Positions 1 through 64,000 of a stretch of DNA of 64,000 nucleotides are shown here, piece by piece. Both the position numbers and the translations under genes were made by a program. The stretch is from a phage, in sequence record PZ386965.1. One strand, given 5' to 3'. Position 1 is the stretch's first letter, and each line of letters begins with the position of its first letter. The notes under the pieces were generated by a model. That model was not told the DNA's origin. It saw nothing but the letters and a program-made list of their open reading frames with translations, and made no database searches.

Positions 1-7
1 GTATTCC

Positions 8-640
8 TCACAGTACGTTAGTTACAAGGGTAATGATTTCTTTAGACACATTAGGGAAGTCAATGTAAGTATATTTACCACCGATCTTAATCTTAACATC
101 ATTTTCAAGAGAAGTAAACAGCTTTGATTCAGTTTCTGACATGTTGTATGCAAAGATTCTAAGAGCGCCATCTCGTCGAATTTCAATTTGGCGAATGCCT
201 AGAACTCGTTTAGCGAATCGAACTTCTAAGTTACTACGGTTTTCACCAATTTCTTTAACTTCAACTTTATCTTTAATATTTTCAAAAACAAAGTTTGCTA
301 ATTCATGCATTTCAGGAGTAACTCCACGTGCTTTTCTGGTGTTACGTTTCTGAAGAAGTTCTGGAGCATTTTCTTGGGCAAAGAGGTCTGCAGCTTTTTG
401 GATAATATCCATTGCTTCGCCTGTTGCTACAAGTCCATCACCGGATTTTTCGACTAAACCTTTCTTAATCAATACACCAATGTTAGAGTTAACAACTGAT
501 GCACTGTATTCTGCTTCCAGAGCTTCACGGACATTGGCAGCAGTGGTGAAGTTGTTCTTAATGATATAAACCATTATTGCAGCAGTTTTTTCATTCAGAG
601 CGTTTTCAGAAGCTTTGATGATGTAAGTAACTTTAGACAT
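8..640 (-). CDS. motA: MotA, middle-transcription activator
   Basis: 210 aa; N-terminus MSKVTYIIKAS and length match T4 MotA; SD GGAG upstream. Confidence 0.9.
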   Translation of the reverse strand: MSKVTYIIKASENALNEKTAAIMVYIIKNNFTTAANVREALEAEYSASVVNSNIGVLIKKGLVEKSGDGLVATGEAMDIIQKAADLFAQENAPELLQKRNTRKARGVTPEMHELANFVFENIKDKVEVKEIGENRSNLEVRFAKRVLGIRQIEIRRDGALRIFAYNMSETESKLFTSLENDVKIKIGGKYTYIDFPNVSKEIITLVTNVL

Positions 641-706
641 TTTATTTCTCCAAATTAGTATTTGTTTTGATAGGTCTATAATATCATGTTTGAAGCAAAA
701 GTAAAC
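625..706 (-). repeat. promoter/5'UTR/start cassette, copy 1 (motA)
   Basis: about 80 bp about 90 percent identical to 945..1028. Confidence 0.7.
678..706 (-). promoter_or_regulatory. early-type sigma70-like promoter for motA
   Basis: minus-sense GTTTAC - 17 nt - TATTAT then conserved AGACCTATCAA. Confidence 0.6.
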
Positions 707-743
707 TTTATTTTGGGCTCTTTTTCAAAAGCCCTGGTAAAAT

Positions 744-959
744 TTACAAACTCATTTCTTTAATAAGGCTAATAAGTTTTGCCTTTTTAGAACGAAGCTT
801 TTCTAAATGATGTCCATTTGAACCGCGAACCACTAAAGAATTGATTTCAACTTCTAAGAAATTTAATTCTTCAACAAGTGCTTTACGAGGAGCATTCATA
901 CCAGGTTTAACTTTACCGAAACGAGTAGTTGTGTTTTGGGTTAATTTCATTTTAGACAT
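744..959 (-). CDS. hypothetical protein, 71 aa
   Basis: ORF with same promoter/UTR/MSK start cassette as motA. Confidence 0.5.
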   Translation of the reverse strand: MSKMKLTQNTTTRFGKVKPGMNAPRKALVEELNFLEVEINSLVVRGSNGHHLEKLRSKKAKLISLIKEMSL

Positions 960-1028
960 TTTATTTCTCCAATTTGGTTGTTTTGTTTTGATAGGTCTAT
1001 AATATCACGTTTGAAGCACATGTAAACT
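945..1028 (-). repeat. promoter/5'UTR/start cassette, copy 2
   Basis: near-identical to 625..706, including RBS and ATGTCTAAA start. Confidence 0.7.
999..1027 (-). promoter_or_regulatory. early-type promoter for 71-aa gene (duplicate of motA promoter)
   Basis: GTTTAC - 17 nt - TATTAT; near-identical to motA promoter/UTR. Confidence 0.6.
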
Positions 1029-1038
1029 GTTTTGTGAG

Positions 1039-1070
1039 AAAAAAAAGCACAAAAGGGAGCCGAAGCTCCC
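1039..1070 (-). terminator. intrinsic terminator after gene 52
   Basis: GGGAGC-ttcg-GCTCCC hairpin followed by T-run in minus sense. Confidence 0.65.
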
Positions 1071-1146
1071 TAATCATGTTTGTCCAACCAATACAGCCAA
1101 ATCACTAGTGCAGCTATTGCACCGAGAAATCCTAAGGCTAGGGCAC

Positions 1147-2472
1147 TCAAAGTGCCTCCAAGTCTTTAGTGTACTCTGTCACAACATCAGTAGACTTCCA
1201 ATACTCATTTTCTTCTTTCTTAGCTTTAGCTTCTTCTGCTAGTTTACGTGCTTCGTCGGAAGTGATATGGAAGATGTTAAGACCCACCAGTTTATCGACA
1301 TGTTCTTTGTACATTTCGATTTGTGCTAGCTCTTCAGTCAAAGCTTTACGAGTCTTGCCCTGAATCACGATTTCACCGTTGATAACTTTTTTGATGAAGT
1401 GTGCCTTAGCAAAAGCCAGTTTAAATGCTTTTTCAGATTCAAGGATTTTGTTGTCAATACGTTTCTGAACGTAAGTCTTACGGACTTCAACAAAATCTTT
1501 GATTAAGTCCACTACGTTATCGTAGACTGCTAATTTACCCTTTTCATTAATCACTGTGATGTTTTGTGAACGACGTTCGATGAGACTAAAATCTTTCATG
1601 ATTTTTTCATGACGTAGCTCTTCATCATCAGGAAGCGAGTACTCTTTACGGAACTTCACCTTAAACCCAAAGCCGTGTTCACCACAATCATCTTCCCATG
1701 AGATTAGACCTTTGTCTTCCAACGGGTCAAGAACCTTACTCACATACGTTTCACGGTCGAATTTATACGGGATTTCAGTTATCTGCATTTGAGTGCGAGA
1801 TGTGAACTTATATGTTCCGTGAATCTCATAACGCCCATCAACTTCATGTACTTCACCATGGAATTCCGGGAATTCAACTTTTGGCTTAGTGACATTTTTA
1901 CCTTGAAGAGCTTGTAATACAGCCTTTTTTACCGATTTAAAACTATGAGGCAGAATACTTGTTGCGTAACCGGTTGCAATACCAGATACACCATTCAAAA
2001 GAACTGTCGGAATAATAGGAAGATAGAATTTTGGTGGAACGTGTTCTTTATCTTCATGAGCTGGAGCATATTCAGTATCTTTATATACGTTATAGAAATT
2101 TTTACTTACACGAGCAAAAATATAACGAGATGCTGCAGCTTTTTGGACTGTTCGAGAACCAAAGTTGCCTTGACCATCTAATAGTGGATAGTTGTTATTC
2201 CATGTGTTAGCCATCAATGCACCTGCATCTTGTGCAGAAGATTCACCATGGTGATAACCTAAATCTGCAACACCGCCTGCAATTGACGCAAGTTTATGAA
2301 ATTTTTCTTTATTACCACGAGCCAAATCTAACGCACGATGGACCACAAAACGTTGAACCGGCTTAAATCCATCAATCATGTTTGGGATTGCACGGTTTTC
2401 AACGGTGTACATCGCATATGCTAAGGCTTCGTTATCAATAATACTTTTTAGATTACGAGAATTCAATTGCAT
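1147..2472 (-). CDS. 52: DNA topoisomerase II medium subunit (GyrA-like)
   Basis: 441 aa, T4 gp52 size and synteny next to motA. Confidence 0.9.
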   Translation of the reverse strand: MQLNSRNLKSIIDNEALAYAMYTVENRAIPNMIDGFKPVQRFVVHRALDLARGNKEKFHKLASIAGGVADLGYHHGESSAQDAGALMANTWNNNYPLLDGQGNFGSRTVQKAAASRYIFARVSKNFYNVYKDTEYAPAHEDKEHVPPKFYLPIIPTVLLNGVSGIATGYATSILPHSFKSVKKAVLQALQGKNVTKPKVEFPEFHGEVHEVDGRYEIHGTYKFTSRTQMQITEIPYKFDRETYVSKVLDPLEDKGLISWEDDCGEHGFGFKVKFRKEYSLPDDEELRHEKIMKDFSLIERRSQNITVINEKGKLAVYDNVVDLIKDFVEVRKTYVQKRIDNKILESEKAFKLAFAKAHFIKKVINGEIVIQGKTRKALTEELAQIEMYKEHVDKLVGLNIFHITSDEARKLAEEAKAKKEENEYWKSTDVVTEYTKDLEAL

Positions 2473-2476
2473 ATTT

Positions 2477-2617
2477 TCACCATATTAATGAACGAATATC
2501 CATTATAACATCTGAAATGAAAAGCACTACTTGGATTAGTCCAAACATCACACCATAGTACAGAACCGTAAGCAACAACAAGAGCCCGAAGGCTCCTGCT
2601 AAGATTTTCTTAATCAT
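2477..2617 (-). CDS. small hydrophobic membrane protein, 46 aa
   Basis: ATG overlaps stop of upstream small ORF (TAATG); hydrophobic; below ORF-track cutoff. Confidence 0.35.
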   Translation of the reverse strand: MIKKILAGAFGLLLLLTVLYYGVMFGLIQVVLFISDVIMDIRSLIW

Positions 2618-2763
2618 TACTCGCCTTTTAACACGTTAAAAAGAGCTAAGACCGCTAAGGTGCCTTGTGATACGGCCTGTTGAAATACTGTTGTTTCGCC
2701 TGTAACTAAAGTGTTAACGAATAAAAACGACCAACACAACAATGCAATAATCCATGATACCAT
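2617..2763 (-). CDS. small membrane protein, 48 aa (ac-like by position)
   Basis: strong SD GAGGT; hydrophobic; sits where T4 ac/stp lie between 52 and ndd. Confidence 0.4.
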   Translation of the reverse strand: MVSWIIALLCWSFLFVNTLVTGETTVFQQAVSQGTLAVLALFNVLKGE

Positions 2764-2815
2764 TTTAATTACCTCAAAAATAAATTAAAGGCCTAACTTA
2801 ATAGGCCTGTATAAA

Positions 2816-3262
2816 TTAGTAACTCTGCAGAATGAATTTGAAATTATCGGCCAGAAGACGGTTCATTTCAGTGAGTGTTTGATATTCTGATGTATGGTTG
2901 CGAGTGAATGCCAGAGCCAATTGACCTTTACCATAACCAGTGGTCAGTGGTTTCATGTTCTTGGCTGAAACAAAGATTACGTCATATTCAATATTATTAG
3001 TACCCATGGTACGGGCTAGTTGCGAACGGCCTTGACGAATGTGAGAAAGAATTGCATCCAACCCTTGTTTAGAACGTTGACGTCCTACAAAGAATCGTGC
3101 TGCTACTTGTCGCCAATCAGATGAACCTTTAACAAAGAAGTAAAAACCTTCACGAGAACGAAACTCTTTAGAAACTTCAGAACCGTATTCGCCGTTACGA
3201 ACCACTGCAACAACTTCACCGCCAACTGCCAGAAGGTCTTTACGAGTTAAATATTTGGACAT
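2816..3262 (-). CDS. ndd: Ndd nucleoid disruption protein
   Basis: 148 aa; conserved [14 protein letters not shown]...[20 protein letters not shown] motifs as in T4 Ndd. Confidence 0.85.
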
Positions 3263-3307
3263 GCTAATTTCCTCAATTGATTAATGTTTTTTGTAATCCA
3301 TGAGAGC

Positions 3308-3337
3308 ATTATACTCTGCTCTCAAGAGTTTGTACAA
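3308..3337 (-). promoter_or_regulatory. promoter for ndd with -10 flanked by inverted repeat
   Basis: minus-sense TTGTAC...GAGAGCA GAG TATAAT GCTCTC. Confidence 0.5.
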
Positions 3338-3339
3338 TT

Positions 3340-3540
3340 TTATTCGGCTATATCAGAACGTTCAAAAAGCTCTTCAACAGTTAAACATTCAGTGTCATCT
3401 TCAATAAAGAATCGAGTCCAACACGTTGGGGCGATACAGTTATGAGTTTGTCCGGCGATAGAAGCTACACGAATAAGCTGCTGACCATTATTCAGAACAA
3501 ATTTTTCACCAATTTCAACATCTTTAAAAAGCTTAGCCAT
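3340..3540 (-). CDS. hypothetical protein, 66 aa
   Basis: ORF in ndd-denB interval. Confidence 0.45.
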   Translation of the reverse strand: MAKLFKDVEIGEKFVLNNGQQLIRVASIAGQTHNCIAPTCWTRFFIEDDTECLTVEELFERSDIAE

Positions 3541-3600
3541 TTTGTGTTCCTCATGTTTCAGTAGGACTACTATACCATAATCCTACCTTGTTGTAAACAA

Positions 3601-3711
3601 TTAAATTACATTAAAATATGTTAAAGCCAACCATGTTCCAGTGAACGAACATGCGATGTAAAACCACGCATCACAAATTGTTCTTAGTACAATAAGAAGT
3701 GCATTTTTCAT
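3601..3711 (-). CDS. tiny membrane protein, 36 aa
   Basis: SD GAGGT 6 nt upstream of ATG; hydrophobic. Confidence 0.25.
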   Translation of the reverse strand: MKNALLIVLRTICDAWFYIACSFTGTWLALTYFNVI

Positions 3712-3790
3712 AAGTACCTCAACACAATTGAAAATATTATACAAATCATTGGGATACTAAGCAACCATATTCCTATCCACATTTTAGAGC

Positions 3791-4054
3791 TCATATCTCA
3801 ACTTCCGCAAGTTCCATATATCCTTTGTTGATAACCTCTTTAAGGTCTTTAGAAAGAATAACATTAAAATGGTCGTTCATATGCCCGTTAACCAGACGAG
3901 TTATTTCGGCTTCAGATGACATATAAGGCACGTCCGAGTCCCAATGAGATAGACCTAAATGAGTATAAATCATCCCTTCGTCATCTGCGGTGTTGTACAT
4001 TGAAACAAACTCACCAGTCACTTTATGTTTTGCGTAGAAAAATTTAAATTTCAT
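3791..4054 (-). CDS. hypothetical protein, 87 aa
   Basis: ORF with upstream early-type promoter. Confidence 0.5.
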   Translation of the reverse strand: MKFKFFYAKHKVTGEFVSMYNTADDEGMIYTHLGLSHWDSDVPYMSSEAEITRLVNGHMNDHFNVILSKDLKEVINKGYMELAEVEI

Positions 4055-4122
4055 GATGTTATCCTCTTTTAGATAGGACTACTATATCATAGTCCTACTT
4101 AGTTGTAAACACTTTTATGAAA

Positions 4123-4680
4123 TTAAAGATGAAGATACCAGCCGTTGTAGTTGCTCTTGCGGACGATTTTCTTTAGGTCTTCATGGTCTCCCACGAACTT
4201 TATAGAATAAGAGAAGACGTCAGGTGAGGTTTCTTTGACATTCAATATAATAATACAGTCAGCGACTCGATGATTAAGGAAGGGCCCTATGTTGATTCCG
4301 TTGCCGCCTGGATAATCACCACTGTATCCTGTGGTAACAGAAATCCATTTAGAATCCATCTGATGTGTCTTGACTTCTACACGAATTCCACAATATTTGG
4401 GATGGGCCAACACGTCCCATGCATACGTGTATGGGTCTTCTACATCTTCAATACCTTTATTAACATATCCGTCTAGCCAATTTGCTACTACATACTCTGC
4501 AAAGACTGCAACCTTACAACGTCGAACTACATCTTCTTTGTTTTGGTCTGGATTTTGGCTCAACGAATATCGAGCAGTGTCAGCAATCTTCACCTTCATT
4601 TCACTAGTCAAAAACTCATTCGACAGAATAAATGTCGGAAGACTCTTCAGTCTCAACAATCCCAAGTTCGTCTTTACCAT
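4123..4680 (-). CDS. denB: possible endonuclease IV (DenB-like)
   Basis: internal Met gives 185 aa, the T4 DenB length; position between ndd and rIIB; no motif verified. Confidence 0.4.
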   Translation of the reverse strand: MVKTNLGLLRLKSLPTFILSNEFLTSEMKVKIADTARYSLSQNPDQNKEDVVRRCKVAVFAEYVVANWLDGYVNKGIEDVEDPYTYAWDVLAHPKYCGIRVEVKTHQMDSKWISVTTGYSGDYPGGNGINIGPFLNHRVADCIIILNVKETSPDVFSYSIKFVGDHEDLKKIVRKSNYNGWYLHL

Positions 4681-4903
4681 AGATACCTCTGATGTGTAGT
4701 TCGCCAAAATAAATGCGGTCACCTTCTTCAAGATATTCAGCATCTACAGGTGGAATTTCATTAACAACTTCGTCGCATTCTAACCAGCCATAGTGTGCAT
4801 CACCTGGGTGTTTTACCAATTTAGCACAATAAACCGATTTACACTTATGATGACCACGAAGATTAGCAATTTTGGATTCTGATACGTCAAATGGATGAAT
4901 CAT
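4616..4903 (-). CDS. hypothetical protein, 95 aa
   Basis: ORF overlapping start region of denB-like gene; start uncertain. Confidence 0.3.
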   Translation of the reverse strand: MIHPFDVSESKIANLRGHHKCKSVYCAKLVKHPGDAHYGWLECDEVVNEIPPVDAEYLEEGDRIYFGELHIRGIYGKDELGIVETEESSDIYSVE

Positions 4904-4912
4904 AATTACCCC

Positions 4913-4939
4913 TAAAGAAAAAAGGGGACCGAAGTCCCC
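4913..4939 (-). terminator. intrinsic terminator after rIIB
   Basis: GGGGAC-ttcg-GTCCCC hairpin plus TTTTTTCTTT. Confidence 0.65.
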
Positions 4940-4944
4940 AATTA

Positions 4945-5892
4945 TTATTCTGCAAATAATTCAGTAACGTCTGAAATTACTTCATAACGACAAGTACGCA
5001 TCTTAGCATCACCATAGTCAACCGGGATGGATACAACATCACGTGGATGAACTTTAACCTTAACAACTTTATCTGAGCTTGAACCAAAGTGGCGAATATA
5101 AGATTTAGCACAAACGTGGAGACCGCGAGAACAGGTTTGAGTATCATCGTCGTTAACTCGAGTACGAGGCATTGAAACAACTTTACCTGGGGAGTTATCA
5201 AATGTGCCACTATAGCAGTCTAAATAGTCCTTACGAACTACTTTCCACGCATAGAAATACCCATCTTCAGTGATTTCAATATCATTTGCAACCAAGAAGT
5301 CGAATAAACGTTGTACAGCTTTTTCGCTTGGGTTTTCTAACAGGTTTTCAAGGAACGGCAGATAGAATTTAAAGTCTTCGCCTTTTTCCATGGAATCAAT
5401 AATACGATTAACCAGGCCAGAACGAATCTCTATACCTTGATAAAATAAACTACCACCTTCAATAACAACATTACCGTCAACAAACTTACTAATAGCTTTC
5501 TTGATGTTAATAAGTTCGACAGCTTTACTAAGGTTTCCTGCGACCAGATTAGCTTTAATTTCTTCAAAATTTGCATGACTTGATGGGGTCGCATTGTATG
5601 CTACGCGTCCTTCAATAATTGAAATAAATTTAGATGACGCGTTCCATACGATTTCAGGACGATGTCCGCCGATAATAGGTTCATCATTTTCTGGAACTTC
5701 TTCGATTACATAAGAGGCATCGTTTGCTTCAGGGACAACGCCTTCTGCTTTAAAATTCTTAACAATCTTACGAAGAGTATCTGTTGAAATGTCGAAGTAA
5801 TCGGCAATTTCTTTACGAGTCCATTTGCCTGATTCAACCAGGCCGTAAGCTTCTAACTGTTCTTCTTGGGACAAGCATTTGATATTGTACAT
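4945..5892 (-). CDS. rIIB: rIIB membrane-associated protein
   Basis: 315 aa; MYNIKCL start and C-terminal EDGYFYAWKVVR...SRGLHVC block as in T4 rIIB. Confidence 0.9.
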   Translation of the reverse strand: MYNIKCLSQEEQLEAYGLVESGKWTRKEIADYFDISTDTLRKIVKNFKAEGVVPEANDASYVIEEVPENDEPIIGGHRPEIVWNASSKFISIIEGRVAYNATPSSHANFEEIKANLVAGNLSKAVELINIKKAISKFVDGNVVIEGGSLFYQGIEIRSGLVNRIIDSMEKGEDFKFYLPFLENLLENPSEKAVQRLFDFLVANDIEITEDGYFYAWKVVRKDYLDCYSGTFDNSPGKVVSMPRTRVNDDDTQTCSRGLHVCAKSYIRHFGSSSDKVVKVKVHPRDVVSIPVDYGDAKMRTCRYEVISDVTELFAE

Positions 5893-5901
5893 AATGTTTC
5901 C

Positions 5902-8115
5902 TTATTTGGCCGCTTCCACGGCCTTCATGAATTTAACGATTTGAGCGACCTGTTCTTTGGAAAGAGTACCACGTCGTCCCATGTATTCTGACACAATATG
6001 ATAATTGGTTTCGAATTCAATAACCATTTTATCATCATTATCGTAAGCATTATCTTTAAGCTTATTGAAAATTTTAGCACACAGTTCTAACTTCTTATTC
6101 AGGTCTGTATTAGTAGCACCTGCGAATCGATTCCATCCCCAACGATTATTTACTGTTGAGAGTTTTGCAAAGTCTTTACTGATTTCTTTGTTCTTAGAGC
6201 TAAAATACTTACTAAGGAAGTTAAGCTCTTCATTACGAGTAATATGATTCAAATAAGGCTGTGCTCTACGACTTGGTGATACATACTCATCATAATCCAC
6301 TTTATCGATTAGCGTAATATAGTCATTAATTGATTTTTCGAACAAACATTCTACTTCACCAAGTTTACGAACTTTCTTAGCAATCTGTGGACGAACTACA
6401 GTGAACTCTTTAATACCTGACAAATCAGCAATACGGGTCAAGAAATTGGAGTCATAGTTCAACCAACCTTTATCTGCGTCAAGACATTCAGCATTAGAAC
6501 GATTACGAACTATAGCATAACCTTGGATTTCATCTGCTTCACTTGCCGGAATAAAGAGGTCTTCTGATACCCAAACATCGTTTTCATTCTTAAAGAATCG
6601 ATGAGCACTTGGCGATTTAGGACGAGGCTCATTAGTCCGTTTCCTGACTTCAATCCATGGCTTAACGATTTGTAAAAGCTCTGAAGTCTTGTACATGTTA
6701 ATGTTGTCGCCATCAAAGATAACTTTAAGGCGTTCCAGAAGTTTCATTGCATCTTCGTCTGTAGGGTCAACGAATAGTACGCTTTTACCAAAACCTCGTG
6801 GAACTTTACCAGTTAATTTAACCTCGTCTTTAGACATTTCAATTGAATTAAGAGCTCGCATTAATGGAACGCGTCCCTTAACGTCGTCAATAACAATTTC
6901 AACGTTTTTAATGTTAATGCCAATCAGACTGTTAATTGAAATGGTTGCCGTTGAGCTACCACTTTCACGAATACGACGAAGACGAGGGGATTCAACGATA
7001 TCATATACGACGCCAAGATTACACCACTCAGGCCCCATTTTAAAACGTTTGTACAACTCAGAATAAGTTAGTTGTTCTTTAGAGTATTTCAGTGATTCAA
7101 TATTAGACCCAGCCTTTTCCATGTATTTACGAGCGGTATATCCAAGAGAATCAATTTCACGGAACACATGACGTGGGTATTTACAATCAATCCATTTCTT
7201 AGAATCTTCAGCGAACAATTTAGCATCGATTTCTGCAACGCGTTTATGGATATTTGCTACTGTACGTTTATCAAATGACAATGCTTCACGAGACGGAGCT
7301 ACATCTAGTTCACCCATAGGGAATTTAATATAAGCTGTAGTGCATCGCGTCATCATCCACGTTTGTTCTTTAATAACACTTCCGATTGGATATACAATAC
7401 CGCCATAAACAGCCATGATATTACCGCGTTCACCCCATGGAGCTTCCTTGGCCAAATATACATCATCAAATTCAGGGAAGTATTTAATATCTTTAACACC
7501 ACGAACTTCTGCAATATCACCTAGAGGACGCATAACATACGCAATTTCGGATGCAAACTTTTCAAAATCTTCCGGGTTAACCGGTACGACTACTTCTACA
7601 CCAGTACGGTCATCAGGACCCATCTTATCTACAAAAGTCGGCTTAATTTGTGGACCCGTGTCATCTTGGTAGATTACGTAACCACGAACTTCACCATTGT
7701 GATAAGACGTAAGGTTAAACGTATCGGTATATGCTAGTGGAGCTTTAGAGCCGAGTCCGAATCCACCAATGAAATCGTTGCTCGATGTTTTAGTTGAAGC
7801 AAAATATGAGTTATAGATTCCTGGCTCTTCGTCATTACCTCGAATGGTGAAATCGCTCATACCAGGACCAAAGTCTCGAACTACAAAGCGTGGGTCTAAA
7901 CGACCTGGAGCCTGAACAATAAACTTATCAGTGCAACCGTTAAGAATTTGTCCATCGATACAGTTTGTAATTAATTCACGTACACAAGCCAATTCTTTGT
8001 TTGTATAAAGGTCATTAGACAAAATCTTATAAACTTTGCTATTGCCTTGAATAGTGAATGCTGTGCTCTTACCGCCTGAACCAATAATCGTTTCTTTAGC
8101 CGTTTCAATAATCAT
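5902..8115 (-). CDS. rIIA: rIIA protein (GHKL-type ATPase domain)
   Basis: 737 aa, directly upstream of rIIB as in T4. Confidence 0.9.
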   Translation of the reverse strand: MIIETAKETIIGSGGKSTAFTIQGNSKVYKILSNDLYTNKELACVRELITNCIDGQILNGCTDKFIVQAPGRLDPRFVVRDFGPGMSDFTIRGNDEEPGIYNSYFASTKTSSNDFIGGFGLGSKAPLAYTDTFNLTSYHNGEVRGYVIYQDDTGPQIKPTFVDKMGPDDRTGVEVVVPVNPEDFEKFASEIAYVMRPLGDIAEVRGVKDIKYFPEFDDVYLAKEAPWGERGNIMAVYGGIVYPIGSVIKEQTWMMTRCTTAYIKFPMGELDVAPSREALSFDKRTVANIHKRVAEIDAKLFAEDSKKWIDCKYPRHVFREIDSLGYTARKYMEKAGSNIESLKYSKEQLTYSELYKRFKMGPEWCNLGVVYDIVESPRLRRIRESGSSTATISINSLIGINIKNVEIVIDDVKGRVPLMRALNSIEMSKDEVKLTGKVPRGFGKSVLFVDPTDEDAMKLLERLKVIFDGDNINMYKTSELLQIVKPWIEVRKRTNEPRPKSPSAHRFFKNENDVWVSEDLFIPASEADEIQGYAIVRNRSNAECLDADKGWLNYDSNFLTRIADLSGIKEFTVVRPQIAKKVRKLGEVECLFEKSINDYITLIDKVDYDEYVSPSRRAQPYLNHITRNEELNFLSKYFSSKNKEISKDFAKLSTVNNRWGWNRFAGATNTDLNKKLELCAKIFNKLKDNAYDNDDKMVIEFETNYHIVSEYMGRRGTLSKEQVAQIVKFMKAVEAAK

Positions 8116-8127
8116 ATTTTTCTCTCA

Positions 8128-8328
8128 TCACAAGTTACGTTTAAAAATTTCTGCTACTTCAAGAAGTTCTTCTTTAGTAGCTGTATCGGTTTGTATTTTA
8201 TATCGAATTTCTTTAAAGCGTTCTTTAAAGGACTCTGCTGATTCGATATCAAAAAATCTTTGGATAAGCCGGAATTCCCGGAGCACTGCTTTATCAAAAA
8301 GTTCCAAGTCCACGTTATATGTTCTCAT
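8128..8328 (-). CDS. rIIA.1-like small protein
   Basis: 66 aa ORF immediately upstream of rIIA. Confidence 0.55.
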   Translation of the reverse strand: MRTYNVDLELFDKAVLREFRLIQRFFDIESAESFKERFKEIRYKIQTDTATKEELLEVAEIFKRNL

Positions 8329-8353
8329 AATATTCTCTTCAGTAGATTCCTAG

Positions 8354-8404
8354 GGCACTATTACTAAAGACCATATAATCTATCATCTTATGTGTAATAG
8401 TGCC
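8354..8404. repeat. perfect 11-bp inverted repeat with 29-nt loop
   Basis: GGCACTATTAC ... GTAATAGTGCC between rIIA.1 and glycosyltransferase gene. Confidence 0.6.
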
Positions 8405-8420
8405 TCAGGCTATTCAGGAT

Positions 8421-9521
8421 TTACGCTGTGAAGATTTTATCCCACATCGCAACAACTGCATCTCGATTATACTTCTTCCATACTGCTTCAGCACGTTTAA
8501 CTCGAGCTTCGTATGTGTCAGTGAATTCTAATACAGCTTTTGTGTAAAGCGCAACTACTTCTTTCTTAGGAGTAGAGGAATCAATTTCTACACGCACAGT
8601 ATCTGGGTCGTATTCAAATGACGCATGAGGATAATCCTTAAAAACTAACTGGATTACAGGGACACCTTTAGAGATGGCTTCAATAGAACTATTCTCTACC
8701 GTACCTGTGTCAGGACACGTATTAATAAGTGCTTTAGCTGTTTTAAGACGTTCCATAATTTCACTGTGTGGAGCATCAATAATAACAGGATATTTAGCTG
8801 GTGGTGCCCATTTACTAGGACAGTATCCTGCACCATTTTCGCCTAGTGCTTTAATCGCTTCAAGAGCAACATCAGTACGACGCATTTTAGTGTCATAACG
8901 TTGTGCACTAATAATCAGATCAGTCGCCGGAAGAACTTCAGGTTTCTCATTCAAACAAATAACCGGATAATCTTCGGCTTCAAACAACGGATTTGCTCGC
9001 CAATAATCATAATCAATTTTGTCAGTCAGACCTGAAGTCATATAACAATATTTACGTTCAAATTCACGGAAGGCTTTAGTAGGAGCATAACTCTTACCAC
9101 CGTTCTTATGAATTTGAATAGTCTGGTCCCAAATTTGAACAATGCCACGAGATACCGGTTCAAATGGTGTTGCCATAAAATTCTTATGAACTTTAGAGAG
9201 ACCTGCGTCTTTAATTGCCTGAACGGTTAGTTTAGTCGGTTCCATAGTAACAACGAAATCGTATTCATGGATGCCGGCTAGTTCAACAATCTTACGAGCC
9301 ATAGTATAACTCATACCTAGACTGAATTTAGTCAGATGACCAACAGGATGATGATTAACCTTCCAATCACCAAATGTGTCATTATCAAAACCAATATAAT
9401 CAATATCGGCACCGATAGAAACTAAATATTTCAACACATTTAAATGTACTGCTTCAAGACCACCTTGTACACGGTCAGGATTAAATGGGACTGCACGAGA
9501 TGGGATAAACATAACTTTCAT
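8421..9521 (-). CDS. putative GT-B fold glycosyltransferase (candidate hmC-DNA pentosyl/arabinosyl transferase)
   Basis: 366 aa; N-terminal MKVMFIPSR...GGLE and C-terminal EAISKGVPVI resemble GT4-like glycosyltransferases; occupies T4 gene 60/mobA slot. Confidence 0.55.
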   Translation of the reverse strand: MKVMFIPSRAVPFNPDRVQGGLEAVHLNVLKYLVSIGADIDYIGFDNDTFGDWKVNHHPVGHLTKFSLGMSYTMARKIVELAGIHEYDFVVTMEPTKLTVQAIKDAGLSKVHKNFMATPFEPVSRGIVQIWDQTIQIHKNGGKSYAPTKAFREFERKYCYMTSGLTDKIDYDYWRANPLFEAEDYPVICLNEKPEVLPATDLIISAQRYDTKMRRTDVALEAIKALGENGAGYCPSKWAPPAKYPVIIDAPHSEIMERLKTAKALINTCPDTGTVENSSIEAISKGVPVIQLVFKDYPHASFEYDPDTVRVEIDSSTPKKEVVALYTKAVLEFTDTYEARVKRAEAVWKKYNRDAVVAMWDKIFTA

Positions 9522-9529
9522 AATTAAGC

Positions 9530-9565
9530 CTTATTAAAATTAAAATGAAGCTCCCGAAGGAGCTT
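9530..9565 (-). terminator. intrinsic terminator after gene 39
   Basis: AAGCTCC-ttcg-GGAGCTT hairpin overlapping stop codon, T-rich tail. Confidence 0.55.
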
Positions 9566-11381
9566 AGGACATCCATTCTTTACGAAGTTCTGAATCATCA
9601 CCCATCAACATTTCAAAGAGTTCTTTCCAATTTTCAGGAAGTTTAACTACGTCGTACACAGGGTTCTGAATCATTTCACGATATTCTGACTTTTCAAGGG
9701 AGCCTAATCCCTTGATGTATCGAATACTATGCTTAGGCAGTGTATCTTTAACTTCTTCATACTCAGCTACAGTATAAAACCATTTTTGAGTTTTGCCAAT
9801 TTGTGCAATAATTACAGGTGTTTTAACAAAGCGAATACGTCCTTGTTCAAACAATTCAGGCCAATTACTAAAGAAAGCAAGCAAAGCCGGATAGATACTT
9901 CCAAGACCGTCATGATCTGCATCAGTCATAATTGCAATATTACGATAGTTCGTATTCTCTGCCTTTTCACCAAGAATAAGACCTGTGATAGCACAGATAT
10001 CAAAGAGCTCTTTGTTCTTCATCATATCAGCATATGACATACCCCAGCTATTCATCACCTTACCACGTAACGGGAATCCGCCGTGTAGTTCACGGTCACG
10101 AACATCAATGAGATAACCAATTGCAGAATCACCTTCTGTTAAGAACAATGTCGTATCTGCATCTTTACCACATTGGTTAGCTTTAATATGCTTATGAACC
10201 TTAGCTTTAGTTGCCTTTTTAGCTGCTTTAGTTTCTGCAGCCTTTTCTGCCGCCAATTTACGAGCTAATGCTGCTTCAACAATAGGCATAATCAAGGCTT
10301 CGTTTTTAAGAAGTGCCTGAGCAATTTTCTTAGCATCTAATTGGATATGATTACGAATATCGCCATACGTTGACGTTAAACGTTCTTTAGTCTGAGAATC
10401 AAAACGCATGTTGCTCATGTCTCTAATAAACATCAACATTGTGAGGCATTCTTTAACACGAGCTTTAGTGACTTCAATACCCTTATATTTCTTTTTAATA
10501 CCCGGCAAAAGATGTTCGCAGATATCGTCCATTACACATTCAACATGATGTCCACCATTTTTAGTATGGATGTTATTCACATAAGTTAAATGACGGAAGC
10601 CATCTGGTGATGTTGTGAATGCTATAGAGACTTTATCATTTTCTTGAATGATGTTATCTTCACCAAATTGTTTAGCAAATCGTTTAAAATTACCATCAAC
10701 CTTTTTACCGTTAAATGTGAACTTGATATCAGGATAAACGACTGCCAATGTTTGAAGTCGGTCTAAAGTAATATCTAAATAAATTTGAGATAAATTATGC
10801 TCTTCAAATGAAGTGAAATCAGGAGTGAAGATTACTTTAGTGCCTTTACCTTTAGATTTCTTAGAAGACCATGATTTGTTTTCCATTCCGTTTGAACAGT
10901 TAACAGTGATTTCATTTTCGCCATCTGACGTAATGCCTGTAAACAACGTAGAGAAGATATTAGTTAAACTACTCCCTACACCGTTCATACCACCGGTCTT
11001 GCGTTCAGAGTCATCACCAAAGTTACCACCAGCCTTTGGAATAGTCCAGGCTGCTACAGGCCCAGGAATTTGTTCACCTGTTTGGTCGGTAACTAAACCT
11101 TGAGGAATACCACGTCCGTTATCTTCTACAGAAACTTGATTATTTTTAATTTGCACATCAATTTTATTTGCAAACTTAAATGATGTACGAATAGCTTCAT
11201 CAACCGAGTTGTCAATAATCTCATCGATTAATTTAACCAGGCCAGGAACATATTCAACTTGTTGATATTTACCAAACAAAAAACGCTCATGTGCTTCTTT
11301 GGCCGAAGAACCAATATACATACCACTACGTTTCTTAATATGTTCTACATCTGACAATACCTTAATTTCATTTTTAATCAT
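9564..11381 (-). CDS. 39: DNA topoisomerase II large subunit (GyrB-like), continuous 39+60-type
   Basis: 605 aa single ORF; GHKL ATPase and TOPRIM motifs. Confidence 0.9.
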   Translation of the reverse strand: MIKNEIKVLSDVEHIKKRSGMYIGSSAKEAHERFLFGKYQQVEYVPGLVKLIDEIIDNSVDEAIRTSFKFANKIDVQIKNNQVSVEDNGRGIPQGLVTDQTGEQIPGPVAAWTIPKAGGNFGDDSERKTGGMNGVGSSLTNIFSTLFTGITSDGENEITVNCSNGMENKSWSSKKSKGKGTKVIFTPDFTSFEEHNLSQIYLDITLDRLQTLAVVYPDIKFTFNGKKVDGNFKRFAKQFGEDNIIQENDKVSIAFTTSPDGFRHLTYVNNIHTKNGGHHVECVMDDICEHLLPGIKKKYKGIEVTKARVKECLTMLMFIRDMSNMRFDSQTKERLTSTYGDIRNHIQLDAKKIAQALLKNEALIMPIVEAALARKLAAEKAAETKAAKKATKAKVHKHIKANQCGKDADTTLFLTEGDSAIGYLIDVRDRELHGGFPLRGKVMNSWGMSYADMMKNKELFDICAITGLILGEKAENTNYRNIAIMTDADHDGLGSIYPALLAFFSNWPELFEQGRIRFVKTPVIIAQIGKTQKWFYTVAEYEEVKDTLPKHSIRYIKGLGSLEKSEYREMIQNPVYDVVKLPENWKELFEMLMGDDSELRKEWMS

Positions 11382-11421
11382 GTTGTCTCCTCGTTATGAA
11401 GGTATTCTATCATCCGAAATC

Positions 11422-11446
11422 TAAAGCAAAAAGGGCCGAAGCCCTT
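11422..11446 (-). terminator. intrinsic terminator
   Basis: AAGGGC-ttcg-GCCCTT hairpin plus TTTTTGCTTT. Confidence 0.6.
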
Positions 11447-11891
11447 ATTTAAATTTAATTTTCTGAAGTGCATCAATTGCAGCCAAACGCCCTTGTTCAC
11501 TTTTAACTGTAATGACCACATCGCCTGATACGATCACCGAACCATCAACAAATTCTATAGAGCCTTTTTTGAAATCGACAGCTGTATCTGGTTCCGGAAC
11601 TTCTTCAAAGAATTTAAATTCTGCACCGTAAATCAGAATATCACCTTGCATACTATGAATAGTTCGGCCATAATCGCCTACGGCTTCTACAGCAATCACT
11701 GAAACACCATAGCCAATCATCTCTTCCACAATAAAATCTTTGGACAATAAAGTAGTATGCAGATTAGTATTAAGACGTTTACCAGTCGTATTAAGAATTC
11801 TCAAGAAATTATCTTCCTGTCCTTTGATAATACGATATTTCTTACCAACTTCAAAACCTTTAAAACCTTTAAAAGCCGTATTAAAAGCCAT
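11445..11891 (-). CDS. hypothetical protein, 148 aa
   Basis: ORF followed by terminator hairpin. Confidence 0.55.
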   Translation of the reverse strand: MAFNTAFKGFKGFEVGKKYRIIKGQEDNFLRILNTTGKRLNTNLHTTLLSKDFIVEEMIGYGVSVIAVEAVGDYGRTIHSMQGDILIYGAEFKFFEEVPEPDTAVDFKKGSIEFVDGSVIVSGDVVITVKSEQGRLAAIDALQKIKFK

Positions 11892-11893
11892 AA

Positions 11894-12073
11894 TTAACCC
11901 TTCTTAAGTAAGTCGTAAAAACCACCATTCACATGTTTAGGAGCAGAAACCCGACGAGTAGACAGACGATGACATTCAGGGCAAACATCGTTTTCTCGTT
12001 CAGAAATCCTTTTAATTTTTTCATATTCATGGCCACAATCTTCAGATTGACATTTATAGTCGTATAACGGCAT
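11894..12073 (-). CDS. zinc-ribbon protein (FmdB-like), 59 aa
   Basis: MPLYDYKC..CGH...CPECH two CxxC pairs. Confidence 0.5.
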   Translation of the reverse strand: MPLYDYKCQSEDCGHEYEKIKRISERENDVCPECHRLSTRRVSAPKHVNGGFYDLLKKG

Positions 12074-12075
12074 TA

Positions 12076-12498
12076 TTATTCCTTAAAATGTGCTTTCAAC
12101 ATTTGATACAAAGACCATGCCTGGTCGTTATTTTCGATAGTAACTTTCATTACTGGGAATTCTGTGAAATCTTCTATCTGTTCTTGCTCTTCAGATGCTT
12201 GATATGGATTTCCAACTTCATCAAAAAACTCTGCTTCACTAGTAGAGAGCCAGATAAAGTTTTCATCAAGGATATCACCGCCTGTTGCGTATCCAACCAT
12301 GCCAGTAGATGTCACAATTTTAGTAGGACGTCCAAGATGGTCAACATCTAATACTTTAAATGGTTCCATGCCAAGACGTCGTGCATAAATCCCATTATCA
12401 GTATGGTCTTTAATAAACTCTTCTTGGGCACGTTTATCTTTAAATTGGTACCATGAGTTAACGCGGAATTTATTAGCCATTAGTAAGTTTCCTTCCAA
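12076..12498 (-). CDS. hypothetical protein, 140 aa
   Basis: ORF. Confidence 0.55.
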
Positions 12499-12752
12499 TA
12501 AGTTGTACCGTTTTCAGTGATTTCACGGAAGATACCATAGATAGGCATTTCATCACCGAGTTTTTCGTAAACGTAAACCACTTCAGTGTAGCATAAAAAT
12601 TCAGTCCAGTTTTTCTGTACAACAACTAAATCAGGATTAAACAGAACATCTTCAAACTCATCGATGTTTGAATCAGTAGTTACGTTTTTAATGATTTGAC
12701 GTTTCATAATATTCTCCTCTTGTTTTGATATGACTATAGTATCATAGGCCAT
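12480..12752 (-). CDS. hypothetical protein, 90 aa
   Basis: ORF. Confidence 0.45.
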
Positions 12753-12764
12753 AGTTGTTGTACA

Positions 12765-13289
12765 TCATTTTAGCAAAATAAAATCAACTTGTTCTGCCAA
12801 TGAACGTCTAAACATTAATTGACAACTTCCGAGGATGAAATCAGGTGCTTCATAGACAGCGATGTAGTATCCTTTAGCTTTCAAGAGTTCAACATCCACT
12901 TGGTCATCAAACCATGCATAAACCGCGTCAACACTTTCAAATCCAAAATAGAACCCTTGAGCCCAATCTTCACTCAATTCAAATGTGTACTCAATTCTAT
13001 GGTATCTTAAGATATTTTGTTCAAGGAGTTTGTCTTCATTTACTGTAGGACGATTAGGGACATTATAGTTGTCGCCGTGATGGTAGAAGTTACCTGAGAT
13101 TATTCCATGTTTATCAAGGAACTCCCATGTTTCTTCGGAGTTGTCAGTGCCAGACCAACCGTAAGGTGAGCGAGGTTCTTTATTCCAAGAGGTTTCCCAA
13201 ATTCTGACGGCTTTACCGTCTTCGATAACAATTCCTGGTAATGATTCACGTTGAGTACAAAAACTACGTTCTACGCGATAAACTAACAT
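12765..13289 (-). CDS. hypothetical protein, 174 aa
   Basis: ORF with early-type promoter upstream. Confidence 0.55.
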   Translation of the reverse strand: MLVYRVERSFCTQRESLPGIVIEDGKAVRIWETSWNKEPRSPYGWSGTDNSEETWEFLDKHGIISGNFYHHGDNYNVPNRPTVNEDKLLEQNILRYHRIEYTFELSEDWAQGFYFGFESVDAVYAWFDDQVDVELLKAKGYYIAVYEAPDFILGSCQLMFRRSLAEQVDFILLK

Positions 13290-13348
13290 ATTATTCTCCT
13301 CTGGTTGATATGGTTATAATATCAAAACCAGAGGAGAAGTAAACAACT

Positions 13349-13768
13349 TTATGCGAAAGCAGCTGGGCTATATTTTTTAATTTGGAATTCAGGAACTACC
13401 ATGAACTGCCCGGCAAAAACAATGTTATAAAGCTTGACACCATCTTCTACCCAACGGTCGCTAATAAATCCAGCGATTTGCTTAGTTTTCCATGGTGTTC
13501 CATCAGTTGCCGCAGCAATAGTGAATTCATGGTCTTTTTCAACAGAAACTGATCTGCATAGTCCCCATTTGAACGCTTTTTCTTCTGGCTCAATGAACTG
13601 GCTTTTAACGTAACCAATGTTGCCATCAGCATCACGAACTTTAACTTCATTGCGACCAAAAACAGGATCACTTACATAAAGAACTTCAACCAACTTACCA
13701 GCAACTTTAGAGCGAGAAGCATCCGATACGTGTACGTAATCACCAATAGAGAGATTTGCAATATTCAT
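13349..13768 (-). CDS. paralog family member 1 (C-terminal GFISDRWVEDG..LYNIVF motif)
   Basis: 139 aa; shares N- and C-terminal motifs with next two genes. Confidence 0.6.
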   Translation of the reverse strand: MNIANLSIGDYVHVSDASRSKVAGKLVEVLYVSDPVFGRNEVKVRDADGNIGYVKSQFIEPEEKAFKWGLCRSVSVEKDHEFTIAAATDGTPWKTKQIAGFISDRWVEDGVKLYNIVFAGQFMVVPEFQIKKYSPAAFA

Positions 13769-13777
13769 AATAATTCC

Positions 13778-14233
13778 TTAAGCTTTACGAGGAGATACAT
13801 AGCGAGTGATTTCAGATTCTTTAACAACTCTGAAGTCACCTAAGAATACGATATTGTATAACTTTTCACCATCTTCTACCCATTGGTCACTAATGAAGCC
13901 ACACATGATATCAGTTTTGTTTGGATAACCATATTCGTCGATGAAATCAAATTCTTTATCAGTCCGGAATTCAACGCCTTTGCAAAGGGCCCATTTGAAC
14001 TGTACATTAGGTTCAGTAGAAGCAAAATGAGCGCTCACATGAGTTTCCAAGAATTTAGGACTTACGTAAGCGTACTGAGTTTCAGTTTTTCCAGAACTAG
14101 GAATGATTCGAACTTTAACTTCTTTAACACGACCAGTACCATTAGTACGAAGTCCTACCACTTCAACTAGACGACCTGCAGCTTTAGAACGAGATGCAGA
14201 CGATACACGCTTAATTTCACCAATAGTAATCAT
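13778..14233 (-). CDS. paralog family member 2
   Basis: start moved to internal Met (MITIGEIK) because a promoter lies inside the ORF-track N-terminal extension. Confidence 0.6.
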   Translation of the reverse strand: MITIGEIKRVSSASRSKAAGRLVEVVGLRTNGTGRVKEVKVRIIPSSGKTETQYAYVSPKFLETHVSAHFASTEPNVQFKWALCKGVEFRTDKEFDFIDEYGYPNKTDIMCGFISDQWVEDGEKLYNIVFLGDFRVVKESEITRYVSPRKA

Positions 14234-14263
14234 AATTTCTCTCTCTTTGTTTAAGTTGAATTC

Positions 14264-14293
14264 ATTATACTCCATCCATCCTTGGATGTACAA
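14264..14293 (-). promoter_or_regulatory. promoter for paralog member 2
   Basis: TTGTAC - 18 nt - TATAAT with CCAAGGATGG spacer. Confidence 0.5.
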
Positions 14294-14295
14294 CA

Positions 14296-14790
14296 TTAAT
14301 TTAGAATATTAACTACTGCACTACGTGGAACCACACTAAAATCACCAGCATGAACAACGTTCAGAAGTTCAACACCGTCTTCAATCCACTGATCAGTTAC
14401 CCATCCATTTACTGGACCAGCGAATGGGCGTCGAATTGAAACATATTTACACAACAAATCAGTAGGCTCAATAGGCTTAATCAGAGTACCGTACATACAA
14501 GCGATATCCATATCAATACAGATGTCTTTAACGGGTTCTACTTCTTCAATCAACAGTTCAAAGTCGGTGCTTGGAAGGGCGGTGGTAGAAATTGTACCGT
14601 ATGAATTTTTAATTTCTAAGAATAACCAAGGGCCTTCAGCTTGTTTGATGAAGTTAACAATAGTGAAACTATTACCTTGAGTGGCACCTAAAATTTCACA
14701 AAACTTTTCATAAGCTCGCATTGAAGCACCGTACCAGTTAATTTGTTTTTCGTCTTTCAGGATGTAAGTAGCCGTGGTATTGATATTCAT
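14296..14790 (-). CDS. paralog family member 3
   Basis: 164 aa; C-terminal GWVTDQWIEDG..LLNVVH motif; own promoter. Confidence 0.6.
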   Translation of the reverse strand: MNINTTATYILKDEKQINWYGASMRAYEKFCEILGATQGNSFTIVNFIKQAEGPWLFLEIKNSYGTISTTALPSTDFELLIEEVEPVKDICIDMDIACMYGTLIKPIEPTDLLCKYVSIRRPFAGPVNGWVTDQWIEDGVELLNVVHAGDFSVVPRSAVVNILN

Positions 14791-14822
14791 AATGTTTTTT
14801 CCTGTTTGGTTAAGATAGAAAT

Positions 14823-14852
14823 ATTATACTCCAACCATCCTTGGTTGTAAAC
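14823..14852 (-). promoter_or_regulatory. promoter for paralog member 3
   Basis: GTTTAC - 18 nt (CAACCA..TGGTTG inverted repeat) - TATAAT. Confidence 0.55.
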
Positions 14853-14857
14853 TGTTT

Positions 14858-15535
14858 TTATCGCTGTTTTACACTTAACGGGTCAGGATTCTCAGGGACA
14901 TCTTCAAGGCCAAGCGCATAACGCTGAGCATATTTTAACATCAAAATATCTTTAGCACAATCGTGAATACTATCATGGGCAACGAATCCTTTTAGCGTAC
15001 CCATCGGTAATGGACACATACTTAATCCTCGTGTCAACGAGTAAGCTTCGATTGCCGTACGAATATCACGTTGAGCCCAGAATTTAACAGGTTCTAATTT
15101 ATCGGTATCAATATCTGGTTCAAGAACACCTTCATCACGATAGAGGTCACGAATCAAATCGACCAAGATCGGGAAGTCAAAGCTCATACCACGGCACCAC
15201 ATCTGTGATTTCCATTGGTCAACTTTATTAGCTCGACAATAATCTAAAAAGATTTTAATGCCTTCAAGCGTAGTGACATCGTCTTCAGACGGGGCCAGGT
15301 TTTTACGTGCTTCTGCTGATTGTTCTTTCCACCATTTCATAGTGGATTTAGCGAAAACTCGCTTCCCTTTTTGAGAAGCTAAATTAAATTTAATTCGCTT
15401 ACCTCGTTGAACAAGTTCTTCAAATGTTTCAACAACTTCAGGGTCCGAATTATATGCAATAACCGCAAGGTCAATAACAGCCGCTTTTGATGTATTGCCG
15501 AATGTTTCAAAGTCTATAATAACATCAGTGCTCAT
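14858..15535 (-). CDS. dexA: exonuclease A (DEDD 3'-5' exonuclease)
   Basis: 225 aa; IIDFETFG Exo I motif; T4 DexA size and position. Confidence 0.8.
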   Translation of the reverse strand: MSTDVIIDFETFGNTSKAAVIDLAVIAYNSDPEVVETFEELVQRGKRIKFNLASQKGKRVFAKSTMKWWKEQSAEARKNLAPSEDDVTTLEGIKIFLDYCRANKVDQWKSQMWCRGMSFDFPILVDLIRDLYRDEGVLEPDIDTDKLEPVKFWAQRDIRTAIEAYSLTRGLSMCPLPMGTLKGFVAHDSIHDCAKDILMLKYAQRYALGLEDVPENPDPLSVKQR

Positions 15536-15544
15536 AATTTTCTC

Positions 15545-16858
15545 TCAAATAAAATGGACGTCAAAACGACCACGAGTTGTGCCGACATACAATAACTGTT
15601 TAGCTAATTCTGAATCGGCGTAATGGATACACGGTGTATAAACAAAGGCCGTGTCAACAGACATACCCTGGGCCTTATGGAAGGTTGATACTGGTAGTGC
15701 CTTTACCTTAGTGAACATACGTTTAGCATCCCAGAATTCACTCCATGGAGCTTTACCACCTTTATTCCAGAATTTGTATGTTTCTGCGGTCTTAGCCAAA
15801 AACAAATTGAATTTATAAAGCTCTTCTTCGGAAGAAATAACCTTTATATCTTCGCGGATGTATTCTTCATCATCCCCATATGTTTCTACTGTAAGATTCC
15901 AGTATCGTATCATATATTCGCCTGAAACACCGCGTGCTTTAACGAATGTAGACGTTTCTACAGCGTCTCGAATACGAACGAATTGCCCGTTATTGAAAAG
16001 CATTTCGGTCATATTTTTGCCATCTAGCTTATATGTCTTAGTAAATGGCTCTTGTAGAACAATGACTTCGTCTTTAATAAATGGCTTTTCTGTTTCAAAA
16101 AGTTTTCGGCGAATAATTGAATTCAACTTATCTACTGACTTATTTGTGAATGCCATCATTCGATTTTCGAAAAGGTCTTCAGGAGTTTTAACGACATTAA
16201 AATAATTCATCATATACGATTTAAGGTCTGTATATCCATGAACACCATGCCCATCAACTACTTTATCATAAATCCATTTGCCATTACGAATATCAGTCGC
16301 AACATCAATAATTGGCGCATTGCTACGTTTAACTTCTGTAAGGTCGCATTGCACGAAGTCTTTGTGAGTGAAGAAAGGACTTAGATACGCAGTTGATTCG
16401 CCTGGGTCCACCGGTCGAATCTGACATCGGTCACCAATTCCAATTACTGTACACCATTTAGGGATACTAGCTAACATTATTTTAAACAGAGAACGGTCGC
16501 ACATTGACGCTTCATCAAATAACAGTACACGGCACAAGGCTAAGTCGGGAACCTTTTTCTGTTCAAATAATACGTTTTCTTCGTATGTGGTTGGGTTGAT
16601 TTTAAGAATGCTATGAATGGTTGATGCTTCTTGACCAGCAAGTTTGCTTAGAACCTTTTTAGCAGCATGTGTAGGGGCTGCTAAAATAATACCTGATTCT
16701 CCGGCAGAAATAAGAGCTTCAACAATAAATCTAGTAAGGGTTGTTTTACCTGTACCAGCAGGCCCATTAATAGTTACGTGATGTTTCTTTTCTTTAATAG
16801 CTTTCATAACAACGTTGAAGGCGTTTTTCTGGCCTTCAGTCAAATCATCAAATGTCAT
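15545..16858 (-). CDS. dda: Dda DNA helicase (SF1)
   Basis: 437 aa; Walker A GPAGTGKTT; T4 Dda size and synteny. Confidence 0.85.
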   Translation of the reverse strand: MTFDDLTEGQKNAFNVVMKAIKEKKHHVTINGPAGTGKTTLTRFIVEALISAGESGIILAAPTHAAKKVLSKLAGQEASTIHSILKINPTTYEENVLFEQKKVPDLALCRVLLFDEASMCDRSLFKIMLASIPKWCTVIGIGDRCQIRPVDPGESTAYLSPFFTHKDFVQCDLTEVKRSNAPIIDVATDIRNGKWIYDKVVDGHGVHGYTDLKSYMMNYFNVVKTPEDLFENRMMAFTNKSVDKLNSIIRRKLFETEKPFIKDEVIVLQEPFTKTYKLDGKNMTEMLFNNGQFVRIRDAVETSTFVKARGVSGEYMIRYWNLTVETYGDDEEYIREDIKVISSEEELYKFNLFLAKTAETYKFWNKGGKAPWSEFWDAKRMFTKVKALPVSTFHKAQGMSVDTAFVYTPCIHYADSELAKQLLYVGTTRGRFDVHFI

Positions 16859-17166
16859 CGTAAAGTCCCTGCAATTGGAATACTAACAATACGGCCTGTG
16901 TCCAGGATTCGTTGATATAATCTTTGCGTCTCCGCATCTAGTTTAACGTGTTTCATTTCAAGCTTATTAAACCAGAACTTACGCGGAGTTTCGACCATTC
17001 TTAGAACTCCCATTTTTAAATCTGTTTTATACTGTGTTTTCAAAGTATTGAAAACTTTATCTGCAATATCCTTTCTAAAAAATACTGCAGGACGATGCTC
17101 ATCAAGTGGAACCGGGACAGTAAATCCTTCCATATCTCGATAAACTATTGCATATACATAAACCAT
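16855..17166 (-). CDS. hypothetical protein (dda.1 position), 103 aa
   Basis: ORF. Confidence 0.5.
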   Translation of the reverse strand: MVYVYAIVYRDMEGFTVPVPLDEHRPAVFFRKDIADKVFNTLKTQYKTDLKMGVLRMVETPRKFWFNKLEMKHVKLDAETQRLYQRILDTGRIVSIPIAGTLR

Positions 17167-17168
17167 AA

Positions 17169-17915
17169 TTAACCTTTAATCAGTTGGAATAATGATGCGC
17201 TAAGTGGTAAGCCACGTTTCAATTTTAATTTACCAATGAAACCAATCTTTTCAAAACGTTGCAGACCTTGGATAACTTTATCATATGTATCGAAAAGCGA
17301 TTCAGCGTCAGTTAATTTAGTTTTAGTTTTCCAGTCAGAGCCTTTAAGAAGAACGTTGAGTTTAGTAAGTTCATGGCCTTCTGCTTGATGTGAGCCATTA
17401 ATGCGTGCTTTCAAAGCAACAATTCTAAGTTTAGATTCGTTAGATAAAGGTTGATTTTTCATCATGTTAGCCATATGCTTAACACGATTTTCACGTTTTG
17501 CTCGGATTTTTAAAATAGTATCATAAACCTTTTTAATTTGGGCCCATTTCTTCTCGTCGAGATTAAGTTTCTCTACTTTACGGGCAGAAGGATTAGCAAT
17601 ACGTCTTGCAACAGCGTCACGTTTCTCAATAAGCTCTTCTAATGTTAAATCAGAACGAGCCGTGTTATATTTTTTCTTAACTGGGATAACATTACCTTTA
17701 ATGTAGCCTATATCATTATTAAAACGTTCTAAGGATAATTTCTCACCTTCAACAGAGTTATTAAAAGATTCACCTGAGTAAGCGCAGACCTTTTGATCAA
17801 GAATGTTTTTAAGGTAATTAAAGTCTAAGTTAAAATCCTTAGAGCGTCTCTTCGCAGAAGCTCTGGTGTGGTCAAGACGACGATTGATTTTGTTAATTTT
17901 ATTATTTGATAACAT
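17169..17915 (-). CDS. srd: Srd-like protein (sigma-factor decoy position)
   Basis: 248 aa vs 250 aa T4 Srd; synteny dda - srd - modA. Confidence 0.5.
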   Translation of the reverse strand: MLSNNKINKINRRLDHTRASAKRRSKDFNLDFNYLKNILDQKVCAYSGESFNNSVEGEKLSLERFNNDIGYIKGNVIPVKKKYNTARSDLTLEELIEKRDAVARRIANPSARKVEKLNLDEKKWAQIKKVYDTILKIRAKRENRVKHMANMMKNQPLSNESKLRIVALKARINGSHQAEGHELTKLNVLLKGSDWKTKTKLTDAESLFDTYDKVIQGLQRFEKIGFIGKLKLKRGLPLSASLFQLIKG

Positions 17916-18066
17916 AATATTTTCCTCGGTCTTACGGACGTTTGGTCATTTAGCTGATGAGTCTATAGTATCATGTTCTCAGGATATGTACACTCTTTTT
18001 CGTAAAATGCTTTAAATTTTTGTGTGTTATAATGGTTCTGAGTTCCATCCGGTTATTCCAATCCAG

Positions 18067-18675
18067 TCAGTAACCGACAATAGACAGATTCCAGATTGTA
18101 TAACGTCCATCTTGAATAATAGAATCTACACGCAGTGTAGTCCCTATAGGGAGCATAAATTCACATTCGTCAGATATAAGTCTAGCATTAGACCGTCTTG
18201 TCGCTTCAGGGAAAGCTCCATTGAACTCACAAGATGGCGCAGCCAGAATCATGTTAAGCATATGTTCACGGAAGTTGAAAGCAAATGGTGCATCTTTGAT
18301 GCAGAACATATTAAATGTTCCATAAAAATTATATGAAGCGAAGTTACGTGCTACACCGAACACTGGGCTGAAGCTCATTACTCTGTCAAATTTAATAATA
18401 CTACCAATGCCTTTATCATCGAGTGTGGCCATAGTTTTCTTAGAGATTCCACGATACATTGTCTCAGGAACAGAAGACGTCCAATTTCTACGAACGATTG
18501 AACTTAACTCCTGTTGAATACAGTCTGGCTTGTTTTCCATACACTGCCACAGTACACTTTGTTCAATGTCGCTGAATTGACTATCAATTTCGTACTGCAA
18601 TTCATCTTGATATTCAGGGCATTGAGCACGGCGAACCATTTCCTCAATTTCACATTCATTATACGGCATAAACAT
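18067..18675 (-). CDS. modA: ADP-ribosyltransferase, ModA-like
   Basis: 202 aa; R (MYRGIS), S-x-S (SFSP), E-x-E (DECEF) motifs. Confidence 0.65.
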   Translation of the reverse strand: MFMPYNECEIEEMVRRAQCPEYQDELQYEIDSQFSDIEQSVLWQCMENKPDCIQQELSSIVRRNWTSSVPETMYRGISKKTMATLDDKGIGSIIKFDRVMSFSPVFGVARNFASYNFYGTFNMFCIKDAPFAFNFREHMLNMILAAPSCEFNGAFPEATRRSNARLISDECEFMLPIGTTLRVDSIIQDGRYTIWNLSIVGY

Positions 18676-18732
18676 TTAGGTTTCTCCTGTGGTTGATAAA
18701 GGTATAGTATCATCGTCGGTAGAGTTTGTACA

Positions 18733-19314
18733 CTAAAAATTCAACATTTTTAAATGAATGATTTTGTATAGTCGAGATAAAGGGTCATATTCTAAGTCTT
18801 CAATTTCCACAATCTCAAATCTAGAGATACCTGAGACCATGTATTCTTGTTCAGATTCAATCATATCTAGGACGTCAACACGCGTTTCTTCCATAACATG
18901 CTTAGGATTCTTTCCGGCAAGTACAATGTTAACCATGTTTTGGTAGTAATCAAAAATGAATGGAGCATTCCTGAGACTAAGAATAGTGTACGTCTGATAT
19001 TCCCATCTCCCAGAGAATTGACGAGCCGTACTGAAATCAGTTGTGAACGATGTTACTCGTCCAGGAGACCAATGGCATCCAACAGAAAGAAGGGAAAGAC
19101 GTTCTACTTCTTCTGGAGTTACACCACGGTAGAGTTCTACTGGTACTGTAGAAGTCATATGCTTACGAACAAGACGGTCTAATTCATAGTGGAAATCTGG
19201 GTCTTCCTTAGAATCGGTGCAAGCCCAGAGAATGTTTTGTTCTTGGCGGGTGAATTTGCTATCAATCAGATTTGTTAGGTATTCGCGTTCTTGAAGTTCA
19301 GATTGACATGTCAT
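18733..19314 (-). CDS. modB: ADP-ribosyltransferase, ModB-like
   Basis: 193 aa paralog; LYRGV, TSFTT, ESEQE motifs. Confidence 0.65.
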   Translation of the reverse strand: MTCQSELQEREYLTNLIDSKFTRQEQNILWACTDSKEDPDFHYELDRLVRKHMTSTVPVELYRGVTPEEVERLSLLSVGCHWSPGRVTSFTTDFSTARQFSGRWEYQTYTILSLRNAPFIFDYYQNMVNIVLAGKNPKHVMEETRVDVLDMIESEQEYMVSGISRFEIVEIEDLEYDPLSRLYKIIHLKMLNF

Positions 19315-19369
19315 GATAGACCTCCATTTAAAGATAAGCCTATCATAACACGAGAGGAGGGAATGTAAA

Positions 19370-19534
19370 CTACTTTTTAAGCTTTCCTACTAAAGGTCCA
19401 TCAGGACCAGGTTGTTCTAACATGAATAACGATGCTTTAAAAAGCAATGTCAACCCTTTCACCATTCGATACCATATCTCAAAGTCTTTTTCCTTGATTT
19501 CTAGTAAGAATTTCTCTTTAAATTTCTCTTTCAT
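19370..19534 (-). CDS. small charged protein, 54 aa
   Basis: ATGA overlap with upstream ORF stop; SD GGAG. Confidence 0.3.
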   Translation of the reverse strand: MKEKFKEKFLLEIKEKDFEIWYRMVKGLTLLFKASLFMLEQPGPDGPLVGKLKK

Positions 19535-19719
19535 TTCCAAGGACTCCATGGTGGAGGGTCGTCATAATAAGAGGCAAGGTCTTTCAGGGCTTCGACAGGT
19601 AAACTAAAGCCGTGTCGTTGTATAATACTATCTAGTTCATCAACAAGTTCACTACGATGCACTTTAGGAGCCTCAACTTCAGGCTCGTCAAACATACTCA
19701 TAAGGTCCATATTATTCAC
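19531..19719 (-). CDS. hypothetical protein, 62 aa
   Basis: ORF. Confidence 0.4.
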   Translation of the reverse strand: MNNMDLMSMFDEPEVEAPKVHRSELVDELDSIIQRHGFSLPVEALKDLASYYDDPPPWSPWK

Positions 19720-20179
19720 CGAGATAAAAACTAGCAGGTTCAGAGAATGTTTCTAGCGCTACACCTTTTGTCTTAAAAAAATTCCAAATAGCTCGTTGCA
19801 AATGGACTAAATCTGCTAATGATGTAATAAAGTATTTTTTGGCAAAATACTTATGGTCTCGCTTTTCAAACAGGTCTAAACGCTTTTCTGGATTCACATA
19901 AACGGCATTTTCCGTAGATTCATAACCTAAGTCCTTTATGCCTTCTTCAAGACTAAACGGAGAATTTTTAGAACGAGTAATAGCTCCAACTCGCTCTACA
20001 CGAATTTTGTAACCTTTAGGAATCTGCAATATATTGCAGAATTCTTCTACAATATATTGCGGATTATTTAGACTTTTGTTAATGAGAATAGCTATTTCTA
20101 GTGGAGTCTTATCTTCCACTGGTATATGTTTAAATGACTTGGCTTCAAGCAAATACATTTTAAATAGCATAGCATCCAT
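19712..20179 (-). CDS. hypothetical protein, 155 aa
   Basis: ORF. Confidence 0.5.
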   Translation of the reverse strand: MDAMLFKMYLLEAKSFKHIPVEDKTPLEIAILINKSLNNPQYIVEEFCNILQIPKGYKIRVERVGAITRSKNSPFSLEEGIKDLGYESTENAVYVNPEKRLDLFEKRDHKYFAKKYFITSLADLVHLQRAIWNFFKTKGVALETFSEPASFYLGE

Positions 20180-20358
20180 TATAATTTCCTCGATGGTTCA
20201 CCCATATAAAGTTTTACAATACGTTCGCCTTCATCTTCGACGAGCTTTTCTTCATGTTTCTGGAATTCTTTAGCCATATTCTCTTCAAGAACATCCAGCC
20301 AATCTTCTGGACCGACACCATCGTCCCAGCTTTTAAACCATTTAACTATCTTGTTCAT
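20179..20358 (-). CDS. hypothetical protein, about 59 aa
   Basis: start set to internal Met coupled to upstream stop. Confidence 0.35.
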   Translation of the reverse strand: MNKIVKWFKSWDDGVGPEDWLDVLEENMAKEFQKHEEKLVEDEGERIVKLYMGEPSRKL

Positions 20359-20603
20359 TCGCAGCTCCCTGAGCTTGAACCACAATCAGAATAACTTGAC
20401 CCGGAATCACCAGACCAAGATGATACGTATGAATGATTATAATCTGAAGAGCCTGAAGCATTAACCTGTTTTGTTTTTTGACGAACAACTTCTTCCATCA
20501 TTCCATCACCAATGTATTCCCAACTTTTTTCGTGTGTATCAGGAATAGGCAACATACCTTCGCCTGGTTTAACAGCAAATAACTTCTTCAGTATCGTAAG
20601 CAT
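20355..20603 (-). CDS. hypothetical protein with Ser/Gly-rich acidic tail
   Basis: SD GAGGAA upstream of internal Met; ORF-track start probably too far upstream. Confidence 0.35.
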   Translation of the reverse strand: MLTILKKLFAVKPGEGMLPIPDTHEKSWEYIGDGMMEEVVRQKTKQVNASGSSDYNHSYVSSWSGDSGSSYSDCGSSSGSCE

Positions 20604-20796
20604 TAATTGTTCCTCGAACAAAACGAACGCCACCGTCGTCCCAGCGGATTTCGGCATTAAATTTGACGTCTTCACCATCCATCATGAATGAGTGTATGAC
20701 TACATCATCGTAATATCCAAGACCGTATTTCAACGAAACTTCTTGAGCAATCAAAGCACCTAATGTGTTATTAGGTTTAATCCAACGATTTAACAT
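20569..20796 (-). CDS. hypothetical protein, about 76 aa
   Basis: SD AGAGGAG upstream of internal Met; promoter just upstream. Confidence 0.4.
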   Translation of the reverse strand: MLNRWIKPNNTLGALIAQEVSLKYGLGYYDDVVIHSFMMDGEDVKFNAEIRWDDGGVRFVRGTINAYDTEEVICC

Positions 20797-20859
20797 ATTG
20801 TTCTCCTCTTGAGTAAGTAAGAATATCTTAACACAGTTTTTAGTGGTTGTAAACTGTAT

Positions 20860-20890
20860 AAACAAAAAAAAGGAATCCCGAAGGATTCCT
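20860..20890 (-). terminator. intrinsic terminator after soc
   Basis: GGAATCC-ttcg-GGATTCC hairpin plus T9. Confidence 0.7.
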
Positions 20891-20898
20891 TAAATTAT

Positions 20899-21135
20899 TT
20901 AACCACTTACTGGTGTAGGGGTAAACATTGCAGCGTTCTTAGTTTTCCAAGTTGCTGCATCAGAAACGACATCAGAATAAGCTGCCTTTTCTGACGGAAA
21001 GATTTGGTAATGAGAATCTGCAATCCGATGTTCGTTTGAATAAATCTCAAACGGAACAGAAACTTCCATACCTTTAACTTCTTTACCTTCACCAGCAGGA
21101 TGCGTAAAGGTTTTGATGTTTACATAACCACCCAT
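20899..21135 (-). CDS. soc: small outer capsid protein Soc
   Basis: 78 aa; GYVNIKTF...HYQIFPSEKAAYS matches T4 Soc; late promoter TATAAATA upstream. Confidence 0.85.
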   Translation of the reverse strand: MGGYVNIKTFTHPAGEGKEVKGMEVSVPFEIYSNEHRIADSHYQIFPSEKAAYSDVVSDAATWKTKNAAMFTPTPVSG

Positions 21136-21166
21136 AATTAACTCCTTTGTTGTTTAATTACAGGTG

Positions 21167-21174
21167 TATTTATA
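21167..21174 (-). promoter_or_regulatory. late promoter (TATAAATA) for soc
   Basis: exact TATAAATA on minus strand about 30 nt upstream of soc ATG. Confidence 0.65.
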
Positions 21175-21180
21175 ACTTAA

Positions 21181-21717
21181 TTAGTAACCATTATCCTGAC
21201 GTTCAAAGTTGTGTTGGTTTTTCAAGTAGTAAAGTTTAAAGATTTCTTCAGCCGAAAGACCTAGACCTTGGAACATATTTAGAACGAAATGCAGAATATC
21301 AATCATTTCAAATTTAATTTCAAGCTGGTCTTCAGGAGACAGTTCATCGATACGACGATTTCGATATTCAGCATGTTGTGCTTTCCATGGCTTCCATACA
21401 CTGCTGGCGGCTTTTTCACCATTGCTCATACCACCAAGTGAAGTCAACAGTTCACGGAATTCATCATCAATATAATCTTTCTGATTACGCAGCCAATCAA
21501 CAACATCACCAGCAGTGGCCAATTCATCAGGATGTTTGTTATGTTCAGGCTTGTCATTTGCCAGACGAACCTGTAAAGATTTCTGCATATCAAGCATTAC
21601 CTGCAGTGGGTCTTTATCTTCGTGAATCAGAGCATTAAAATAAGCTTCTTCTGCTTTATCAACACCAGAAATAAGTTGTGAACATTCATTAAAGTGTGCC
21701 ATTATTTTTCCTTTCAA
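21181..21717 (-). CDS. 56: dCTP pyrophosphatase (MazG-like dCTPase)
   Basis: 178 aa (T4 gp56 171 aa); position between soc and 61. Confidence 0.75.
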   Translation of the reverse strand: MKGKIMAHFNECSQLISGVDKAEEAYFNALIHEDKDPLQVMLDMQKSLQVRLANDKPEHNKHPDELATAGDVVDWLRNQKDYIDDEFRELLTSLGGMSNGEKAASSVWKPWKAQHAEYRNRRIDELSPEDQLEIKFEMIDILHFVLNMFQGLGLSAEEIFKLYYLKNQHNFERQDNGY

Positions 21718-21790
21718 TTCAGTATAAGAGAGTTAATTCTAACATTAATTTTATAAAGCGTAATAAATAATAGGTAACCAAGGAGATATT

Positions 21791-21988
21791 ATGTTTAAAC
21801 TTCCATCGTTAATCAACGCTATTAAAGGCAATAAAAAGAAAACTGCTATCGCCGCAATAGTTGTAGGTGGCATTATTTCATGGAACTTCGGGATTGCACC
21901 GTTGTTAGTTGCCCATGGTATTATAGTTCCTTCTGTTCCATTGGATACTGTAGTTGATTTGGCCTTTGCTATTATAGGGCTTGTTTAA
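21791..21988 (+). CDS. small membrane protein, 65 aa (plus strand)
   Basis: strong SD AAGGAG 7 nt upstream; hydrophobic; converges on gene 61 stop. Confidence 0.5.
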   Translation: MFKLPSLINAIKGNKKKTAIAAIVVGGIISWNFGIAPLLVAHGIIVPSVPLDTVVDLAFAIIGLV

Positions 21989-23007
21989 ATCTTCGAATAA
22001 CGAGATAATCTCATTTTAGCATGCAACCCACTTGAAATATTCTGTTTCATATATTCTAAAATTTCTTGTGGTGTTGCATTTTCTTTCATTACCATATCAT
22101 TCACATCCTTTGATCTCCATGGAGCTCGATCCCAGAACATGACACGTTCGCCTGAATCAACTAATCGCTTCATGCGAGCTATAGTATCCGGATGCCTAGG
22201 TTCATTATCCATTACCCATACCCGACGTTCTTTAAATGGTACCACATCTAAATCTATCGAGCCGCCTGTAATAGCGATTGCATTGGGTATGAATAAACTA
22301 TCAATAGGGCCTTCCATTACCCAGACGTCTCCTTCCTTAACACGTTCAACACCATAAATTTTTGTTGCAGACTCAAACGCTTTAATAGTGATATATTTCT
22401 GAGGAGCATCTTTACGAAGTGCACGTCCTTGGAATGACTCGGCCTTCCCATCTTTATTAAAAATAGGAATCACTAAACGCGGTTCAGGAATCTCTTTCTT
22501 ATACGTACCAGGTTGAATCTTGTTGACCAATTTGGGCCATTCTAATGTGAACCATAATCTGTTCCATGATTCTTTAGGAATACACCGAGACTTAACATAT
22601 TTCACAATAGGATGCTCTTCAGGCAACTTGTCCAGACGAGAACAAGACGGCAAAGAATTTATAGTCTTTTTCTCTGGCTCTGGCTTAGCTTCAGGAACCT
22701 TTTCAATCTTTGGTTCCATTCTAGCTTTTTCTTTACGAACTTCCATTAGATACTCGCGATAAAGCTCTTCATCGTACTCTTTTAAGTATCCGGAAATTGT
22801 ATTGTGGTATTGACAGTTATAGCAATGTACATTACCAGGAGTACCACCGTAATACCATCCGCGGGCTTTCATTGCATCTGTCTGAGAGTCGCCACAAACT
22901 GGACAACGAAATGTTAATTTAAATGTGCTTGAATTATTGATTTGTCTAAAACGAGGGAGGTGAGAAAACGCACGATAAGCAAATTCATTATCTATCCATT
23001 CAGCCAT
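21985..23007 (-). CDS. 61: DNA primase
   Basis: 340 aa; zinc ribbon CPVCGD..CYNC and TOPRIM region. Confidence 0.9.
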   Translation of the reverse strand: MAEWIDNEFAYRAFSHLPRFRQINNSSTFKLTFRCPVCGDSQTDAMKARGWYYGGTPGNVHCYNCQYHNTISGYLKEYDEELYREYLMEVRKEKARMEPKIEKVPEAKPEPEKKTINSLPSCSRLDKLPEEHPIVKYVKSRCIPKESWNRLWFTLEWPKLVNKIQPGTYKKEIPEPRLVIPIFNKDGKAESFQGRALRKDAPQKYITIKAFESATKIYGVERVKEGDVWVMEGPIDSLFIPNAIAITGGSIDLDVVPFKERRVWVMDNEPRHPDTIARMKRLVDSGERVMFWDRAPWRSKDVNDMVMKENATPQEILEYMKQNISSGLHAKMRLSRYSKI

Positions 23008-23046
23008 AGTATTCTCCAGAGGCCTTAAATTAATAAGGCCATCTTA

Positions 23047-23541
23047 TCACAACTTATTAATATTTACTTTAATTCGCTTTCTTTTCTTGGAAGGAATTTG
23101 TTCTGGACCTTTATTTACAATTGCACCTGTAGTAGTTCCTGATGCAATAGCTTGAGGACTGCCACCTGAATCACCAGCCACCATATCCTCAAATAAAGGG
23201 AGTTCTTTAAATATTTCTTTCTGTTGTTCTTCTGTAATGTTATAGCGGGATGCTACGACACTCCAGGCAGACATCATTGAGGCCATTCCATTAAGTCCTG
23301 GAACAGTACTCATCATTCGCTTCATTGAACGAACTGAAGCATGAAAAGGTGTATAAGCCGCTTTCTCTTCGGGAGTAGAAGGACGTTTAAGAACACTTCC
23401 ACGTTCGTCGATTATTTTGGCTTCGTACGCTTTCCATTCGGTAAAAGGTTTTTGCATTAGTCGAATAAACTTATATGCGTAAACAGAATCTATTGCAGTG
23501 TTAATAATACCCATAGGTACCTCCTGAGTATATTTAATCAA
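23047..23541 (-). CDS. hypothetical protein, 164 aa
   Basis: ORF. Confidence 0.5.
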   Translation of the reverse strand: MIKYTQEVPMGIINTAIDSVYAYKFIRLMQKPFTEWKAYEAKIIDERGSVLKRPSTPEEKAAYTPFHASVRSMKRMMSTVPGLNGMASMMSAWSVVASRYNITEEQQKEIFKELPLFEDMVAGDSGGSPQAIASGTTTGAIVNKGPEQIPSKKRKRIKVNINKL

Positions 23542-23731
23542 TCACAAAGATCGCTTTATCACCGTTCGCATCTGTGACTTCATATGTAGTGTCTTCATAG
23601 TGTGGAATATTCCAAATTACACCATCATTAGCTTTTACGCTAATATTGTATTGGTGTTTTGAAACAACTTCATAATCTTCAAAACTTGTAAAAACACTAA
23701 TTTTAGAACCAGTGCAAATTGCAGTAGTCAT
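23534..23731 (-). CDS. hypothetical protein, 65 aa
   Basis: ORF. Confidence 0.4.
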   Translation of the reverse strand: MTTAICTGSKISVFTSFEDYEVVSKHQYNISVKANDGVIWNIPHYEDTTYEVTDANGDKAIFVID

Positions 23732-23732
23732 T

Positions 23733-24392
23733 TTAACCTCGATTCATAAATGCATTAAATATTTGGTCATCAACAGAAATTTCTAATTCGACTTCAATTG
23801 CTTCAACCTTTTCTTCAGGTGGTAATTCGTATCCACACACTACAATTTTTTCATCGATATCAAAATATACAGAAGCAATACGATTAATGTTACTTTCAGT
23901 TAAGTCTAAATCAACATCAACATCTTTTTGACCTACACTTAAAGGATAACTAATACGGGTTATTTTATTATCTTTAACAAAGAGTCCACCAACATACTCT
24001 GTACTACGTTTGAAGTTTACACGTTTCCGAATTGAAAGATATGATACATCTTTACCGTGAGCTCGGCTCATAGGACATAATGAATAGCTAGAATAAGAGA
24101 TGTCAAATCCTACGCCTTCAACATGTGCTAGAGTATCATGAGTAAACCAATTATAGTCGTATGCTAAATCCATTAAATTATAATATGTGAAAGGCACTGG
24201 ATTAACATCATATGTTGTACCTTTAAAATCTGCCCAGGCAACGATTTCGTTATCTTTAACAATTACAAAAATTATACCAATATGGTATCCGTTATTATTT
24301 TCATTCGGTGTTATATTATAACATTGTGCATTAGGAAATTTACCATATTTAAATGGCGCGTTTTTGTGCATATAATAAATCATATTATTCAC
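23733..24392 (-). CDS. hypothetical protein, 219 aa
   Basis: ORF. Confidence 0.55.
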   Translation of the reverse strand: MNNMIYYMHKNAPFKYGKFPNAQCYNITPNENNNGYHIGIIFVIVKDNEIVAWADFKGTTYDVNPVPFTYYNLMDLAYDYNWFTHDTLAHVEGVGFDISYSSYSLCPMSRAHGKDVSYLSIRKRVNFKRSTEYVGGLFVKDNKITRISYPLSVGQKDVDVDLDLTESNINRIASVYFDIDEKIVVCGYELPPEEKVEAIEVELEISVDDQIFNAFMNRG

Positions 24393-24678
24393 CTGTGATT
24401 TCGGTTACGATATCTTTGTTATCGAAATTAGGGTCACAATACAAAACATAGTTGTACTGCATGATACCGCCAGACTTAAGTTGTTCAACAACTTTATTAA
24501 CCATATTAGGACGGTCTCGTTTAGTGATGTTCATGATATCAGAGAAGATTTGTTGTTCAACATCTTCTTGATTTGCAGTCATTGACCACTCACAGAGGTC
24601 TTTATCATAACCTGCCGTAACTGGAGCCGGTGCACATGATACTGCAAGTAGGATTGCTGCCAATGATAACTTTTTCAT
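24385..24678 (-). CDS. sp: Spackle periplasmic lysozyme inhibitor (superinfection exclusion)
   Basis: 97 aa; signal peptide and AGYDKDLCEWSMTA...LKSGGIMQYNYVLYCD match T4 Sp. Confidence 0.75.
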   Translation of the reverse strand: MKKLSLAAILLAVSCAPAPVTAGYDKDLCEWSMTANQEDVEQQIFSDIMNITKRDRPNMVNKVVEQLKSGGIMQYNYVLYCDPNFDNKDIVTEITGE

Positions 24679-24741
24679 TTTAACTCCTTAGTTGATTTGA
24701 TAGGACTACTATACTATAGTCCATCTATAATGTAAACAAGT

Positions 24742-24990
24742 TTATTCTTTTTCGCGAATAATAATTACTTGTTGAGGCTGCTGAGCCGATTTCTTTTCGG
24801 CAACGATAGACCAAATTAAAGTTCCAATCCAACCAACCATCGTCCAGTTAAAGAGTAAAGATACAAAGAAGATTGCTGTTGTGCTTTTTGTGCCACGAAT
24901 AAGTGCGATTACCCAAGGCAACATGTAAATGATGATTGAACCAATACCTGCGATTAAAACTGCTACTGAACTAGCCACGAATAATTCCAT
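24742..24990 (-). CDS. Imm-like superinfection immunity membrane protein
   Basis: 82 aa, two TM segments, LPWVIALIRG...NWTMVGWIG motif typical of Imm family. Confidence 0.5.
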   Translation of the reverse strand: MELFVASSVAVLIAGIGSIIIYMLPWVIALIRGTKSTTAIFFVSLLFNWTMVGWIGTLIWSIVAEKKSAQQPQQVIIIREKE

Positions 24991-25051
24991 GTTAATTTCC
25001 TCTTGATTTGTTATGTTTATAGTATCTTGGTTTAACTTTGGTGTAAACCAA

Positions 25052-25420
25052 TTAATTAAATTTGTTTAAACGTTCAATACACTGGACGTAGTTATTCGCG
25101 ATTTGTTTCTGGGTAGGCTCTTTACCAGTTGTTTCAACATAGCGAATAAATGCGATTTCAGTAGCCTGTAGACAATGTTCTTTAACGCGTTGTTCTTTTG
25201 ACATAGCTACAGTATCAGAGTCACGATAACGTTGAGCATGAGCATCAGCTTGAATCATTCGATTACCTACAGTAACCGGGTCTTCCACTTCAACTTTAGG
25301 TTGGTTGTACTGTTTAACATTCGGATTGTAAATCAGTTGGCCAACGTTATTAGGGATAAAGCCATGAGCACCACATCCGGTTAATCCAAATACCATTGCT
25401 AAAGCGATTAATTTTTTCAT
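25052..25420 (-). CDS. lipoprotein
   Basis: MKKLIALAMVFGLTGC lipobox at internal Met. Confidence 0.5.
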   Translation of the reverse strand: MKKLIALAMVFGLTGCGAHGFIPNNVGQLIYNPNVKQYNQPKVEVEDPVTVGNRMIQADAHAQRYRDSDTVAMSKEQRVKEHCLQATEIAFIRYVETTGKEPTQKQIANNYVQCIERLNKFN

Positions 25421-25490
25421 TTCAATTTCCTCTATAGTTGATAGGTCTATAGTATCACTACCATAGACCCCTGTAAACAATTATTTTATT

Positions 25491-25631
25491 TTATTCCTCG
25501 TCTTCATGCTCGTAAGCATGTTCTTCAGATTCACGGTCGCAGTCTAAACAAGTCGCATTATCATATGCATCGAAAACAGCTTCGTCTTCATAGACGCTAC
25601 AACCACACACTACACATTCTACTTCTTCCAT
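25491..25631 (-). CDS. small Cys-rich acidic protein
   Basis: CVVCGC...CLDC; start at internal Met. Confidence 0.35.
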   Translation of the reverse strand: MEEVECVVCGCSVYEDEAVFDAYDNATCLDCDRESEEHAYEHEDEE

Positions 25632-25632
25632 T

Positions 25633-25836
25633 TTAGATTTCCTCTTTACGCCAATCGGATTCAAAAACTTTCTTATCATCAACAAATGCTTCAACTAAAG
25701 CTTTATTTACTTCAGCAAATTGAGAAGTGGCCCGTAGGATTTGGTCTTTATCAGACACGTCCATGGTAACTTCTTTGGTAAACATATTCCCATTTTCAAA
25801 CCAACCAATAAACAACACTTTAGCCATATTTTCCAT
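25633..25836 (-). CDS. hypothetical protein, about 67 aa
   Basis: start at internal Met after upstream stop. Confidence 0.4.
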   Translation of the reverse strand: MENMAKVLFIGWFENGNMFTKEVTMDVSDKDQILRATSQFAEVNKALVEAFVDDKKVFESDWRKEEI

Positions 25837-25837
25837 T

Positions 25838-26155
25838 TTAGATTTCCTCACAGAAGGCCCATTCAGCGTGATAAACTGTAGCACCTTTAGTATCATTCAT
25901 TTGAACTACGTCTACCGGAGAAATTACTCGATAGAGACGTGGTTCACCTCCATAAGAGTGTGCTGCTCGTCCTGCATAAATCTTTGCTAAACCGATATCT
26001 TCAGTAAAGAATACACGATCCAAGTTTTTCTTACGTCCAGTTTCAGACAGAACTCCTGTTTCTTCAGGAGGACAAAGCATGTTTTCGATGTTAGCTGAAC
26101 TACTTGAACCGTGATAAAAAATCTTAAATTCTGCTTTACAATCGATGGTTTTCAT
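25838..26155 (-). CDS. hypothetical protein, 105 aa
   Basis: ORF. Confidence 0.5.
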   Translation of the reverse strand: MKTIDCKAEFKIFYHGSSSSANIENMLCPPEETGVLSETGRKKNLDRVFFTEDIGLAKIYAGRAAHSYGGEPRLYRVISPVDVVQMNDTKGATVYHAEWAFCEEI

Positions 26156-26210
26156 TTTGTTCTCCAGTAGTTGATAGGTCTATAATAACACAACTACCGG
26201 AGAAGTAAAC

Positions 26211-26585
26211 TTAAAAATGTAATTTAGATATATCTGCGTTGATTTCGTTTTGGTTTGCGTCGTATGCAATTAAACGAACCGCTTTAGATGGGTCATTCAA
26301 TGCATAGAAATGATGGAACATTGCTCGAACGATATCACCATTTACGAGTTCTACCTGGATAGGAGAACCTTTTTCGAGTTGGAAATGTTCATAAGCTTTG
26401 ATGGTTCGCAGATAATCAAGTTTTTGATTTCCGGCTCCGACAATTTGTACGATACGTTTGCCCATGTTTTCCATACGAGATACAATAGTTTTAGGGGCAA
26501 GAATAACGTAGGTTGCCAGTGGAGAAACTACTTCAACAGTTGTGTTTTCTGTGATTGCAGTAAAAATTGCTTGAGACATATTCAT
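26211..26585 (-). CDS. hypothetical protein, 124 aa
   Basis: ORF with promoter upstream. Confidence 0.5.
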   Translation of the reverse strand: MNMSQAIFTAITENTTVEVVSPLATYVILAPKTIVSRMENMGKRIVQIVGAGNQKLDYLRTIKAYEHFQLEKGSPIQVELVNGDIVRAMFHHFYALNDPSKAVRLIAYDANQNEINADISKLHF

Positions 26586-26650
26586 AATGTTTTCCTCTTG
26601 GTTGGTGTAAGTACATCATATCATGCCTAGAGGAAGATGTAAACCCCGAA

Positions 26651-26668
26651 AGGAGACCGAAGTCTCCT
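26651..26668 (-). terminator. hairpin after gene 41 (possible terminator)
   Basis: GGAGAC-ttcg-GTCTCC; T-run weaker in minus sense, strong in plus sense. Confidence 0.4.
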
Positions 26669-26673
26669 TTTTA

Positions 26674-28116
26674 TTAAAATTTTAACTCGTTGGCTAAGCT
26701 ATCTAGGTCAGCACGTGTTGCTTTGGCTTTACCTACGCGTTCCGTACGATTCACCTCTGCCTGACGCATCTGAGCACCTGCGTTTTCATTTACTGTGTTA
26801 GGTGTGTTCATGCCTTCTTGCTCAATCTCAACCCATTTCTGATTGCCTTTACGTACACCCATCAAGAACTTGTTCCACTTATTCTTATCACCGTATCGTG
26901 ATTTGATTTGTTTGATAAGTTGTTGTTCAGCTTGTGCAAGTTCTTCGGTTTCAATTACGGCCAACATGAAATCTGCCGTTGCTGGTAAACCTGCTGATTC
27001 TGCGATATCACTCATGTTCATGTCTGAAGCATCCCATGCTGCACGTCCTACTTGAGCTGCAGTCCATAGAACTGTTTCAGATTCTACTGCTAATGCACGA
27101 AGTTCTTCTGCGATAGCTTTAACTAATGTGTAGCTATTTTCAGTGTAAACTCTGATACGACAAGACCCACAAATACCTAAGTAATCAACCATGATTACAG
27201 ATGGCACAAAGTTCTTCTTAAGTTTTAACTCATTAAGCAATGCACGAAATGTATTAGCATTAGCTCCACCAGTAGGATACTGTTTAACTACTAAACGTCC
27301 TAATGTGGATTTTGAACGCCATTTTTCCATCTTGGCTTTATATTCAGCATAAGATACGTTACCGTCATCAATATCATCAAGTGATACGTCAAGCATGTTT
27401 GCATCTATACGCTTAGCGCAAACTTCTTCAGCCATTTCCATTGAAATATAAAGAACATTATGGCCTGTTTGAAGATAATCTGCAGCAAGTGAACAAAGGC
27501 CTAAAGATTTACCAACGTTAACACCAGCCATTAAAACATTCAGTGTACCGGTTTCAGCACCACCTTTAGTGATTTTATTCAGAATGTTTAATTTGAACGG
27601 GACCTTACGTGCTTTGTTCAGATAAGAAAGCCAGCGTGCTTCATAGTCTTCCATCCAGTCATGCCCAACATAACTATCAAACGAAATTGAAAGTGCTTGA
27701 CGCATAATATCAGGAATAGCTCCTACGTCAGGCATTTTCTTGTTACGTTGTTCTGGAGGTAGTTCAGCATTAGACTGAATCTCAATGATTTTGGACGTAG
27801 CATTATACATCGCTTTTTGCTGGACATATTTCTCAGTTTCTTTAACCAACCATTCGTGGTCTTCAGGAGTATCAGCCAATTTTTCAATTAGGTCTGAAGT
27901 TCCTTTATATTCGGCTTCAGTTAAAGAACTGTTATCTAAAGCCACCTTTAATGCATTGATAGATGGCATTGCATTATATTCGTTAACGTGGCTCTTTATA
28001 ATTTTAAAGACGTTTTTTGCCGGTCCACGCTCAAAATACTCAGAATCCATATAAGGCCAGACCTTAGAAAAATAAGCCTGGTCATATACTAGATGAGACA
28101 AAATAATTTCTACCAC
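26674..28116 (-). CDS. 41: replicative DNA helicase (DnaB-like)
   Basis: 480 aa; Walker A GVNVGKS; T4 gp41 size. Confidence 0.9.
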   Translation of the reverse strand: MVEIILSHLVYDQAYFSKVWPYMDSEYFERGPAKNVFKIIKSHVNEYNAMPSINALKVALDNSSLTEAEYKGTSDLIEKLADTPEDHEWLVKETEKYVQQKAMYNATSKIIEIQSNAELPPEQRNKKMPDVGAIPDIMRQALSISFDSYVGHDWMEDYEARWLSYLNKARKVPFKLNILNKITKGGAETGTLNVLMAGVNVGKSLGLCSLAADYLQTGHNVLYISMEMAEEVCAKRIDANMLDVSLDDIDDGNVSYAEYKAKMEKWRSKSTLGRLVVKQYPTGGANANTFRALLNELKLKKNFVPSVIMVDYLGICGSCRIRVYTENSYTLVKAIAEELRALAVESETVLWTAAQVGRAAWDASDMNMSDIAESAGLPATADFMLAVIETEELAQAEQQLIKQIKSRYGDKNKWNKFLMGVRKGNQKWVEIEQEGMNTPNTVNENAGAQMRQAEVNRTERVGKAKATRADLDSLANELKF

Positions 28117-28125
28117 GATAACTCC

Positions 28126-28488
28126 TTAAAAGAATTTAAATTTTTTCTTGGCCCGTTCATTAAAAGCTTGTTGTACTTGCATTGTAACACATTTTTCAAC
28201 ATGCGGTGCAAGTTCTGCTTTTCTGTCCTGGTCAAGAACTGCAAAGTCCATTACGATTTTACCATCAACCCAGTCTAGTTTTGTAATATAGACTATATGA
28301 TGAGAACCGTCTTCAAGTGTAATCAGAATCTCTTGAATGACATTTTCCATTGCTGAACGGATAATTTTAAGAGATTCATTAAACACTCGTTCTTTGCGAA
28401 TGTCTTCCCCTTCCGAAGAAGGGGATTCATCAACGATTTCTAGATTTAAATCATCGAGATTATTCATCGAAATCTTCCATTTCGTCAA
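28126..28488 (-). CDS. 40: gp40-like protein
   Basis: 120 aa ORF between uvsX and 41 as in T4. Confidence 0.45.
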   Translation of the reverse strand: MTKWKISMNNLDDLNLEIVDESPSSEGEDIRKERVFNESLKIIRSAMENVIQEILITLEDGSHHIVYITKLDWVDGKIVMDFAVLDQDRKAELAPHVEKCVTMQVQQAFNERAKKKFKFF

Positions 28489-29632
28489 GGTCGTTTTCTA
28501 TATCTGCTGCAGACGGAGCATCAGAAGCTTTAACCGGAACTTTAGTTGTTGCTTTGCAATTAATAAGGTCGTTAACAGCGTCATCAACTTCTTTAATAGA
28601 AGAGATAGCACCTAGTTTATATTTAGTTTCAATTGCATCTCGGAAAGGTTTGTGTTTAAACAAAGGTCCCCAGAATTCTACACAATCAGTAGCTTTAGCA
28701 CGCCACGATTTCTCTTCACGAATCATTTCGCCTGTTTCTTCGTCAAGGAATTCACGAGCATACCAACCGGCTTTAGGCTTAACAACAAATCCAATTTCAG
28801 TTGCCATTTCTAACAAGCCACTGAATGGGTCGATACCACCATCAAAATTAACTGTGATTGGGAAAGTAGATTTTTCTTTAACTGTACGAGATTTTTCTGC
28901 TTTCAACGTGAAGTCATAACCGGTCAATTCTGTACCTTCTTTAACCTGACGTTTAGAGATAAAGAATACAGTGTTAGCAGAGTAAAGAATACCTGTACCA
29001 CCACCCATAATCTCTTTAGGATATAGTCCGCCGATTTCCATTGCTGTATGGTTGATTGCAACACACGGAATATCTTTAATAGTCAGATACGGGGTCACAA
29101 TACGGAACAGAGATTTAAGTGCCTTAGCACGAGACATATCACCTACGACTTTCTCATTCAATGCATCTTCGGTTTCTTTCTTAGATGCAGTATTACCGAT
29201 TGAATCGATAAAGATAATAACTTTATCACCGCGTTCAATCGCGTCAAGCTGATTAGTCATATCAACTTTAAGTTGTTCGACGGACTGAATTGGTGTATGA
29301 ACTACACGGTCTAAATCAACACCCATTGAACGAAAATAAGATTCTGAAGCACCAAATTCTGAGTCATAGAACAAACAGATTGCATCTTTATATTTCTTCA
29401 TATACGCTGCAACCATAGTTAGTCCAAACAGCGTTTTAAAGTGTTTAGAAGGTGCAGCAAAAATAGTCAAGCCTGATTGCAATCCTGCATTCAGAGCACC
29501 ACCTAGTGCAATATTCAACATCGGAATACGAGTAGGGACTTCATCACGATTATTAAACAGCTTAGACTTAGTCAAGTCTGCAGTCATTTTAGAAGTAGAA
29601 GCTTTAATCAGACGAGATTTTAAATCAGACAT
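28460..29632 (-). CDS. uvsX: UvsX recombinase (RecA-like)
   Basis: 390 aa; RecA-type ATPase core; T4 UvsX size. Confidence 0.9.
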   Translation of the reverse strand: MSDLKSRLIKASTSKMTADLTKSKLFNNRDEVPTRIPMLNIALGGALNAGLQSGLTIFAAPSKHFKTLFGLTMVAAYMKKYKDAICLFYDSEFGASESYFRSMGVDLDRVVHTPIQSVEQLKVDMTNQLDAIERGDKVIIFIDSIGNTASKKETEDALNEKVVGDMSRAKALKSLFRIVTPYLTIKDIPCVAINHTAMEIGGLYPKEIMGGGTGILYSANTVFFISKRQVKEGTELTGYDFTLKAEKSRTVKEKSTFPITVNFDGGIDPFSGLLEMATEIGFVVKPKAGWYAREFLDEETGEMIREEKSWRAKATDCVEFWGPLFKHKPFRDAIETKYKLGAISSIKEVDDAVNDLINCKATTKVPVKASDAPSAADIENDLDEMEDFDE

Positions 29633-29731
29633 TGTATTTTTCCATAGGCATCATTATATTTTACTCATGTTTAAAAGATAAAACGATTATATACTAAGGG
29701 TTATACAGCATTTAAAACTTTAAACAGGCTC

Positions 29732-30280
29732 TTAACGAGCCCATTTGATGATTTCTGTAATCAAACCATTACGTTCGCTTGCATTAAATCCTATAACTTT
29801 GTTAGCACCATCATGATTAAGTAATTGATATGTTTGGATTTTGTTATGAATTGCAAACTCTTCAAAATGTGAAATGACTGTATTAAAACCGAATGAAGAC
29901 AAAGTAATAAGGTCGTCTTCAAAACTTTCAGTCATTTCGTTACGTGTTAAAATAATTGTGAACACATCATGGTTTTGGCAAAGACGAACATAGTCCTGTT
30001 CATAAACGTCAAGAATCGAGTCCGCATCTTGTCGAATACGTCCATAAACCCAGTTACTAATATATCCACGGTCTAACAGATAAATCTTAGTAGGGTCTAA
30101 ATAATTCAACATCGTTTCGAAACAACCAACTTCATTTCGAGACTTAACATCGAAACGTCCATCAACTGTTCGTTTAGGGAAATCAATCTTTACATATCTT
30201 TCACTAATTTCCATTATGTCATTAATGAAAGTTGTTTTACCGGCATTATCCGGGCCATCTACTAAAATAATTTTAGCCAT
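29732..30280 (-). CDS. P-loop kinase, thymidylate/nucleotide-kinase-like
   Basis: 182 aa; Walker A VDGPDNAGKTT and LLDRGY (DRY-like) motif; occupies T4 segA/beta-gt interval. Confidence 0.55.
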   Translation of the reverse strand: MAKIILVDGPDNAGKTTFINDIMEISERYVKIDFPKRTVDGRFDVKSRNEVGCFETMLNYLDPTKIYLLDRGYISNWVYGRIRQDADSILDVYEQDYVRLCQNHDVFTIILTRNEMTESFEDDLITLSSFGFNTVISHFEEFAIHNKIQTYQLLNHDGANKVIGFNASERNGLITEIIKWAR

Positions 30281-30281
30281 T

Positions 30282-31181
30282 TTATTCCTCGATTACGACA
30301 TCTTCGTATTTAGGTATATTATACGGCGAAGAAATTAAAGCATTAAAGTAGATGAACTCACCAAGACCTGGATGGAATACTTCTTCAGGATTTTCGAAAT
30401 ATTGAATTTTCGGACGTCCTTTAAGAATTTGATAGTACTCAGTTTTAGTTGGTTTAAAAATTCGAATCAGCGCTTCTTCAGGATACTTATTTCTGTCGAA
30501 GCTATTATTTGGATCGGTTATATAAAGCGCTTGGCCTAATTGAATTGCACATTCAACCACTTGTTCAAAACGATAGCACGGGTCACTAATTCGAAATGGA
30601 TGAAAAATACCATCTAGATGAATAGGAGCCAAATCACCTACAAGACGCTGCATGATGGAAGGACGTATAACTTTCTGCGTTACGATAATCTTATTACCAT
30701 CTGCACCTGCGTTAACCAGCACTTCTTTTTGACGTTCATTCAACACAGTAGTTTGAAGTGAACGATTAACAGACAACATGTCGGTTTTTAAGAATTCATC
30801 AATATAAAAACGTGGTTTATTAGGGTCTGCAGTGATATTGAAATTGAATTCCACATCAAAAGCGCCGCCATAACCAGTGATATCTGTGATTAGAAAATCA
30901 CAATCATAATAATCAATTAATGAATCAACCACAAATTCATTTTCAGTCCAGAAATATTTACGAGTGTTATACGCGTTATCTTTATACCATAATGGAACAA
31001 ACTTAAATTCTGGGAAAAGACGTTCACATTCTTTAATATCAGATGCATTACGTGGATATGTAATCACATCACCCGGATTAGCACGGTGCAAATGAAGTTG
31101 GAAGTTGCCATCCTTAAGGATAGCATACTGTCCAGTTTCATAAGACCGCATACTCAAGATTGGTACGCGGAAAATAGCCAT
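30282..31181 (-). CDS. hypothetical protein, 299 aa (beta-gt locus)
   Basis: ORF immediately downstream of gene 42 where T4 has beta-gt; no motif recognised. Confidence 0.55.
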   Translation of the reverse strand: MAIFRVPILSMRSYETGQYAILKDGNFQLHLHRANPGDVITYPRNASDIKECERLFPEFKFVPLWYKDNAYNTRKYFWTENEFVVDSLIDYYDCDFLITDITGYGGAFDVEFNFNITADPNKPRFYIDEFLKTDMLSVNRSLQTTVLNERQKEVLVNAGADGNKIIVTQKVIRPSIMQRLVGDLAPIHLDGIFHPFRISDPCYRFEQVVECAIQLGQALYITDPNNSFDRNKYPEEALIRIFKPTKTEYYQILKGRPKIQYFENPEEVFHPGLGEFIYFNALISSPYNIPKYEDVVIEE

Positions 31182-31897
31182 TAGTCAAGGAATCCTTTAA
31201 CATAATCAAAATCACGTTCAAACACATGGGCACTTACCATGGTATGAGTATAATCACCAACTTCTACACCGCATTCGTTAGCGATATAATGAAGTAATTT
31301 TCCTTGGAGATAAAAATCCAACTGCATAACAACAGCACAGTTCTGAGAACGCATATGACAGTGGGTATAAAGCTTACCATCACGAATATAATAAGTTACT
31401 GAGTCAGTACATGGATATTCAAGTGTTTCGTCCGAATCAAGCAAAGCCTGATCAGAACTTTCTAGAATTTGGAACACAACTCTTCGAGAGTTAGGTTTTT
31501 CTTTAAGTTCTTTTAGAAGAGTTGGTAATTGGGCCGCAATGCGAGGACCATAGAAAGTGTTGAAGTTCGCCGGCAAAACATCTGATTTTGGTTTAGAAAT
31601 AAATTTAGCGACATTAGGATATGCCTTAAACGCTTCTTCTGCGTTGGTACCACCAGAAATCATAAACTTCCAGAAGTCTTCGGCATATTCATAAGAGATG
31701 CGGTTAATACGTGGGTCGGTCATTTTGAATGATGATGGAGTGTCAACAACTACTGTCATAGACCCAATTTCATTACAACGTCCAATACGAGAATCAGTTA
31801 CGAATTCCGGGTTTTCTAAAATTTCACGATTGACTGCTTTAAACGCGGTTTGAAAATCTGCGGCTTTGATATATTTCATTGTGTTATGTTTTCCCAT
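31181..31897 (-). CDS. 42: dCMP hydroxymethylase (thymidylate-synthase fold)
   Basis: 238 aa; CTDSVTYYIRD...MRSQN block aligns with T4 gp42 CTNTVQYLIRD...MRSND. Confidence 0.8.
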   Translation of the reverse strand: MGKHNTMKYIKAADFQTAFKAVNREILENPEFVTDSRIGRCNEIGSMTVVVDTPSSFKMTDPRINRISYEYAEDFWKFMISGGTNAEEAFKAYPNVAKFISKPKSDVLPANFNTFYGPRIAAQLPTLLKELKEKPNSRRVVFQILESSDQALLDSDETLEYPCTDSVTYYIRDGKLYTHCHMRSQNCAVVMQLDFYLQGKLLHYIANECGVEVGDYTHTMVSAHVFERDFDYVKGFLD

Positions 31898-31939
31898 GTT
31901 TACCTCAATACAATTTATTATATACTCAATTCGTAAAGC

Positions 31940-32179
31940 TTATTTGAATTTCTTGACAATGTTGATATAACGTAAAGCTTCAGAATCTATACTTCCAAGA
32001 ACACTATGAAGGAATGCATCAGTGTAGTATTCTAATTGAACAGGTTCTTTAATCACTTTAGCCGCTTTGGTTTCAAACAGGCCCATAAGGGCCTTTTTAA
32101 GAATTTGTTCGTTAGTGTTCAGTTTCATAGTCAAAATCTCTTCGTTAAGTTTATAATTAAAACTTTTTCTAGAAATCAT
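31940..32179 (-). CDS. hypothetical protein, 79 aa
   Basis: ORF at 3' end of sugar cassette. Confidence 0.45.
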   Translation of the reverse strand: MISRKSFNYKLNEEILTMKLNTNEQILKKALMGLFETKAAKVIKEPVQLEYYTDAFLHSVLGSIDSEALRYINIVKKFK

Positions 32180-33345
32180 TCCGGGTACCTCAAAGCGTCA
32201 TCAGAGTTAGTTATATCAATAATAGATATGGAGTTTTCTGCTAACCCGTTTTTAGATAATTGACGTTTATAATACCTTTCACAATATGTACACGTTGACC
32301 CACAGATTTCATTAGCACAATCAAAATCTGGATGTCTGAACCACCTTTTTTCTAAAAAGCCATCTAACAAAGAGGTTTCAATATTTACTGTATGTGAAAA
32401 CTCAGTCTCATTTTCAAGAGTGAAAATAGTCTCTAAAGGCTTCCACAGTTCTAACAAATTACCTTCAAACTTTTCAGAAGCGTATGCTTCAAGAACTTTC
32501 AAAATGTAGTCTGTGCTACCTGTACGTCCTGAAACTTTGAATTGAGTGATACCAATATCATTATAAAGTTTCAAATCTTGAGGACGAACAAAACGAGTTC
32601 TCAACCAGTTAAATGGGTCTGTATCACGAGCTTTAATACAGTGCTGCATTGGATATCCATTTAAGGATTTAGCATCATCAGCGGTAACATCAGTACTATG
32701 GAAAATATAGCAAGAGTCACGATAGCTACAATGTGTTGTATACCCTTTACCAGCATTAGAACAGAACTCATTTACAAGAACTTCAAATATTATATTGTTC
32801 TTATTGCAAAACTCTGCTGCACGCTTCAGGAAAGAAACTGAACGGTTCTTATGAATTCCACAGCAGACCTTTTTGATATTATATTGGTCATGCAAGTATT
32901 TGATTTGAGTTACGGCATCAACATGTAGAATTGTTGAAACTTCAATCTCAATATCTTTATTGACTTCACGAACAATTTCCATAACAACAGGGTTAGCGAT
33001 AGTAATACGCCATACGCCTATTGACCAAAGATACTGAACATAATCCTGAATAGCTTTCTTCTTCCACTCAACTAGTTCTCTTTTTGAACCAGGATTTATC
33101 GTGTTGAGTGTATAGTTAAAGCAAATACCTAATTCATTACAACGTTTAACATAGTCTTCTAACATCTTTTTGTCAACGTCAGGAAGCCTAAAATCAGGTC
33201 TGGCTGCTACAAAAGCCATTTCTCTTGTAGAACCATATACTTCGTTTATCAAGCTATTAGGATAGGTTTTATTGAGCTCTACGATTTTATCAAGAAGAGC
33301 TAAATCAAAATTCGTTCCGATTTTAAAAGTATTCATTTTTTGCAT
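32176..33345 (-). CDS. Cys-rich enzyme of unknown family (possible Fe-S/metal site)
   Basis: 389 aa; C-terminal C-x4-C-x3-C-x2-C cluster (CANEICGSTCTYC); inside sugar cassette. Confidence 0.55.
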   Translation of the reverse strand: MQKMNTFKIGTNFDLALLDKIVELNKTYPNSLINEVYGSTREMAFVAARPDFRLPDVDKKMLEDYVKRCNELGICFNYTLNTINPGSKRELVEWKKKAIQDYVQYLWSIGVWRITIANPVVMEIVREVNKDIEIEVSTILHVDAVTQIKYLHDQYNIKKVCCGIHKNRSVSFLKRAAEFCNKNNIIFEVLVNEFCSNAGKGYTTHCSYRDSCYIFHSTDVTADDAKSLNGYPMQHCIKARDTDPFNWLRTRFVRPQDLKLYNDIGITQFKVSGRTGSTDYILKVLEAYASEKFEGNLLELWKPLETIFTLENETEFSHTVNIETSLLDGFLEKRWFRHPDFDCANEICGSTCTYCERYYKRQLSKNGLAENSISIIDITNSDDALRYPE

Positions 33346-33391
33346 CTCGCGTTAATTGATGCGATGGTTTTTACAGGTCTTACTTAAATTA

Positions 33392-33793
33392 TTATAGATT
33401 CGGTTTATATGATTTAAATGTTTCGAATTCGCCTTTATTCATAAGAGTTTTGAATTCGTCAGGACGCATAGCTTTGTCGTCGATAATCCAATCATATACT
33501 GGTTTATGTGTTAGCAAATTATGGTACTTCAAACCAATGTTTTCCAAGTTCTGAATCAGACTTGGGAGAATGTCAATTGCTATACGACCAGGACCTACTG
33601 ACTTCATACCACGAGCAGTGTAAAGCGTTATGGTATGCCCTGCATCATACAGGGCATTAATGGCAGACACCATTTCGACGTCCGGTTTGAAGTTCACGTA
33701 ATCACGATTGTTATTCCACTCTGTTATACAATCATCGACATCAAAACAAAGATTAAGCATGTTTTCTACACGGTGCATTAGATTCGTTCCCAT
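33392..33793 (-). CDS. HAD-superfamily phosphatase (cap-less, KdsC-like)
   Basis: 133 aa; motif I FDVDDCIT, motif II LYTARG, motif III/IV K..DWIIDD. Confidence 0.6.
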   Translation of the reverse strand: MGTNLMHRVENMLNLCFDVDDCITEWNNNRDYVNFKPDVEMVSAINALYDAGHTITLYTARGMKSVGPGRIAIDILPSLIQNLENIGLKYHNLLTHKPVYDWIIDDKAMRPDEFKTLMNKGEFETFKSYKPNL

Positions 33794-35463
33794 TGATGAG
33801 TGATATCGCCACCGATTGGACGATAGGAAACACCAGTTTCTTTATCAGTTAGTACCCATTTACCAGGATTTTTTGTAATCAGAGTAGCCATTACAGGTTC
33901 TGCTACGTCATAACTAATAGAGCCATCTTGAAGTACACGACCCATGTTACGTAATTGCTTAGTCAGAAGTTCCATACCTTTATAATATGCGGCTACCGCT
34001 TTAAGTGGATTATTCTTGAAATAACCACCTAATGCAATCCAGATAATTGCTACTGCCAAATGATGATACTCGTTAAACGAACTCATCTTTCCATATTTGT
34101 AAACTAATGGATTGATGTTAATAGTCACATTACAAGTTGTTTCATCAATAGTAAACTGTCCCCAGGTCGGATTAGCATTGAATTCATCATAACCTGAAAC
34201 AGCATAAAGCACTTTAGCTTCATCGTACAATTTTGGCCCGTAAATCTTGGTTTCACCAAAATATCCACGAGGGTCGATAAACTTGACTTCGCCGTTATCA
34301 GTAATCATAGTATTACTGAAGTTCGGGTCACCATGAATAACAGAGTACTGTCCCTGAGAACGGTTATGATAACGAATAAGATGTTCTAAAGCTTGTTTCA
34401 ACATTGGCTTCAGACGTCCAATCTTAGTGTAGTTCACGTGTGTGATTTTACCAAATGAATCAATCAATGGCTGAATGCTTTCACAACGATCAATAACTTT
34501 CGTATAGAACTCTTTAGTGAAATCACGGCGAACAGTTTCAGGACTTACAAAATAAGTGTCCGTGCTGAATTTCAGTGCATCTAAAATTGCATCAACAATT
34601 TGTGGACGAGCAAGACTTGATTTGGATTTAATATATTCAAATGCCGGCTTACCTTTAATACGTTCCATTTCAAAATTATTTTCATTTACCGAAACTAACT
34701 GAGGAACTGAATCTGATTTCACTTTCAAGTACCATGAAATCTCATCTTTTTGAAGAGCTCGACCTTGTTCGGTTAACGCGAATTTAGTTACAGTTTCTTC
34801 GCCAATTTCAACTGCATTAAAACTACGATTAAGTTCACGAACTTCATGAGCTTTTTCAAGTTTAGGCATATCACCTAAATCAATTAGATTCATAAGCTCT
34901 GATTTATTGAATGCACTCCCGTAAAGGAATTCTACAAAATCACGTCCTTTGCAGTATTCGTGAATTTCCTCATCAGTAGAACCCATGTAGAATTCCCAGT
35001 CTTTGAACTGATAAATTCCTACAACATTACCGCCTGTTGAACCTACGTTAGTGATATTTTCACCATCGAAATTATATCGACATTCATCACCCTTAACATA
35101 GATTGCGTTAACATTCCAAGACCATGAACCAAAATCAGGAATAATATCACACCAGTTAACAATTACGTTATGTCCATCTAAATCTTTGTATAATTTAGCA
35201 AGAGCATAAGCAGAACCATACGCTTCATCAACTGTACGAATAGTCACATTGAACCCTTCTTGCTCACAATAAGCTCGAACAGTTTCAGCAAATTTTGAAT
35301 GAACTACTACAATAATTTCATCTGCGCCAAGGTCAGAATAAATTGTATACAAATTGCTCAGAATAGTGTCTTGTTTATAGTTAACAAGCACCTTAGGAAT
35401 ATGATGCGTTATTGGATACAAACGAGTTGCCAGTCCAGCACCAAGAATAACAGCTTTTTTCAT
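33778..35463 (-). CDS. bifunctional sugar-1-phosphate nucleotidylyltransferase / APH-type anomeric sugar kinase
   Basis: 561 aa; N-terminal AVILGAGLATRLYPIT..PKVLV (RmlA-like NTP-transferase); C-terminal HGDPNFSN...FIDPRG (Brenner kinase motif). Confidence 0.7.
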   Translation of the reverse strand: MKKAVILGAGLATRLYPITHHIPKVLVNYKQDTILSNLYTIYSDLGADEIIVVVHSKFAETVRAYCEQEGFNVTIRTVDEAYGSAYALAKLYKDLDGHNVIVNWCDIIPDFGSWSWNVNAIYVKGDECRYNFDGENITNVGSTGGNVVGIYQFKDWEFYMGSTDEEIHEYCKGRDFVEFLYGSAFNKSELMNLIDLGDMPKLEKAHEVRELNRSFNAVEIGEETVTKFALTEQGRALQKDEISWYLKVKSDSVPQLVSVNENNFEMERIKGKPAFEYIKSKSSLARPQIVDAILDALKFSTDTYFVSPETVRRDFTKEFYTKVIDRCESIQPLIDSFGKITHVNYTKIGRLKPMLKQALEHLIRYHNRSQGQYSVIHGDPNFSNTMITDNGEVKFIDPRGYFGETKIYGPKLYDEAKVLYAVSGYDEFNANPTWGQFTIDETTCNVTININPLVYKYGKMSSFNEYHHLAVAIIWIALGGYFKNNPLKAVAAYYKGMELLTKQLRNMGRVLQDGSISYDVAEPVMATLITKNPGKWVLTDKETGVSYRPIGGDITHQWERI

Positions 35464-35504
35464 GTTGTGGTCCTCATTGGTAAGTAGGTGTATTGTACAC
35501 TATT

Positions 35505-35648
35505 CTAGTTAAAGCATTCATACTTTGCTTGTAGTCCAATCATAATCCATCCGATTATAAGAGTCGGAATCATTACTGGAGCCGTTAAGCTCCAGTAGAT
35601 AGTCATGACAAGCATCAATAGTAAAAGTCCTATTGTTATTGCTTTCAT
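35505..35648 (-). CDS. small membrane protein, 47 aa
   Basis: ATGA overlap with SIS gene stop; hydrophobic. Confidence 0.35.
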   Translation of the reverse strand: MKAITIGLLLLMLVMTIYWSLTAPVMIPTLIIGWIMIGLQAKYECFN

Positions 35649-36280
35649 TGCTCGCCTCGTAACATGGCACCTAGTGCACCGCCTGGATGGAACTTAAGGA
35701 AGTCATTAGAGGTAAATCCACGTTCAGACGAAAGGTTGATAGCGAACGTATCGATAAGCGCTAACAACAATGTAGTGGACATTGTCGGAGCTAAAGAGTT
35801 CTCGTCAACTTCTACCGCGATACCGGTACAGAACGTATAATCAAAAAGAGCTTCGTATTCTTGCGGAATGTCCGGGTTACAATGCAACAGAATCTGTTTA
35901 ACCTGAGGACGAATCATACGAAGATGTTTAGCAACACCTATCATTTCTTCAGTTTTACCAGAACGACTAATATGAATCAACACGTCATTAGGCGCAATGA
36001 ATCCTGCATCACCGTGAGAATAATGCCCAGTGTTCAAGTACATACTTGGGATACCGAGTGAAGCAAATGTCTCGGAAGCTTTAGTTGCAATATTAGCATT
36101 CTTACCAACACCTGTAATAATTACTCGGCTTTCATAATTACTAAGACCAGGGCGTCGAAGAGTTTCTAGAATAGCATTATAACGAGCAGGGTTTTGACTA
36201 ATTACTTTAGCCATAGCGGCCAAAGAAGAAGCTTGTTTTATGATTGCGTCAATAGCGATATTAATAGGAGTAGTTTTCAT
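35645..36280 (-). CDS. SIS-domain sugar-phosphate isomerase, arabinose-5-phosphate isomerase-like (KdsD/GutQ N-domain)
   Basis: 211 aa; ITGVGKNANIATKASETFASLG, ISRSGKTEE, LAPTMSTT, HPGGALG blocks match KdsD SIS domain. Confidence 0.75.
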   Translation of the reverse strand: MKTTPINIAIDAIIKQASSLAAMAKVISQNPARYNAILETLRRPGLSNYESRVIITGVGKNANIATKASETFASLGIPSMYLNTGHYSHGDAGFIAPNDVLIHISRSGKTEEMIGVAKHLRMIRPQVKQILLHCNPDIPQEYEALFDYTFCTGIAVEVDENSLAPTMSTTLLLALIDTFAINLSSERGFTSNDFLKFHPGGALGAMLRGEQ

Positions 36281-36320
36281 ATTTCTCTCATTTAATTAGT
36301 TTACCGTCCATGGTATTATA

Positions 36321-39032
36321 TCAAAAATCGAACATATCGAACAGAGATGCTTTCTTCTCGTAATCGAGTTTCGCTGCTGATGTGAATCCTTCAAGTGGTT
36401 TAATAAATGTCTTCTCAAGGAGAACAGTGTAGTCCATCCAATGAAGTACGTCGTCTTTAATTAAATCTGTGATTTCAGTACCAGAAGGCCATGCGATACA
36501 TTTATCACCGAATGGGTTTCCTTCACGTAAAGGCAGAACATATACTTTTTCACCTTCTACAACTTGTGGAGCATCAATATTACCTTTGATAGCCCGGTTA
36601 TACGTCAGAATTCCACGAATATGGAACGGACATTTAGGGCCAGGGAATCCACCAACATCATATTTAGCAATGTTATTCGCAGAAGATACCGACGCGATGC
36701 TAATATAATTCAATTGACGGAATTCTTTTTCAAACTCTTTAAAATATTCTTGTAATGATTCTTCACCTTCTTGAAGCATACGACGAATACATTCCTTAAG
36801 AGCTTTCTGTACTGCTTTAGGAGTCGAAGATTTCTGAGTCTCGAGACCCATGATTTTGAGTTTAGGCTCAGCGTATCTGGTTCCTTCCATATCCCACACG
36901 TTTAATGCATAACGTTTCTTACCAGTCCAAAATCCGCCAATACCTTTAGAACCGAGCGGAGGGCCAGCAATAGCTTCTCGGTCCATGAACATTAAGTGTT
37001 GTTTATTGTTCATGTATTCACACATTTCACGGAAACCTCTATCAATAGCTGGTTCCATACGTTCACGTGCAAACTTATCTAAGAAGTCTACCCAATGGTT
37101 AGTATCACGGAATTTAGATTCACCAACCTTATCAATAATTTTATCTGCAGATACGTAAATAGAGTCTGTATCACCATAAAGAACGAAAGCTTCACCTTCT
37201 GTACCACAAACTTCATTCAGATATTCATTAACTTTACGTTCAATCCACTGTAAAGCCATTTGTCCGAATGTTGTGATTGCAGTAGCATTACGCAAATCAT
37301 AATAACGGAACCAGACGTTGCCAAGTGCACCATAAAGTGAGTTGATAAGCAATTTACGGTTAATTTGTGCAGTCATACCTGCAACTTCAGTACGTTGAGC
37401 TCTAAACAACATTTCATTAAGAGATTTAGCAGACAACTTTTTAATCTTTTCTTTAATCTCATCACTGAAGTCGAAACGATAATCAACATCTAATGGTTCG
37501 TCAACAGAAAGATTAGGATTATGCAATGCCTCTTTAATTATTTCACCGTTACGTTGAGCTGCAAGCATGTAACCTTTATGTTCTTTACGTTGATTAAAGA
37601 CCTTAGTGATTTCAGTTGGAACTACACCATCACGATCTTTATAATACATCATGCCGTTAGGAGAACAACTGTACACATCTGAAGGACGTTCAGCGATTGC
37701 GTTAATATAATCATGCAATGGAGCTACTTTAAACGTTCCTGCTATTGTTTCCGGGCTAATATTCACTTGGCGAATAATACTTGGATACAGAGATGTAAGG
37801 TCGAAACTCATTACATATTTGTATCGATTTGGAATAGGTTCCTTAACAAAAGCGCCAGGATAAGGTTGAACCGGGTGAGAACGACCTTGTGGAATCACCT
37901 TGTTCTGCTCTTTAAGGCTATTAAAAATAATAGCATCCCATGTTTTAATTGGGCTAAACACAGATTGAATCTGTATCTTAGCATAATAACCCATGTCCAA
38001 ACTCAAGTTGATGAACTGACGCTTAGCATCAATTTGCAATACACGATACACGTCGATAATGTTATAAGAAATATATCGTTGGTGATTGCTTTCACGAAGC
38101 TTAGAAATAGGGCCGTCATATTTCAGTTTACCAACGTTCAATTCAAATTCTGAAATGTAATCCAGAGAATACGACGGTTGATTGGTAAAAGAGAATTTTT
38201 TGTAAAGGTCGATATAATCAAGAACAGAGATACCGAACAATGTAATGATTTCACGAGAACCATACATGTTTTCGATAACTTTAACACGAGTTTTACGATG
38301 TGGTGATAAACGTTTCGCAGTAGATTCGCCAAAAATATTCTTGATTCTGTTATACACATATGGAATATCAAATGACTCAACGTTCCATCCAGTCAAAATG
38401 ACAGGAGTTTTCTGTTGCCAGAAGTTGAGATATTCCATCAACAATTCTTTTTCGTTATCGAACGGCATATAAATGATTTTATCGATAATTTCAGATGGAA
38501 CTTCATCACCACCTTGTTCTTGAAGCTTAGCCGCAATTTCGATAGACCATTCTTCTACATTACCATACGGAGAATTCAATAGATCAAATACGTAGAACCT
38601 GTCGTCAATTGAGTCATAATGGGTGATAGCATCAATCGGATGTTTTGCTTGTGACGGCTCAGGGAACCCATCCGGAGATGTTACTTCGATGTCGAAGTTA
38701 GCCACACGAATTTTTGTATGGTCGTATTTGATTTCATAGTTATAAGTGTCAGACAAATACGCCAATTTGAAATCGTCCATGCCAAGTGCTTCAAGTCCGA
38801 TATCTTCCATGCGTTTAATCCATTGGGAGGCATCACGCATATTAGCGAACAACTTACGAGTACACGGCTTACCGTAGATATCGAAATATTTCGTAGCCTG
38901 ACTTTCTGGACAATGAGCAAACAGTGATGGTTTATATTCTACTTCACGAGTACGTTCACGGCCATTAGAATCGATGTAACGTTCAAAAATTGAATCACCA
39001 ATCTGTTCAACCGTTAAGTAAAATTCTTTCAT
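36321..39032 (-). CDS. 43: DNA polymerase (family B), RB69-type
   Basis: 903 aa; exo motifs FDIEV, pol motifs DTDS and KKRY; sequence essentially that of RB69 gp43 as I recall it. Confidence 0.95.
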   Translation of the reverse strand: MKEFYLTVEQIGDSIFERYIDSNGRERTREVEYKPSLFAHCPESQATKYFDIYGKPCTRKLFANMRDASQWIKRMEDIGLEALGMDDFKLAYLSDTYNYEIKYDHTKIRVANFDIEVTSPDGFPEPSQAKHPIDAITHYDSIDDRFYVFDLLNSPYGNVEEWSIEIAAKLQEQGGDEVPSEIIDKIIYMPFDNEKELLMEYLNFWQQKTPVILTGWNVESFDIPYVYNRIKNIFGESTAKRLSPHRKTRVKVIENMYGSREIITLFGISVLDYIDLYKKFSFTNQPSYSLDYISEFELNVGKLKYDGPISKLRESNHQRYISYNIIDVYRVLQIDAKRQFINLSLDMGYYAKIQIQSVFSPIKTWDAIIFNSLKEQNKVIPQGRSHPVQPYPGAFVKEPIPNRYKYVMSFDLTSLYPSIIRQVNISPETIAGTFKVAPLHDYINAIAERPSDVYSCSPNGMMYYKDRDGVVPTEITKVFNQRKEHKGYMLAAQRNGEIIKEALHNPNLSVDEPLDVDYRFDFSDEIKEKIKKLSAKSLNEMLFRAQRTEVAGMTAQINRKLLINSLYGALGNVWFRYYDLRNATAITTFGQMALQWIERKVNEYLNEVCGTEGEAFVLYGDTDSIYVSADKIIDKVGESKFRDTNHWVDFLDKFARERMEPAIDRGFREMCEYMNNKQHLMFMDREAIAGPPLGSKGIGGFWTGKKRYALNVWDMEGTRYAEPKLKIMGLETQKSSTPKAVQKALKECIRRMLQEGEESLQEYFKEFEKEFRQLNYISIASVSSANNIAKYDVGGFPGPKCPFHIRGILTYNRAIKGNIDAPQVVEGEKVYVLPLREGNPFGDKCIAWPSGTEITDLIKDDVLHWMDYTVLLEKTFIKPLEGFTSAAKLDYEKKASLFDMFDF

Positions 39033-39113
39033 TTAATTTCCTTTAGACGAGTTATTGTCTTTTGTTTGTTGATGAACTTATTATACTCCAAATGGGACCG
39101 AAGTCCCATTGCT

Positions 39114-39491
39114 TTAATTACCAATTGTATATTTTGCTTTCAAAGTCCAGTCATCTTTCTGTTTAAAAGAGATAACACGGAAGTTATTAGTCAGGCCAAA
39201 CAGATCTTCACGAGCAGAGTCTTCAATAACAATTAATCCCCAGTCTTCAAGCAACTGAGCAATCGAATCACGTCGCTGATAGTCTTCACCATCAATATCA
39301 ACCTGACGTCCATCCATACGCAACATTTCTTTAAAGTGGACGATATAATACTTACCTTGCTTTTGGAGGATATGACAAGACTGGTAAAGGACTTTATCCT
39401 TGTTATTAGCGATGCCCATACGAGTCAAAGTCTCTTTGACTTTCAGAAAATCTTCAGGGTTCTTCAATTTAATTTCAATCATTTTTACCAT
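39114..39491 (-). CDS. regA: RegA translational repressor
   Basis: [41 protein letters not shown] matches T4 RegA. Confidence 0.85.
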
Positions 39492-40048
39492 TCCAATGCT
39501 ATTTTTTTAAATTGTTTTTGTTCTTTCACATTTTTTGTAACTTCTTTGAGAAACTCATCAGTGACCATGGCCTTCAGTTCTTTAAGGACTATTGGCAGCT
39601 TGTTATTTTTTTCAAGGAGCCGCTTATACTCGGTAGCATCATTCATGTTGATTGTGTAACGTTTCATCAACAGTTTGATAACTAGTAACTCTGAAGTGTC
39701 TTCGACTAGTTTAGCCCATTTAGAGAATCGACGACCATGCGGAATTGCCACCATCATATAGTTGAAGTGCGCTTCATCACTTAATTCAGAACCGACTAAG
39801 TTCATCATGTAAACAGCTGGCATACATTCCGGGAACTGTGATAATGAGTTCTCAACCATAAATTTTGAGTAGTCGACCTGAGCAATTGACATAGATTTCT
39901 TTTCATTAATAGCATTAATGATTTTAAAGAATTCATTCTCAGGTTTTTCTTTAAACATATCAGCACATTTTTGAATCGCATCAGCGTCATTAGACTTCCA
40001 TGCAATTTGGTGCTCGTTAAGTTGGACGTCATCATCAAATAAGTTCAT
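39485..40048 (-). CDS. 62: clamp loader small subunit
   Basis: 187 aa, same as T4 gp62; synteny. Confidence 0.85.
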
Positions 40049-40049
40049 A

Positions 40050-41012
40050 TTATTTCCAAGTCAGTTCGCAGGTCAGTTGAAGAAGCATATACATAACATG
40101 TAATTCAATATTACTTGCTAATCCATGAAACTTATTATTTTCGCCTGCAATTTCATAAAGCGAAATAATACTTTTACCAGGTGCAACTTGGTCATAACAT
40201 TCTGAAACTAATTTATCGATGAACCATGAATAATCTGCAGCATATTTTGGAGCTAATGCACGAAGTTGTTTGATATCTTTGTTCTTCATTGCTTCGATAA
40301 CATCAGAGACTGTGCCACGGTCATTAGTTACGATAGACAAAATACCTGCATCAAGAACACCTTTAGACGAGTACTGGTCTAATTGACCAATTGTACGACG
40401 AAAGTCCGGGAAGTTCTTTTTAACCAGAGCTGCAACAACTTTCATATCAGCGATTTCGATATTTTCATTCTTACAGATTTCAACCATACGATGAATCATT
40501 TTCTTCATCATCGAGATTTTATCTTCTTCGGTTGGACGTCCGAATTCGATAACTCGACAACGACTACGTAATGGTTCAATAATTCCATCGATGTTGTTAG
40601 CAGTAATAACAATAGAGCAGTTACTAGAGAATTCTTCCATAAACGTACGAAGGTGACGTTGTGATTCGGCGAGGCCACTACGGTCAAATTCATCAATAAC
40701 AATAACTTTAGGCTTGCCTTCCATTGAGACTGAACGAGCGAATGCAGTTAACGGACCACGCACAAAATCAATCTTACAATCAGAACCGTTGACGAACATC
40801 ATTTCGGCATTGATATCATTACATAATGCTTTTGCTACGGTTGTTTTACCTGTACCAGGAGAAGGAGAGTGCAAAATAATATGAGGAAGTTTTCCTTTAG
40901 ATACTAAAGACTTGAATGTTTCATGGTCATACGCAGGCAGAATACATTCGTCAATGGAAGAAGGACGATATTTCTGTTCTAGAATGTGTTCTTTAGAATT
41001 GATAGTAATCAT
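40050..41012 (-). CDS. 44: clamp loader large subunit (AAA+)
   Basis: 320 aa; Walker [11 protein letters not shown]. Confidence 0.9.
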
Positions 41013-41087
41013 GTAATTTTCCTCATTATCATTAAACTGGAGGATTTCTCCTCCATAATCGTATCACAATAAACGTAAAGCTTTGAC

Positions 41088-41774
41088 TTAGAAGTCGTGA
41101 GTAGAATCGGCTTCCATCGCAATAACATAACTTACTTGAGAGCTTTCAAACTTAGCTGCAACTTTATCACCAGCTCCCCACAACATTACTTTATAGTTAC
41201 CTGGCTGGATTTTCATATTAGCCATATTGATTACGAAGTTAAAGTTGTTAGAACCATCATAATCAGTAAGAGTCAAAGAATACTTAGGACGAGTTAGACC
41301 AGAATCTTCAACTTTATTATAACCATTGATAACAATTTTACCATCTTTATTTGTAATAGCAATTGTATCAATCTGAAGACCACGTGAAACTCGAAGCAAT
41401 TGTTGAAGGTCTTCAGCTTTAATTTCAGTAATCACAGAAGCCACTGGGAATTGAATTGGCTTATTAGGAAAAACAATGGTGCTCTTGTCAGCGGCAGGCC
41501 AATAAACCGTGGAACGTGTATCTGCAATTTTAATATTGCCATCGGTGTGCATTGAAATTTCGGCATCATCAGACACTAGACTCAAAATGCTTAAGAAGCT
41601 ATTCAAATCATAAAGTGCTACGTCAAAATCAATTTCATCAGAGATATTTGCTTCCGCATAAGTGGTGCCATTAACTGCACGAGTCATAATAAATTTACCT
41701 TGACTCAGCAGAATGCCGGAGTTAATAGAGGCAAAGTTTTTCAGAATAGCGATAGTATCTTTAGACAGTTTCAT
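41088..41774 (-). CDS. 45: sliding clamp
   Basis: starts MKLSKDT at internal Met; near-identical blocks to T4 gp45. Confidence 0.9.
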   Translation of the reverse strand: MKLSKDTIAILKNFASINSGILLSQGKFIMTRAVNGTTYAEANISDEIDFDVALYDLNSFLSILSLVSDDAEISMHTDGNIKIADTRSTVYWPAADKSTIVFPNKPIQFPVASVITEIKAEDLQQLLRVSRGLQIDTIAITNKDGKIVINGYNKVEDSGLTRPKYSLTLTDYDGSNNFNFVINMANMKIQPGNYKVMLWGAGDKVAAKFESSQVSYVIAMEADSTHDF

Positions 41775-41816
41775 TTTATTTCCTTTCAAGACAATTCAAA
41801 GTTTATAACAAATTTA

Positions 41817-42233
41817 TTATGCAGCAACCATTTGCTTTTTGATAGCTTCAGGCAGTGATTCAATATATTCTGGAATTTTAGAAGCAACAATTTCGCCAGC
41901 TGCAATTAGTTGTTCGTCGGCATCAACACAATAGAAATCTTCCAGACGCTCAGAACCATCTTTATCAAGAACGATTTTTCCACCTGCTTCAATAGAATCT
42001 TTATAGTGCTTACGCATCAGATGAATCCACATATCAGATACATCGTTATCAATAAAACCATAAATCATAAAACGAGTTTCTTGTGGCAAAGATTGAAGCT
42101 TTTTAGCACTTGCGTCATCACAATGCAGGACCCATGCTTTACGAACACGATTATGGTTATGCGGGTTAGCGTCAGTACGGATAGAAGTAACTTTCAGATC
42201 AGCAGCGGTAAAACCTTTAGCAGTAGTAAACAT
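41817..42233 (-). CDS. rpbA: RNA polymerase binding protein RpbA-like
   Basis: 138 aa at T4 rpbA position. Confidence 0.55.
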   Translation of the reverse strand: MFTTAKGFTAADLKVTSIRTDANPHNHNRVRKAWVLHCDDASAKKLQSLPQETRFMIYGFIDNDVSDMWIHLMRKHYKDSIEAGGKIVLDKDGSERLEDFYCVDADEQLIAAGEIVASKIPEYIESLPEAIKKQMVAA

Positions 42234-42245
42234 ATTATTTCTCTC

Positions 42246-42437
42246 TTATTCGTAGAAGTCAGTAACTGTCCATGCGGAATTGCGATTAGACATTATTTTA
42301 TTATACTCATCTTTAAAAGCAGATTTGAGCATTTGTTCAGTAACAATATGTTCTTCACCTGAAAACGTATTGGTCAAAACATATTTTTTAATTTCAGGGA
42401 CAACGAGAAGATGTTGTCCGGTTGAATACTCCGCCAT
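42246..42437 (-). CDS. 45.2-like small protein
   Basis: 63 aa ORF. Confidence 0.5.
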   Translation of the reverse strand: MAEYSTGQHLLVVPEIKKYVLTNTFSGEEHIVTEQMLKSAFKDEYNKIMSNRNSAWTVTDFYE

Positions 42438-42461
42438 TATAAATCTCCGTGTTTAAAGCAA

Positions 42462-42469
42462 TATAAATA
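42462..42469 (+). promoter_or_regulatory. late promoter (TATAAATA) for HNH endonuclease gene
   Basis: exact TATAAATA on plus strand about 45 nt upstream of ATG at 42515. Confidence 0.55.
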
Positions 42470-42514
42470 GGTTTATCAATTTATCTGTTGCTGTATCAAA
42501 TAAGGATTTAGTAA

Positions 42515-43231
42515 ATGAATTATAACTCAATATACGAAAAGCTTATTACCAATGCTAAATCAAGAAGTTTAGATGGTTATACAGAACGTCATCACATTAT
42601 ACCACAATGTTTAGGTGGAAGTGATGATGCTTCAAACTTAGTAGACTTAACACCAGAAGAACATTATTTGGCACATCAACTGTTGGTAAAAATCTATCCA
42701 GATAATGCCTCTTTAATATACGCTGCTCGTATGATGACCATATCATCTCCTAAAGCAGATAGAAGCAAAAACAAATTATTTGGATGGCTTCGTCGTAAGA
42801 ATCAAGAAGTTCAAAAGAACAAAGAATTCACGGCTGAAACCCGTAAGAAAATGTCCGAGTCTGCAAAAAATAAACCAAAGATTACCTGTCCACATTGTGG
42901 TTTAACTGGAACTGAAGGAAACATGCGTCGTTGGCATTTTGATAATTGTAAACAAGGTCCAACGCCTAAAATAGTAAAATTATCTGATGATGAAAAACAG
43001 AGGATAAGTTCTAAACTTAAAACAATAGAGTGGAAACTCCACACATGTGTACACTGTGGTCTAGAAGGAAAAGCTTGCAATATAGTTCCTCATGAGAAAA
43101 ACTGCAAACTTAATCCTAATAGAATAAAACCTAATGTAACAATAGTGGAATGTCCATACTGCTCTAAAAGTGGTTCTATATCAAATATGAAAAGATGGCA
43201 TTTCGATAATTGTAAATATAAGCCTCATTAA
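42515..43231 (+). CDS. free-standing HNH homing endonuclease with three Zn-finger-like repeats
   Basis: HNH motif ERHHIIPQCLGG..SNLV..EEH..AH; three C-x2-C...H-x-D-N-C repeats; SD AAGGA; opposite strand. Confidence 0.75.
   Translation: MNYNSIYEKLITNAKSRSLDGYTERHHIIPQCLGGSDDASNLVDLTPEEHYLAHQLLVKIYPDNASLIYAARMMTISSPKADRSKNKLFGWLRRKNQEVQKNKEFTAETRKKMSESAKNKPKITCPHCGLTGTEGNMRRWHFDNCKQGPTPKIVKLSDDEKQRISSKLKTIEWKLHTCVHCGLEGKACNIVPHEKNCKLNPNRIKPNVTIVECPYCSKSGSISNMKRWHFDNCKYKPH
42515..43231 (+). mobile_element. probable mobile homing-endonuclease insertion between 45.2 and 46
   Basis: single opposite-strand gene in a conserved replication-gene block. Confidence 0.45.
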
Positions 43232-44916
43232 GAGGCTTTCATCACAGTAAATCGTCCAACTTTGCTCATTTGAAGATGTTGTCCATAAGCTTGTGGGTCA
43301 TGGTCTCTGTGACTAATTATAAACACGTTTGCATCGGTTAGAGAGTTAAGAATTGTTGAAATAGCTTTAATACCTTCAGAATCAGTCGCGGAATCCATGA
43401 CTTCGTCCATAATTAATGTATTGATTCTAACACCAGAGACCTTTTCAGCAATATCTCGCCATGTAAACAACAATGCGATATCGATACGTGCCTTTTCACC
43501 TTGACTAAATGAAGCATAACTGAACTCTTCACGGCCACGTGATTTTATAGATTCATTGAATTCTTCATCAATAGAAAACACGTAATCAGCTTCCATGATT
43601 TTAAGGTAATGGTTAATCTGCTTGTTGAACAGAGGCACATATTTTTTAATGATAGCACCTTTAATACCAGAATCTTTTAACATATCTGTGATAATACCAC
43701 GATGGTATTTTTCAAGAACGATATCTGATTTTGTTTTAATGATTTTATCAAGTTCTTTTTGAAGCAAAGCTATCTCATCGGCATGGTCGATAAATTCCGC
43801 CGAGGCTTGTTCTATTGCAGCTTTAACTTTCTTAGCTTTATCAATAGTGGCAATCATTGCTTGTTTCTTGGTACGAATATCAGATGCAAGGTCCTGTTTA
43901 GTCTTAACATTAGCTCTATATTCGTCCACTAGGACACTCAGATTATCTCTGTGACATGTAAGTTGCTCGAATGAGTGATTACATTCATGAAGCTTATCGG
44001 TAATCTTAGAGACAATAGGATCACCCTGGTGCAACTGTGATGCACAAGTAGGACATGTACCGCCATCATGATACATCTTAATAACTTTGTTATATGAGTC
44101 AATTTTAGATTTAATCAAGAATGCTTCTTGTCCGATCTTGTTGAATGCCTCAGTAGGGTCTTCGTCAAGAACGATATTAAGTAGACGCTCATTAGCTTCT
44201 TCGATTTCTGCTTTTAATGAACGAGCTTCTTTGGCTAGGTCGTCATACATATTCTGTAGACGCGCTACATTATCACCAGATAATTTCTTTTGACGTTCGA
44301 TATTCTCGTTATAAATCTTAATTTGTTGGATAACACCATCTTTCTTGGCATCGAGAACTTGTCCCTGGGAATTAAGTTCTCGAACTTGAGACTTATTGAT
44401 TTTATCCATTTCAGCAAGTGTGCCGACTTCTAAAAGGTCTTCGACAAGTTTTCTACGAGCAGGGGTGCTAAGAGCCATGAAAGGGGTATACCCTGCCGTC
44501 CCAAGCACAACGATCTGTTTAAAAGACGCGTATGACATTCCGATGCTACGTTCAAATTCTTCTTGGAAGTCACGACTGCTGGCAGATTCATCGAGACGAA
44601 CACCGTCAACGGAGATTTCGAAAATATTGGGCTTTTGGCCACGTTTAATGAAGTATTTTTTATCATCGAATTCCATCCAAAGCTCAACTAAGAGCTCTTT
44701 CTTGTTCGTGCTATTAATGATTTGTCCTTTCTTAACATCACGAAATGGTTTACCGAAAAGTCCGAAAGTAATGGCTTCTAACATCGTAGATTTACCACCG
44801 CCATTTTTACCAGTGATTAATGTTTTTTGGACTTTATCTAATTGGATATCAATAGGATTCCCACCTACCGACATGATGTTTTGATAACGAACACGATTTA
44901 ATTTAAATGATTTCAT
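43228..44916 (-). CDS. 46: recombination endonuclease subunit (Rad50/SbcC-like)
   Basis: 562 aa; Walker A GKNGGGKST, coiled coil, C-terminal D-loop region. Confidence 0.9.
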   Translation of the reverse strand: MKSFKLNRVRYQNIMSVGGNPIDIQLDKVQKTLITGKNGGGKSTMLEAITFGLFGKPFRDVKKGQIINSTNKKELLVELWMEFDDKKYFIKRGQKPNIFEISVDGVRLDESASSRDFQEEFERSIGMSYASFKQIVVLGTAGYTPFMALSTPARRKLVEDLLEVGTLAEMDKINKSQVRELNSQGQVLDAKKDGVIQQIKIYNENIERQKKLSGDNVARLQNMYDDLAKEARSLKAEIEEANERLLNIVLDEDPTEAFNKIGQEAFLIKSKIDSYNKVIKMYHDGGTCPTCASQLHQGDPIVSKITDKLHECNHSFEQLTCHRDNLSVLVDEYRANVKTKQDLASDIRTKKQAMIATIDKAKKVKAAIEQASAEFIDHADEIALLQKELDKIIKTKSDIVLEKYHRGIITDMLKDSGIKGAIIKKYVPLFNKQINHYLKIMEADYVFSIDEEFNESIKSRGREEFSYASFSQGEKARIDIALLFTWRDIAEKVSGVRINTLIMDEVMDSATDSEGIKAISTILNSLTDANVFIISHRDHDPQAYGQHLQMSKVGRFTVMKAS

Positions 44917-45152
44917 ATGTATTCTCTTCGAATGAAGTCCTCTACATATTTTAACATGTCATCTCTATCAGCAAAATACTCATCTAGTTCTGCATACATA
45001 ACAACACCTGGTGCGTACTCACAGGTAACATACATTGTTCCAAAGAAACGAGGAGTTGTCTCCTCGTAATTCTCAGTCCATTCAACGATACCAATATAAC
45101 CGTCACCAATACTAAATTCGTGACGATGGATTTCATAGTCAGTCTTCGTCAT
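44913..45152 (-). CDS. hypothetical protein (46.1 position)
   Basis: ORF; start likely internal Met. Confidence 0.45.
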   Translation of the reverse strand: MTKTDYEIHRHEFSIGDGYIGIVEWTENYEETTPRFFGTMYVTCEYAPGVVMYAELDEYFADRDDMLKYVEDFIRREYI

Positions 45153-45396
45153 TATACGCATCCTCGATACACGCTTCAGCCATTTTAAGAATAGAGCCAG
45201 GAGTATCATTGTCCATTATATTAAAGCTAAATTCAATAGCCCAGTCGGTACAGACATGAACGGCTTTAACTTCATTGCCTTCAACGCGTAATGGCTCAAT
45301 CCAATACTTGATAGTGTTCTCGAATCCATCATCATCTTTAACGTCTATTTCAACTTCAAGCCCGAGCCCAGCATTATTAAATTCATCTAAAGTCAT
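45139..45396 (-). CDS. hypothetical acidic protein, 85 aa
   Basis: ORF. Confidence 0.45.
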   Translation of the reverse strand: MTLDEFNNAGLGLEVEIDVKDDDGFENTIKYWIEPLRVEGNEVKAVHVCTDWAIEFSFNIMDNDTPGSILKMAEACIEDAYNDED

Positions 45397-46412
45397 TGTG
45401 TTGCCTCAATATAAAGTTCGTTGGAATATTTGACCAGCGCTTCTCTGTCTTCGTCTGAGATATCTGGAATAGCGTCAATATATTCTTTAATGATATCTTG
45501 AAGTGATTTAATCTCGATTTCCTGGTCATCATCAGATTCAACACTGTTATCAACTTTAGAAACCATACGAAGAGAGTGAACTACTTTTTCAAGTTCAGAT
45601 TCAAACTTAGTCAACTCTGAATCAATTTCTGATACTATAACACGTACGGCTAGATTAGTATAATCAGAATAATTGATTTTGCCTTTAAATGGATAAGTGA
45701 TTCGTCGATGCCATGTTGTTTCATTAGGAATAAATTCCATACGTTCAACATCAGTGTCAAATACCCAGAATCCACGTGGGTCGTTCTCGTCACCTGCAGT
45801 AAGGGTCCATGGTGTCCCAATATATTTGACGTTAGCAGCTTCAGAGATTGTGTGGAAGTGGCCGGACCAGACTTGTTTATAGGTCTTTAAGAAATCAGGT
45901 TCAAGCCCATGGGACTTCATTCCTTTATAGAAATAAAAGCCGTTCAGTTCCCAGTGACCAACACAATACGCAGCAGAAGAAGTCTTGATGTGCTCTAAGA
46001 TTTCACCTGTATTTTCTTCACACATCCATGGAACGATATCAATCAGACATCCGTCAAAATCTACAGTAGTTGGATGCTCGTAAATAGTAAAGTTTTCAAA
46101 TTGAGTTAACAATTCAGAAACAGTGTTAGGTGTTATTGTATTCTTAAACGCCATGTCATGGTTTCCTATCGTGACATGAACGTGAATGCCTGCTTTAGAA
46201 ATCATATCAACGATTTCACGATTGAATTCCATTGTACGATGTGTTATTGCTTTACGGACGTCAAACCAATCACCGTACTGAATCCAAGTTTTAATCCCGT
46301 GTTTCTTAGAGTATTCAATTGCTTGTCGAATACCATCACGTTGAATATCTTGAACCCATGGGTCGTCTTGTTTGACTCCGATATGGAAGTCGCCTAAGTG
46401 CAAAATTTTCAT
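45393..46412 (-). CDS. 47: recombination endonuclease subunit (Mre11/SbcD-like)
   Basis: 339 aa; MKILHLGDFHIG phosphoesterase motif I. Confidence 0.9.
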   Translation of the reverse strand: MKILHLGDFHIGVKQDDPWVQDIQRDGIRQAIEYSKKHGIKTWIQYGDWFDVRKAITHRTMEFNREIVDMISKAGIHVHVTIGNHDMAFKNTITPNTVSELLTQFENFTIYEHPTTVDFDGCLIDIVPWMCEENTGEILEHIKTSSAAYCVGHWELNGFYFYKGMKSHGLEPDFLKTYKQVWSGHFHTISEAANVKYIGTPWTLTAGDENDPRGFWVFDTDVERMEFIPNETTWHRRITYPFKGKINYSDYTNLAVRVIVSEIDSELTKFESELEKVVHSLRMVSKVDNSVESDDDQEIEIKSLQDIIKEYIDAIPDISDEDREALVKYSNELYIEATQ

Positions 46413-46454
46413 ATTATTTCCTCATTAGTTAATTCATTCTATCATCCGTTTATA

Positions 46455-46482
46455 AAGCAAAAAAGGAACTCCGAAGAGTTCC
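46455..46482 (-). terminator. intrinsic terminator upstream of gene 47
   Basis: GGAACTC-ttcg-GAGTTCC hairpin plus TTTTTTGCTTT. Confidence 0.6.
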
Positions 46483-46655
46483 TATCCACATAGTACACCA
46501 TACAGAGGCTCATTTGAACTTTTAAATCGAATTGGCTTGTATGTAATAGTTCCTTCGGCTTTAGCTTTATCATAAGACTCTTTAAAACGTCTCATTCTTT
46601 CTGCTTTGCCTTTACGGATTTTATCAAAATTTTCAGAAGTCGGGATGTTCGTCAT
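46482..46655 (-). CDS. small basic protein, 57 aa
   Basis: SD GAGAGGTG; ends in terminator hairpin. Confidence 0.3.
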   Translation of the reverse strand: MTNIPTSENFDKIRKGKAERMRRFKESYDKAKAEGTITYKPIRFKSSNEPLYGVLCG

Positions 46656-46694
46656 GCATAAGCACCTCTCAGAAAATGCCTAAATCGATTTCTC

Positions 46695-46916
46695 TCATCG
46701 TTTCCACCATTTCTTAACTTGAAATGAATCAACCCACACGAGTTGTTTTGGGTCTGCCTTTACAATAGGCGGACAAATTTCTGTAATAGAACCGTCGTGA
46801 TATTCCTTTTCGGAAATTTTAACACAAAGAGGACCACCCAATTTAATGGTGAACCCTGCGTTCAGCTTCAGACGTTTAAACTTTGTTTGAACTAGCGCCA
46901 TTAATGATGTCCTCAA
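46695..46916 (-). CDS. hypothetical protein, 73 aa
   Basis: ORF; start uncertain. Confidence 0.4.
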   Translation of the reverse strand: MRTSLMALVQTKFKRLKLNAGFTIKLGGPLCVKISEKEYHDGSITEICPPIVKADPKQLVWVDSFQVKKWWKR

Positions 46917-47199
46917 TAGCTTGACGAGTAGTAACCCACTGGATTTTAATTAACTTGTCATTATATGGTTGTCGTAGAATATCCCGAGATTTCTTAATAG
47001 CATATTCGTAAGCTTCGAAGTTGTTTTGAATTGCTGCTTCTTGAGCATGAGCATAAAGACGGTTTAGTTCAAAACGGTTCTTTTTAAGAATCTTTTCGGA
47101 TTTTTTACGTGCTTCAGCTTCATTTTTCTTTTGGATTTCTTGTAGCATTTTAGCTACTGCATCTTCTGCTTCTTTATTTTCAATAATCTCGGTAGTCAT
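46876..47199 (-). CDS. hypothetical protein, 107 aa
   Basis: ORF. Confidence 0.5.
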   Translation of the reverse strand: MTTEIIENKEAEDAVAKMLQEIQKKNEAEARKKSEKILKKNRFELNRLYAHAQEAAIQNNFEAYEYAIKKSRDILRQPYNDKLIKIQWVTTRQAIEDIINGASSNKV

Positions 47200-47200
47200 A

Positions 47201-47416
47201 TTATCTCATTAAATTAAAATAAAAACGTCCGTCCTCTTCAATACAGAACTCGTACTCAACTGGAGTCCCATTTATCGAAAATGACACGTCATGCGGGTTC
47301 AAAGGGTCGATGTCAAAATTAATTTTAAATTCTCGACCCAACAGTTTTACCAAATAAGGGATTGCTTCGTCAAAAGGTTCTTCTAAGTAGTTAGAGATGT
47401 CAATTGTCATCCTCAT
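47201..47416 (-). CDS. hypothetical protein, about 70 aa
   Basis: start at internal Met just after gene 55 stop. Confidence 0.4.
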
Positions 47417-47975
47417 ATAAAAAATCCAAACTAGGCGAATCGCTAACAACTTCCTTCTTTTCAGCCCCAGGAGCTTTATAAGCGGATTCTTCATAATGCG
47501 TCATTTTATCGTAGATGTCTTGAATAAACGTTTCATCTACCAACGCTACCATATCATCGTCATGACTGTCGTAGACATTATGAACGAAGTAACTATATTT
47601 CTTTGCAACTTCCTTACGTTCTTTTTTGATACGTTGGACAAAAGCATTAAAACAAGCTCGAGTTATGTATGCATGTGGGTTATTGTACTTAGTTTCGTCG
47701 AAATTATGAAGTCCCTTAATAGAGGCTTCAATCCCATCTGCAATCATCTCCTGCTTCCAAGACTGGGTATATCCTGAAAAGTTGAAACGTTTGGACAGGC
47801 CTTCGGCGATAAGCATAATTGCTAAACCGATGGTATCATTCTGACGAATAATTTTGTTTGGGTCTTTATTATTTAAGAGCTCCTTTTTCCACTCGATTAT
47901 AGCGGCGAGAAGCTCTTTATTATTCACATAGTTATTTTTAGGTTTTTGTTCAGTCATAAGTACCTCTTGGCTCAA
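47400..47975 (-). CDS. 55: late sigma factor
   Basis: 191 aa; long identical blocks to T4 gp55 ([52 protein letters not shown]). Confidence 0.9.
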
Positions 47976-48029
47976 TTCATAGGTCTATTATATCATAATA
48001 TTTAGAGGCCTATCTTAAAGCACGAGATA

Positions 48030-48299
48030 CTATCGGAGCAAACAATACGCCTGGAATACTTTTTCCATTAAACGTTTGAACTCATGTATATCAATATAAA
48101 GCTCGGTTAATCCAGCTCCATAAAGAAAATCTAAAAAGTTCTCATGTGTTTCGTTATAGTCGCCTTCGTTTAATTGAGATACATGAGTTTCCCAAAAACC
48201 GACACCTTTAACAAATGGAAAATACGTAACTTTCATAAAGTTGTCGACGTAAAATTCGCCCAGCTTTTCTTCAGTTATACTGATTCGAGTTAATTTCAT
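48030..48299 (-). CDS. hypothetical protein, 89 aa
   Basis: ORF. Confidence 0.45.
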   Translation of the reverse strand: MKLTRISITEEKLGEFYVDNFMKVTYFPFVKGVGFWETHVSQLNEGDYNETHENFLDFLYGAGLTELYIDIHEFKRLMEKVFQAYCLLR

Positions 48300-48523
48300 T
48301 CTAGTTCCTTTGCCGCTTCAAGAGCAGCATCCAATGAATCAAATTGGTCAACGAAATCAATATTCAACGCATCGTCAACCGTAGCATATAACCACCATTG
48401 TTTGAATTCGTATTCTAGAATAAATCCAAGCCCTTCAATCTGAGAAAGACCTAGACTATTTGTACCAACTTCGTAACCAGCTAGACGCAGGTCATTAATC
48501 AAAGCTTCTGTTAATACGCTCAT
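48296..48523 (-). CDS. hypothetical acidic protein, 75 aa
   Basis: ORF. Confidence 0.45.
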   Translation of the reverse strand: MSVLTEALINDLRLAGYEVGTNSLGLSQIEGLGFILEYEFKQWWLYATVDDALNIDFVDQFDSLDAALEAAKELE

Positions 48524-48852
48524 TTTACCGCCTTAACAATTTTCAGGTCAACGAATTTTTTCTTACGTTGATTTTTCATACGACGGATAGTCTTTTCAGA
48601 GATTTCATGTTTCTGATAAGCTTTAGATTCAACACCAAATGCAGCAACGTCAAATTCAGAAAGAATATATTGTACTAGAATTTCACGAATAGAATTACGT
48701 CCAATTTTCTGGTCGTGTTTTTGCATGATTTCATAAAGACGGAATTCCCAGGCGTCAAGAACTTGAGGAGTAACAATATTGCCAGATTCCAGAAGAGCAA
48801 CAACTTTATCGAAAGCGAAAGAATTAACTACGTTTTTGATTTTAGTAGACAT
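48520..48852 (-). CDS. hypothetical protein, about 110 aa
   Basis: start at internal Met downstream of a hairpin-type promoter. Confidence 0.45.
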   Translation of the reverse strand: MSTKIKNVVNSFAFDKVVALLESGNIVTPQVLDAWEFRLYEIMQKHDQKIGRNSIREILVQYILSEFDVAAFGVESKAYQKHEISEKTIRRMKNQRKKKFVDLKIVKAVK

Positions 48853-48918
48853 ATTATTTTCCTCGGTTATTTTATTATCCAACGAGAGAATTATACTCAT
48901 CTCTCAAGAGTTTGTATA

Positions 48919-49158
48919 TTATTTTTTAAGCATGAAAAGTAAGTAATTTGTATCACGTGGAGTAATATCAACACCCATATCAAAGATGCCTTTATAGATT
49001 GGGTATTTGTTTTCGGTTGTATCGAAGCTGAAACTATTTCCATCACAACTAACAGTAATAGCATCTGTTAAAATGTCATACTCAATCCTAACAATTGAAT
49101 CCCCAATTTTAACGTCGAGGTGTTTTTTGAATTTGATAAAATCTAATTCTTGGGCCAT
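48919..49158 (-). CDS. hypothetical protein, 79 aa
   Basis: ORF. Confidence 0.45.
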   Translation of the reverse strand: MAQELDFIKFKKHLDVKIGDSIVRIEYDILTDAITVSCDGNSFSFDTTENKYPIYKGIFDMGVDITPRDTNYLLFMLKK

Positions 49159-49221
49159 GATATTTTCCTCATTTTAAGACGATAGGAAGATAATAACATG
49201 TCTTCCTATCGTTGTACATTA

Positions 49222-49422
49222 TTAACCGAACTTTTTAGCGCCTTTCCAGCCTTCGTACATAACTGCACAAGTCAATAGTACAGCATGTTGGCATTCTTTG
49301 TATTTGTAAATCCAGAACCAGCGTAAGAAGTCTTCATCCTCAACACCATTGAGTTTCATGTTGGCAAAGAATTCGGCACGTTCTTCACGAAGCTTTTGCG
49401 ATAACATAGATTCAGGATTCAT
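49222..49422 (-). CDS. hypothetical protein, about 66 aa
   Basis: ORF. Confidence 0.4.
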   Translation of the reverse strand: MNPESMLSQKLREERAEFFANMKLNGVEDEDFLRWFWIYKYKECQHAVLLTCAVMYEGWKGAKKFG

Positions 49423-49553
49423 TTTATATTCCATGCCCCATTTTCATCGATGAACTTAATCCAGTCATTTACAGACCATTTAGTTGTATCACCCTTTGGA
49501 TTAACATTTAAAGTATATAATCCCTGCTTAAAAAGCATTCGTTTGATATTCAT
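49419..49553 (-). CDS. hypothetical protein, about 44 aa
   Basis: SD GAGGAA; internal Met start. Confidence 0.35.
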   Translation of the reverse strand: MNIKRMLFKQGLYTLNVNPKGDTTKWSVNDWIKFIDENGAWNIK

Positions 49554-49560
49554 AATTTCC

Positions 49561-49854
49561 TCAACTGTAACGATAACATTCGTTAGCTTTACGTTTGGCT
49601 TCAGTATGAGAAGTATTATAATCATACTCTTCTTTACTGTAAACATCTTTTTTCAACTTACGAACTTCTTTGCGGAGTTGTCGATTCATTTCATTCTTGA
49701 CTTCAGAATCAACACCTTTCATACGTTTCCATTTATCTGAGCGGAAGATGTTTTCAACCATGTCTTTGTGGCTAACACCATCAGGAGCTTTACGCTTACC
49801 AAAATAGTCGTAATCGCGAACTTTCAAATCTTTACGACGATATGTTTTACCCAT
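49561..49854 (-). CDS. hypothetical basic protein, about 97 aa
   Basis: SD GAGGT upstream of internal Met. Confidence 0.4.
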   Translation of the reverse strand: MGKTYRRKDLKVRDYDYFGKRKAPDGVSHKDMVENIFRSDKWKRMKGVDSEVKNEMNRQLRKEVRKLKKDVYSKEEYDYNTSHTEAKRKANECYRYS

Positions 49855-49861
49855 AAGTACC

Positions 49862-50110
49862 TCAGAGGTTGATTGATACAATGCGTTTGATAAAATTCAC
49901 TTCACTTACTGAAAGGTCTTTAAGACCGATTGATTCTAAACGCTGAGTAAGCGTCAACATCGGGATATAATCCCAATGAGTTTTATTTGCTTGATAAGTA
50001 CGAACGCCATTAGCAATTTCAACATGCAAATCTGAAATGGTAACGAATACCAGACGCTCATCATTAACTTTAAGGGTTAGAACAACTTTCTTTGAATCTA
50101 AACTAATCAT
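49862..50110 (-). CDS. hypothetical protein, 82 aa
   Basis: ORF. Confidence 0.45.
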   Translation of the reverse strand: MISLDSKKVVLTLKVNDERLVFVTISDLHVEIANGVRTYQANKTHWDYIPMLTLTQRLESIGLKDLSVSEVNFIKRIVSINL

Positions 50111-50289
50111 AGTTTAATTTCCTTCGCGATTGAACAGAAGATACCACGGTCACAAAGCAGTTCACCAATTTCTGGATATTTGATTGAACGGTACCAAACA
50201 TCCAGGCTTGAAATTCTGGTTATCTGTATTGCATTACCGTTGACAGAATAGTACTGGTCAACCTTAATTTCTTTATCTTCAATTGACAT
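50107..50289 (-). CDS. hypothetical protein, about 60 aa
   Basis: promoter lies inside ORF-track extension; internal Met start. Confidence 0.35.
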   Translation of the reverse strand: MSIEDKEIKVDQYYSVNGNAIQITRISSLDVWYRSIKYPEIGELLCDRGIFCSIAKEIKL

Positions 50290-50456
50290 TTTGTTTTCCT
50301 CTGTGGTAGATGATGCTAATCTTAACATATCTATCGAGGATGTAAACTGTTTTATGAAAATATTTTTGATTTGAGAGGGGCACAAGGAGATAGTGAAGTG
50401 AAGATTCTAATGGATTATATTAGAAATAAGGATAAAGAAGACCAGGCGGCACCTGG

Positions 50457-50779
50457 TCAATCTTCTATGATATCAGAGTCGTATCCTAATGAAATCAAGG
50501 ACTTTTTAAACTCTGCAATATTCTTTTGTTTCTTATCATTTAAAAATATGACAGGATAACGAATATTAAGTGAAGTGAATCCTGCACGTTTAGCAAGAGA
50601 TACGATTAAAGGACGATCATATTCAATCTTACCATTATTAGTGAGGACTTTATAAAATGTATAAGGAGCATTGAGCTCCTTTAAAAGTTTTGTAACGGTA
50701 TAACATCCTGGACAACGTCCAACTTCTTCAGGGATGCCATAGACTTCAATCTTATTCTTTAAGTTCGAGTTTTGTTCCA
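50457..50779 (-). CDS. nrdH: glutaredoxin-like NrdH-type redoxin
   Basis: CPGCY active-site motif; likely GTG start with SD AAGGA; start uncertain. Confidence 0.5.
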
Positions 50780-51063
50780 CGAGAAATAATTCCTTGGTAA
50801 GCCCAATAAGGAGGATTAACAGAATCATCACCAGAATTTTCTTCAGGGAAATAAACCTGGATAACGAAGCCGGATTCATCAAAGGTGAAATAAGTAGTAG
50901 GCAGTTCACCTAACAAATCGGCACGAGCGTTGATTTCTTCGAGGTCTTGTTCACGTCCAGCCCAGAAGCTTGGGTTCAGACTACATTCATAGAAATAATA
51001 GTCATTACCGAACATATCAAACCCCTTCCAACTCTCTACCACGTACTGCTCAAAACTAATCAT
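50752..51063 (-). CDS. hypothetical protein, 103 aa
   Basis: ORF. Confidence 0.45.
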   Translation of the reverse strand: MISFEQYVVESWKGFDMFGNDYYFYECSLNPSFWAGREQDLEEINARADLLGELPTTYFTFDESGFVIQVYFPEENSGDDSVNPPYWAYQGIISRGTKLELKE

Positions 51064-51065
51064 AA

Positions 51066-51281
51066 TTAAGCCTTTTTATCAAGAACAGAATTCAGTTTGT
51101 TAGTAATTTTGTCCAGACGCTCATTGAACTCACTAGAAGATAAGCCCTTTTCTGGAGAAATTAAACTAATCACGAAAAATACACCAGTAAAAGGAATAAG
51201 AAAAATAGCTCCAACTGCCATAAACAAAAAGAACGTTACAGTTGTAAGAAAATCAGCTAAACCTTTACGAAATTTATACAT
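51066..51281 (-). CDS. small membrane protein, 71 aa
   Basis: hydrophobic ORF. Confidence 0.4.
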   Translation of the reverse strand: MYKFRKGLADFLTTVTFFLFMAVGAIFLIPFTGVFFVISLISPEKGLSSSEFNERLDKITNKLNSVLDKKA

Positions 51282-51392
51282 ATTTACCCTTAATTAATTA
51301 ACCAAGCGTTGATAAGCAAACAATATTGCGAATAAAATTCTGGACCAAAATGAAAAATCATATCATTTATAGTGTCCATAATGTAATTCAAT

Positions 51393-51863
51393 TTAATCAT
51401 GTTTCCACACCCCATCGGTATTTGACCAAAGTCGCTGATTATCTGATCCTCGCCACAACTTTTTGGTCGGAAGATTTTTCTCATACTTACCATCAATAAT
51501 AACATCAACATATTTAAGCATTTCTAGTTGTTTAATATCTTCAAACTTATATCCTGTCCACAACCAAATGCTTTTACTGGGATAAAGATTTTTAATAGTT
51601 TGAACCACAGAGTGAATCACATCTCTGTTATCAGGATAGAGAGGGTCACCTCCGGTTATAGTCAATCCTTCTATATAATCATTATTCAAACATTCAATTA
51701 ATTGTTCTAGTGTCTCTCCGGTGAATGGAGCACCATTTCTAGCGTTCCATGTTGATTTATTATAACACCCTTCGCATTTATGCAAACAACCTGTAACGAA
51801 AAGAACGACCCTGCAACCAGGGCCATTAACAAAATCGCAAGGATAAAATCTATCATAATTCAT
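51393..51863 (-). CDS. nrdG: anaerobic ribonucleotide reductase activating protein (radical SAM)
   Basis: 156 aa; CxxxCxxC (CLHKCEGC) near N-terminus. Confidence 0.9.
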   Translation of the reverse strand: MNYDRFYPCDFVNGPGCRVVLFVTGCLHKCEGCYNKSTWNARNGAPFTGETLEQLIECLNNDYIEGLTITGGDPLYPDNRDVIHSVVQTIKNLYPSKSIWLWTGYKFEDIKQLEMLKYVDVIIDGKYEKNLPTKKLWRGSDNQRLWSNTDGVWKHD

Positions 51864-53677
51864 TGGTGTTTAACCCTATGCATGATTTCTTTATTTTTAC
51901 CGAGATTAAATCCGCGTTCGTTCGGATTTCCAAGATAACCGCATGTTCTTCTTATGGTGTTCATCTTTTTAGGATCAGTTTCTCCACAAACTGAACAAAC
52001 AAATCCATTTTCAGTAGGAGTCATTTCATGAGTACTTCCGCATGTAAAACATTTATCCACTGGCATATTAACACCAAAATAATCTAAATGTTGCGCAGCA
52101 TAATCCCAGACAGCCTCAAGTCCCTTTAAATTGTTTTTCATATCTGGAAGTTCAACATAAGAAATGTGACCACCTGTCGCAATGAAATGATACGGCGCTT
52201 CACGAGAAATCTTTTCAAACGGAGTAATATTTTCTTCTACTGAAACATGGAAACTATTAGTGTACCAGCCTTTATCGGTAACATCTTTTACGCTTCCATA
52301 TTTTTCAGTATCAAGTTTACAGAAGCGATAACAAAGGTTTTCAGCAGGAGTAGAATATAAACTAAAAGCAAATCCAGTTCTTTCGGTCCACTGTTTAAGA
52401 TGAGCATTCATTTTAGTTAAAATTTCTTGTCCAATATCACGACCAACAAGAATATTCAATTCATGAATACCAATGTATCCTAAAGACACTGAACTTCTGC
52501 CGTTTTTAAATAACTCAATTATATCGTCATCAGGTTTAAGACGAACCCCGAATGCACCTTCTTGGTAAAGAATAGGAGCAACAGTCGCTTTAACTCCTTT
52601 TAAAGAACTAATTCTACACATCAAGGCTTCAAAACACAGATCCATTCGTTCATTAAATAGCTCAACAAATTTCTGTTCATTGAACTGTGTTCCAATATAA
52701 GAATCTAACGCGATACGAGGAAGATTCAGTGTTACAACACCAAGATTATTACGTCCATCAAGAATTTCATTACCAGTCGAATCTTTCCATACGCTCAAGA
52801 AACTACGGCAACCCATTGGAGAAACAGGAACTGAAGAACCGGTAATAGCTTTATTATTCTTAACAGAAATAATGTCAGGATACATTCTTTTGCTTGCACA
52901 TTCTAACGCAAGTTGTTTAATATCATAGTTTGGATCATCTTTATAAAGATTAACACCTTCTTCAACAAACATAACAAGTTTAGGAAAAATAGGAGTTATT
53001 CCATCACGACCAAGACCTTTAATGCGGTTTTTAAGAATTGCCTTCTGAATCATTCGTTCAGTCCAGTCGGTTCCTGTTCCAAATGTTATAGTAACAAAAG
53101 GAGTTTGCCCGTTTGAACTAAAAAGAGTATTTACTTCATATTCATAAGCTTGGAATGCATCGTATACGTCTTTTTCCGTTTTAGATTGAGCATAATTCAA
53201 CGCATCAGCGATTTGCCATTTTTCTGCATCCTCAATATGTTTTGCATAGGTGCGTTTAACATAGGGAGAAAGTACTTTATCTACATTAGCAAAAGTCGTT
53301 CCGCCGTATTGATGGGAAGCAACTTGTGCAGTAATTTGTGCCATAATTGCAGTAGCAACACCAATCGATTTAGGCGTTTCGATTTGAGCATTGCCTAATT
53401 TAAAACCATTCTCAAGCATCCCCTTTAAATCGACTAAACAGCAATTAGTAAACGGAAGAGCAGGAGAATAATCAATATCATGCATGTGGATAATTCCACT
53501 TTCATGCGCATTCATAATAAAAGACGGGACCGTATTTTTGGCAATGTGCTTAGACACAATACCAGCCATAAGGTCCCGTTGAGTTGGAAAAACACGAGAA
53601 TCTTTATTAGCATTCTCGTTCAAAAGATCTTTATTAGTTTTACGAATTAATCCTTCAATTTCTTTTTCAATTTTCAT
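51860..53677 (-). CDS. nrdD: anaerobic ribonucleoside-triphosphate reductase
   Basis: 605 aa; C-terminal Zn site CFTCGS..CSVCG and glycyl-radical RTCGY motif. Confidence 0.9.
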   Translation of the reverse strand: MKIEKEIEGLIRKTNKDLLNENANKDSRVFPTQRDLMAGIVSKHIAKNTVPSFIMNAHESGIIHMHDIDYSPALPFTNCCLVDLKGMLENGFKLGNAQIETPKSIGVATAIMAQITAQVASHQYGGTTFANVDKVLSPYVKRTYAKHIEDAEKWQIADALNYAQSKTEKDVYDAFQAYEYEVNTLFSSNGQTPFVTITFGTGTDWTERMIQKAILKNRIKGLGRDGITPIFPKLVMFVEEGVNLYKDDPNYDIKQLALECASKRMYPDIISVKNNKAITGSSVPVSPMGCRSFLSVWKDSTGNEILDGRNNLGVVTLNLPRIALDSYIGTQFNEQKFVELFNERMDLCFEALMCRISSLKGVKATVAPILYQEGAFGVRLKPDDDIIELFKNGRSSVSLGYIGIHELNILVGRDIGQEILTKMNAHLKQWTERTGFAFSLYSTPAENLCYRFCKLDTEKYGSVKDVTDKGWYTNSFHVSVEENITPFEKISREAPYHFIATGGHISYVELPDMKNNLKGLEAVWDYAAQHLDYFGVNMPVDKCFTCGSTHEMTPTENGFVCSVCGETDPKKMNTIRRTCGYLGNPNERGFNLGKNKEIMHRVKHQ

Positions 53678-54147
53678 TTTAAACTCTTTCTAAGCTGCTT
53701 TTTGAATGAAGCTATTAATTGTGTTTTAGTATCAGATTCATTATATTCAAATCCTCTTTGAAGCATCTCGGCCATCATTTCCTCTTTACCTAGTCTTGAG
53801 AACTCTTTAGTTTTGTCTGGAACAAAATTAGGATGGATATTATTATCAGAATAATCTTGTTTCAAATAAGCAAGAAGAGCTTCAAGCCATTCTAAGTAGT
53901 CAACGTTTTGACCTTTCAAACCGGAACGGTTGAACTTATGCTTCATTTGACCTTCTGCTGCGTTGCACAGATTACAGAGTAATCCACGAACTCTACCGGC
54001 TTTTGGCCCATTTAATTCGTGGTCATGGTCAAGATGGTTACCTTGAACATCAGGGTCTAATTCACGGTGGCAAATAGGACACTTACCGTTCTGTGCATCA
54101 TAAAATTTTTGTTTTTCTTCTTTATATTTTGCGCCTGATAATAACAT
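53674..54147 (-). CDS. 49: endonuclease VII (Holliday junction resolvase)
   Basis: 157 aa as T4 gp49; CPICHRELD...HLDHDH motif; late promoter upstream. Confidence 0.85.
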   Translation of the reverse strand: MLLSGAKYKEEKQKFYDAQNGKCPICHRELDPDVQGNHLDHDHELNGPKAGRVRGLLCNLCNAAEGQMKHKFNRSGLKGQNVDYLEWLEALLAYLKQDYSDNNIHPNFVPDKTKEFSRLGKEEMMAEMLQRGFEYNESDTKTQLIASFKKQLRKSLK

Positions 54148-54176
54148 GATAAACCCTTACCTTAAATAGATAAGGG

Positions 54177-54184
54177 TATTTATA
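54177..54184 (-). promoter_or_regulatory. late promoter (TATAAATA) for gene 49
   Basis: exact TATAAATA on minus strand about 30 nt upstream of gene 49 ATG. Confidence 0.6.
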
Positions 54185-54186
54185 AT

Positions 54187-54366
54187 TTAGTAAACGTTAT
54201 AAAAGTCTCGATGGAAACGCTTATACTGACGAATCATTCTTTTAGTAGGACGAGTTTCTGAAATAATTGAAGTCCTCATATTTGGATTGTTTGGGGCCCC
54301 AATCATAATAAATTTCCAAGATTTTTGACCGTTTGTTCTTTCGCCAAAAAATAACGCAGTTTTCAT
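54187..54366 (-). CDS. small basic protein, 59 aa (RPTKR...FY family)
   Basis: shares ...TRPTKR..R..KR.HR.FY C-terminus with ORF 54791..54988. Confidence 0.35.
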   Translation of the reverse strand: MKTALFFGERTNGQKSWKFIMIGAPNNPNMRTSIISETRPTKRMIRQYKRFHRDFYNVY

Positions 54367-54375
54367 AATAAGCCC

Positions 54376-54789
54376 TTAACTTAAACGTCTTTCTAAATAT
54401 TCAATGTATTCCGCTGCGGCTTGCATCAGATTGCCTTCATAACCGTCATTATTTTCTTGACCAGCTAATTTAGCTAAAGCATAAGAAATACGTTCACCTT
54501 CGAATTCGCCAAGTCCACCATCACAAACTACTTGGTCAATTTCTTCGAGTTCGTCTATTGAATGGGATTCCCAGAAGCACCAAAGAGAAGTATCACGGTC
54601 ATAGATGCAAAGTTTCTCACCTGTGTTCAACATCACTTCGATAATGCCATGGTCGCCATAACCATCTTCGGTAGTAGTACCAATTACCTTGATGATTGTT
54701 CCTTTCTTTAATTCAGGAAACTTGTCTTGTAGTTCTTCGTCTTCTTTAACAATCTTGAACCATTTACCGCGAGTTTCAGAAATATTCAT
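54376..54789 (-). CDS. hypothetical acidic protein, about 137 aa
   Basis: start at internal Met (MNISETRG). Confidence 0.45.
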   Translation of the reverse strand: MNISETRGKWFKIVKEDEELQDKFPELKKGTIIKVIGTTTEDGYGDHGIIEVMLNTGEKLCIYDRDTSLWCFWESHSIDELEEIDQVVCDGGLGEFEGERISYALAKLAGQENNDGYEGNLMQAAAEYIEYLERRLS

Positions 54790-54790
54790 A

Positions 54791-54988
54791 TCAATATTCT
54801 CTATAAAAGTTACGATGAGAACGTTTAGCTTTGCGAAGCTGACGTTTAGTAGGACGAACTGTAAATGGTTGTCCAGAGAAAAAATTCGGATCGGTTTTAA
54901 TAAGCAAACACCAATCATGCTTGCCATTTTTTAATAAACGGTACAATAATTTAACTTGCATAATAATCTCTTCCCATTTCCATATCAA
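54791..54988 (-). CDS. small basic protein, 65 aa (RPTKR...FY family)
   Basis: paralog of 54187..54366. Confidence 0.35.
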   Translation of the reverse strand: MIWKWEEIIMQVKLLYRLLKNGKHDWCLLIKTDPNFFSGQPFTVRPTKRQLRKAKRSHRNFYREY

Positions 54989-55089
54989 TTAATTCATTTA
55001 TTGAAGGTTCATCATAACATGGTTCTTCGTCGTTGTAAACCGTTTCGACGTCTGGCTCGACAGTCTCCCATCGAGCCGAATACCACGGT

Positions 55090-55446
55090 TTAACCCCGGA
55101 GTTTATTGAGCTCTTCATAATCAATCCAGGATTCTAGCCCTGATGGCAGGTCACATTCAATGTTCCACAGAAGCTCTTCAATGGCTTGCAGGCGATTATA
55201 TTCTTCAACGGTAATGGTAACCATTGGTGCAACCGGTTCTGCCTTTTTAACCATCATATCGTTCATCAGGACGTAAAGGTCATCACGAACGACAGTGTCG
55301 TTCCAACCCCATGATTTGGCTTCGTAAGCTAATGACGAAGGGAGCACATTTAAAACTTCAATAATAGATGGAGATTCAGGACCAAGCTCTGATACACAAA
55401 CTTCGTATGCATCTTGGAAATCTTTAAGATTTAATGAATATGTCAT
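55090..55446 (-). CDS. hypothetical protein, 118 aa
   Basis: ORF. Confidence 0.5.
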   Translation of the reverse strand: MTYSLNLKDFQDAYEVCVSELGPESPSIIEVLNVLPSSLAYEAKSWGWNDTVVRDDLYVLMNDMMVKKAEPVAPMVTITVEEYNRLQAIEELLWNIECDLPSGLESWIDYEELNKLRG

Positions 55447-55464
55447 TTAAAATATTCTCGCAGT

Positions 55465-55761
55465 TTATTGTTCTACCCAGGCACAGGAAACTTCGAAATC
55501 AGGACCACCGTATTCCCAGTGATATTCACCAACAGGAATCCAGTCACCGTGCTCGTTTTCTTCGTAGTCTTCAGGTTCAAGACCAACGAATCGCCATTGA
55601 ACACCTATGATTCGATTACCCATTAATATACGAAATTCACCCCATGGATTATCGATAGCATATTGGATATCGTTCTTAGCACGAGAACACATTTCTTGAT
55701 ATAACAAAGCTTCTAATTCGCCCTGATCATAAGGGCCCGGGAAAGTTAAATCAATACTCAT
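55465..55761 (-). CDS. hypothetical protein, 98 aa
   Basis: ORF. Confidence 0.5.
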   Translation of the reverse strand: MSIDLTFPGPYDQGELEALLYQEMCSRAKNDIQYAIDNPWGEFRILMGNRIIGVQWRFVGLEPEDYEENEHGDWIPVGEYHWEYGGPDFEVSCAWVEQ

Positions 55762-56036
55762 TTAAAATATTCTCGCAGTTGGTCAAATCCACCAATATGA
55801 CTTCCGTCAGGAGCAAATACTTGAGGCATAGTCAATCCAACTTGTGATTCACGTCCAAGCTTAACCAGAAGCTCAGCAATTTTTTCTTCATCGAATACAC
55901 CTTTTTCTGGCATAATGTTGATAAATTCAAACGGCTGTTTCTTAACAGTCAGCAATCGTTTCGCATTATCGCAATAAATGCATTTATGAATAGTAGAGTC
56001 ATACCCGTACACTTTAAACATTATTTTTCCTTTCAT
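55758..56036 (-). CDS. nrdC: thioredoxin/glutaredoxin NrdC
   Basis: MFKVYGYDST..CIYCDNAKRLL active-site region as in T4 NrdC. Confidence 0.8.
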   Translation of the reverse strand: MKGKIMFKVYGYDSTIHKCIYCDNAKRLLTVKKQPFEFINIMPEKGVFDEEKIAELLVKLGRESQVGLTMPQVFAPDGSHIGGFDQLREYFK

Positions 56037-56427
56037 CGATTAAATATGCAACGCCAAATACAATACATGTAATAAAACCTGTGATACAGATAGAAACCAA
56101 CAACACTGTACCAAAGAACCAAATCAAGTTATCTTTAGTAGTTTGTTTGATATCCATCTCACGAATTTCTATAGCTATCGTATCACCTTTATTCAGAAGC
56201 GTATAAAATGACGGTGATACACGCCTGTCAAAAACTCGTCCTTGCTCATCTTTATAGACTGCAATAAATTCTAATTTAGAATATTTTCCTGTAGATTGGC
56301 CTGAGATTAATTCCACTACCTCCACAGGAATTACTTTAGTTTCCATGTAAGTATTCTGGCTGTTCCAAATGAATGGAATAATAGCAAAAACTAAAGCTGC
56401 GATAAAACAACGAAGGCTATATCTCAT
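56014..56427 (-). CDS. membrane protein, 137 aa
   Basis: N- and C-terminal TM segments. Confidence 0.5.
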   Translation of the reverse strand: MRYSLRCFIAALVFAIIPFIWNSQNTYMETKVIPVEVVELISGQSTGKYSKLEFIAVYKDEQGRVFDRRVSPSFYTLLNKGDTIAIEIREMDIKQTTKDNLIWFFGTVLLVSICITGFITCIVFGVAYLIDERKNNV

Positions 56428-56732
56428 TATAATGTTCTCTCAAATTTGTGGAAGCATTTACGGCATTTCAATTTCAAGTTATCAGTGGTCCAGTTAACCA
56501 GTTGGACTTGGATAGTTCCACATTCCGGGCATGGATGTTTTGCTGCCGATTTGGCAGCATTTTCACGTCGTTCAACCATTTTCATTATTTCGTTCCATGC
56601 TGGAGGAACGAACTCTTCTTCACCGTGGATTTTATCTCGCTGAACAAATTCAATCTTTGAACTATCGTCAATAAACTTAACCAAGCCATGATTAGTGCTC
56701 ATATCAATATCCTCTAAAAGACGTAGGTTCAT
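56427..56732 (-). CDS. zinc-ribbon protein, 101 aa
   Basis: C-terminal CPEC...CRKC. Confidence 0.5.
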   Translation of the reverse strand: MNLRLLEDIDMSTNHGLVKFIDDSSKIEFVQRDKIHGEEEFVPPAWNEIMKMVERRENAAKSAAKHPCPECGTIQVQLVNWTTDNLKLKCRKCFHKFERTL

Positions 56733-57673
56733 TATAACACCTCAATGGCATTTCGTAAACCGTCCGCTTTCGCATTCAGAGCTTTTAACGATTTAGTCTG
56801 TTCTTTAATCTGAGCTTCGACTTCTTTCAGACGAGATTTGAGATATTCACGTTCTTCGCTCAGGTTATCAACCTTTTCAACTTTAGGTTCTTTAGGCTTA
56901 TACTCGTTAGGATTCTTCAGTTTAATTCGAATTCGAGAACTGAATAACATTGAACCGTTATCTTCGGTTTCGTCGAACATTTCAACAACATCCATAGTCT
57001 GTAACATCACGCAGAGTTTATAAGACAACGAACGAATAGTTTTGTTGTGCTTATTAATTTCTTCGGCTTTCATGGCACCGAGATTACGTGAGTAGTAATA
57101 AGGAACCTGGATATCAATTGATAATGATGCGTTACCATTACCTGTTGGTTTGAATACTGCAGTAACCCAATCTTTAACATGAACTTTATTTGTACGATCA
57201 TCGCCGCCTGTGAATAATTTACGAGAATGTTTAAAAAGCATATTCACTTGGTTATTGAATTCACAAGCAAATTTATCAGCAAATTTAGTTTCAGGAATGG
57301 TAGATAACCAATCAGCCAAATGAGTCTTTTTAACATCATTAACAATAGTGAATTCAACCAAATCGGTTTTAGATGTCACAGATTTAATAAAGCTCGGTTT
57401 CATAAAGTTTTTAATGTTATCGCGAGCTACAGTAGAAGATAATAAACGAGAACGTTTGAACCATTGAAGCAGCGTCCCTAATGAATGAGAATATGCATTT
57501 TGAGTATCTTTACAGATATGATTTTCTTGGTCCGTGTATGTACCAAAATCTCGAAGAATACCACTTACTACATCTCGGTGTGGAATATCAAATCCTAGTG
57601 CACCAGAAGCGCGCTGAGCATGAACGTTAGCGATAAGACCGGCAAAGTATTCAATGTAATGTGAACGTGTCAT
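56732..57673 (-). CDS. hypothetical protein with C-terminal coiled coil, 313 aa
   Basis: ORF behind CCAAGGATGG-type promoter. Confidence 0.55.
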   Translation of the reverse strand: MTRSHYIEYFAGLIANVHAQRASGALGFDIPHRDVVSGILRDFGTYTDQENHICKDTQNAYSHSLGTLLQWFKRSRLLSSTVARDNIKNFMKPSFIKSVTSKTDLVEFTIVNDVKKTHLADWLSTIPETKFADKFACEFNNQVNMLFKHSRKLFTGGDDRTNKVHVKDWVTAVFKPTGNGNASLSIDIQVPYYYSRNLGAMKAEEINKHNKTIRSLSYKLCVMLQTMDVVEMFDETEDNGSMLFSSRIRIKLKNPNEYKPKEPKVEKVDNLSEEREYLKSRLKEVEAQIKEQTKSLKALNAKADGLRNAIEVL

Positions 57674-57735
57674 AATATTTTCCTCTCGTTAAGATAGAAA
57701 GATTATACTCTAACCATCCTTGGTTGTAAACTGAT

Positions 57736-58695
57736 TTATGATTTTAATGCATTCATTGCGTTAAAAAGTTTAGAGTATTGCAACTGGAGATTGGTCACCA
57801 CCTGTTGAGCATCACGAAGCTTAGCTTGTGCCTTATCAAGTTCAGCAGACAGTTGGTCTACAGTAGCCTTGATTTGATTGTAATAATAATCTTCAGCCGG
57901 AAGAAGGTCATTAGAAACATTTAGTTTTACTGCCGACAGTTTGCACACATTTGGCAAACCTTTAAACATACCAGATTGTGCTGGAGAATATGCACCTAGA
58001 ACCTCTGCATTACCGACTGGTGTTGCTGTAATATTGCCTTCAAACAATGCATTTTCCTTTTTAAGATTTTGATAGTATTCAGAGTCTTTGTGCCACCATG
58101 GTGCAGGAACCTTTTTACCAATAGATACACGAGCTTGGATAGCGATATGGCCCTTATTCTTGATAAGGTCGACAATATTAAGCTCACGAGAATAAATTGC
58201 TTTAATCTGGTGGATATTATCACCTAAAACTTCCAACGCTTGGTGGAATACACGAGCAACGTTATCATTCTTAGGTTTATACGTAAGAGTGAACTCATTC
58301 TCACTGATAACCATGATTTCCAACTTATCGTAAGTATATTTCAAATGTTTCATGTTAATTGCTTGAGGACGAATACGAGAAGCAATGGCCATCAGATTGT
58401 TAAGGTTATTCCGGAACTGCTTAGCGAAATATTGTCCTTCACCGCCAATACAAAAATTACGAAGTTTCTGTTTGGCCAGTAAACGACTGAACTCGCCATT
58501 TTTAATGAACTCTTTAACGGGTGTGTTAGTAACGCATTCAAATTGAGTAAACTTACGAGAATTAATCCCATAATACGAACAGATTTCTTCAATCTCTTCA
58601 GGAGTCTTTACAGGCATACGGATAGGATTAGGTCCTGGGGTATATGCGTTCGAGGTAAATTCTTTGATAAGTTCTCTACGTGTAATAAAAGCCAT
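57736..58695 (-). CDS. hypothetical protein with C-terminal coiled coil, 319 aa
   Basis: ORF behind CCAAGGATGG-type promoter. Confidence 0.55.
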   Translation of the reverse strand: MAFITRRELIKEFTSNAYTPGPNPIRMPVKTPEEIEEICSYYGINSRKFTQFECVTNTPVKEFIKNGEFSRLLAKQKLRNFCIGGEGQYFAKQFRNNLNNLMAIASRIRPQAINMKHLKYTYDKLEIMVISENEFTLTYKPKNDNVARVFHQALEVLGDNIHQIKAIYSRELNIVDLIKNKGHIAIQARVSIGKKVPAPWWHKDSEYYQNLKKENALFEGNITATPVGNAEVLGAYSPAQSGMFKGLPNVCKLSAVKLNVSNDLLPAEDYYYNQIKATVDQLSAELDKAQAKLRDAQQVVTNLQLQYSKLFNAMNALKS

Positions 58696-58750
58696 TTTAT
58701 ATTCCTCATGTTGAAAAATTTATTATACTCCAACCATCCTTGGTTGTACA

Positions 58751-59746
58751 TCATTCCTTAAGAAGTTTTACTACTTGAATAAGATTAGCTCGTTCTGTTT
58801 TATTTTTACCATTTAAGCCTGCTAATCGTGAGATTTCATCGTCAGTCTGTTGAATAGTTACATTAAGTTCGTTAATCAAAGCTTCAAAGTATTTGATTTG
58901 CTCAGCATGTTTTGATTCAAATTTCTGAACCGGAATAACGTCTTGGTTTAGTTCGTCAATAAGGTCTTTAAGAGCATCTTCTTGGTTGATATCGTATTCA
59001 ACTTCTTTTATTTCTTCAACTAGCTCGTCTTTATATCTAACGTCTTTTAGTCCTGGTGCTGGTCCTGAAATCTCTTCTTTAAGAGTACAAACATACCCAA
59101 TACGGTATCCAGTGCCGTCTCGCTTGATATCAACTTCGTCGATAAATCCACAATGTTTGAGACCAGAGCCGATTAGGTCAAAATATCCTTGACGACGTCC
59201 TTCAAACGTTACACGAACTACTAAGACAGTTTTGCCTGCAATCTTTTGAAGCTCACATTTATAAAAGTCAGTTGAACCTGAATAACGTGGATGAGTTTTA
59301 AAGTTCATCTGACGATCTAGGCCCATTTGTAAACGTGCTGTTACGGCCATAAAACGTGTTTGGTTCTCGTTAAGATGAGCAACAATCCATTTCAAAGGCA
59401 TTTTACACTGTTCACGACCGAACAAATCAGTACGTCCTAGATTACGCAGGATGTTGTTAGAGTTAATCATCGACAGAACGTTAAGTTTATTCAGCGCGCT
59501 GAAGATTCCATCAGCCATTGATTTTCCGTAGCCTTTACACGCTTTAATAAGCGCTCGCGGTAGATTAGTATAGATTTCAGACGGCATATGAAAATCAAAT
59601 TTACTAACCAGTAATTGATGAACTTGGATAGCAATTCGTTCATAATTAAGCGCTCTGCGATCATTATGGTCTTTAAACCACACTTTAATCTGTGAAGCAC
59701 ATAAACCGTTAATTTCATGTTTTATCGCATCAGATGTAATGCTCAT
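58751..59746 (-). CDS. hypothetical protein with C-terminal coiled coil, 331 aa
   Basis: ORF behind related promoter. Confidence 0.55.
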   Translation of the reverse strand: MSITSDAIKHEINGLCASQIKVWFKDHNDRRALNYERIAIQVHQLLVSKFDFHMPSEIYTNLPRALIKACKGYGKSMADGIFSALNKLNVLSMINSNNILRNLGRTDLFGREQCKMPLKWIVAHLNENQTRFMAVTARLQMGLDRQMNFKTHPRYSGSTDFYKCELQKIAGKTVLVVRVTFEGRRQGYFDLIGSGLKHCGFIDEVDIKRDGTGYRIGYVCTLKEEISGPAPGLKDVRYKDELVEEIKEVEYDINQEDALKDLIDELNQDVIPVQKFESKHAEQIKYFEALINELNVTIQQTDDEISRLAGLNGKNKTERANLIQVVKLLKE

Positions 59747-59808
59747 AACTATTTCCTCAGATTGAATTGGAACTCAAAACCATTATAACCCGTCCTTGGG
59801 TAAAGCGT

Positions 59809-60336
59809 TTATGCGTGAACCGTCTTTAAACGTTCTTCAAATTTCCGAAGAGTACTAATACGTTCTGCTTTCTGTTTTGTATAGTTTGCAATACGTTCTG
59901 AAGTGAGAGCGTATCGTTCGTTTACTGTTTCTTTCATGAAGTCAGGGATTTCACGAGAAGCTTTAATTTCATCAAACTTGTCGAGTACTGCCTGGTCTTC
60001 AGCGATTAAATTTTCATACATCTCGATATCTTTCTTGATAAACTCGATATCTTCCTGAGTTACTTTGGATAAACGAGATGCTTTATCCTTTTTGTACTGC
60101 TCGTTAGTTTCACGAGACCAGAATAATGTACGTTTTTTGTTAGTGTTTTTGTAGACTTCCACAATTCCAACTGAATCGATGATAACAATCCAATTCCAGC
60201 GAGATTTGAAAATCTGACCTCCATCCACAGTAATCTCGTTACCATAAGCAACGTCATTAAAGAACTTGCTCTGTGCTTCAGATTTAAATTTACCGTCGTT
60301 ATAATTTACCAGGTTGAAAATATCTTTAGCGTTCAT
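59809..60336 (-). CDS. hypothetical protein, 175 aa
   Basis: ORF with promoter upstream. Confidence 0.5.
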   Translation of the reverse strand: MNAKDIFNLVNYNDGKFKSEAQSKFFNDVAYGNEITVDGGQIFKSRWNWIVIIDSVGIVEVYKNTNKKRTLFWSRETNEQYKKDKASRLSKVTQEDIEFIKKDIEMYENLIAEDQAVLDKFDEIKASREIPDFMKETVNERYALTSERIANYTKQKAERISTLRKFEERLKTVHA

Positions 60337-60363
60337 GTTTTACCTCCAGTAGTTGATAGGTCT

Positions 60364-60392
60364 ATAATAACATAACCATAGACCTTGTAAAC
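60364..60392 (-). promoter_or_regulatory. early-type promoter with 8-bp inverted repeat straddling -10
   Basis: GTTTAC AAGGTCTATGG... TATTAT AGACCT. Confidence 0.55.
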
Positions 60393-60394
60393 AA

Positions 60395-60682
60395 CTAAAA
60401 GAAACTTTTTTCGGTATTTTTTCCACTGAACCAAACAGACTTCGGGATTTTTTGTAATTTTTCAGATTTAAGTTTCTCTTCCTGTTCTTTCTTATATACA
60501 CTCTTGTCGTACTGGAGCATCTCTATGGCATTCTTTTGCAAATGATCTAAGGTAATTAAGGCTTTAGTTTTTCCTTTCAAGGAAGAGTCCTGGCGAACCT
60601 CCTCGCTATATTGCATTGTAGAACTAACCATACGATGTGCATAGAGTTCGACTGCGGCTTTAATTTTTTGCATAAAATCCAT
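60395..60682 (-). CDS. hypothetical protein, 95 aa
   Basis: ORF. Confidence 0.4.
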   Translation of the reverse strand: MDFMQKIKAAVELYAHRMVSSTMQYSEEVRQDSSLKGKTKALITLDHLQKNAIEMLQYDKSVYKKEQEEKLKSEKLQKIPKSVWFSGKNTEKSFF

Positions 60683-60820
60683 AACATATCCTCTTTGATT
60701 TGTACATCATTATTTTTAAATATTTCTATGCCCTCAGTAGGTTCCTGGTGTCCTTCTTTGAGGTAAGCCATATGATTATTCATCTTTATGGCTTTTGTTA
60801 CCTCAGAACTTCCTATAAGC

Positions 60821-61822
60821 TTATTTCAGTAAAGTAACTTCCGAGATTTCTTCCCAACCATCTTTATCAGTTGAAATAAAATCTGCTACATAAAGAGCCG
60901 TACGTAATGATACATTGCGAAGACGAGATACGTTAGCCTTCATCCAGGACAATGCTTTATACGTTTCTGCATCCGTCAGACCACGTTTCTGCATCATGTC
61001 AGTAGATAATATTACATCTTCAACTCGAACCATAATCTCTTCATTAGAGTGTACTCCAAGGTCGAGATACACTGAACGAGATACTAAAGCTTGAAGGTGT
61101 GGAGCAAGTTTCGAACCCCGTTCTAACTCTTTATCGATATCAACGTTTGTAATGAAAACGATAGTACCTTCAAACTCAAATTCTTTATCAATACCCTTAT
61201 CCTCGAGATAAGATGACGCAGTGCTCCAACAAACTTTGCGTTTATCTCCGGTATCTAATGCGGCTTTAAGAAGGTTCAGGATGTCCATATCTGAGAATAC
61301 GTCAACGTCATCGATTAAGAGAACGCTGTCTGCATCACGGTTGAGCCAAAGTTGTTCGTAAAGGCCAATACCAGAGATTTTACCATTAATGCTTTTGTAT
61401 TTGATGAAACCATTATCATTAGCATTACTAAGTGCTTTATCCAGAGAATACGTCTTACCAATACCAGCTGCACCTGAAATAATGAGTGAACGAATTTTGC
61501 CATCGATAATGCCATTCGTCATCATGTTCATTACTTTAAAGCGTTTGTTGATACGAGTTTTCATATCTTCAGTGCTTTCAACAACTGCAACTGGTGATGT
61601 CTCAACTCCTTCCATTACGATGTCTGATTTGAAGACCCATACTCCACGTTCAGAACCATCAATCATAACGAAAATTTTACCGTCACCTAAGTGAGAACAT
61701 TCAGGATTAAGCTTTGCCGGGAACCAGGTCTTTGTGGCAACATAAGAACCAGAGATTTCGTTATTACGATAGATACCTTTTTTGATTTGAACGTTGAACA
61801 TTTTATTCTCCAATTTACTCAT
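60821..61822 (-). CDS. P-loop NTPase (AAA-like ATPase) of unknown function
   Basis: Walker A ISGAAGIGKTYS and Walker B VLLIDDVD. Confidence 0.6.
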   Translation of the reverse strand: MSKLENKMFNVQIKKGIYRNNEISGSYVATKTWFPAKLNPECSHLGDGKIFVMIDGSERGVWVFKSDIVMEGVETSPVAVVESTEDMKTRINKRFKVMNMMTNGIIDGKIRSLIISGAAGIGKTYSLDKALSNANDNGFIKYKSINGKISGIGLYEQLWLNRDADSVLLIDDVDVFSDMDILNLLKAALDTGDKRKVCWSTASSYLEDKGIDKEFEFEGTIVFITNVDIDKELERGSKLAPHLQALVSRSVYLDLGVHSNEEIMVRVEDVILSTDMMQKRGLTDAETYKALSWMKANVSRLRNVSLRTALYVADFISTDKDGWEEISEVTLLK

Positions 61823-61890
61823 TTCGTTTCGATAGGTCTATAGTATCATATCCTAAAAGCATGTACACTACTTTTTAAAAATATTTTAAC

Positions 61891-61915
61891 CCCCTAAAGG
61901 GACCCGAAGGTCCCC
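61891..61915 (-). terminator. hairpin after secreted-protein gene (possible terminator)
   Basis: GGGACC-ttcg-GGTCCC; T-run interrupted. Confidence 0.4.
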
Positions 61916-61919
61916 ACAT

Positions 61920-62186
61920 TTACTTATCACACTTAGCAACATAATTAGGCATATCACAGAATACGGAGCGTGTAACTACTCGACCCTTTGACCATGCTTC
62001 AGTTGCTTGTCCGGCCGTGCTATTAATATAGCTTGATTTGATATTCTCAATACCCTGAGAATGTGATGCATTTACCGAACCGTTAGAAGGCGCAGAAGAC
62101 TGGTTACCACCAGCTCCTGTACCTGTGGTAGCACCAACAGAGAATGCCATCATTACTGCGAATAAACCAATTACTAATTTTTTCAT
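61920..62186 (-). CDS. secreted small protein, 88 aa
   Basis: N-terminal signal peptide; Ser/Gly/Asn-rich. Confidence 0.5.
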   Translation of the reverse strand: MKKLVIGLFAVMMAFSVGATTGTGAGGNQSSAPSNGSVNASHSQGIENIKSSYINSTAGQATEAWSKGRVVTRSVFCDMPNYVAKCDK

Positions 62187-62217
62187 ATTTACCTCAAGTT
62201 AATGGTTATTTATCTAC

Positions 62218-63207
62218 TTATTTATAGTAAGAATTATGATTTTCGAGATAGACTTGCTCAAGGAAATCATCCCAGAAACTCATATCTACTTTTTGTTGCA
62301 TACCATTCTTGGCAGCTTGTTCTGACGCATGTTCAACTTGGTCAACGATATCTTCTAGGAATTCTTGTACAGTTTTAAACGTATGTTTACCAAGCTTAAC
62401 ATCGAGAATAAATGGAGCATCTTGAAGTGGGTAAACCAGGTCGCCGGTTTTGTAAATTTCCAATAATTGAAGTCCACCACGACATGCATGACTCAATGCT
62501 TTCCAGTCAATACCTTCGTTAGCTTCTGCCTTACGAGCACGTTCACCATAGTTCTCTTCTAGTTTAACCAGGATGGCATTGAACTCTTTATTGGTTAACG
62601 TGTCTTGGAATTTACGGTCTAACAGATTATAGAATGTTTGCTTACCTGTTTTCTCGTTTTCGGTTTCAACCCACGAAGCAAATTCACCTACAGGCAGAAC
62701 ATTCTTCATATGTGATAAACGAATTACTGCACCATTATCAAAGTATTGTCCCCATTCATTAGAACGTTTAAGGGCTTGACGAAGAACAGCCAGTCGAGAA
62801 CCCTTGACACCGTATTTAGAAGCTTGCTTACGGACATACCCTAAATAAGATTTCATGTTAGTGGTATAGAAACGAGACCTGTTATCTTGAATATACTTCC
62901 ATACATCAGGCAAATCAGATTTAACTACTAGACTTGGTGGAGTGTGAAGCATATCTAATGCGACGGTTTCACCATCCGCAGCTAGTTTAAAGAAATATTT
63001 GAGACTATACAACTCATGGTCTACGTCGTCTTTTGTGTTCTTAGAAGATGTGTTATTCGTGTTCTTGCTCATGTGTTCTTTAACGTTACCGGTCAAGATA
63101 TCACGAGCATGAGGGACATAAATTTCTTTAAAATCGACGTCAGATTCAGGAGTAGACGTTCCATAAAGGTGGCTACCAAAGTAGCTTTTCATAATTGTTT
63201 TCATCAT
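62218..63207 (-). CDS. Pol-beta-superfamily nucleotidyltransferase-like protein
   Basis: 329 aa; N-terminal GS-x10-DVD motif (FGSHLYGTSTPESDVDF). Confidence 0.5.
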   Translation of the reverse strand: MMKTIMKSYFGSHLYGTSTPESDVDFKEIYVPHARDILTGNVKEHMSKNTNNTSSKNTKDDVDHELYSLKYFFKLAADGETVALDMLHTPPSLVVKSDLPDVWKYIQDNRSRFYTTNMKSYLGYVRKQASKYGVKGSRLAVLRQALKRSNEWGQYFDNGAVIRLSHMKNVLPVGEFASWVETENEKTGKQTFYNLLDRKFQDTLTNKEFNAILVKLEENYGERARKAEANEGIDWKALSHACRGGLQLLEIYKTGDLVYPLQDAPFILDVKLGKHTFKTVQEFLEDIVDQVEHASEQAAKNGMQQKVDMSFWDDFLEQVYLENHNSYYK

Positions 63208-63677
63208 TTAGCCTTATATTCAAGAGTAGGACAGACTTTTTCTTTACGAGCTTTAAGGTATTCACCTATTAATGATTTCTTACGTTCAATAGGTTCAAGT
63301 CCATTTTTAATTCGTTCTTGGTTTTGCGCAATGAGCTCAATTTCTTTATAATATTTTCTGTCGTTATATTTGTCTAATAACCAAGATGGACCAATTACCG
63401 CCCCGACAGCAATAAGAACCATTACTGATATTGTTAAAATGCCTATACCAATTGAAGCAGGAACTAATGTCCATAAACTACTAAAGACAAAGAATTTAGT
63501 TAAAATTTCTTGGCCAATGATTGCGGCACCTGCTAAAGTTGCAAATCCAACAATTGAAACAGCCAATACCGGAATAAACGTTTTCCAAAAATAAGCACAT
63601 AATGTTTTCGGACGATTCCATGTACTATTGAACGTGGCATAAATTTTAAAGTGCCAAGAGTTTTCATTGATAATCAT
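63204..63677 (-). CDS. membrane protein, 157 aa
   Basis: multiple TM segments. Confidence 0.5.
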   Translation of the reverse strand: MIINENSWHFKIYATFNSTWNRPKTLCAYFWKTFIPVLAVSIVGFATLAGAAIIGQEILTKFFVFSSLWTLVPASIGIGILTISVMVLIAVGAVIGPSWLLDKYNDRKYYKEIELIAQNQERIKNGLEPIERKKSLIGEYLKARKEKVCPTLEYKAK

Positions 63678-63686
63678 AATAATTCC

Positions 63687-63941
63687 TTATTTCAAAGTCG
63701 GGATAATAGAATCGAGATAAGCTTTAAGAGCAACTGCTTCATCTTTGTCTAATGTAATGATATGTTGACGAAGGTCGTCAATTTGACGAATAACTACAAC
63801 ATCACCGTCTTCATAAGAAGGATTAACGCTCAGGACTGTTGTATAGTCAGGGTTGTCCTGATTTGTAATAAAAGCATTACGACATTTAGCCCATTGAAGT
63901 TTGGCCTTTTTGGCTGTTTCAGATTCCATGAATTCTTTCAC
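63687..63941 (-). CDS. hypothetical protein, 84 aa
   Basis: ORF. Confidence 0.45.
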   Translation of the reverse strand: MKEFMESETAKKAKLQWAKCRNAFITNQDNPDYTTVLSVNPSYEDGDVVVIRQIDDLRQHIITLDKDEAVALKAYLDSIIPTLK

Positions 63942-64000
63942 TTTAGCGACGAATGTTTTCCAATTATTAATAGAAAAACATTCGTCTTCTGTTTCGATAT

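Follow-up and report, generated by a model that had tools for sequence, protein, structure and literature searches.

Two genes in the beta-gt/segA slot of a Mosigvirus: a predicted arabinosyltransferase and a thymidylate-kinase-like nucleotide kinase of the arabinosyl-5-hydroxycytosine cluster

We analyzed two ORFs in a stretch of phage DNA of 64,000 nucleotides (sequence record PZ386965.1; the window). We consider it fairly probable that they form the end of a synthase–transferase–kinase unit in the Mosigvirus arabinosyl-5-hydroxycytosine cluster and act as in the scheme set out below. The 299-aa protein, modeled as a compact GT-B glycosyltransferase and orthologous to RB69 gp46:47, is predicted to be the first (base-proximal, alpha) arabinosyltransferase on 5-hydroxycytosine. 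The 182-aa protein appears to be a P-loop nucleotide kinase of the thymidylate kinase (Tmk) fold, orthologous to RB69 gp45 (RB69p045), with 5-hydroxy-dCMP as its probable substrate. The source phage is a Mosigvirus, an RB69-like relative of T4; at this locus, the window is 99.6% identical to p000v and 98% identical to HY126. The locus is arranged as follows:

28460-29632: uvsX, flanking the two-ORF pair (Pfam T4_UVSX_C)
29732-30280, minus strand: the 182-aa ORF, which starts MAKIILVDGPDNAGKTT and contains KIYLLDRGYISNWVYG
30282-31181, minus strand: the 299-aa ORF
31181-31897, minus strand: thymidylate-synthase-family gene of 238 aa, flanking the pair on the other side
31898-31939, minus strand: short intergenic stretch arranged like a T4 middle promoter (AAGCTTTAC and, after about 11 nt, TATAAT); a GAGG ribosome site precedes the synthase gene

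The T4 order on NC_000866 is 42 / beta-gt / segA / uvsX, so the two ORFs occupy the beta-gt/segA slot. An earlier note on this DNA had described the pair in that place, and both its coordinates and lengths and its comparison with T4 proved correct. Little space is left between the genes: the synthase stop codon and the start of the 299-aa gene overlap in TAATG, and a single base lies between the stop of the 299-aa gene and the kinase ATG, for which there is a GAGGA ribosome site. Both ORFs have homologues, 35-100% identical, in some 350 phage records, and the structure models of both proteins are confident (pLDDT 95.1 and 87.8). Given this packing, the homologues, and the models, we regard both as real genes rather than chance ORFs. 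The putative middle promoter upstream of the synthase gene was picked out by eye from the sequence; a generic sigma-70 promoter and terminator scan found no enrichment over shuffled sequence.

The neighboring gene had been taken for gene 42 in the earlier note, a label that does not hold. Its 238-aa product matches PDB 9iqc/9ir2/9iqu almost perfectly (E 3e-160), 9iqc being the flavin-dependent 5-hydroxy-dCMP synthase from phage HY126, and shares only 25% identity with T4 gp42. It reads RSQN where T4 has RSND, the D169N signature that marks 5hodCMP synthases (PMC13326640), and lacks both the Asp that corresponds to D169 of E. coli ThyA and the close similarity that would place it among the T4 gp42 dCMP hydroxymethylases. 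The near-identity to 9iqc, the 25% figure, and the RSQN motif together rule out a dCMP hydroxymethylase. With flavin and O2, the thymidylate-synthase homologue hydroxylates dCMP to 5-hydroxy-dCMP (PMC13326640). RB69-type phages have arabinosyl-5-hydroxycytosine in place of cytosine, not glucosyl-hmC, and the hmC-based pathway that had been proposed gives way to one in which the base is 5-hydroxycytosine carrying arabinose (PMC13326640).

The 299-aa gene is about 99% identical in DNA to RB69 p046+p047 over its whole length, which establishes its orthology to gp46:47, and the protein matches phrog_3891 (E 2e-155). A single extra T, a known sequencing error, breaks the gene in two in the RB69 reference record, whereas the window has an intact 299-aa frame; otherwise, nothing substantive differs. 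RB69 gp46:47 has been named “arabinosyltransferase 1,” with counterparts DLP3 gp79, Thanatos TH1_063, and RL38J1 gp215 (Lee et al., NAR 2026, PMC13326640). The earlier observation that the protein has no recognizable motif was borne out: no Pfam or NCBIfam model, and hence no curated glycosyltransferase model, matched even at E 0.1, and neither the single sequence nor the profile matched any PDB sequence. The structure model has two Rossmann-like domains with an inter-domain cleft, the GT-B fold. Residues F193, P195, F196, R197, and D200 are invariant in the family, as is H270-P271-G272, followed in the window by G-E275; both groups fall where the C-terminal domains of GT4-like retaining enzymes have their donor-binding residues (Arg/Lys after C-beta1, E-x7-E) and may correspond to them, but a second Glu is missing.

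We found no detectable sequence kinship between the 299-aa protein and the T4 enzymes: hhalign gave probabilities of 0.4% for b-gt and 0.1% for a-gt, and the protein is 50-100 residues shorter than either. Homology, therefore, does not make it a T4 beta-glucosyltransferase (GT63), and genomic position is all that the two share. Their chemistry would differ as well, the predicted acceptor being 5-hydroxy-C rather than the 5-hydroxymethyl-C of T4 and the sugar arabinofuranose rather than glucose. Members of the transferase family are distinctly acidic (median pI 5.2, net charge about -10), but T4 alpha-GT is likewise mildly acidic, so this is a weak point that does not settle the acceptor. Purified DLP3 glycosyltransferases, tested singly with UDP-Araf or UDP-Arap, did not arabinosylate 5hoC-DNA, and the authors leave it undecided whether a mononucleotide or DNA receives the first sugar (PMC13326640). 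As each DLP3 glycosyltransferase was tested, the set would include gp79, the counterpart of the 299-aa protein.

The 182-aa protein is 98% identical to RB69 gp45, which, like DLP3 gp78 and RL38J1 gp214, has been described as a Tmk-like “nucleotide kinase” (PMC13326640). Its Tmk-type structural matches are the same as those listed for gp45 in Table 1 of that paper, with no differences. The P-loop kinase assignment of the earlier note stands, as the protein has the Tmk/NMP-kinase fold with a Walker A P-loop, the DR(Y/H) motif, and the residues of the dNMP site. The remote homology searches and structure prediction that the note had called for led to a Tmk fold here and to the GT-B fold in the 299-aa protein. 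The kinase belongs to phrog_761, “thymidylate kinase,” but scored 15.9 bits against the TIGR00041 cut-off of 83.25 and had no PF02223 hit. It falls below all curated thresholds that apply to Tmk (M. tuberculosis 1g3u, vaccinia 2v54).

The usable alignment was that of the kinase-family profile with M. tuberculosis Tmk (identical to 1g3u). With E. coli Tmk alone, hhalign aligned the P-loop only, and pairwise BLAST through a bridge protein, P0291, helped in part. The alignment to 1g3u pairs D11 with Asp9, F34-P35 with Phe36-Pro37, D70-R71 with Asp94-Arg95, S75-N76 with Ser99-Asn100, and Y79 with Tyr103. In TMPKmt, the residues with assigned roles are the P-loop Asp/Glu, for the 3′-OH, the FP and S-N pairs, and the Tyr near the 2′ position. 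Within the kinase family, conservation is highest at these same matches to the deoxynucleotide site of Tmk (the P-loop Asp, FP, DR, and S-N-x-x-Y). Thymine is recognized in Tmk by a stacking Phe and an Arg to O4 (Phe70 and Arg74 in M. tuberculosis; Arg78 in E. coli). At this place the kinase aligns, with low confidence, with an 11-residue deletion at Ala71-Ile81, which includes Arg74, and with L58 opposite Phe70; P0291 has the same gap. The family further differs from Tmk in an invariant F-x-D-D-L-I...F-N in the lid region and in being essentially confined to 5-hydroxy-C clusters.

A second kinase bears on this assignment. RB69 gp159, a gp1-type dNMP kinase, converts 5hodCMP to 5hodCDP in vitro and, together with the synthase, is enough for 5hoC incorporation in E. 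coli (PMC13326640). The T4 gp1-type kinase and the 182-aa kinase share the same presumed step, phosphorylation of modified dCMP, and since gp159 already performs it, the Tmk-like kinase looks redundant for its assigned role.

Gene linkage points to the nucleotide as the partner of the kinase. Of the phage records, 351 had the transferase and 344 the kinase, and the range of genera was the same for both. The order synthase, transferase, kinase recurs in Thanatos, in two contigs from uncultivated phages (355 kb and 122 kb), and in a Rhizobium Pootjesviridae phage whose third gene is only weakly kinase-like (hhalign 53%); relatives of the last attach galactose and glucose, not arabinose (PMC13326640). 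The transferase lies directly downstream of a D169N-type synthase in the window, Thanatos, both uncultivated contigs, RHph_Y68, PWKp16, and Virsaitis27. In Rhizobium phage RHph_Y68, the gp1-type and Tmk-like kinases both adjoin the synthase. The unit is not always intact: in Marfavirus, the kinase lies upstream of the U32 gene and not beside the transferase. Because the three-gene unit is kept in Straboviridae, hexose-type Rhizobium Pootjesviridae, and uncultivated phages, we connect the kinase with the 5-hydroxy-C nucleotide and not with arabinose.

Further genes of the window that lie near the unit or have a role in arabinosylation are the following:

8421-9521, minus strand: 366-aa GT4-like glycosyltransferase (RB69 gp3 / Aat type; PDB 9iqz/9ir0, “phage HY126 glycosyltransferase,” E 3e-249)
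31940-32179, minus strand: 79-aa ORF (phrog_8601), whose syntenic counterpart in relatives from Marfavirus and Winklervirus is a chorismate mutase gene
32176-33345, minus strand: 389-aa peptidase-U32-family protein (RB69 gp50; Pfam PF01136, E 7e-11)
33392-33778, minus strand: HAD-type phosphatase (RB69 gp51 / HY126 AfhF homologue; phrog_1238, TIGR01689)
33778-35463, minus strand: 561-aa sugar-1-phosphate nucleotidyltransferase and kinase (RB69 gp52:53 / HY126 AfhE homologue)
35645-36280, minus strand: 211-aa SIS-domain arabinose-5-phosphate isomerase (RB69 gp55; Pfam SIS, E 4e-10; length and position as RB69p055)

The syntenic ORFs of the Marfavirus and Winklervirus relatives match Pfam CM_2 (E 7e-10 and 2e-11), and the 79-aa ORF of the window itself has no CM_2 match. 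For the 389-aa protein, U32 membership comes from the Pfam match, BLASTP against E. coli RlhA and TrhP being uninformative. The phosphatase likely starts at the ATG at 33778 (128 aa) rather than at 33793; RB69p051 and its HY126 counterpart each measure 387 nt and directly adjoin the stop codon upstream. PMC13326640 gives the AfhF homologue as an Araf-1,5-bisphosphate 5-phosphatase and has the AfhE-type bifunctional enzyme produce UDP-arabinofuranose. The 561-aa protein has a Pfam NTP_transferase match at its N terminus and weak APH/kinase matches at its C terminus. Glycosyltransferases of the 366-aa type are second arabinosyltransferases (PMC13326640; PMC13216743).

In the scheme that we favor, the synthase converts dCMP to 5-hydroxy-dCMP, and the 182-aa kinase, with its altered base pocket, would phosphorylate this to the diphosphate, either alongside the gp1-type dNMP kinase or as an aid to it. 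This would allow 5-hydroxy-C to enter DNA by way of nucleoside-diphosphate kinase and the phage polymerase. The isomerase, bifunctional enzyme, and phosphatase encoded just upstream supply UDP-Araf. The 299-aa GT-B enzyme would transfer the first, alpha-linked D-arabinofuranose from UDP-Araf onto the 5-hydroxyl of 5-hydroxycytosine. [quoted passage not shown] The 366-aa glycosyltransferase would then add the second, beta-linked arabinose.

The order of these steps could be different. The 299-aa enzyme might arabinosylate free 5-hydroxy-dCMP, with the Tmk-like kinase dedicated to the bulky arabinosyl-5-hydroxy-dCMP and the polymerase using pre-glycosylated dCTP. This would give a task to a second kinase that otherwise has no needed role, the gp1-type enzyme handling 5hodCMP, and it agrees with the translational coupling of the synthase, transferase, and kinase genes in the window, the conservation of the unit in distant phages, the pairing of both kinases with the synthase in RHph_Y68, and the strong acidity of the transferase family. 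Transfer of the first sugar onto 5hoC-DNA has never been reconstituted, and the choice between nucleotide and DNA was left open (PMC13326640); however, that in vitro negative could be technical, and the characterized phage DNA glycosyltransferases all use polymerized DNA (T4 alpha/beta-GT; DLP3 gp76/77 on RB69 DNA; PMC13326640). Moreover, C5-glycosylated triphosphates can stall family-B polymerases (bioRxiv 10.64898/2026.07.20.739590), the Tmk-like pocket is small, with a deletion rather than an expansion in its base-binding helix region, and the Marfavirus kinase is not beside the transferase. We therefore consider this order unlikely. Sugar activation by the 299-aa protein, as a UDP-pentose pyrophosphorylase rather than a transferase, is suggested by its Thanatos orthologue TH1_063 (48% identity), which yielded UDP-xylose from UTP and xylose-1-phosphate by LC-MS and did not glycosylate plasmid DNA, dCMP, dCTP, or cytosine, acceptors that all lack a 5-hydroxyl (PMC12838424). 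That assay was a single end point with one non-cognate sugar, and the protein has a GT-B fold without similarity to nucleotidyltransferases. The 561-aa protein already has a nucleotidyltransferase domain, its HY126 homologue AfhE being reported as a UDP-arabinose pyrophosphorylase (PMC13326640), and mono-arabinosylating phages such as Thanatos would be left without any transferase. This makes a pyrophosphorylase very improbable.

For the 182-aa protein, the RefSeq and PHROGs labels imply an ordinary thymidylate kinase that boosts dTTP and is unlinked to cytosine modification. The Tmk fold, the phrog_761 placement, and the many RefSeq records labeled “thymidylate kinase” speak for it; the TIGR00041 and PF02223 results and the loss, in the profile alignment, of the segment with the thymine-O4-binding Arg do not. 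T4 gp1 already phosphorylates dTMP in T4-type phages, which also counts against this reading. With the gene essentially confined to phages that have a 5hodCMP synthase and the transferase, and lying inside that cluster in four phage groups, a role in dTTP supply seems to us decidedly unlikely. Substrates other than NMPs, namely the 5-hydroxyl on DNA (compare the 5-hmU DNA kinases of thymidine-hypermodifying phages), 5hodCDP on its way to the triphosphate, or a sugar, would account for the apparent redundancy with gp1, and some had been raised in the earlier note. The best-conserved residues of the family, however, are those of the Tmk deoxynucleotide site. O-Glycosylation of a hydroxyl requires no phosphate activation, which leaves a kinase acting on a DNA intermediate unsupported. 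Nor did we find support for a kinase that phosphorylates a sugar or supplies nucleotides for NDP-sugar synthesis, since sugar kinase and uridylyltransferase activities both reside in the separate 561-aa protein and the Tmk-like kinase accompanies the synthase in hexose-type clusters that use host UDP-sugars as well. Any of these substrates is highly improbable. The earlier proposal is supported in part: roles in the modification pathway are probable, but hmC, NDP-sugar supply, and phosphorylation of sugar or DNA are not upheld.

Although the observation holds, it is not novel: publications of 2025-2026 had already set out the pathway and what both genes are predicted to do, and our analysis, therefore, adds no new biology. 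Were the first arabinose added before replication, it would make the first natural glycosylated dNTP to serve as a replication substrate and would explain both the two distinct dNMP kinases and the unreconstituted transfer of the first sugar to 5hoC-DNA. Many records mislabel these genes as “hypothetical protein,” “thymidylate kinase,” “dCMP hydroxymethylase,” or “RNA polymerase binding protein,” and corrected annotation has practical value. In Mosigvirus and many other phages, the arabinose cover on cytosines blocks restriction enzymes, glycosylases, and CRISPR, which makes the arabinosylation pathway relevant to phage therapy and to research on defense systems.

Both open reading frames that the earlier note described at 29732-31181, as replacing the beta-gt locus, were recovered in an ORF listing. 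Together with their neighbors and the other cluster members in the window, they are as follows.

8421-9521, minus strand: second glycosyltransferase, 366 aa
28460-29632: uvsX, flanking the kinase gene
29732-30280, minus strand: 182-aa kinase, with GPDNAGKTT and LLDRGY
30282-31181, minus strand: 299-aa transferase
31181-31897, minus strand: thymidylate-synthase-family gene, 238 aa, flanking the transferase gene
32176-33345, minus strand: U32 protein
33392-33778, minus strand: HAD phosphatase
33778-35463: bifunctional nucleotidyltransferase/kinase, 561 aa
35645-36280: SIS-domain arabinose-5-phosphate isomerase

Comparison of gene order places b-gt and segA of T4 in the interval held here by the two genes, and the positional observation is therefore correct. 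The synthase-family gene ends in a stop codon that shares bases with the start codon of the 299-aa gene (TAATG), and a single base separates the stop of the latter from the kinase ATG, which is preceded by GAGGA. The 42-nt gap before the synthase gene (31898-31939, minus strand; GCTTTACGAATTGAGTATATAATAAATTGTATTGAGGTAAAC) contains a MotA-box-like GCTTTA and, after a spacer of about 11 nt, TATAAT, followed by a GAGG ribosome site. Read from the sequence, these motifs may form a middle promoter of T4 type from which synthase, transferase, and kinase are expressed as a single unit. Over its 1.7 kb, the locus shares 99.6% identity with Escherichia phage p000v and >98% identity with many Mosigvirus genomes, HY126 and RB69 among them. 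The mechanically called HAD phosphatase ORF has 133 aa and a start at 33793, so placed that it overlaps with the end of the 561-aa gene; in the RB69 and HY126 annotations, its ATG abuts the upstream stop, giving 128 aa and a start at 33778 in the window.

The earlier note had taken the upstream gene for gene 42 and the pathway for that of hmC, which is wrong: the 238-aa synthase is only 25% identical to T4 gp42, carries RSQN in place of the T4 RSND, and matches PDB 9iqc/9ir2/9iqu (E 3e-160). An Asn at the position of ThyA D169 marks enzymes that make 5-hydroxy-dCMP (PMC13326640), a product formed by a thymidylate-synthase homologue using flavin and O2 (PMC13326640). DNA of RB69 and its relatives holds mono- and di-arabinosylated 5-hydroxycytosine (Lee et al., NAR 2026, PMC13326640). 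The 366-aa ORF, which gave no Pfam match and whose sequence shows no detectable similarity to that of the 299-aa transferase, has a near-identical counterpart (E 3e-249) in PDB 9iqz/9ir0, "phage HY126 glycosyltransferase," and is the RB69 gp3/Aat-type second arabinosyltransferase. Pathway membership, the idea of a transferase, and the kinase fold survive from the note's interpretation, with 5-hydroxycytosine rather than hmC as the modified base and without a role in sugar supply. For RB69, DLP3, HY126, and Thanatos, earlier publications describe both genes and the roles predicted for them. Database labels are inconsistent, naming the transferase "hypothetical" or "RNA polymerase binding protein," the kinase "thymidylate kinase," and the synthase "dCMP hydroxymethylase" or "thymidylate synthase."

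The 182-aa kinase shares 98% identity with RB69 gp45, a protein listed solely as "nucleotide kinase" (Lee et al., PMC13326640). When 1.84 billion representatives were searched by profile, the family proved small (291 proteins at E<=0.001, 44 at E<=1e-10), with a weak tail reaching Pfam Thymidylate_kin, dNK, and AAA_28 proteins. Across 45 diverse members, G9, D11, G14, K15, K36, D70, R71, S75, N76, Y79, R113, D122, D123, and N133 are invariant or at least 90% conserved. Aligned with M. tuberculosis Tmk (query checked as identical to 1g3u; hhalign probability 92.7%), the family pairs D11 with Asp9, F34-P35 with Phe36-Pro37, D70-R71 with Asp94-Arg95, S75-N76 with Ser99-Asn100, and Y79 with Tyr103. 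In TMPKmt, these residues hold the 3'-OH, phosphate, base N3, and 2'-deoxy face of the dNMP. The segment with the thymine-O4-binding Arg74 falls in a deletion in this alignment, and the kinase does not reach the curated Tmk models. With the dNMP-site residues kept, the Arg74 stretch absent from the alignment, and those models missed, the protein appears, from its sequence, to be a Tmk-type kinase of deoxynucleoside monophosphates whose base pocket differs.

The 299-aa protein matched no sequence family and no PDB sequence, in keeping with the note's view that it lacks a recognizable motif. We gathered 136 homologues and aligned 52 of them. The predicted structure (pLDDT 95.1, pTM 0.89) was compared with known structures, scoring 17.5 against sucrose-phosphate synthase (6kih), 16.7 against BshA, 15.9 against PimA, 14.5 against the HY126 glycosyltransferase (9iqz), and 13.1 against T4 alpha-GT (1y6f). 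The gene is RB69 gp46:47. Relative to the window and HY126, the RB69 reference (L002:4598-5498; NC_004928 24597-25497) has one extra T at alignment column 545, which splits the gene into RB69p046 and RB69p047 and leaves the window and HY126 frames intact; the extra T is a sequencing error (Lee et al., PMC13326640).

Matches by tblastn to the transferase came from 351 phage records and those to the kinase from 344; the genus spectrum was the same for both. The order synthase-transferase-kinase is repeated in four other contexts: the Shewanella phage Thanatos (48% and 44% identity, the former for TH1_063, L007:5460-6362, an orthologue of the 299-aa GT-B protein), a 355-kb and a 122-kb metagenomic contig, and Rhizobium phage RHph_Y68 of the Pootjesviridae (hhalign strong for the transferase, 99.2%, and weak for the kinase, 53%). 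In Pootjesviridae, the sugars on 5-hydroxycytosine are galactose and glucose (PMC13326640). Since the kinase has a match in this hexose-type setting too, it tracks the modified nucleotide and not arabinose, and the proposed nucleotide supply for NDP-sugar synthesis is not upheld. The two genes are not always neighbors: the Marfavirus kinase gene (L011:2968-3507) lies upstream of the U32 gene and not after the transferase, and from the tblastn coordinates the two may also be apart in Dhakavirus (IME341). On the 122-kb contig, a Flavodoxin_2-family gene (L005:3739-4293) of the FMN-dependent NAD(P)H oxidoreductase type directly precedes the homologues of the 5hodCMP synthase, transferase, and kinase; its product may supply reduced flavin to the flavin-dependent hydroxylase.

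The U32-family gene was found by tblastn in 222 phage records. Among the genera in the tblastn summary and the 40 matches listed, all hosts are facultative anaerobes belonging to Enterobacterales or Shewanella, and identity across genera is at least 82% among the matches listed. No Acinetobacter phage is among those genera and matches; 57 Acinetobacter phage records hold the transferase and kinase. Two relatives from Marfavirus and Winklervirus, Klebsiella phage PWKp16 and Erwinia phage Virsaitis27, have a chorismate mutase gene (Pfam CM_2; L011:4661-4906; L012:4658-5002) as the small gene separating U32 from the synthase; the syntenic 79-aa ORF of the window (31940-32179, minus strand) has no CM_2 match. 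Chorismate mutase produces prephenate. RlhA and TrhP are U32-family enzymes. In bacteria, they carry out prephenate-dependent hydroxylation (5-hydroxy-C2501 of 23S rRNA and 5-hydroxy-U34 of tRNA, respectively; PMC13602947). As O2 is required by the phage synthase, an O2-independent back-up route to 5-hydroxycytosine in anaerobic infection could be provided by the U32 protein, together with chorismate mutase in the phages that encode one. The RB69-type protein is listed solely as "sugar or heterocycle reductase" (Lee et al., PMC13326640), and our literature search found no paper proposing such a route.

In the pathway we favor, the synthase turns dCMP into 5hodCMP (PMC13326640), which the 182-aa enzyme would phosphorylate. 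Arabinose-5-phosphate is converted to UDP-Araf via AfhE and AfhF homologues (PMC13326640); the 299-aa enzyme would add the first, alpha-linked arabinose, and DLP3 gp76 and gp77 add a third on DNA (PMC13326640). Three published results run against this simple reading and hold our confidence in the two predicted roles to somewhat better than even. RB69 gp159, a gp1-type kinase, already makes 5hodCDP from 5hodCMP, and single DLP3 transferases gave no arabinosylation of 5hoC-DNA (PMC13326640). Alternatively, the first sugar would be added to free 5-hydroxy-dCMP before replication, with the Tmk-like kinase dedicated to the arabinosylated nucleotide; we regard this as unlikely, and the DLP3 authors do not decide between nucleotide and DNA as first acceptor (PMC13326640). 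The third result is the report of TH1_063 as a UDP-xylose pyrophosphorylase (PMC12838424), an activity that does not fit the modeled fold. In the same literature, TH1_060, which bears the nucleotidyltransferase domain, showed no activity (PMC12838424), and the conflict may reflect a sample swap or contaminant.

The 299-aa protein, the predicted first arabinosyltransferase, has no sequence relationship to T4 b-gt or a-gt. The genomic slot of the T4 glucosyltransferase is occupied here by an enzyme that is not its orthologue but belongs to its fold class.

Follow-up and report, generated by a model that had tools for sequence, protein, structure and literature searches.

A block of six co-directional ORFs on the minus strand of phage record PZ386965.1 (positions 31940-36280), located between the genes for DNA polymerase and a thymidylate-synthase homolog, very probably supplies UDP-D-arabinofuranose to the arabinosyl-5-hydroxycytosine DNA hypermodification system of RB69-like (Mosigvirus) phages. 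The window, by which we mean the whole stretch of 64,000 nucleotides that was analyzed, is a Mosigvirus. All six ORFs were found where a first-pass annotation had placed them, and the T4 record agrees with its remark that genes 43 and 42 of T4 are separated by imm and imm.1 alone. Phage records that contain at least 80% of the block number 153, and in most of them the DNA identity is 95-99%. Proteins of the window are 96.6-100% identical to those of HY126 (about 87% for gp49) and 97-100% identical to those of RB69 (89% for gp49). The features considered here are as follows.

36321-39032, minus strand: DNA polymerase, flanking the block
35645-36280, minus strand: SIS isomerase, 211 aa, predicted D-arabinose-5-phosphate isomerase (RB69 gp55 ortholog)
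35505-35648, minus strand: 47-aa ORF with two hydrophobic segments (RB69 ORF054c ortholog)
33778-35463, minus strand: AfhE-type bifunctional enzyme, 561 aa (ortholog of RB69 gp52:53)
33392-33793, minus strand: AfhF-type HAD phosphatase, 133 aa (ortholog of RB69 gp51)
32176-33345, minus strand: Peptidase_U32-family Fe-S protein, 389 aa (ortholog of RB69 gp50)
31940-32179, minus strand: 79-aa ORF (RB69 gp49 ortholog)
31181-31897, minus strand: thymidylate-synthase homolog, predicted flavin- and O2-dependent 5-hydroxy-dCMP synthase (RB69 gp48 ortholog)
30282-31181, minus strand: putative DNA arabinosyltransferase 1, 299 aa (ortholog of RB69 gp46:47)
29732-30280, minus strand: thymidylate-kinase-like nucleotide kinase (RB69 gp45 ortholog)
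8421-9521, minus strand: putative DNA arabinosyltransferase 2 (ortholog of RB69 ORF003c)

The pathway encoded by the cassette, which the first-pass annotation took to be previously undescribed, is already known: the module was named as a UDP-arabinose candidate in RB69 (Thomas 2018, PMC6024577), the GenBank record of Bas46 annotates the cassette genes as a UDP-arabinose pathway, and the scheme was laid out by Lee et al. 2026 and He et al. 2026. According to Lee et al. (PMC13326640), who summarize the step order from He et al. 2026 and Mahler et al. 2025, HY126 AfhE converts Ara5P to Ara-1,5-P2 by phosphorylating C1, AfhF takes off the 5-phosphate, and the N-terminal domain of AfhE produces UDP-Araf, with no involvement of free pentose; both enzymes are reported there as biochemically characterized. 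Because proteins of the window are 97-99% identical to those of HY126 and RB69, we transfer these activities to the window, where they are predicted from enzyme activities measured on HY126 proteins and from hydroxylase and DNA chemistry established on RB69.

In the resulting scheme, the SIS isomerase would convert host ribulose-5-phosphate to arabinose-5-phosphate, the C-terminal kinase domain of the 561-aa protein would add a 1-phosphate to yield Ara-1,5-P2, the 133-aa HAD phosphatase would strip the 5-phosphate to leave Ara-1-P, and the N-terminal nucleotidyltransferase domain of the 561-aa protein would combine Ara-1-P with UTP into UDP-arabinofuranose. The thymidylate-synthase homolog would use flavin and O2 to place a hydroxyl on C5 of dCMP, kinases would raise 5-hydroxy-dCMP to the triphosphate for incorporation by the polymerase, and the arabinosyltransferases encoded at 30282-31181 and 8421-9521 would transfer a single arabinose or two of them onto the 5-hydroxyl once the base is in DNA. 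We found nothing in the contents of the window that contradicts this arabinosylation scheme.

HMM searches support the enzyme roster originally proposed (SIS isomerase, fused nucleotidyltransferase-kinase and HAD phosphatase), with cassette proteins matching Pfam SIS, NTP_transferase and Peptidase_U32 and NCBIfam KpsF/GutQ and EcbF-BcbF. The 211-aa isomerase consists of a SIS domain alone (Pfam SIS, 4e−10), the CBS pair being absent, and its matches to NCBIfam KpsF/GutQ (5e−32) and KdsD (2e−30) both fall under the equivalog cut-offs. Its PDB matches are 3etn, 5uqi and 2xhz, and it shares 98.6% identity with its HY126 counterpart and 97.6% with that of RB69. Residues 3-99 of the 561-aa protein match Pfam NTP_transferase (1e−9); kinase matches at residues 308-409 (Fructosamin_kin and EcKL) are weak, with E of about 0.004 and under the Pfam cut-offs, and matches to NCBIfam MurU and HddC lie far under the equivalog cut-offs. 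The protein is 96.6% identical to HY126 AfhE, and its gene is uninterrupted in the window; the RB69 record splits the same gene through a sequencing error. The 133-aa phosphatase, 98.5% identical to HY126 AfhF, matches the EcbF-BcbF capsule phosphatase family (NCBIfam TIGR01689, 2e−13), the near-identical solved structure 9iqw (2e−86) and PDB entry 1xpj (2e−10).

The neighbor of the block, a thymidylate-synthase homolog (Pfam Thymidylat_synt, 2e−15), had been identified as the dCMP hydroxymethylase of gene 42. However, it carries Asn at the position of ThyA D169, Asp at N177 and Glu at L143. Since D169N/N177D/L143E is the signature of flavin- and O2-dependent 5-hydroxy-dCMP synthases, the homolog in the window is not a dCMP hydroxymethylase; T4 gp42, unlike it, retains Asp169. 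Near-identical structures are available (PDB 9iqc, 9ir2 and 9iqu, at 3e−160), and the protein is 98.7% identical to RB69 gp48, for which hydroxylase activity demonstrated in vivo with 18O2 is described in PMC13326640. Putative arabinosyltransferase 1 is 97-99% identical to RB69 gp46 plus gp47 and 46% identical to DLP3 gp79; its gene is uninterrupted in the window and split in the old RB69 record, and a structure-based assignment in that paper places it in GT-B. The glycosyltransferase previously noted at 8421-9521 is confirmed as an ortholog (99% identity) of RB69 ORF003c, a proposed second arabinosyltransferase, and its gene sits, as it does in RB69, with rIIA.1 on one side and the topoisomerase gene on the other, but the first transferase adjoins downstream, at 30282-31181. 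A Pfam search matched neither of these two proteins. The kinase encoded at 29732-30280 has a P-loop in its translation and a weak NCBIfam match to dTMP kinase, and a published fold match is to thymidylate kinase (PMC13326640).

The 389-aa protein had been described as a Cys-rich enzyme and left without a role. Nine of its Cys residues are indeed invariant across 121 homologs, and it is a member of the U32 family (Pfam PF01136, Peptidase_U32, 7e−11); the top PDB fold match of its AF2 model (pLDDT 91.7) is 5d88, a U32 protein. Its best match in E. coli is RlhA, the 5-hydroxycytidine factor (hhalign probability 84%), and matches to TrhP, UbiU and UbiV are weak. Residues E193, C206 and C212 align with E161, C169 and C176 of RlhA, and this Glu/Cys/Cys set, essential in RlhA and TrhP, is invariant. 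The motif is interrupted by an insertion of 5 residues, and the C terminus of the protein carries an additional cluster, CX4CX3CX2C. Genes for chorismate mutase or DAHP synthase, enzymes that lead to prephenate, adjoin those of U32 relatives in many lineages, and uncultivated phages have U32 in arabinosylation-type clusters with no 5-hydroxy-dCMP-type synthase within 6 kb. By analogy with its characterized relatives, we propose that the U32 protein may be an O2-independent, prephenate-dependent pyrimidine C5 (cytosine) hydroxylase. If so, it would provide an oxygen-free route to the hydroxylated cytosine that bears the sugar.

A role for the U32 protein as a reductase, for example one that acts on the sugar or provides the O2-dependent 5hodCMP synthase with reduced flavin, is unlikely. 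Table 1 of PMC13326640 labels the protein "sugar or heterocycle reductase," and this label aside, we found no discussion in the literature of a role for it in DNA arabinosylation. The nine invariant Cys residues are compatible with two Fe-S clusters able to transfer electrons, and Straboviridae that have U32 always have the synthase too. However, synthase and dNMP kinase alone sufficed to form 5hodC in E. coli (PMC13326640), and DLP3 and JS10 have modified DNA or hold the cluster while lacking the U32 gene. A reductase would also leave unaccounted for both the chorismate mutase and DAHP synthase neighbors and the clusters that have U32 without a nearby synthase.

We consider it very improbable that the cassette encodes the salvage route of the first-pass annotation, in which the phosphatase frees D-arabinose, an anomeric kinase converts it to Ara-1-P, and hydroxymethylcytosine, the product of the gene-42 hydroxymethylase, receives the sugar from the NDP-pentose. 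Its overall course stands, in that the phage encodes a path starting at Ru5P, passing through D-arabinose-5-P and ending in NDP-arabinose as the sugar donor for DNA, but its step order does not. The domain roster from Pfam and NCBIfam is compatible with it, Table 1 of Lee et al. keeps the older, phosphatase-first order and words the functions accordingly (PMC13326640), and RB69 DNA was originally reported as ara-hmC (PMC6024577). However, the text of Lee et al. has AfhE acting first, as an Ara5P kinase, and AfhF second, as an Ara-1,5-P2 phosphatase, and the window encodes close orthologs of both. In RB69 and Mosigvirus DNA, moreover, arabinose is ether-linked to 5-hydroxycytosine, which is the acceptor in place of hmC; the hmC assignment was revised as erroneous, and 5-ara-dC and 5-ara-ara-dC were measured in Mosigvirus DNA (PMC13390438). 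The D169N signature, absent from T4 gp42, also argues against this route. Least probable of all is that the U32 protein is a collagenase-like peptidase unrelated to DNA modification, as the Pfam family name and most GenBank annotations ("peptidase," "collagenase-like protease") would have it, given that the characterized E. coli members (RlhA, TrhP, UbiU and UbiV) are hydroxylation factors and not proteases, and that the U32 gene is the most conserved of the cluster, is found inside it in all lineages examined and travels together with it.

The block that we assign to UDP-D-arabinofuranose supply also contains the 47-aa and 79-aa ORFs, which had no match in the family searches, Pfam included, and are both kept in related phages. 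The 47-aa ORF, annotated in Bas46 and 56% identical to a 36-aa ORF located after imm in Dhakavirus JS10, is probably outside the sugar pathway. The 79-aa ORF (gp49) is fast-evolving, with homologs that are 73-96% identical and in many cases shortened to 47-58 aa; it is full length in the window and frameshifted in HY126. Chorismate mutase was considered for this ORF and rejected (hhalign probability against that family, 0.2%).

Compared with the RB69 gp45-gp55 and HY126 Afh clusters, the window has the same gene order and content (96.6-100% amino acid identity; 87-89% for gp49) and shares the 5hodCMP synthase signature and the second transferase near rIIA. There is no difference of substance, as the 561-aa and 299-aa genes are split only in the old RB69 record and the gp49 frameshift is confined to HY126. 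The hmC glucosylation of T4 is similar in neighborhood and in logic: a thymidylate-synthase homolog modifies dCMP before replication, and an adjoining glycosyltransferase decorates the DNA. In contrast to T4, which uses a folate-derived CH2OH (gp42), host-made UDP-glucose, and alpha- and beta-glucosyltransferases, the window would install a 5-hydroxyl via flavin and O2, and, since NDP-arabinose is missing from Enterobacteria, the phage has to synthesize the donor itself.

The published fold matches of the cassette enzymes include MurU and GmhB (PMC13326640). Like AmgK/MurU and the GmhB heptose route (HldE kinase, GmhB phosphatase, then HldE or HddC), the cassette would combine kinase and uridylyltransferase chemistry and form a bisphosphate that is then dephosphorylated, but its substrate would be a pentose-5-phosphate, and its fused protein has the transferase domain ahead of the kinase domain. 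The pairing of a predicted O2-dependent pyrimidine C5 hydroxylase with a U32 protein resembles TrhP/TrhO and UbiU-UbiV/UbiIHF. TrhO and TrhP make ho5U, and UbiI/H/F are paired with UbiU/V, the U32 partner being O2-independent and prephenate-dependent. Hydroxylation by RlhA likewise depends on prephenate and not on O2. The U32 protein of the window shares the invariant Glu/Cys/Cys with RlhA and TrhP; it is distant from RlhA, TrhP, UbiU and UbiV, and its presumed substrate is a deoxynucleotide or DNA instead of RNA or a quinone precursor.

The first-pass annotation had placed a biosynthesis cassette between the DNA polymerase gene and gene 42, and this cassette is real and correctly located: six ORFs of 211, 47, 561, 133, 389 and 79 aa lie at 31940-36280 on the minus strand, co-directional with both flanking genes. 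In the T4 record, by contrast, the interval between genes 43 and 42 contains imm.1 and imm only. The genes of the cassette and its surroundings discussed below include the following.

39032-36321, minus strand: DNA polymerase, upstream flank of the six-ORF block
35505-35648, minus strand: hydrophobic two-helix ORF of 47 aa
33778-35463: fused 561-aa enzyme, AfhE type
33345-32176: 389-aa U32 protein, ortholog of RB69 gp50
31940-32179, minus strand: 79-aa ORF of the gp49 family
31897-31181, minus strand: thymidylate-synthase homolog, downstream flank of the six-ORF block
30282-31181: 299-aa transferase 1, beside the synthase homolog
8421-9521: transferase 2

Neither GC content nor skew changes abruptly at the cassette borders, and base composition therefore gives no sign of a recent import. 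The cassette is 97-98% identical at the DNA level to many Mosigvirus genomes, and at least 80% of it is present in 153 phage records. Identities to HY126, the phage whose AfhE and AfhF are reported as biochemically characterised, and to RB69 are similarly high for most of the encoded proteins. A promoter and terminator scan of 29500-36500 found sites no more frequently than in shuffled sequence. Within that scan, a sigma-70-like site (33418-33391, minus strand; TTTAAA, 16-nt spacer, TATAAT, 10/12) lies shortly before the U32 start, within the last part of the phosphatase gene.

Identity of the proteins encoded in and beside the cassette to their counterparts in HY126 and RB69
Isomerase: HY126 98.6%, RB69 97.6%
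Fused 561-aa enzyme: HY126 96.6%, RB69 99-100%
HAD phosphatase: HY126 98.5%, RB69 97.7%
U32 protein: HY126 99.5%, RB69 99.2%
79-aa ORF: HY126 about 87%, RB69 89%
Thymidylate-synthase homolog: HY126 97.5%, RB69 98.7%
Adjacent 299-aa protein (transferase 1): HY126 98.3%, RB69 97-99% (gp46 and gp47)
Kinase-like protein: HY126 97.8%, RB69 98.4%

The enzyme families named in the first-pass annotation were confirmed by Pfam and NCBIfam searches for SIS, NTP_transferase and HAD phosphatase. The 211-aa protein has a SIS domain of the KpsF/GutQ type (Pfam SIS, 4e-10; NCBIfam TIGR00393, 5e-32, residues 52-207; PDB 2xhz, 3etn and 5uqi). The match covers only model positions 47-202 of 328, its 106 bits compare with an equivalog cut-off of 505, and the full-length KdsD/GutQ architecture (SIS plus tandem CBS) at equivalog score was not found in this protein. 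Given its single-domain, 3etn-like architecture, the isomerase is predicted to work like KdsD without being a KdsD equivalog. The 561-aa protein carries an N-terminal NTP_transferase domain (Pfam, 1e-9) and weak, sub-threshold kinase matches at residues 308-409. The 133-aa protein belongs to the EcbF-BcbF capsule phosphatase family (NCBIfam, 2e-13), also matches PDB 1xpj, and has a near-identical solved structure (PDB 9iqw, E 2e-86). Both the fused nucleotidyltransferase-kinase and the phosphatase are orthologous over their full length to the characterised HY126 enzymes. The ORFs at 33778-35463 and 30282-31181 are each intact here and split in two in the 2003 RB69 record (ORF053c/052c and ORF047c/046c), which fits the published attribution of the RB69 splits to sequencing errors. 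AfhE and AfhF are kept without a SIS isomerase gene in Klebsiella phages Marfa and CP-p-KP-21072, Proteus phage Pm5461, Shewanella phage Thanatos-2 and JS10 (loci L016, L020, L027, L006, L007 and L004); these relatives presumably draw Ara5P from host KdsD or GutQ.

Much of this pathway has been published. Thomas et al. 2018 proposed the polymerase-uvsX module as a candidate source of UDP-arabinose and showed RB69 ORF053c and ORF052c to be a single 561-residue gene (PMC6024577), and the GenBank record of Bas46 annotates three of the cassette genes as UDP-arabinose biosynthesis. Lee et al. 2026, citing He et al. 2026, describe a route in which the isomerase forms Ara5P, AfhE converts it to Ara-1,5-P2, AfhF takes off the 5-phosphate, and the N-terminal domain of AfhE yields UDP-arabinofuranose (PMC13326640). 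The first-pass annotation had described a salvage pathway not yet laid out, leading from Ru5P through Ara5P, free pentose and pentose-1-P to an NDP-pentose for hmC-DNA. Its composition stands, but its order of steps does not, as the AfhE kinase precedes the AfhF phosphatase; its novelty is also lost to the 2018 proposal and the 2026 description.

The base and the neighbouring gene need correction as well. Lee et al. 2026 showed that RB69 DNA contains mono- and di-arabinosylated 5-hydroxycytosine joined through an ether link, and that RB69 gp48 binds flavin and forms 5-hydroxy-dCMP with oxygen from 18O2 (PMC13326640); a 2026 study of the Durham phages regards the former hydroxymethyl assignment as an error. 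The hmC acceptor of the first-pass annotation is therefore replaced by 5-hydroxycytosine. Aligned with E. coli ThyA and T4 gp42, the thymidylate-synthase homolog shows Asn, Asp and Glu at ThyA positions 169, 177 and 143 and keeps the catalytic Cys146, whereas T4 gp42 retains Asp169. Lee et al. 2026 give this combination as diagnostic of 5hodCMP synthases (PMC13326640). The homolog carries this synthase signature and is not the gene 42 dCMP hydroxymethylase it had been taken for; near-identical solved structures exist (9iqc, 9ir2 and 9iqu; E 3e-160). The ORF at 8421-9521 shares 99% identity with RB69 ORF003c, the transferase type found near rIIA, and neither putative arabinosyltransferase has a Pfam match. 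Mono- and di-arabinosyl-5-hydroxy-dC in place of C has been shown for RB69 and Mosigvirus NP DNA in published work, and the virion DNA of this phage probably has the same replacement. Taken together, the flagged cassette was broadly correctly read, is already known, and needs its details corrected; because its function is established work, the flagged finding adds nothing new. The cassette lets Mosigviruses build a DNA decoration that the host is unable to supply and that is known to shape sensitivity to restriction, CRISPR and type IV systems.

The remaining interest of the cassette is the U32 gene within it. From homology and gene context, we tentatively propose, at slightly under an even chance, that the U32 protein hydroxylates C5 of dCMP, or of cytosine in DNA, in a reaction that depends on prephenate and needs no O2. 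The 389-aa protein matches Peptidase_U32 (Pfam, 7e-11; 42.2 bits against a gathering cut-off of 22.4; residues 97-289). None of the characterised E. coli members of the family is a protease: 5-hydroxycytidine in 23S rRNA requires RlhA, 5-hydroxyuridine in tRNA requires TrhP, and anaerobic ubiquinone hydroxylation requires UbiU and UbiV, all four being prephenate-dependent and O2-independent. According to papers of 2019 and 2024, a direct hydroxylase activity of RlhA or TrhP had yet to be demonstrated, and in vitro assays of U32 proteins were still to come. In Lee et al. 2026, RB69 gp50 is named only in a table, as a "sugar or heterocycle reductase", without discussion (PMC13326640), and the Thanatos and Durham papers leave the U32 gene unmentioned.

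The AlphaFold model of the U32 protein (pLDDT 91.7) has the U32 protein 5d88 as its top solved fold match; besides 5d88, Foldseek returned only generic TIM barrels, and a sequence search against the PDB found no match. RlhA gives the best alignment to a profile built from the phage clade (hhalign probability 84%, E 8e-6). In this alignment E193, C206 and C212, which are invariant in sets of 46 and 121 homologs, pair with the essential RlhA residues E161, C169 and C176 (E162, C170 and C177 in TrhP), although the pairing of one Cys is uncertain, as MAFFT puts the first motif Cys elsewhere (C195). Nine Cys are invariant in the 121 homologs, five in the core (161, 195, 206, 212 and 236) and four in a C-terminal CX4CX3CX2C motif; in a comparison with the four-Cys [4Fe-4S] motif of UbiU/UbiV, only two of them align with Cys of UbiU or TrhP. 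Judged by sequence identity across genera, U32 is the most conserved protein of the cluster (79-89%, compared with 42-73% for AfhE, 48-72% for transferase 1, 71-82% for the thymidylate-synthase homolog and 65-84% for DNA polymerase), and 222 phage records carry it, each matching at 80% identity or more.

Chorismate mutase produces prephenate. Shewanella phage Thanatos-2 and a Klebsiella phage encode a type II chorismate mutase, scoring above the Pfam threshold, in an ORF that overlaps the stop codon of U32. With a profile of this family, 13 of the 15 Straboviridae loci sampled show the gene downstream of U32, at a distance of no more than about 700 nt. The phage family numbers 51 phage records, all in genera represented among the U32 matches, and among the chorismate mutase matches listed the neighbours are annotated as peptidase (U32), thymidylate synthase or both. 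The chorismate mutase profile found nothing in the window, Bas46, HY126, RB69, Marfa, JS10 or DLP3, and Mosigviruses would have to rely on host prephenate. The position of U32 and its small downstream gene within the cluster shifts between genera, and the clusters of the Dhakavirus JS10 and Acinetobacter phage DLP3 are without U32. A strict link between U32 and the oxygen lifestyle of the host is only partly upheld: U32 is absent from DLP3 and from the Acinetobacter matches listed (57 records carry AfhE), but also from Dhakaviruses of E. coli.

Neither small ORF of the cassette has a family match. The 79-aa ORF as a diverged chorismate mutase was rejected: it has no Pfam match up to E 10, the phage chorismate mutase profile does not match it, the hhalign probability is 0.2%, and phages of Yersinia and Pectobacterium carry a chorismate mutase and a gp49-like ORF as separate neighbouring genes. 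The gp49 family (also L060:7661-7899 in a related locus) shows the lowest conservation in the block (73-96% among Mosigviruses); many clusters contain versions of only 47-58 aa, and HY126, reported by Lee et al. 2026 among phages with arabinosylated 5hodC (PMC13326640), has a frameshifted copy. This rapid evolution, truncation and frameshifting suggests a decaying or dispensable gene, and the 79-aa ORF is probably dispensable. The 47-aa ORF is 56% identical to a 36-aa ORF after imm in JS10 (L004:6322-6432) and has an 'IGW' stretch in common with T4 Imm; a full-length imm is absent from the window's interval between polymerase and thymidylate-synthase homolog. Judging by sequence, a remnant of the ancestral 43-42 interval is a likelier identity for the 47-aa ORF than a role in the pathway.

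U32 homologs of 44-58% identity turn up often in phage contigs from metagenomes, and some of these contigs span hundreds of kilobases. No gp48-like synthase was found within 6 kb of U32 in 35 loci of uncultivated phages, where the sole thymidylate-synthase match is a canonical ThyA; residues L143, D169 and N177 rule out the thymidylate-synthase gene of locus L031 as a hidden hydroxylase. Homologs of arabinosyltransferase 1 adjoin U32 in 16 uncultivated loci, and SIS and AfhE-like genes are near it in nine; other neighbours include thymidylate-kinase-like, dCMP deaminase, dUTPase and UDG-like genes. Chorismate mutase, DAHP synthase or their fusions stand beside U32 in 7 of 24 non-redundant uncultivated loci. 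One locus, L040, has the order transferase, isomerase, AfhE-like, DAHP synthase-chorismate mutase, HAD phosphatase, U32. In two others (L012:7777-16179 and L037:5010-7979), U32 lies between an upstream gp46:47-like transferase and a downstream glycosyltransferase of the Tet-associated type, followed in L012 by a dUTPase/dCTP-deaminase-like gene and a UDP-galactopyranose mutase. These two resemble clusters for hexose-type DNA glycosylation in which U32 takes the place expected for a TET or thymidylate-synthase-type enzyme. In the glycosyltransferase/isomerase/AfhE clusters of many uncultivated phages, U32 would appear to be the only hydroxylase.

Two further arrangements were seen around U32. 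At L045:2680-5527, and at the same relative position in L048 and L053 (contigs of 148-294 kb), the U32 and chorismate mutase pair adjoins two RimK-like ATP-grasp genes, one fused to NlpC/P60, a hint that the modification is elaborated further, possibly with an amino acid. IS605 OrfB/TnpB (Cas12f-like) genes adjoin U32 in two unrelated phage contigs (L039:4695-5957 and L045:1258-2472).

The chorismate mutase, or DAHP synthase-chorismate mutase fusion, that related phages encode beside U32 indirectly reinforces the hydroxylase idea. We propose that U32 would use prephenate to make a 5-hydroxypyrimidine handle from C or U, in dCMP or in DNA, without O2. It would work in parallel with the window's flavin- and O2-dependent enzyme of the thymidylate-synthase type and supply 5-hydroxycytosine where that enzyme fails, for example in the anoxic gut. 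The window also encodes an anaerobic reductase.

51860-53677, minus strand: NrdD, anaerobic ribonucleoside-triphosphate reductase, 605 aa (Pfam NRDD, 8.5e-171; glycyl-radical motif RRTCGYLG)

Given NrdD, the phage is equipped for dNTP synthesis without O2, yet besides the proposed U32 route it has no known means of making 5-hydroxycytosine under such conditions. Literature covering neither He et al. 2026 nor Mahler et al. 2025 yielded nothing linking U32, prephenate or chorismate mutase to phage DNA hypermodification; the one prephenate paper that surfaced (CmoX) describes an unrelated use. If true, the proposal would explain the full DNA modification of enteric phages in anoxic habitats despite a known hydroxylase that needs O2, account for shikimate-pathway genes in phages, and add DNA precursors to the RNA and quinone substrates of prephenate-dependent hydroxylation, and the U32 field might gain a small soluble substrate (dCMP). 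U32 and the O2-dependent synthase would then be the viral counterpart of the dual pathways TrhO/TrhP and UbiIHF/UbiUV.

Follow-up and report, generated by a model that had tools for sequence, protein, structure and literature searches.

RlhA (YdcP) of Escherichia coli forms 5-hydroxycytidine at C2501 of the 23S rRNA and requires Fe-S biogenesis as well as prephenate, the latter need having been established genetically; among the RlhA mutants, C169 and C176 were essential and E161 nearly so. TrhP (YegQ), another protein of the U32 family, is the prephenate-dependent hydroxylase that makes ho5U34 in tRNA, and UbiU/UbiV are O2-independent ubiquinone hydroxylases of the same family, for which prephenate is the demonstrated oxygen donor and in which a [4Fe-4S] cluster on four cysteines of UbiU (C169/C176/C193/C232) has been demonstrated. 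In RB69-like phages, a gene cassette makes arabinosyl-5-hydroxycytosine DNA, and its hydroxylase is an O2- and flavin-dependent ThyA homologue (Lee et al. 2026). Labelling with 18O2 showed that the RB69 gp48-type enzyme takes its oxygen from O2, and reduced flavin is required by gp48 (Lee et al. 2026). The synthesis of UDP-arabinose is attributed to AfhE and AfhF. The same cassette holds a U32-family gene, which was called a "sugar or heterocycle reductase" by Lee et al. 2026 and is annotated as "UDP-arabinose biosynthesis" in the BASEL phages.

In order to assess this gene in its context, we analysed a window of 64,000 nucleotides from a phage (Mosigvirus; sequence record PZ386965.1), which contains the following features, all on the minus strand.

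29732..30280, minus strand, thymidylate-kinase-like nucleotide kinase (RB69 gp45 homologue)
30282..31181, minus strand, DNA arabinosyltransferase 1 (RB69 gp46:47 homologue, "GT299")
31181..31897, minus strand, ThyA-type 5-hydroxy-dCMP synthase (RB69 gp48 homologue), O2 and flavin dependent; Pfam Thymidylat_synt, signature E143/N169/D177 (Lee et al. 2026)
31940..32179, minus strand, 79-aa ORF whose ATG overlaps the stop codon of the U32 gene (ATGA)
32176..33345, minus strand, U32-family gene (RB69 ORF050c / NP_861740 homologue), 389 aa from the first ATG
32281..32319, minus strand, C-terminal CX4CX3CX2C cluster of the U32 protein (C343, C348, C352, C355), proposed second metal or Fe-S site
32479..33057, minus strand, U32 TIM-barrel core, residues 97-289 (PF01136 match, including the K270-x-x-G-R274 hallmark and E193)
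32638..32763, minus strand, central cysteine set C195-x10-C206-x5-C212-x23-C236 with H205 and H216, proposed [4Fe-4S] site
33392..33793, minus strand, HAD phosphatase (AfhF-like)
33778..35463, minus strand, bifunctional kinase / UDP-arabinose pyrophosphorylase (AfhE-like)
35645..36280, minus strand, arabinose-5-phosphate isomerase (SIS domain)
51393..53677, minus strand, nrdG and nrdD, anaerobic ribonucleotide reductase genes

A preliminary description of this DNA had placed a cysteine-rich 389-aa ORF inside a sugar cassette, and both points were confirmed: the ORF at 32176-33345 encodes 13 cysteines, and the arabinose genes and the DNA arabinosyltransferase lie around it. The true start is probably M4 (ATG at 33336), which is the start in the RefSeq relatives and has a GAG 9 nt upstream. 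The U32 gene is the most constrained member of the cassette: its dN, 0.09-0.15, is lower than that of any other gene there, and its dN/dS does not exceed about 0.08, which marks purifying selection. Two other identities were rejected: the 79-aa ORF is not a cryptic chorismate mutase (CM), and the U32 ORF differs in fold from the ThyA-type 5-hydroxy-dCMP synthases, the E143/N169/D177 signature belonging to the neighbour at 31181-31897. With nrdD and nrdG, the phage is equipped for anoxic replication; because O2 is the oxygen source of the hydroxylase already known, replication without it would call for an O2-free route to the modified base.

PF01136 matches residues 97-289 of the U32 ORF with 42.2 bits (gathering cut-off 22.4; E 7.4e-11), nearly all homologues carry a precomputed PF01136 assignment, and the protein has the U32 TIM-barrel fold. 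The K-I/V-x-G-R strand motif is present ("FKVSGRTGS" of the phage protein opposite "LKIEGRTKS"), and none of 132 remote full-length members departs from K270 or R274. E193 lies in an invariant "NEF" that pairs with "IEF" of RlhA, opposite E161. Pairwise BLASTP against E. coli RlhA, TrhP, UbiU and UbiV gave no significant match, profile searches against single sequences were weak, and the relationship emerged with profile-profile comparison only. No match was obtained with phmmer against the PDB sequences, the sole match in BFVD was the same gene, and NCBIfam returned a weak UbiU match (18 bits against an equivalog cut-off of 440). Mk0906 (PDB 5D88), a U32 "collagenase-like" protein of Methanopyrus kandleri, shares 11-14% identity with the phage protein, has 247 residues and lacks its C-terminal cysteine appendix. 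The faint U32 likeness noticed earlier is thus borne out by the PF01136 score, the barrel and the KxxGR motif, and, judged by its sequence, the gene product is a soluble, single-domain member of the U32 iron-sulfur O2-independent hydroxylase family (RlhA, TrhP, UbiU/UbiV). The phage family comprises about 500 clusters (50% identity, E < 1e-30); the genomic contexts of two remote members, P0139 and P0137, are phage-like and otherwise uninformative.

The protein contains two cysteine groups, one of which includes HCSYRDSCYIFH (residues 205-216), while the other is CANEICGSTCTYC (residues 343-355; C343-x4-C348-x3-C352-x2-C355). In 100,000 shuffles, four cysteines within 13 residues had p = 0.048 and CX3CX2C had p = 0.011, so that, in one sequence of such composition taken alone, the C-terminal motif is only mildly surprising. 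By comparing 121 homologues, down to 46% identity, we found that C161, C195, C206, C212, C236, C343, C348, C352, C355 and H216 are invariant and that C180 is conserved in 98%. Among 132 distant full-length representatives (24-49% identity), C195 is kept in 98% and C236 in 100%, at least four cysteines fall in segment 190-240 in 110, and the C-terminal four-cysteine cluster is retained in 116. It is this conservation, and not motif statistics, that we take as decisive evidence that the cysteine clusters are real. C206 and C212 align with C169/C176 of RlhA, C170/C177 of TrhP and C169/C176 of UbiU, which are essential residues or cluster ligands in those proteins. Only two of the four canonical U32 cysteines (CX6CX15-16CX3/4C, with CX38C in UbiU) are kept in place, with CX5C spacing; where the alignment would put the canonical CX3/4C pair there is none, and the invariant C195 and C236 give a family-specific CX10CX5CX23C arrangement, in which we assume that they replace that pair.

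Those data also bear on the earlier description of the cysteines. The C-x4-C-x3-C-x2-C cluster exists and is invariant in the 121 homologues, and the further Cys/His residues reported upstream, HCSYRDSCYIFH, belong to the invariant central set; however, the cluster does not end the protein, as 34 residues come after it, and the earlier proposal of an Fe-S site there saw the C-terminal cluster but overlooked the central set, whose C206/C212 align with the canonical U32 ligands. The radical-SAM-like reading is not supported: the motif sits in a small C-terminal appendix of a U32 barrel. CX3CX2C does occur at residues 348-355, yet no Radical_SAM Pfam match appeared at E up to 0.1, and the barrel is of the U32 type, unlike the partial barrel of radical-SAM enzymes. 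GenBank annotations use the family name "Peptidase U32", and the phage gene itself is annotated "peptidase", but every characterised E. coli U32 member (RlhA, TrhP, UbiU, UbiV) has been implicated in O2-independent hydroxylation and not in proteolysis. A genuine peptidase or collagenase, or a radical-SAM enzyme, is therefore hardly credible.

RlhA is the best single-sequence profile match of the phage protein (hhalign, 88%, E 3e-6), and the two share the U32 barrel, the "CYIxH" motif, the equivalences C169/C176 to C206/C212 and E161 to E193, and a separate C-terminal cysteine cluster, which is essential in RlhA. The chemistry that we propose for the phage enzyme, C5 hydroxylation of cytosine, is that of RlhA. 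On the other hand, RlhA (653 residues) is built of two U32-related halves and its substrate is pre-50S rRNA, whereas the phage protein is a single domain with presumably a deoxynucleotide as substrate, and RlhA carries C572/C580/C611/C614 at its C terminus in place of CX4CX3CX2C and retains the canonical CX3C pair that the phage protein lacks. TrhP differs in its tRNA uridine substrate, its canonical CX6CX15CX3C and a C-terminal domain absent from the phage protein. UbiU/UbiV hold two clusters per functional unit, the number proposed here for one polypeptide, but unlike the phage protein they form a heterodimer with a lipid substrate and an accessory factor, UbiT.

We then turned to the U32 loci outside the T4-like phages. 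U32 occurs with a GT299-type glycosyltransferase, its commonest neighbour there, in 25 of 41 dereplicated loci (directly adjacent in 9), and the roughly 45 non-T4 loci also contain Tmk-like kinases, dUTPase/DCD/MazG, dCMP deaminase and sugar-nucleotide genes. No 5hoC-type ThyA lies within 10 kb of U32 in these loci, most of the metagenomic ones being viewed over about 10 kb on each side, and a fully reconstructed 43,970-bp contig has no ThyA-family gene anywhere. This pattern points to U32 acting as a substitute for the ThyA-type hydroxylase in such phages.

The same neighbourhoods bear on which molecule would be hydroxylated. The closest characterised relatives are RNA hydroxylases, RlhA being the best match, and T4-like phages encode tRNAs, so the phage protein might make ho5U34 in tRNA or ho5C2501 in rRNA and tune translation with no link to DNA modification. 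We regard this as quite unlikely, because many unrelated phage lineages place U32 beside 5hoC-type DNA glycosyltransferases and nucleotide kinases, all 222 phage matches come from phages carrying the 5hoC-type cassette while hmC-using T4-like phages have none, and the C-terminal domains of TrhP and RlhA have no counterpart in the phage protein. An alternative that keeps the U32/prephenate chemistry moves it to cytosines in DNA after replication, or to dCTP/dCDP in place of dCMP. RlhA and TrhP do act on polymeric RNA, and the sequence of the phage protein has no substrate-identifying feature; modification after replication is nevertheless at odds with a compact single domain without a recognisable nucleic-acid-binding extension, and with the position of U32 among pre-replicative genes (dNMP/Tmk-like kinases, dUTPase/DCD/MazG, dCMP deaminase), a gene set that mirrors the T4 gp56/gp42/gp1 logic. 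We consider this variant improbable, though less so than action on RNA.

Whether U32 serves the sugar could be judged from cassettes that lack one part or the other. The gene has the HAD phosphatase on one side and the base-modifying genes on the other, published annotations favour the sugar branch, and API and AfhE-like genes co-occur with U32 in 11-15 of the 41 non-T4 loci; on this reading it would encode, for example, a reductase or epimerase acting on an arabinose or NDP-sugar intermediate. However, DLP3 and other Lazarusviruses make arabinosyl-5hoC without U32, the E. coli Dhakavirus has an intact cassette with arabinose genes and the ThyA-type enzyme but no U32, AfhE and AfhF account for UDP-Araf synthesis, and many U32 loci have no arabinose genes or have other sugar genes, such as GLF and TAGT. 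To our knowledge, no U32 member acts on sugars. A role in the sugar branch is thus distinctly doubtful, and of the preliminary suggestion that a redox or Fe-S enzyme modifies "the sugar or the base", the comparative evidence favours the base and leaves the sugar-making option unlikely. The Dhakavirus case also indicates that U32 is not universally needed where the ThyA-type enzyme is present.

A further line of evidence comes from chorismate mutase, the enzyme of prephenate synthesis. A CM gene (Pfam CM_2, 38-68 bits, cut-off 27) adjoins U32 in 13 of 15 T4-like loci, a stand-alone CM lies directly downstream of U32 in 8 metagenomic loci, and a DAHP-synthase-CM fusion (DAHPS-CM) stands beside it in 6 (5 distinct); overall, U32 has a CM or DAHPS-CM neighbour in 28 of about 68 loci. 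CM is present in 51 of 50,697 phage records, all of them T4-like phages whose host groups are also those of the U32 carriers; where the neighbours are annotated in these records, it stands between U32 ("peptidase") and the ThyA-type gene. There is no CM gene in the window, and likewise none in Marfavirus. The juxtaposition points to prephenate-dependent hydroxylation, with prephenate as the possible oxygen donor of the phage enzyme. It also bears on the idea that U32 is a redox partner delivering reduced flavin or electrons to the ThyA-type flavoenzyme. Such a role would suit the reduced-flavin requirement of gp48 and the Fe-S clusters that the phage protein probably carries, but it gives no rationale for the CM linkage, and U32 occurs in dozens of phage lineages without a ThyA-type enzyme (about 10 kb on each side for most); we consider it very improbable.

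From the observed family membership, fold, conserved cysteines, gene neighbourhoods, host distribution and purifying selection, we infer the substrate, the oxygen donor, Fe-S binding and an anaerobic role. With moderate confidence, we propose that the U32 protein is an O2-independent, prephenate-dependent C5 hydroxylase of a cytosine nucleotide, likely dCMP, and the anoxic counterpart of the ThyA-type enzyme. The enzyme would hydroxylate C5 of the nucleotide, most likely converting dCMP to 5-hydroxy-dCMP, while prephenate would give up an oxygen atom and yield phenylpyruvate and CO2; the two electrons removed would exit via the central Cys-ligated cluster and the C-terminal four-cysteine cluster. 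Phage kinases would then phosphorylate 5-hydroxy-dCMP for incorporation into DNA, where the neighbouring glycosyltransferase would arabinosylate the base. In RB69-like phages, U32 would serve under anoxia where the ThyA-type 5-hydroxy-dCMP synthase, whose gene lies two genes downstream, serves with O2. The latter (RB69 gp48 / HY126) is proposed to serve the same pathway with the same product, but it has an unrelated fold, that of thymidylate synthase, depends on flavin and O2 and has been characterised experimentally. Such a pair would resemble the E. coli route pairs TrhO/TrhP and UbiI,H,F/UbiU,V, and TrhO/TrhP set a precedent for O2-dependent and O2-independent enzymes performing the same C5 pyrimidine hydroxylation.

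The host distribution is consistent with this proposal. Among the groups listed for the U32 search, the phages are only those of facultative anaerobes (Enterobacterales, Shewanella), and the remaining carriers are contigs binned with anaerobic taxa, the anaerobic origin of the metagenomic loci being inferred from MAG taxonomy. Phages of two strict aerobes, Acinetobacter (57 records) and Rhizobium (20 records), were matched in the search for the ThyA-type enzyme, but both genera are missing from the ten organism groups listed for U32, of which the tenth has 3 records. In the one Acinetobacter (Lazarusvirus) cassette inspected, no U32 was found, though the arabinose genes are present. As only a few clades underlie it, this host correlation is confounded by phylogeny. 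Taking these data together, we put forward, as a proposition that we hold in even balance, a large family of phage Fe-S enzymes, single-domain U32 proteins not recognised before, that would make 5-hydroxypyrimidine deoxynucleotides without O2 and with prephenate as the oxygen donor. Often paired with CM or DAHPS-CM, they would be the sole hydroxylase behind glycosylated-hydroxycytosine DNA in phages of anaerobes and an anoxic twin of the ThyA-type enzyme in RB69-like coliphages.

As of 2024, no U32 protein had been made to hydroxylate its substrate directly in vitro (PNAS paper), because the known substrates are ribosome precursors, tRNA and a membrane lipid. If the proposal is true, the phage protein would be the first among U32 enzymes to act on a small, soluble molecule, and a 389-aa soluble enzyme acting on dCMP and prephenate would make U32 chemistry directly testable. 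The phage CM and DAHP synthase would gain a rationale as auxiliary metabolic genes feeding a stoichiometric prephenate demand, which we estimate at about 10^7 molecules per infected cell (about 62,000 cytosines per genome and a burst of 100-200). Glycosyl-5-hydroxycytosine-type hypermodification would extend to many phages of strict anaerobes, for which U32, chorismate mutase and a GT299-type glycosyltransferase would form a marker gene set. The proposal would also explain how phages whose cytosine hydroxylase requires O2 manage, in the anoxic gut, to produce DNA that is fully modified and resistant to restriction; the gut is the site of coliphage replication and of phage therapy.

The window comes from a T4-like Mosigvirus of the RB69 group, about 98% identical over the cassette to Escherichia phages p000y and p000v. 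The gene studied here is located as follows.

32176-33345, (-) strand: U32 gene, 389 aa counted from the first ATG

RefSeq relatives start at M4, three codons later, where a GAG precedes the ATG by 9 nt. Identity reaches 99.2% with RB69 ORF050c and 99.5% with the phage HY126 homologue. The protein contains 13 cysteines, and the C-terminal C-x4-C-x3-C-x2-C cluster pointed out in the preliminary description is real, spanning residues 343-355 (CANEICGSTCTYC) with 34 residues remaining after it; the upstream Cys/His residues mentioned there lie in HCSYRDSCYIFH (residues 205-216). Shuffling showed that the clusters are only mildly improbable in one sequence of such composition (p = 0.048 and 0.011), and it is conservation that makes them meaningful: C161, C195, C206, C212, C236, C343, C348, C352, C355 and H216 are invariant across 121 homologues, C180 is kept in 98% of them, and both clusters are retained among 132 remote representatives of 24-49% identity. 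The gene is under purifying selection, with the lowest dN in the cassette and a dN/dS of about 0.08 or less at saturated synonymous sites. In Escherichia phage OLB35 (Mosigvirus; MH992122), the annotation splits it into two ORFs (269 and 108 aa; BFVD A0A3G3MCS7 and A0A3G3MCT7), for which a frameshift, a sequencing error or a natural knockout could be responsible; if the split is real, OLB35 is a ready-made U32 mutant.

The resemblance to the Peptidase U32 family, previously thought faint, proved solid. The protein matches Pfam Peptidase_U32 above threshold, its AF2 model is confident (pLDDT 93, pTM 0.92), and its family profile aligns with that of E. coli RlhA, TrhP, UbiU and UbiV at 97% probability (E 1e-10). 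The best-scoring single paralogue is RlhA, which is needed for 5-hydroxycytidine at 23S rRNA position 2501. RlhA C169 and C176, both essential in that protein, align with phage C206 and C212, as do Fe-S ligands of UbiU, and the nearly essential RlhA E161 aligns with E193; the KxxGR motif is universal across the family. The canonical third and fourth U32 cysteines (the CX3/4C pair) are absent from the aligned place, and C195 and C236 are the best-conserved cysteines across the whole family, in a CX10CX5CX23C motif. It seems from the alignment that two canonical Cys positions were relocated in the phage proteins. Their separate CX4CX3CX2C appendix is comparable in concept to the essential C-terminal Cys cluster of RlhA. 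The radical-SAM-like reading of the CxxxCxxC spacing is not supported: the protein has neither a radical-SAM domain nor such a fold.

On the (-) strand, DNA polymerase gp43 is followed by an arabinose-5-phosphate isomerase, an AfhE-like kinase/pyrophosphorylase, a HAD phosphatase, U32, a 79-aa ORF, a ThyA homologue, a glycosyltransferase, a Tmk-like kinase and UvsX, which places U32 within the sugar cassette, as first proposed. The 79-aa ORF (31940-32179, (-)) has an ATG that overlaps the U32 stop at 32176-32179 (ATGA), suggesting translational coupling. It is not a chorismate mutase; its family, PHROG 8601, with the conserved motifs YY-DAF-HS-G and R-IN-K, is present in Mosigvirus and is also start/stop-coupled to U32 in four compared loci (L013, L020, L022, L026). 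Three other genes of the window fit an adaptation of the phage to anoxic replication and to dCTP exclusion.

51393-51863, (-) strand: nrdG, anaerobic ribonucleotide reductase activase
51860-53677, (-) strand: nrdD, anaerobic ribonucleotide reductase large subunit
21183-21702, (-) strand: gp56 dCTPase

RB69 DNA contains arabinosylated 5-hydroxycytosine (5hoC); the flavin-binding ThyA homologue gp48 is the source of 5-hydroxy-dCMP, taking its oxygen from O2 according to 18O2 labelling, and isomerase, AfhE and AfhF produce UDP-arabinofuranose (Lee et al., NAR 2026, PMC13326640). In that paper, the U32 protein (RB69p050) appears only in Table 1, labelled 'sugar or heterocycle reductase' on a line that gives 5D88 as structural hit, and no experiment on it is described; the Discussion cites two RNA pyrimidine-hydroxylation pathways without linking them to RB69p050, and U32, prephenate, chorismate and anoxia are not mentioned. 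The authors of the Thanatos paper offered no hypothesis on where the hydroxyl group originates, and the U32 gene is undiscussed in the RB69 arabinosylation paper (Thomas et al. 2018) and the Durham Collection paper. The accessible literature yielded nothing relevant joining U32 with phage, arabinose, hydroxymethylcytosine or 5hoC, or chorismate mutase and U32 with bacteriophage.

Clustered at 50% identity, the family counts 1,716 representatives in a profile search at E <=1e-3 and 491 at E <=1e-30. Of the sequenced phages, 222 records carry the protein, and all are T4-like with Enterobacterales or Shewanella hosts. Metagenomic relatives sharing about 50-58% identity come from other phage-like contigs, one of them 466 kb long, as well as from bins of Erysipelotrichales, Oscillospiraceae, Romboutsia, Tannerella, Gastranaerophilaceae and further taxa and from a Phocaeicola faecalis isolate scaffold; from bin taxonomy, we infer an anaerobic provenance for the metagenomic loci. 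Of 374 phage records with the ThyA-type hydroxylase, 57 are Acinetobacter and 20 are Rhizobium phages; neither host genus appears in the list of ten organism groups for U32 (222 records, of which the tenth group has 3), a host correlation involving a few clades only. In one Acinetobacter Lazarusvirus, ThyA comes straight after the HAD gene, and E. coli Dhakaviruses also lack U32; therefore, U32 is accessory and dispensable for the sugar branch. A redox or Fe-S enzyme acting on sugar or base had been proposed: the comparisons support the Fe-S and base parts, and the absence from these cassettes speaks against the sugar part. The cassette of Lazarusvirus fHyAci03 (L074) has the isomerase and two extra glycosyltransferases, without U32 or chorismate mutase, and that of Dhakavirus IME281 (L073) has neither U32 nor the isomerase, so this phage presumably uses host KdsD or GutQ.

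Comparison of U32 loci revealed that a 5hoC-type ThyA stands beside U32 only in the 15 T4-like ones. None was detected within 10 kb in about 45 other loci by tblastn, a ThyA HMM or phmmer with E. coli ThyA, most metagenomic loci being covered for about 10 kb per side. Two nearby ThyA-like genes (L027, L072) carry the ordinary dTMP signature D169/N177; that of the window is E143/N169/D177. One complete contig of 43,970 bp, reconstructed by walking, has no ThyA-family gene anywhere, and U32 directly follows a GT299-type glycosyltransferase, GT299 being the name used here for the family of the window's DNA arabinosyltransferase 1.

Neighbours of U32 in the 41 dereplicated non-T4 loci
GT299 family, as in the window: 25/41, directly adjacent in 9
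AfhE-like: 15/41
Arabinose-5-phosphate isomerase: 11/41
Tmk-like kinase: 9/41
dCMP deaminase: 6/41

Precomputed Pfam matches in some loci include dUTPase/DCD/MazG, a T4 alpha-GT-like (TAGT) protein and UDP-galactopyranose mutase. L005 (7777-16179) and L033 (the whole contig IMGVR_UViG_3300045988_074298) share a module of Gly_transf_sug, kinase-like, GT299-like, U32, TAGT-like glycosyltransferase, dUTPase/DCD and UDP-galactopyranose mutase genes. This type resembles the galactofuranosyl/glucosyl-5hoC cassette of Rhizobium phage RL38J1, with U32 replacing the ThyA-type enzyme of RL38J1. A 204-aa family without Pfam match, found alongside isomerase and AfhE-like genes in 14 non-T4 loci (e.g., L050 14062-14676), may stand in functionally for the HAD phosphatase AfhF, and 6 loci share a RimK-like ATP-grasp protein of about 500 aa. 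The companions of U32 in L059, L065, L066, L067 and L068 (the P. faecalis scaffold) are not GT299 and sugar genes but a guanylate-kinase and methyltransferase fusion (435 aa), a GP88-family protein and an unknown protein of 267 aa; this group might conceivably make a base modification of the 5-hydroxy to 5-methoxy type.

Chorismate mutase (CM) produces prephenate. By CM-domain HMM, a CM gene of 79-107 aa lies between U32 and ThyA in 13 of the 15 T4-like loci, and a stand-alone CM is directly downstream of U32 in 8 further metagenomic loci; eight CM representatives pass the Pfam CM_2 gathering score. Another neighbour cluster is a fusion of DAHP synthase (DAHPS) with CM (Pfam PF00793, E 4e-25; PF01817, E 5e-20), about 0.6 kb or less from U32 in L036, L038/39, L041, L050 and L062.

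CM and DAHPS genes near U32 (coordinates within each locus)
Stand-alone T4-like CM (Pfam CM_2): L013-L024 and L026, about 11130-11900 in each
DAHPS-CM fusion: L036 8411-9433; L039 7302-8357; L041 8332-9387; L050 11085-12203; L062 8940-9968
DAHPS only, immediately downstream of U32: L002 11145-11891; L025 9384-10130

The DAHPS-only genes could instead encode a Kdo8P-synthase-like enzyme using arabinose-5-phosphate. Among deposited phages, the nearest match lies on a contig from human faeces named 'Bacteriophage sp.' (MT837090, 44% identity). The CM of the T4-like loci was found in 51 of 50,697 phage records, all T4-like. These phages infect Klebsiella, Serratia (LC53 and 92A1 among them), Yersinia, Enterobacter, Edwardsiella, Erwinia, Pectobacterium, Providencia, Morganella, Shewanella (Thanatos) and E. 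coli (EcS1), host groups that they share with the phages carrying U32; none is from Acinetobacter, Mosigvirus or Dhakavirus. Wherever neighbours are annotated, CM sits between the 'peptidase' and the ThyA-type gene. The window, Mosigvirus generally and Marfavirus lack CM. Some depositors had already given the label 'chorismate mutase', and no paper linking phage CM to U32 was found in the accessible literature. Genetic evidence shows that RlhA needs prephenate, and in the UbiU/V reactions prephenate has been demonstrated to donate the oxygen. As of 2024, direct catalysis had been shown biochemically for no U32 protein.

We lean, with modest confidence, toward an O2-independent, prephenate-dependent hydroxylase for DNA hypermodification as the most likely function of U32. 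The enzyme would hydroxylate C5 of dCMP, DNA cytosine or dUMP being less likely substrates, with prephenate as the putative oxygen donor. Electrons would exit via a central [4Fe-4S] cluster (C195/C206/C212/C236) and a second, C-terminal cluster, and the product would join that of gp48 on its kinase, polymerase and arabinosyltransferase route. That Dhakaviruses do without U32 is a point against a general need. In the window's Mosigvirus, prephenate would come from host PheA and TyrA. By rough estimate, about 62,000 cytosines per genome and a burst of 100-200 amount to about 10^7 prephenate molecules per cell, a demand that would account for the CM or DAHPS-CM genes carried by many phages. The U32 gene itself is already known and annotated ('peptidase'); the likely role in DNA hypermodification would be a new one for a known enzyme family.
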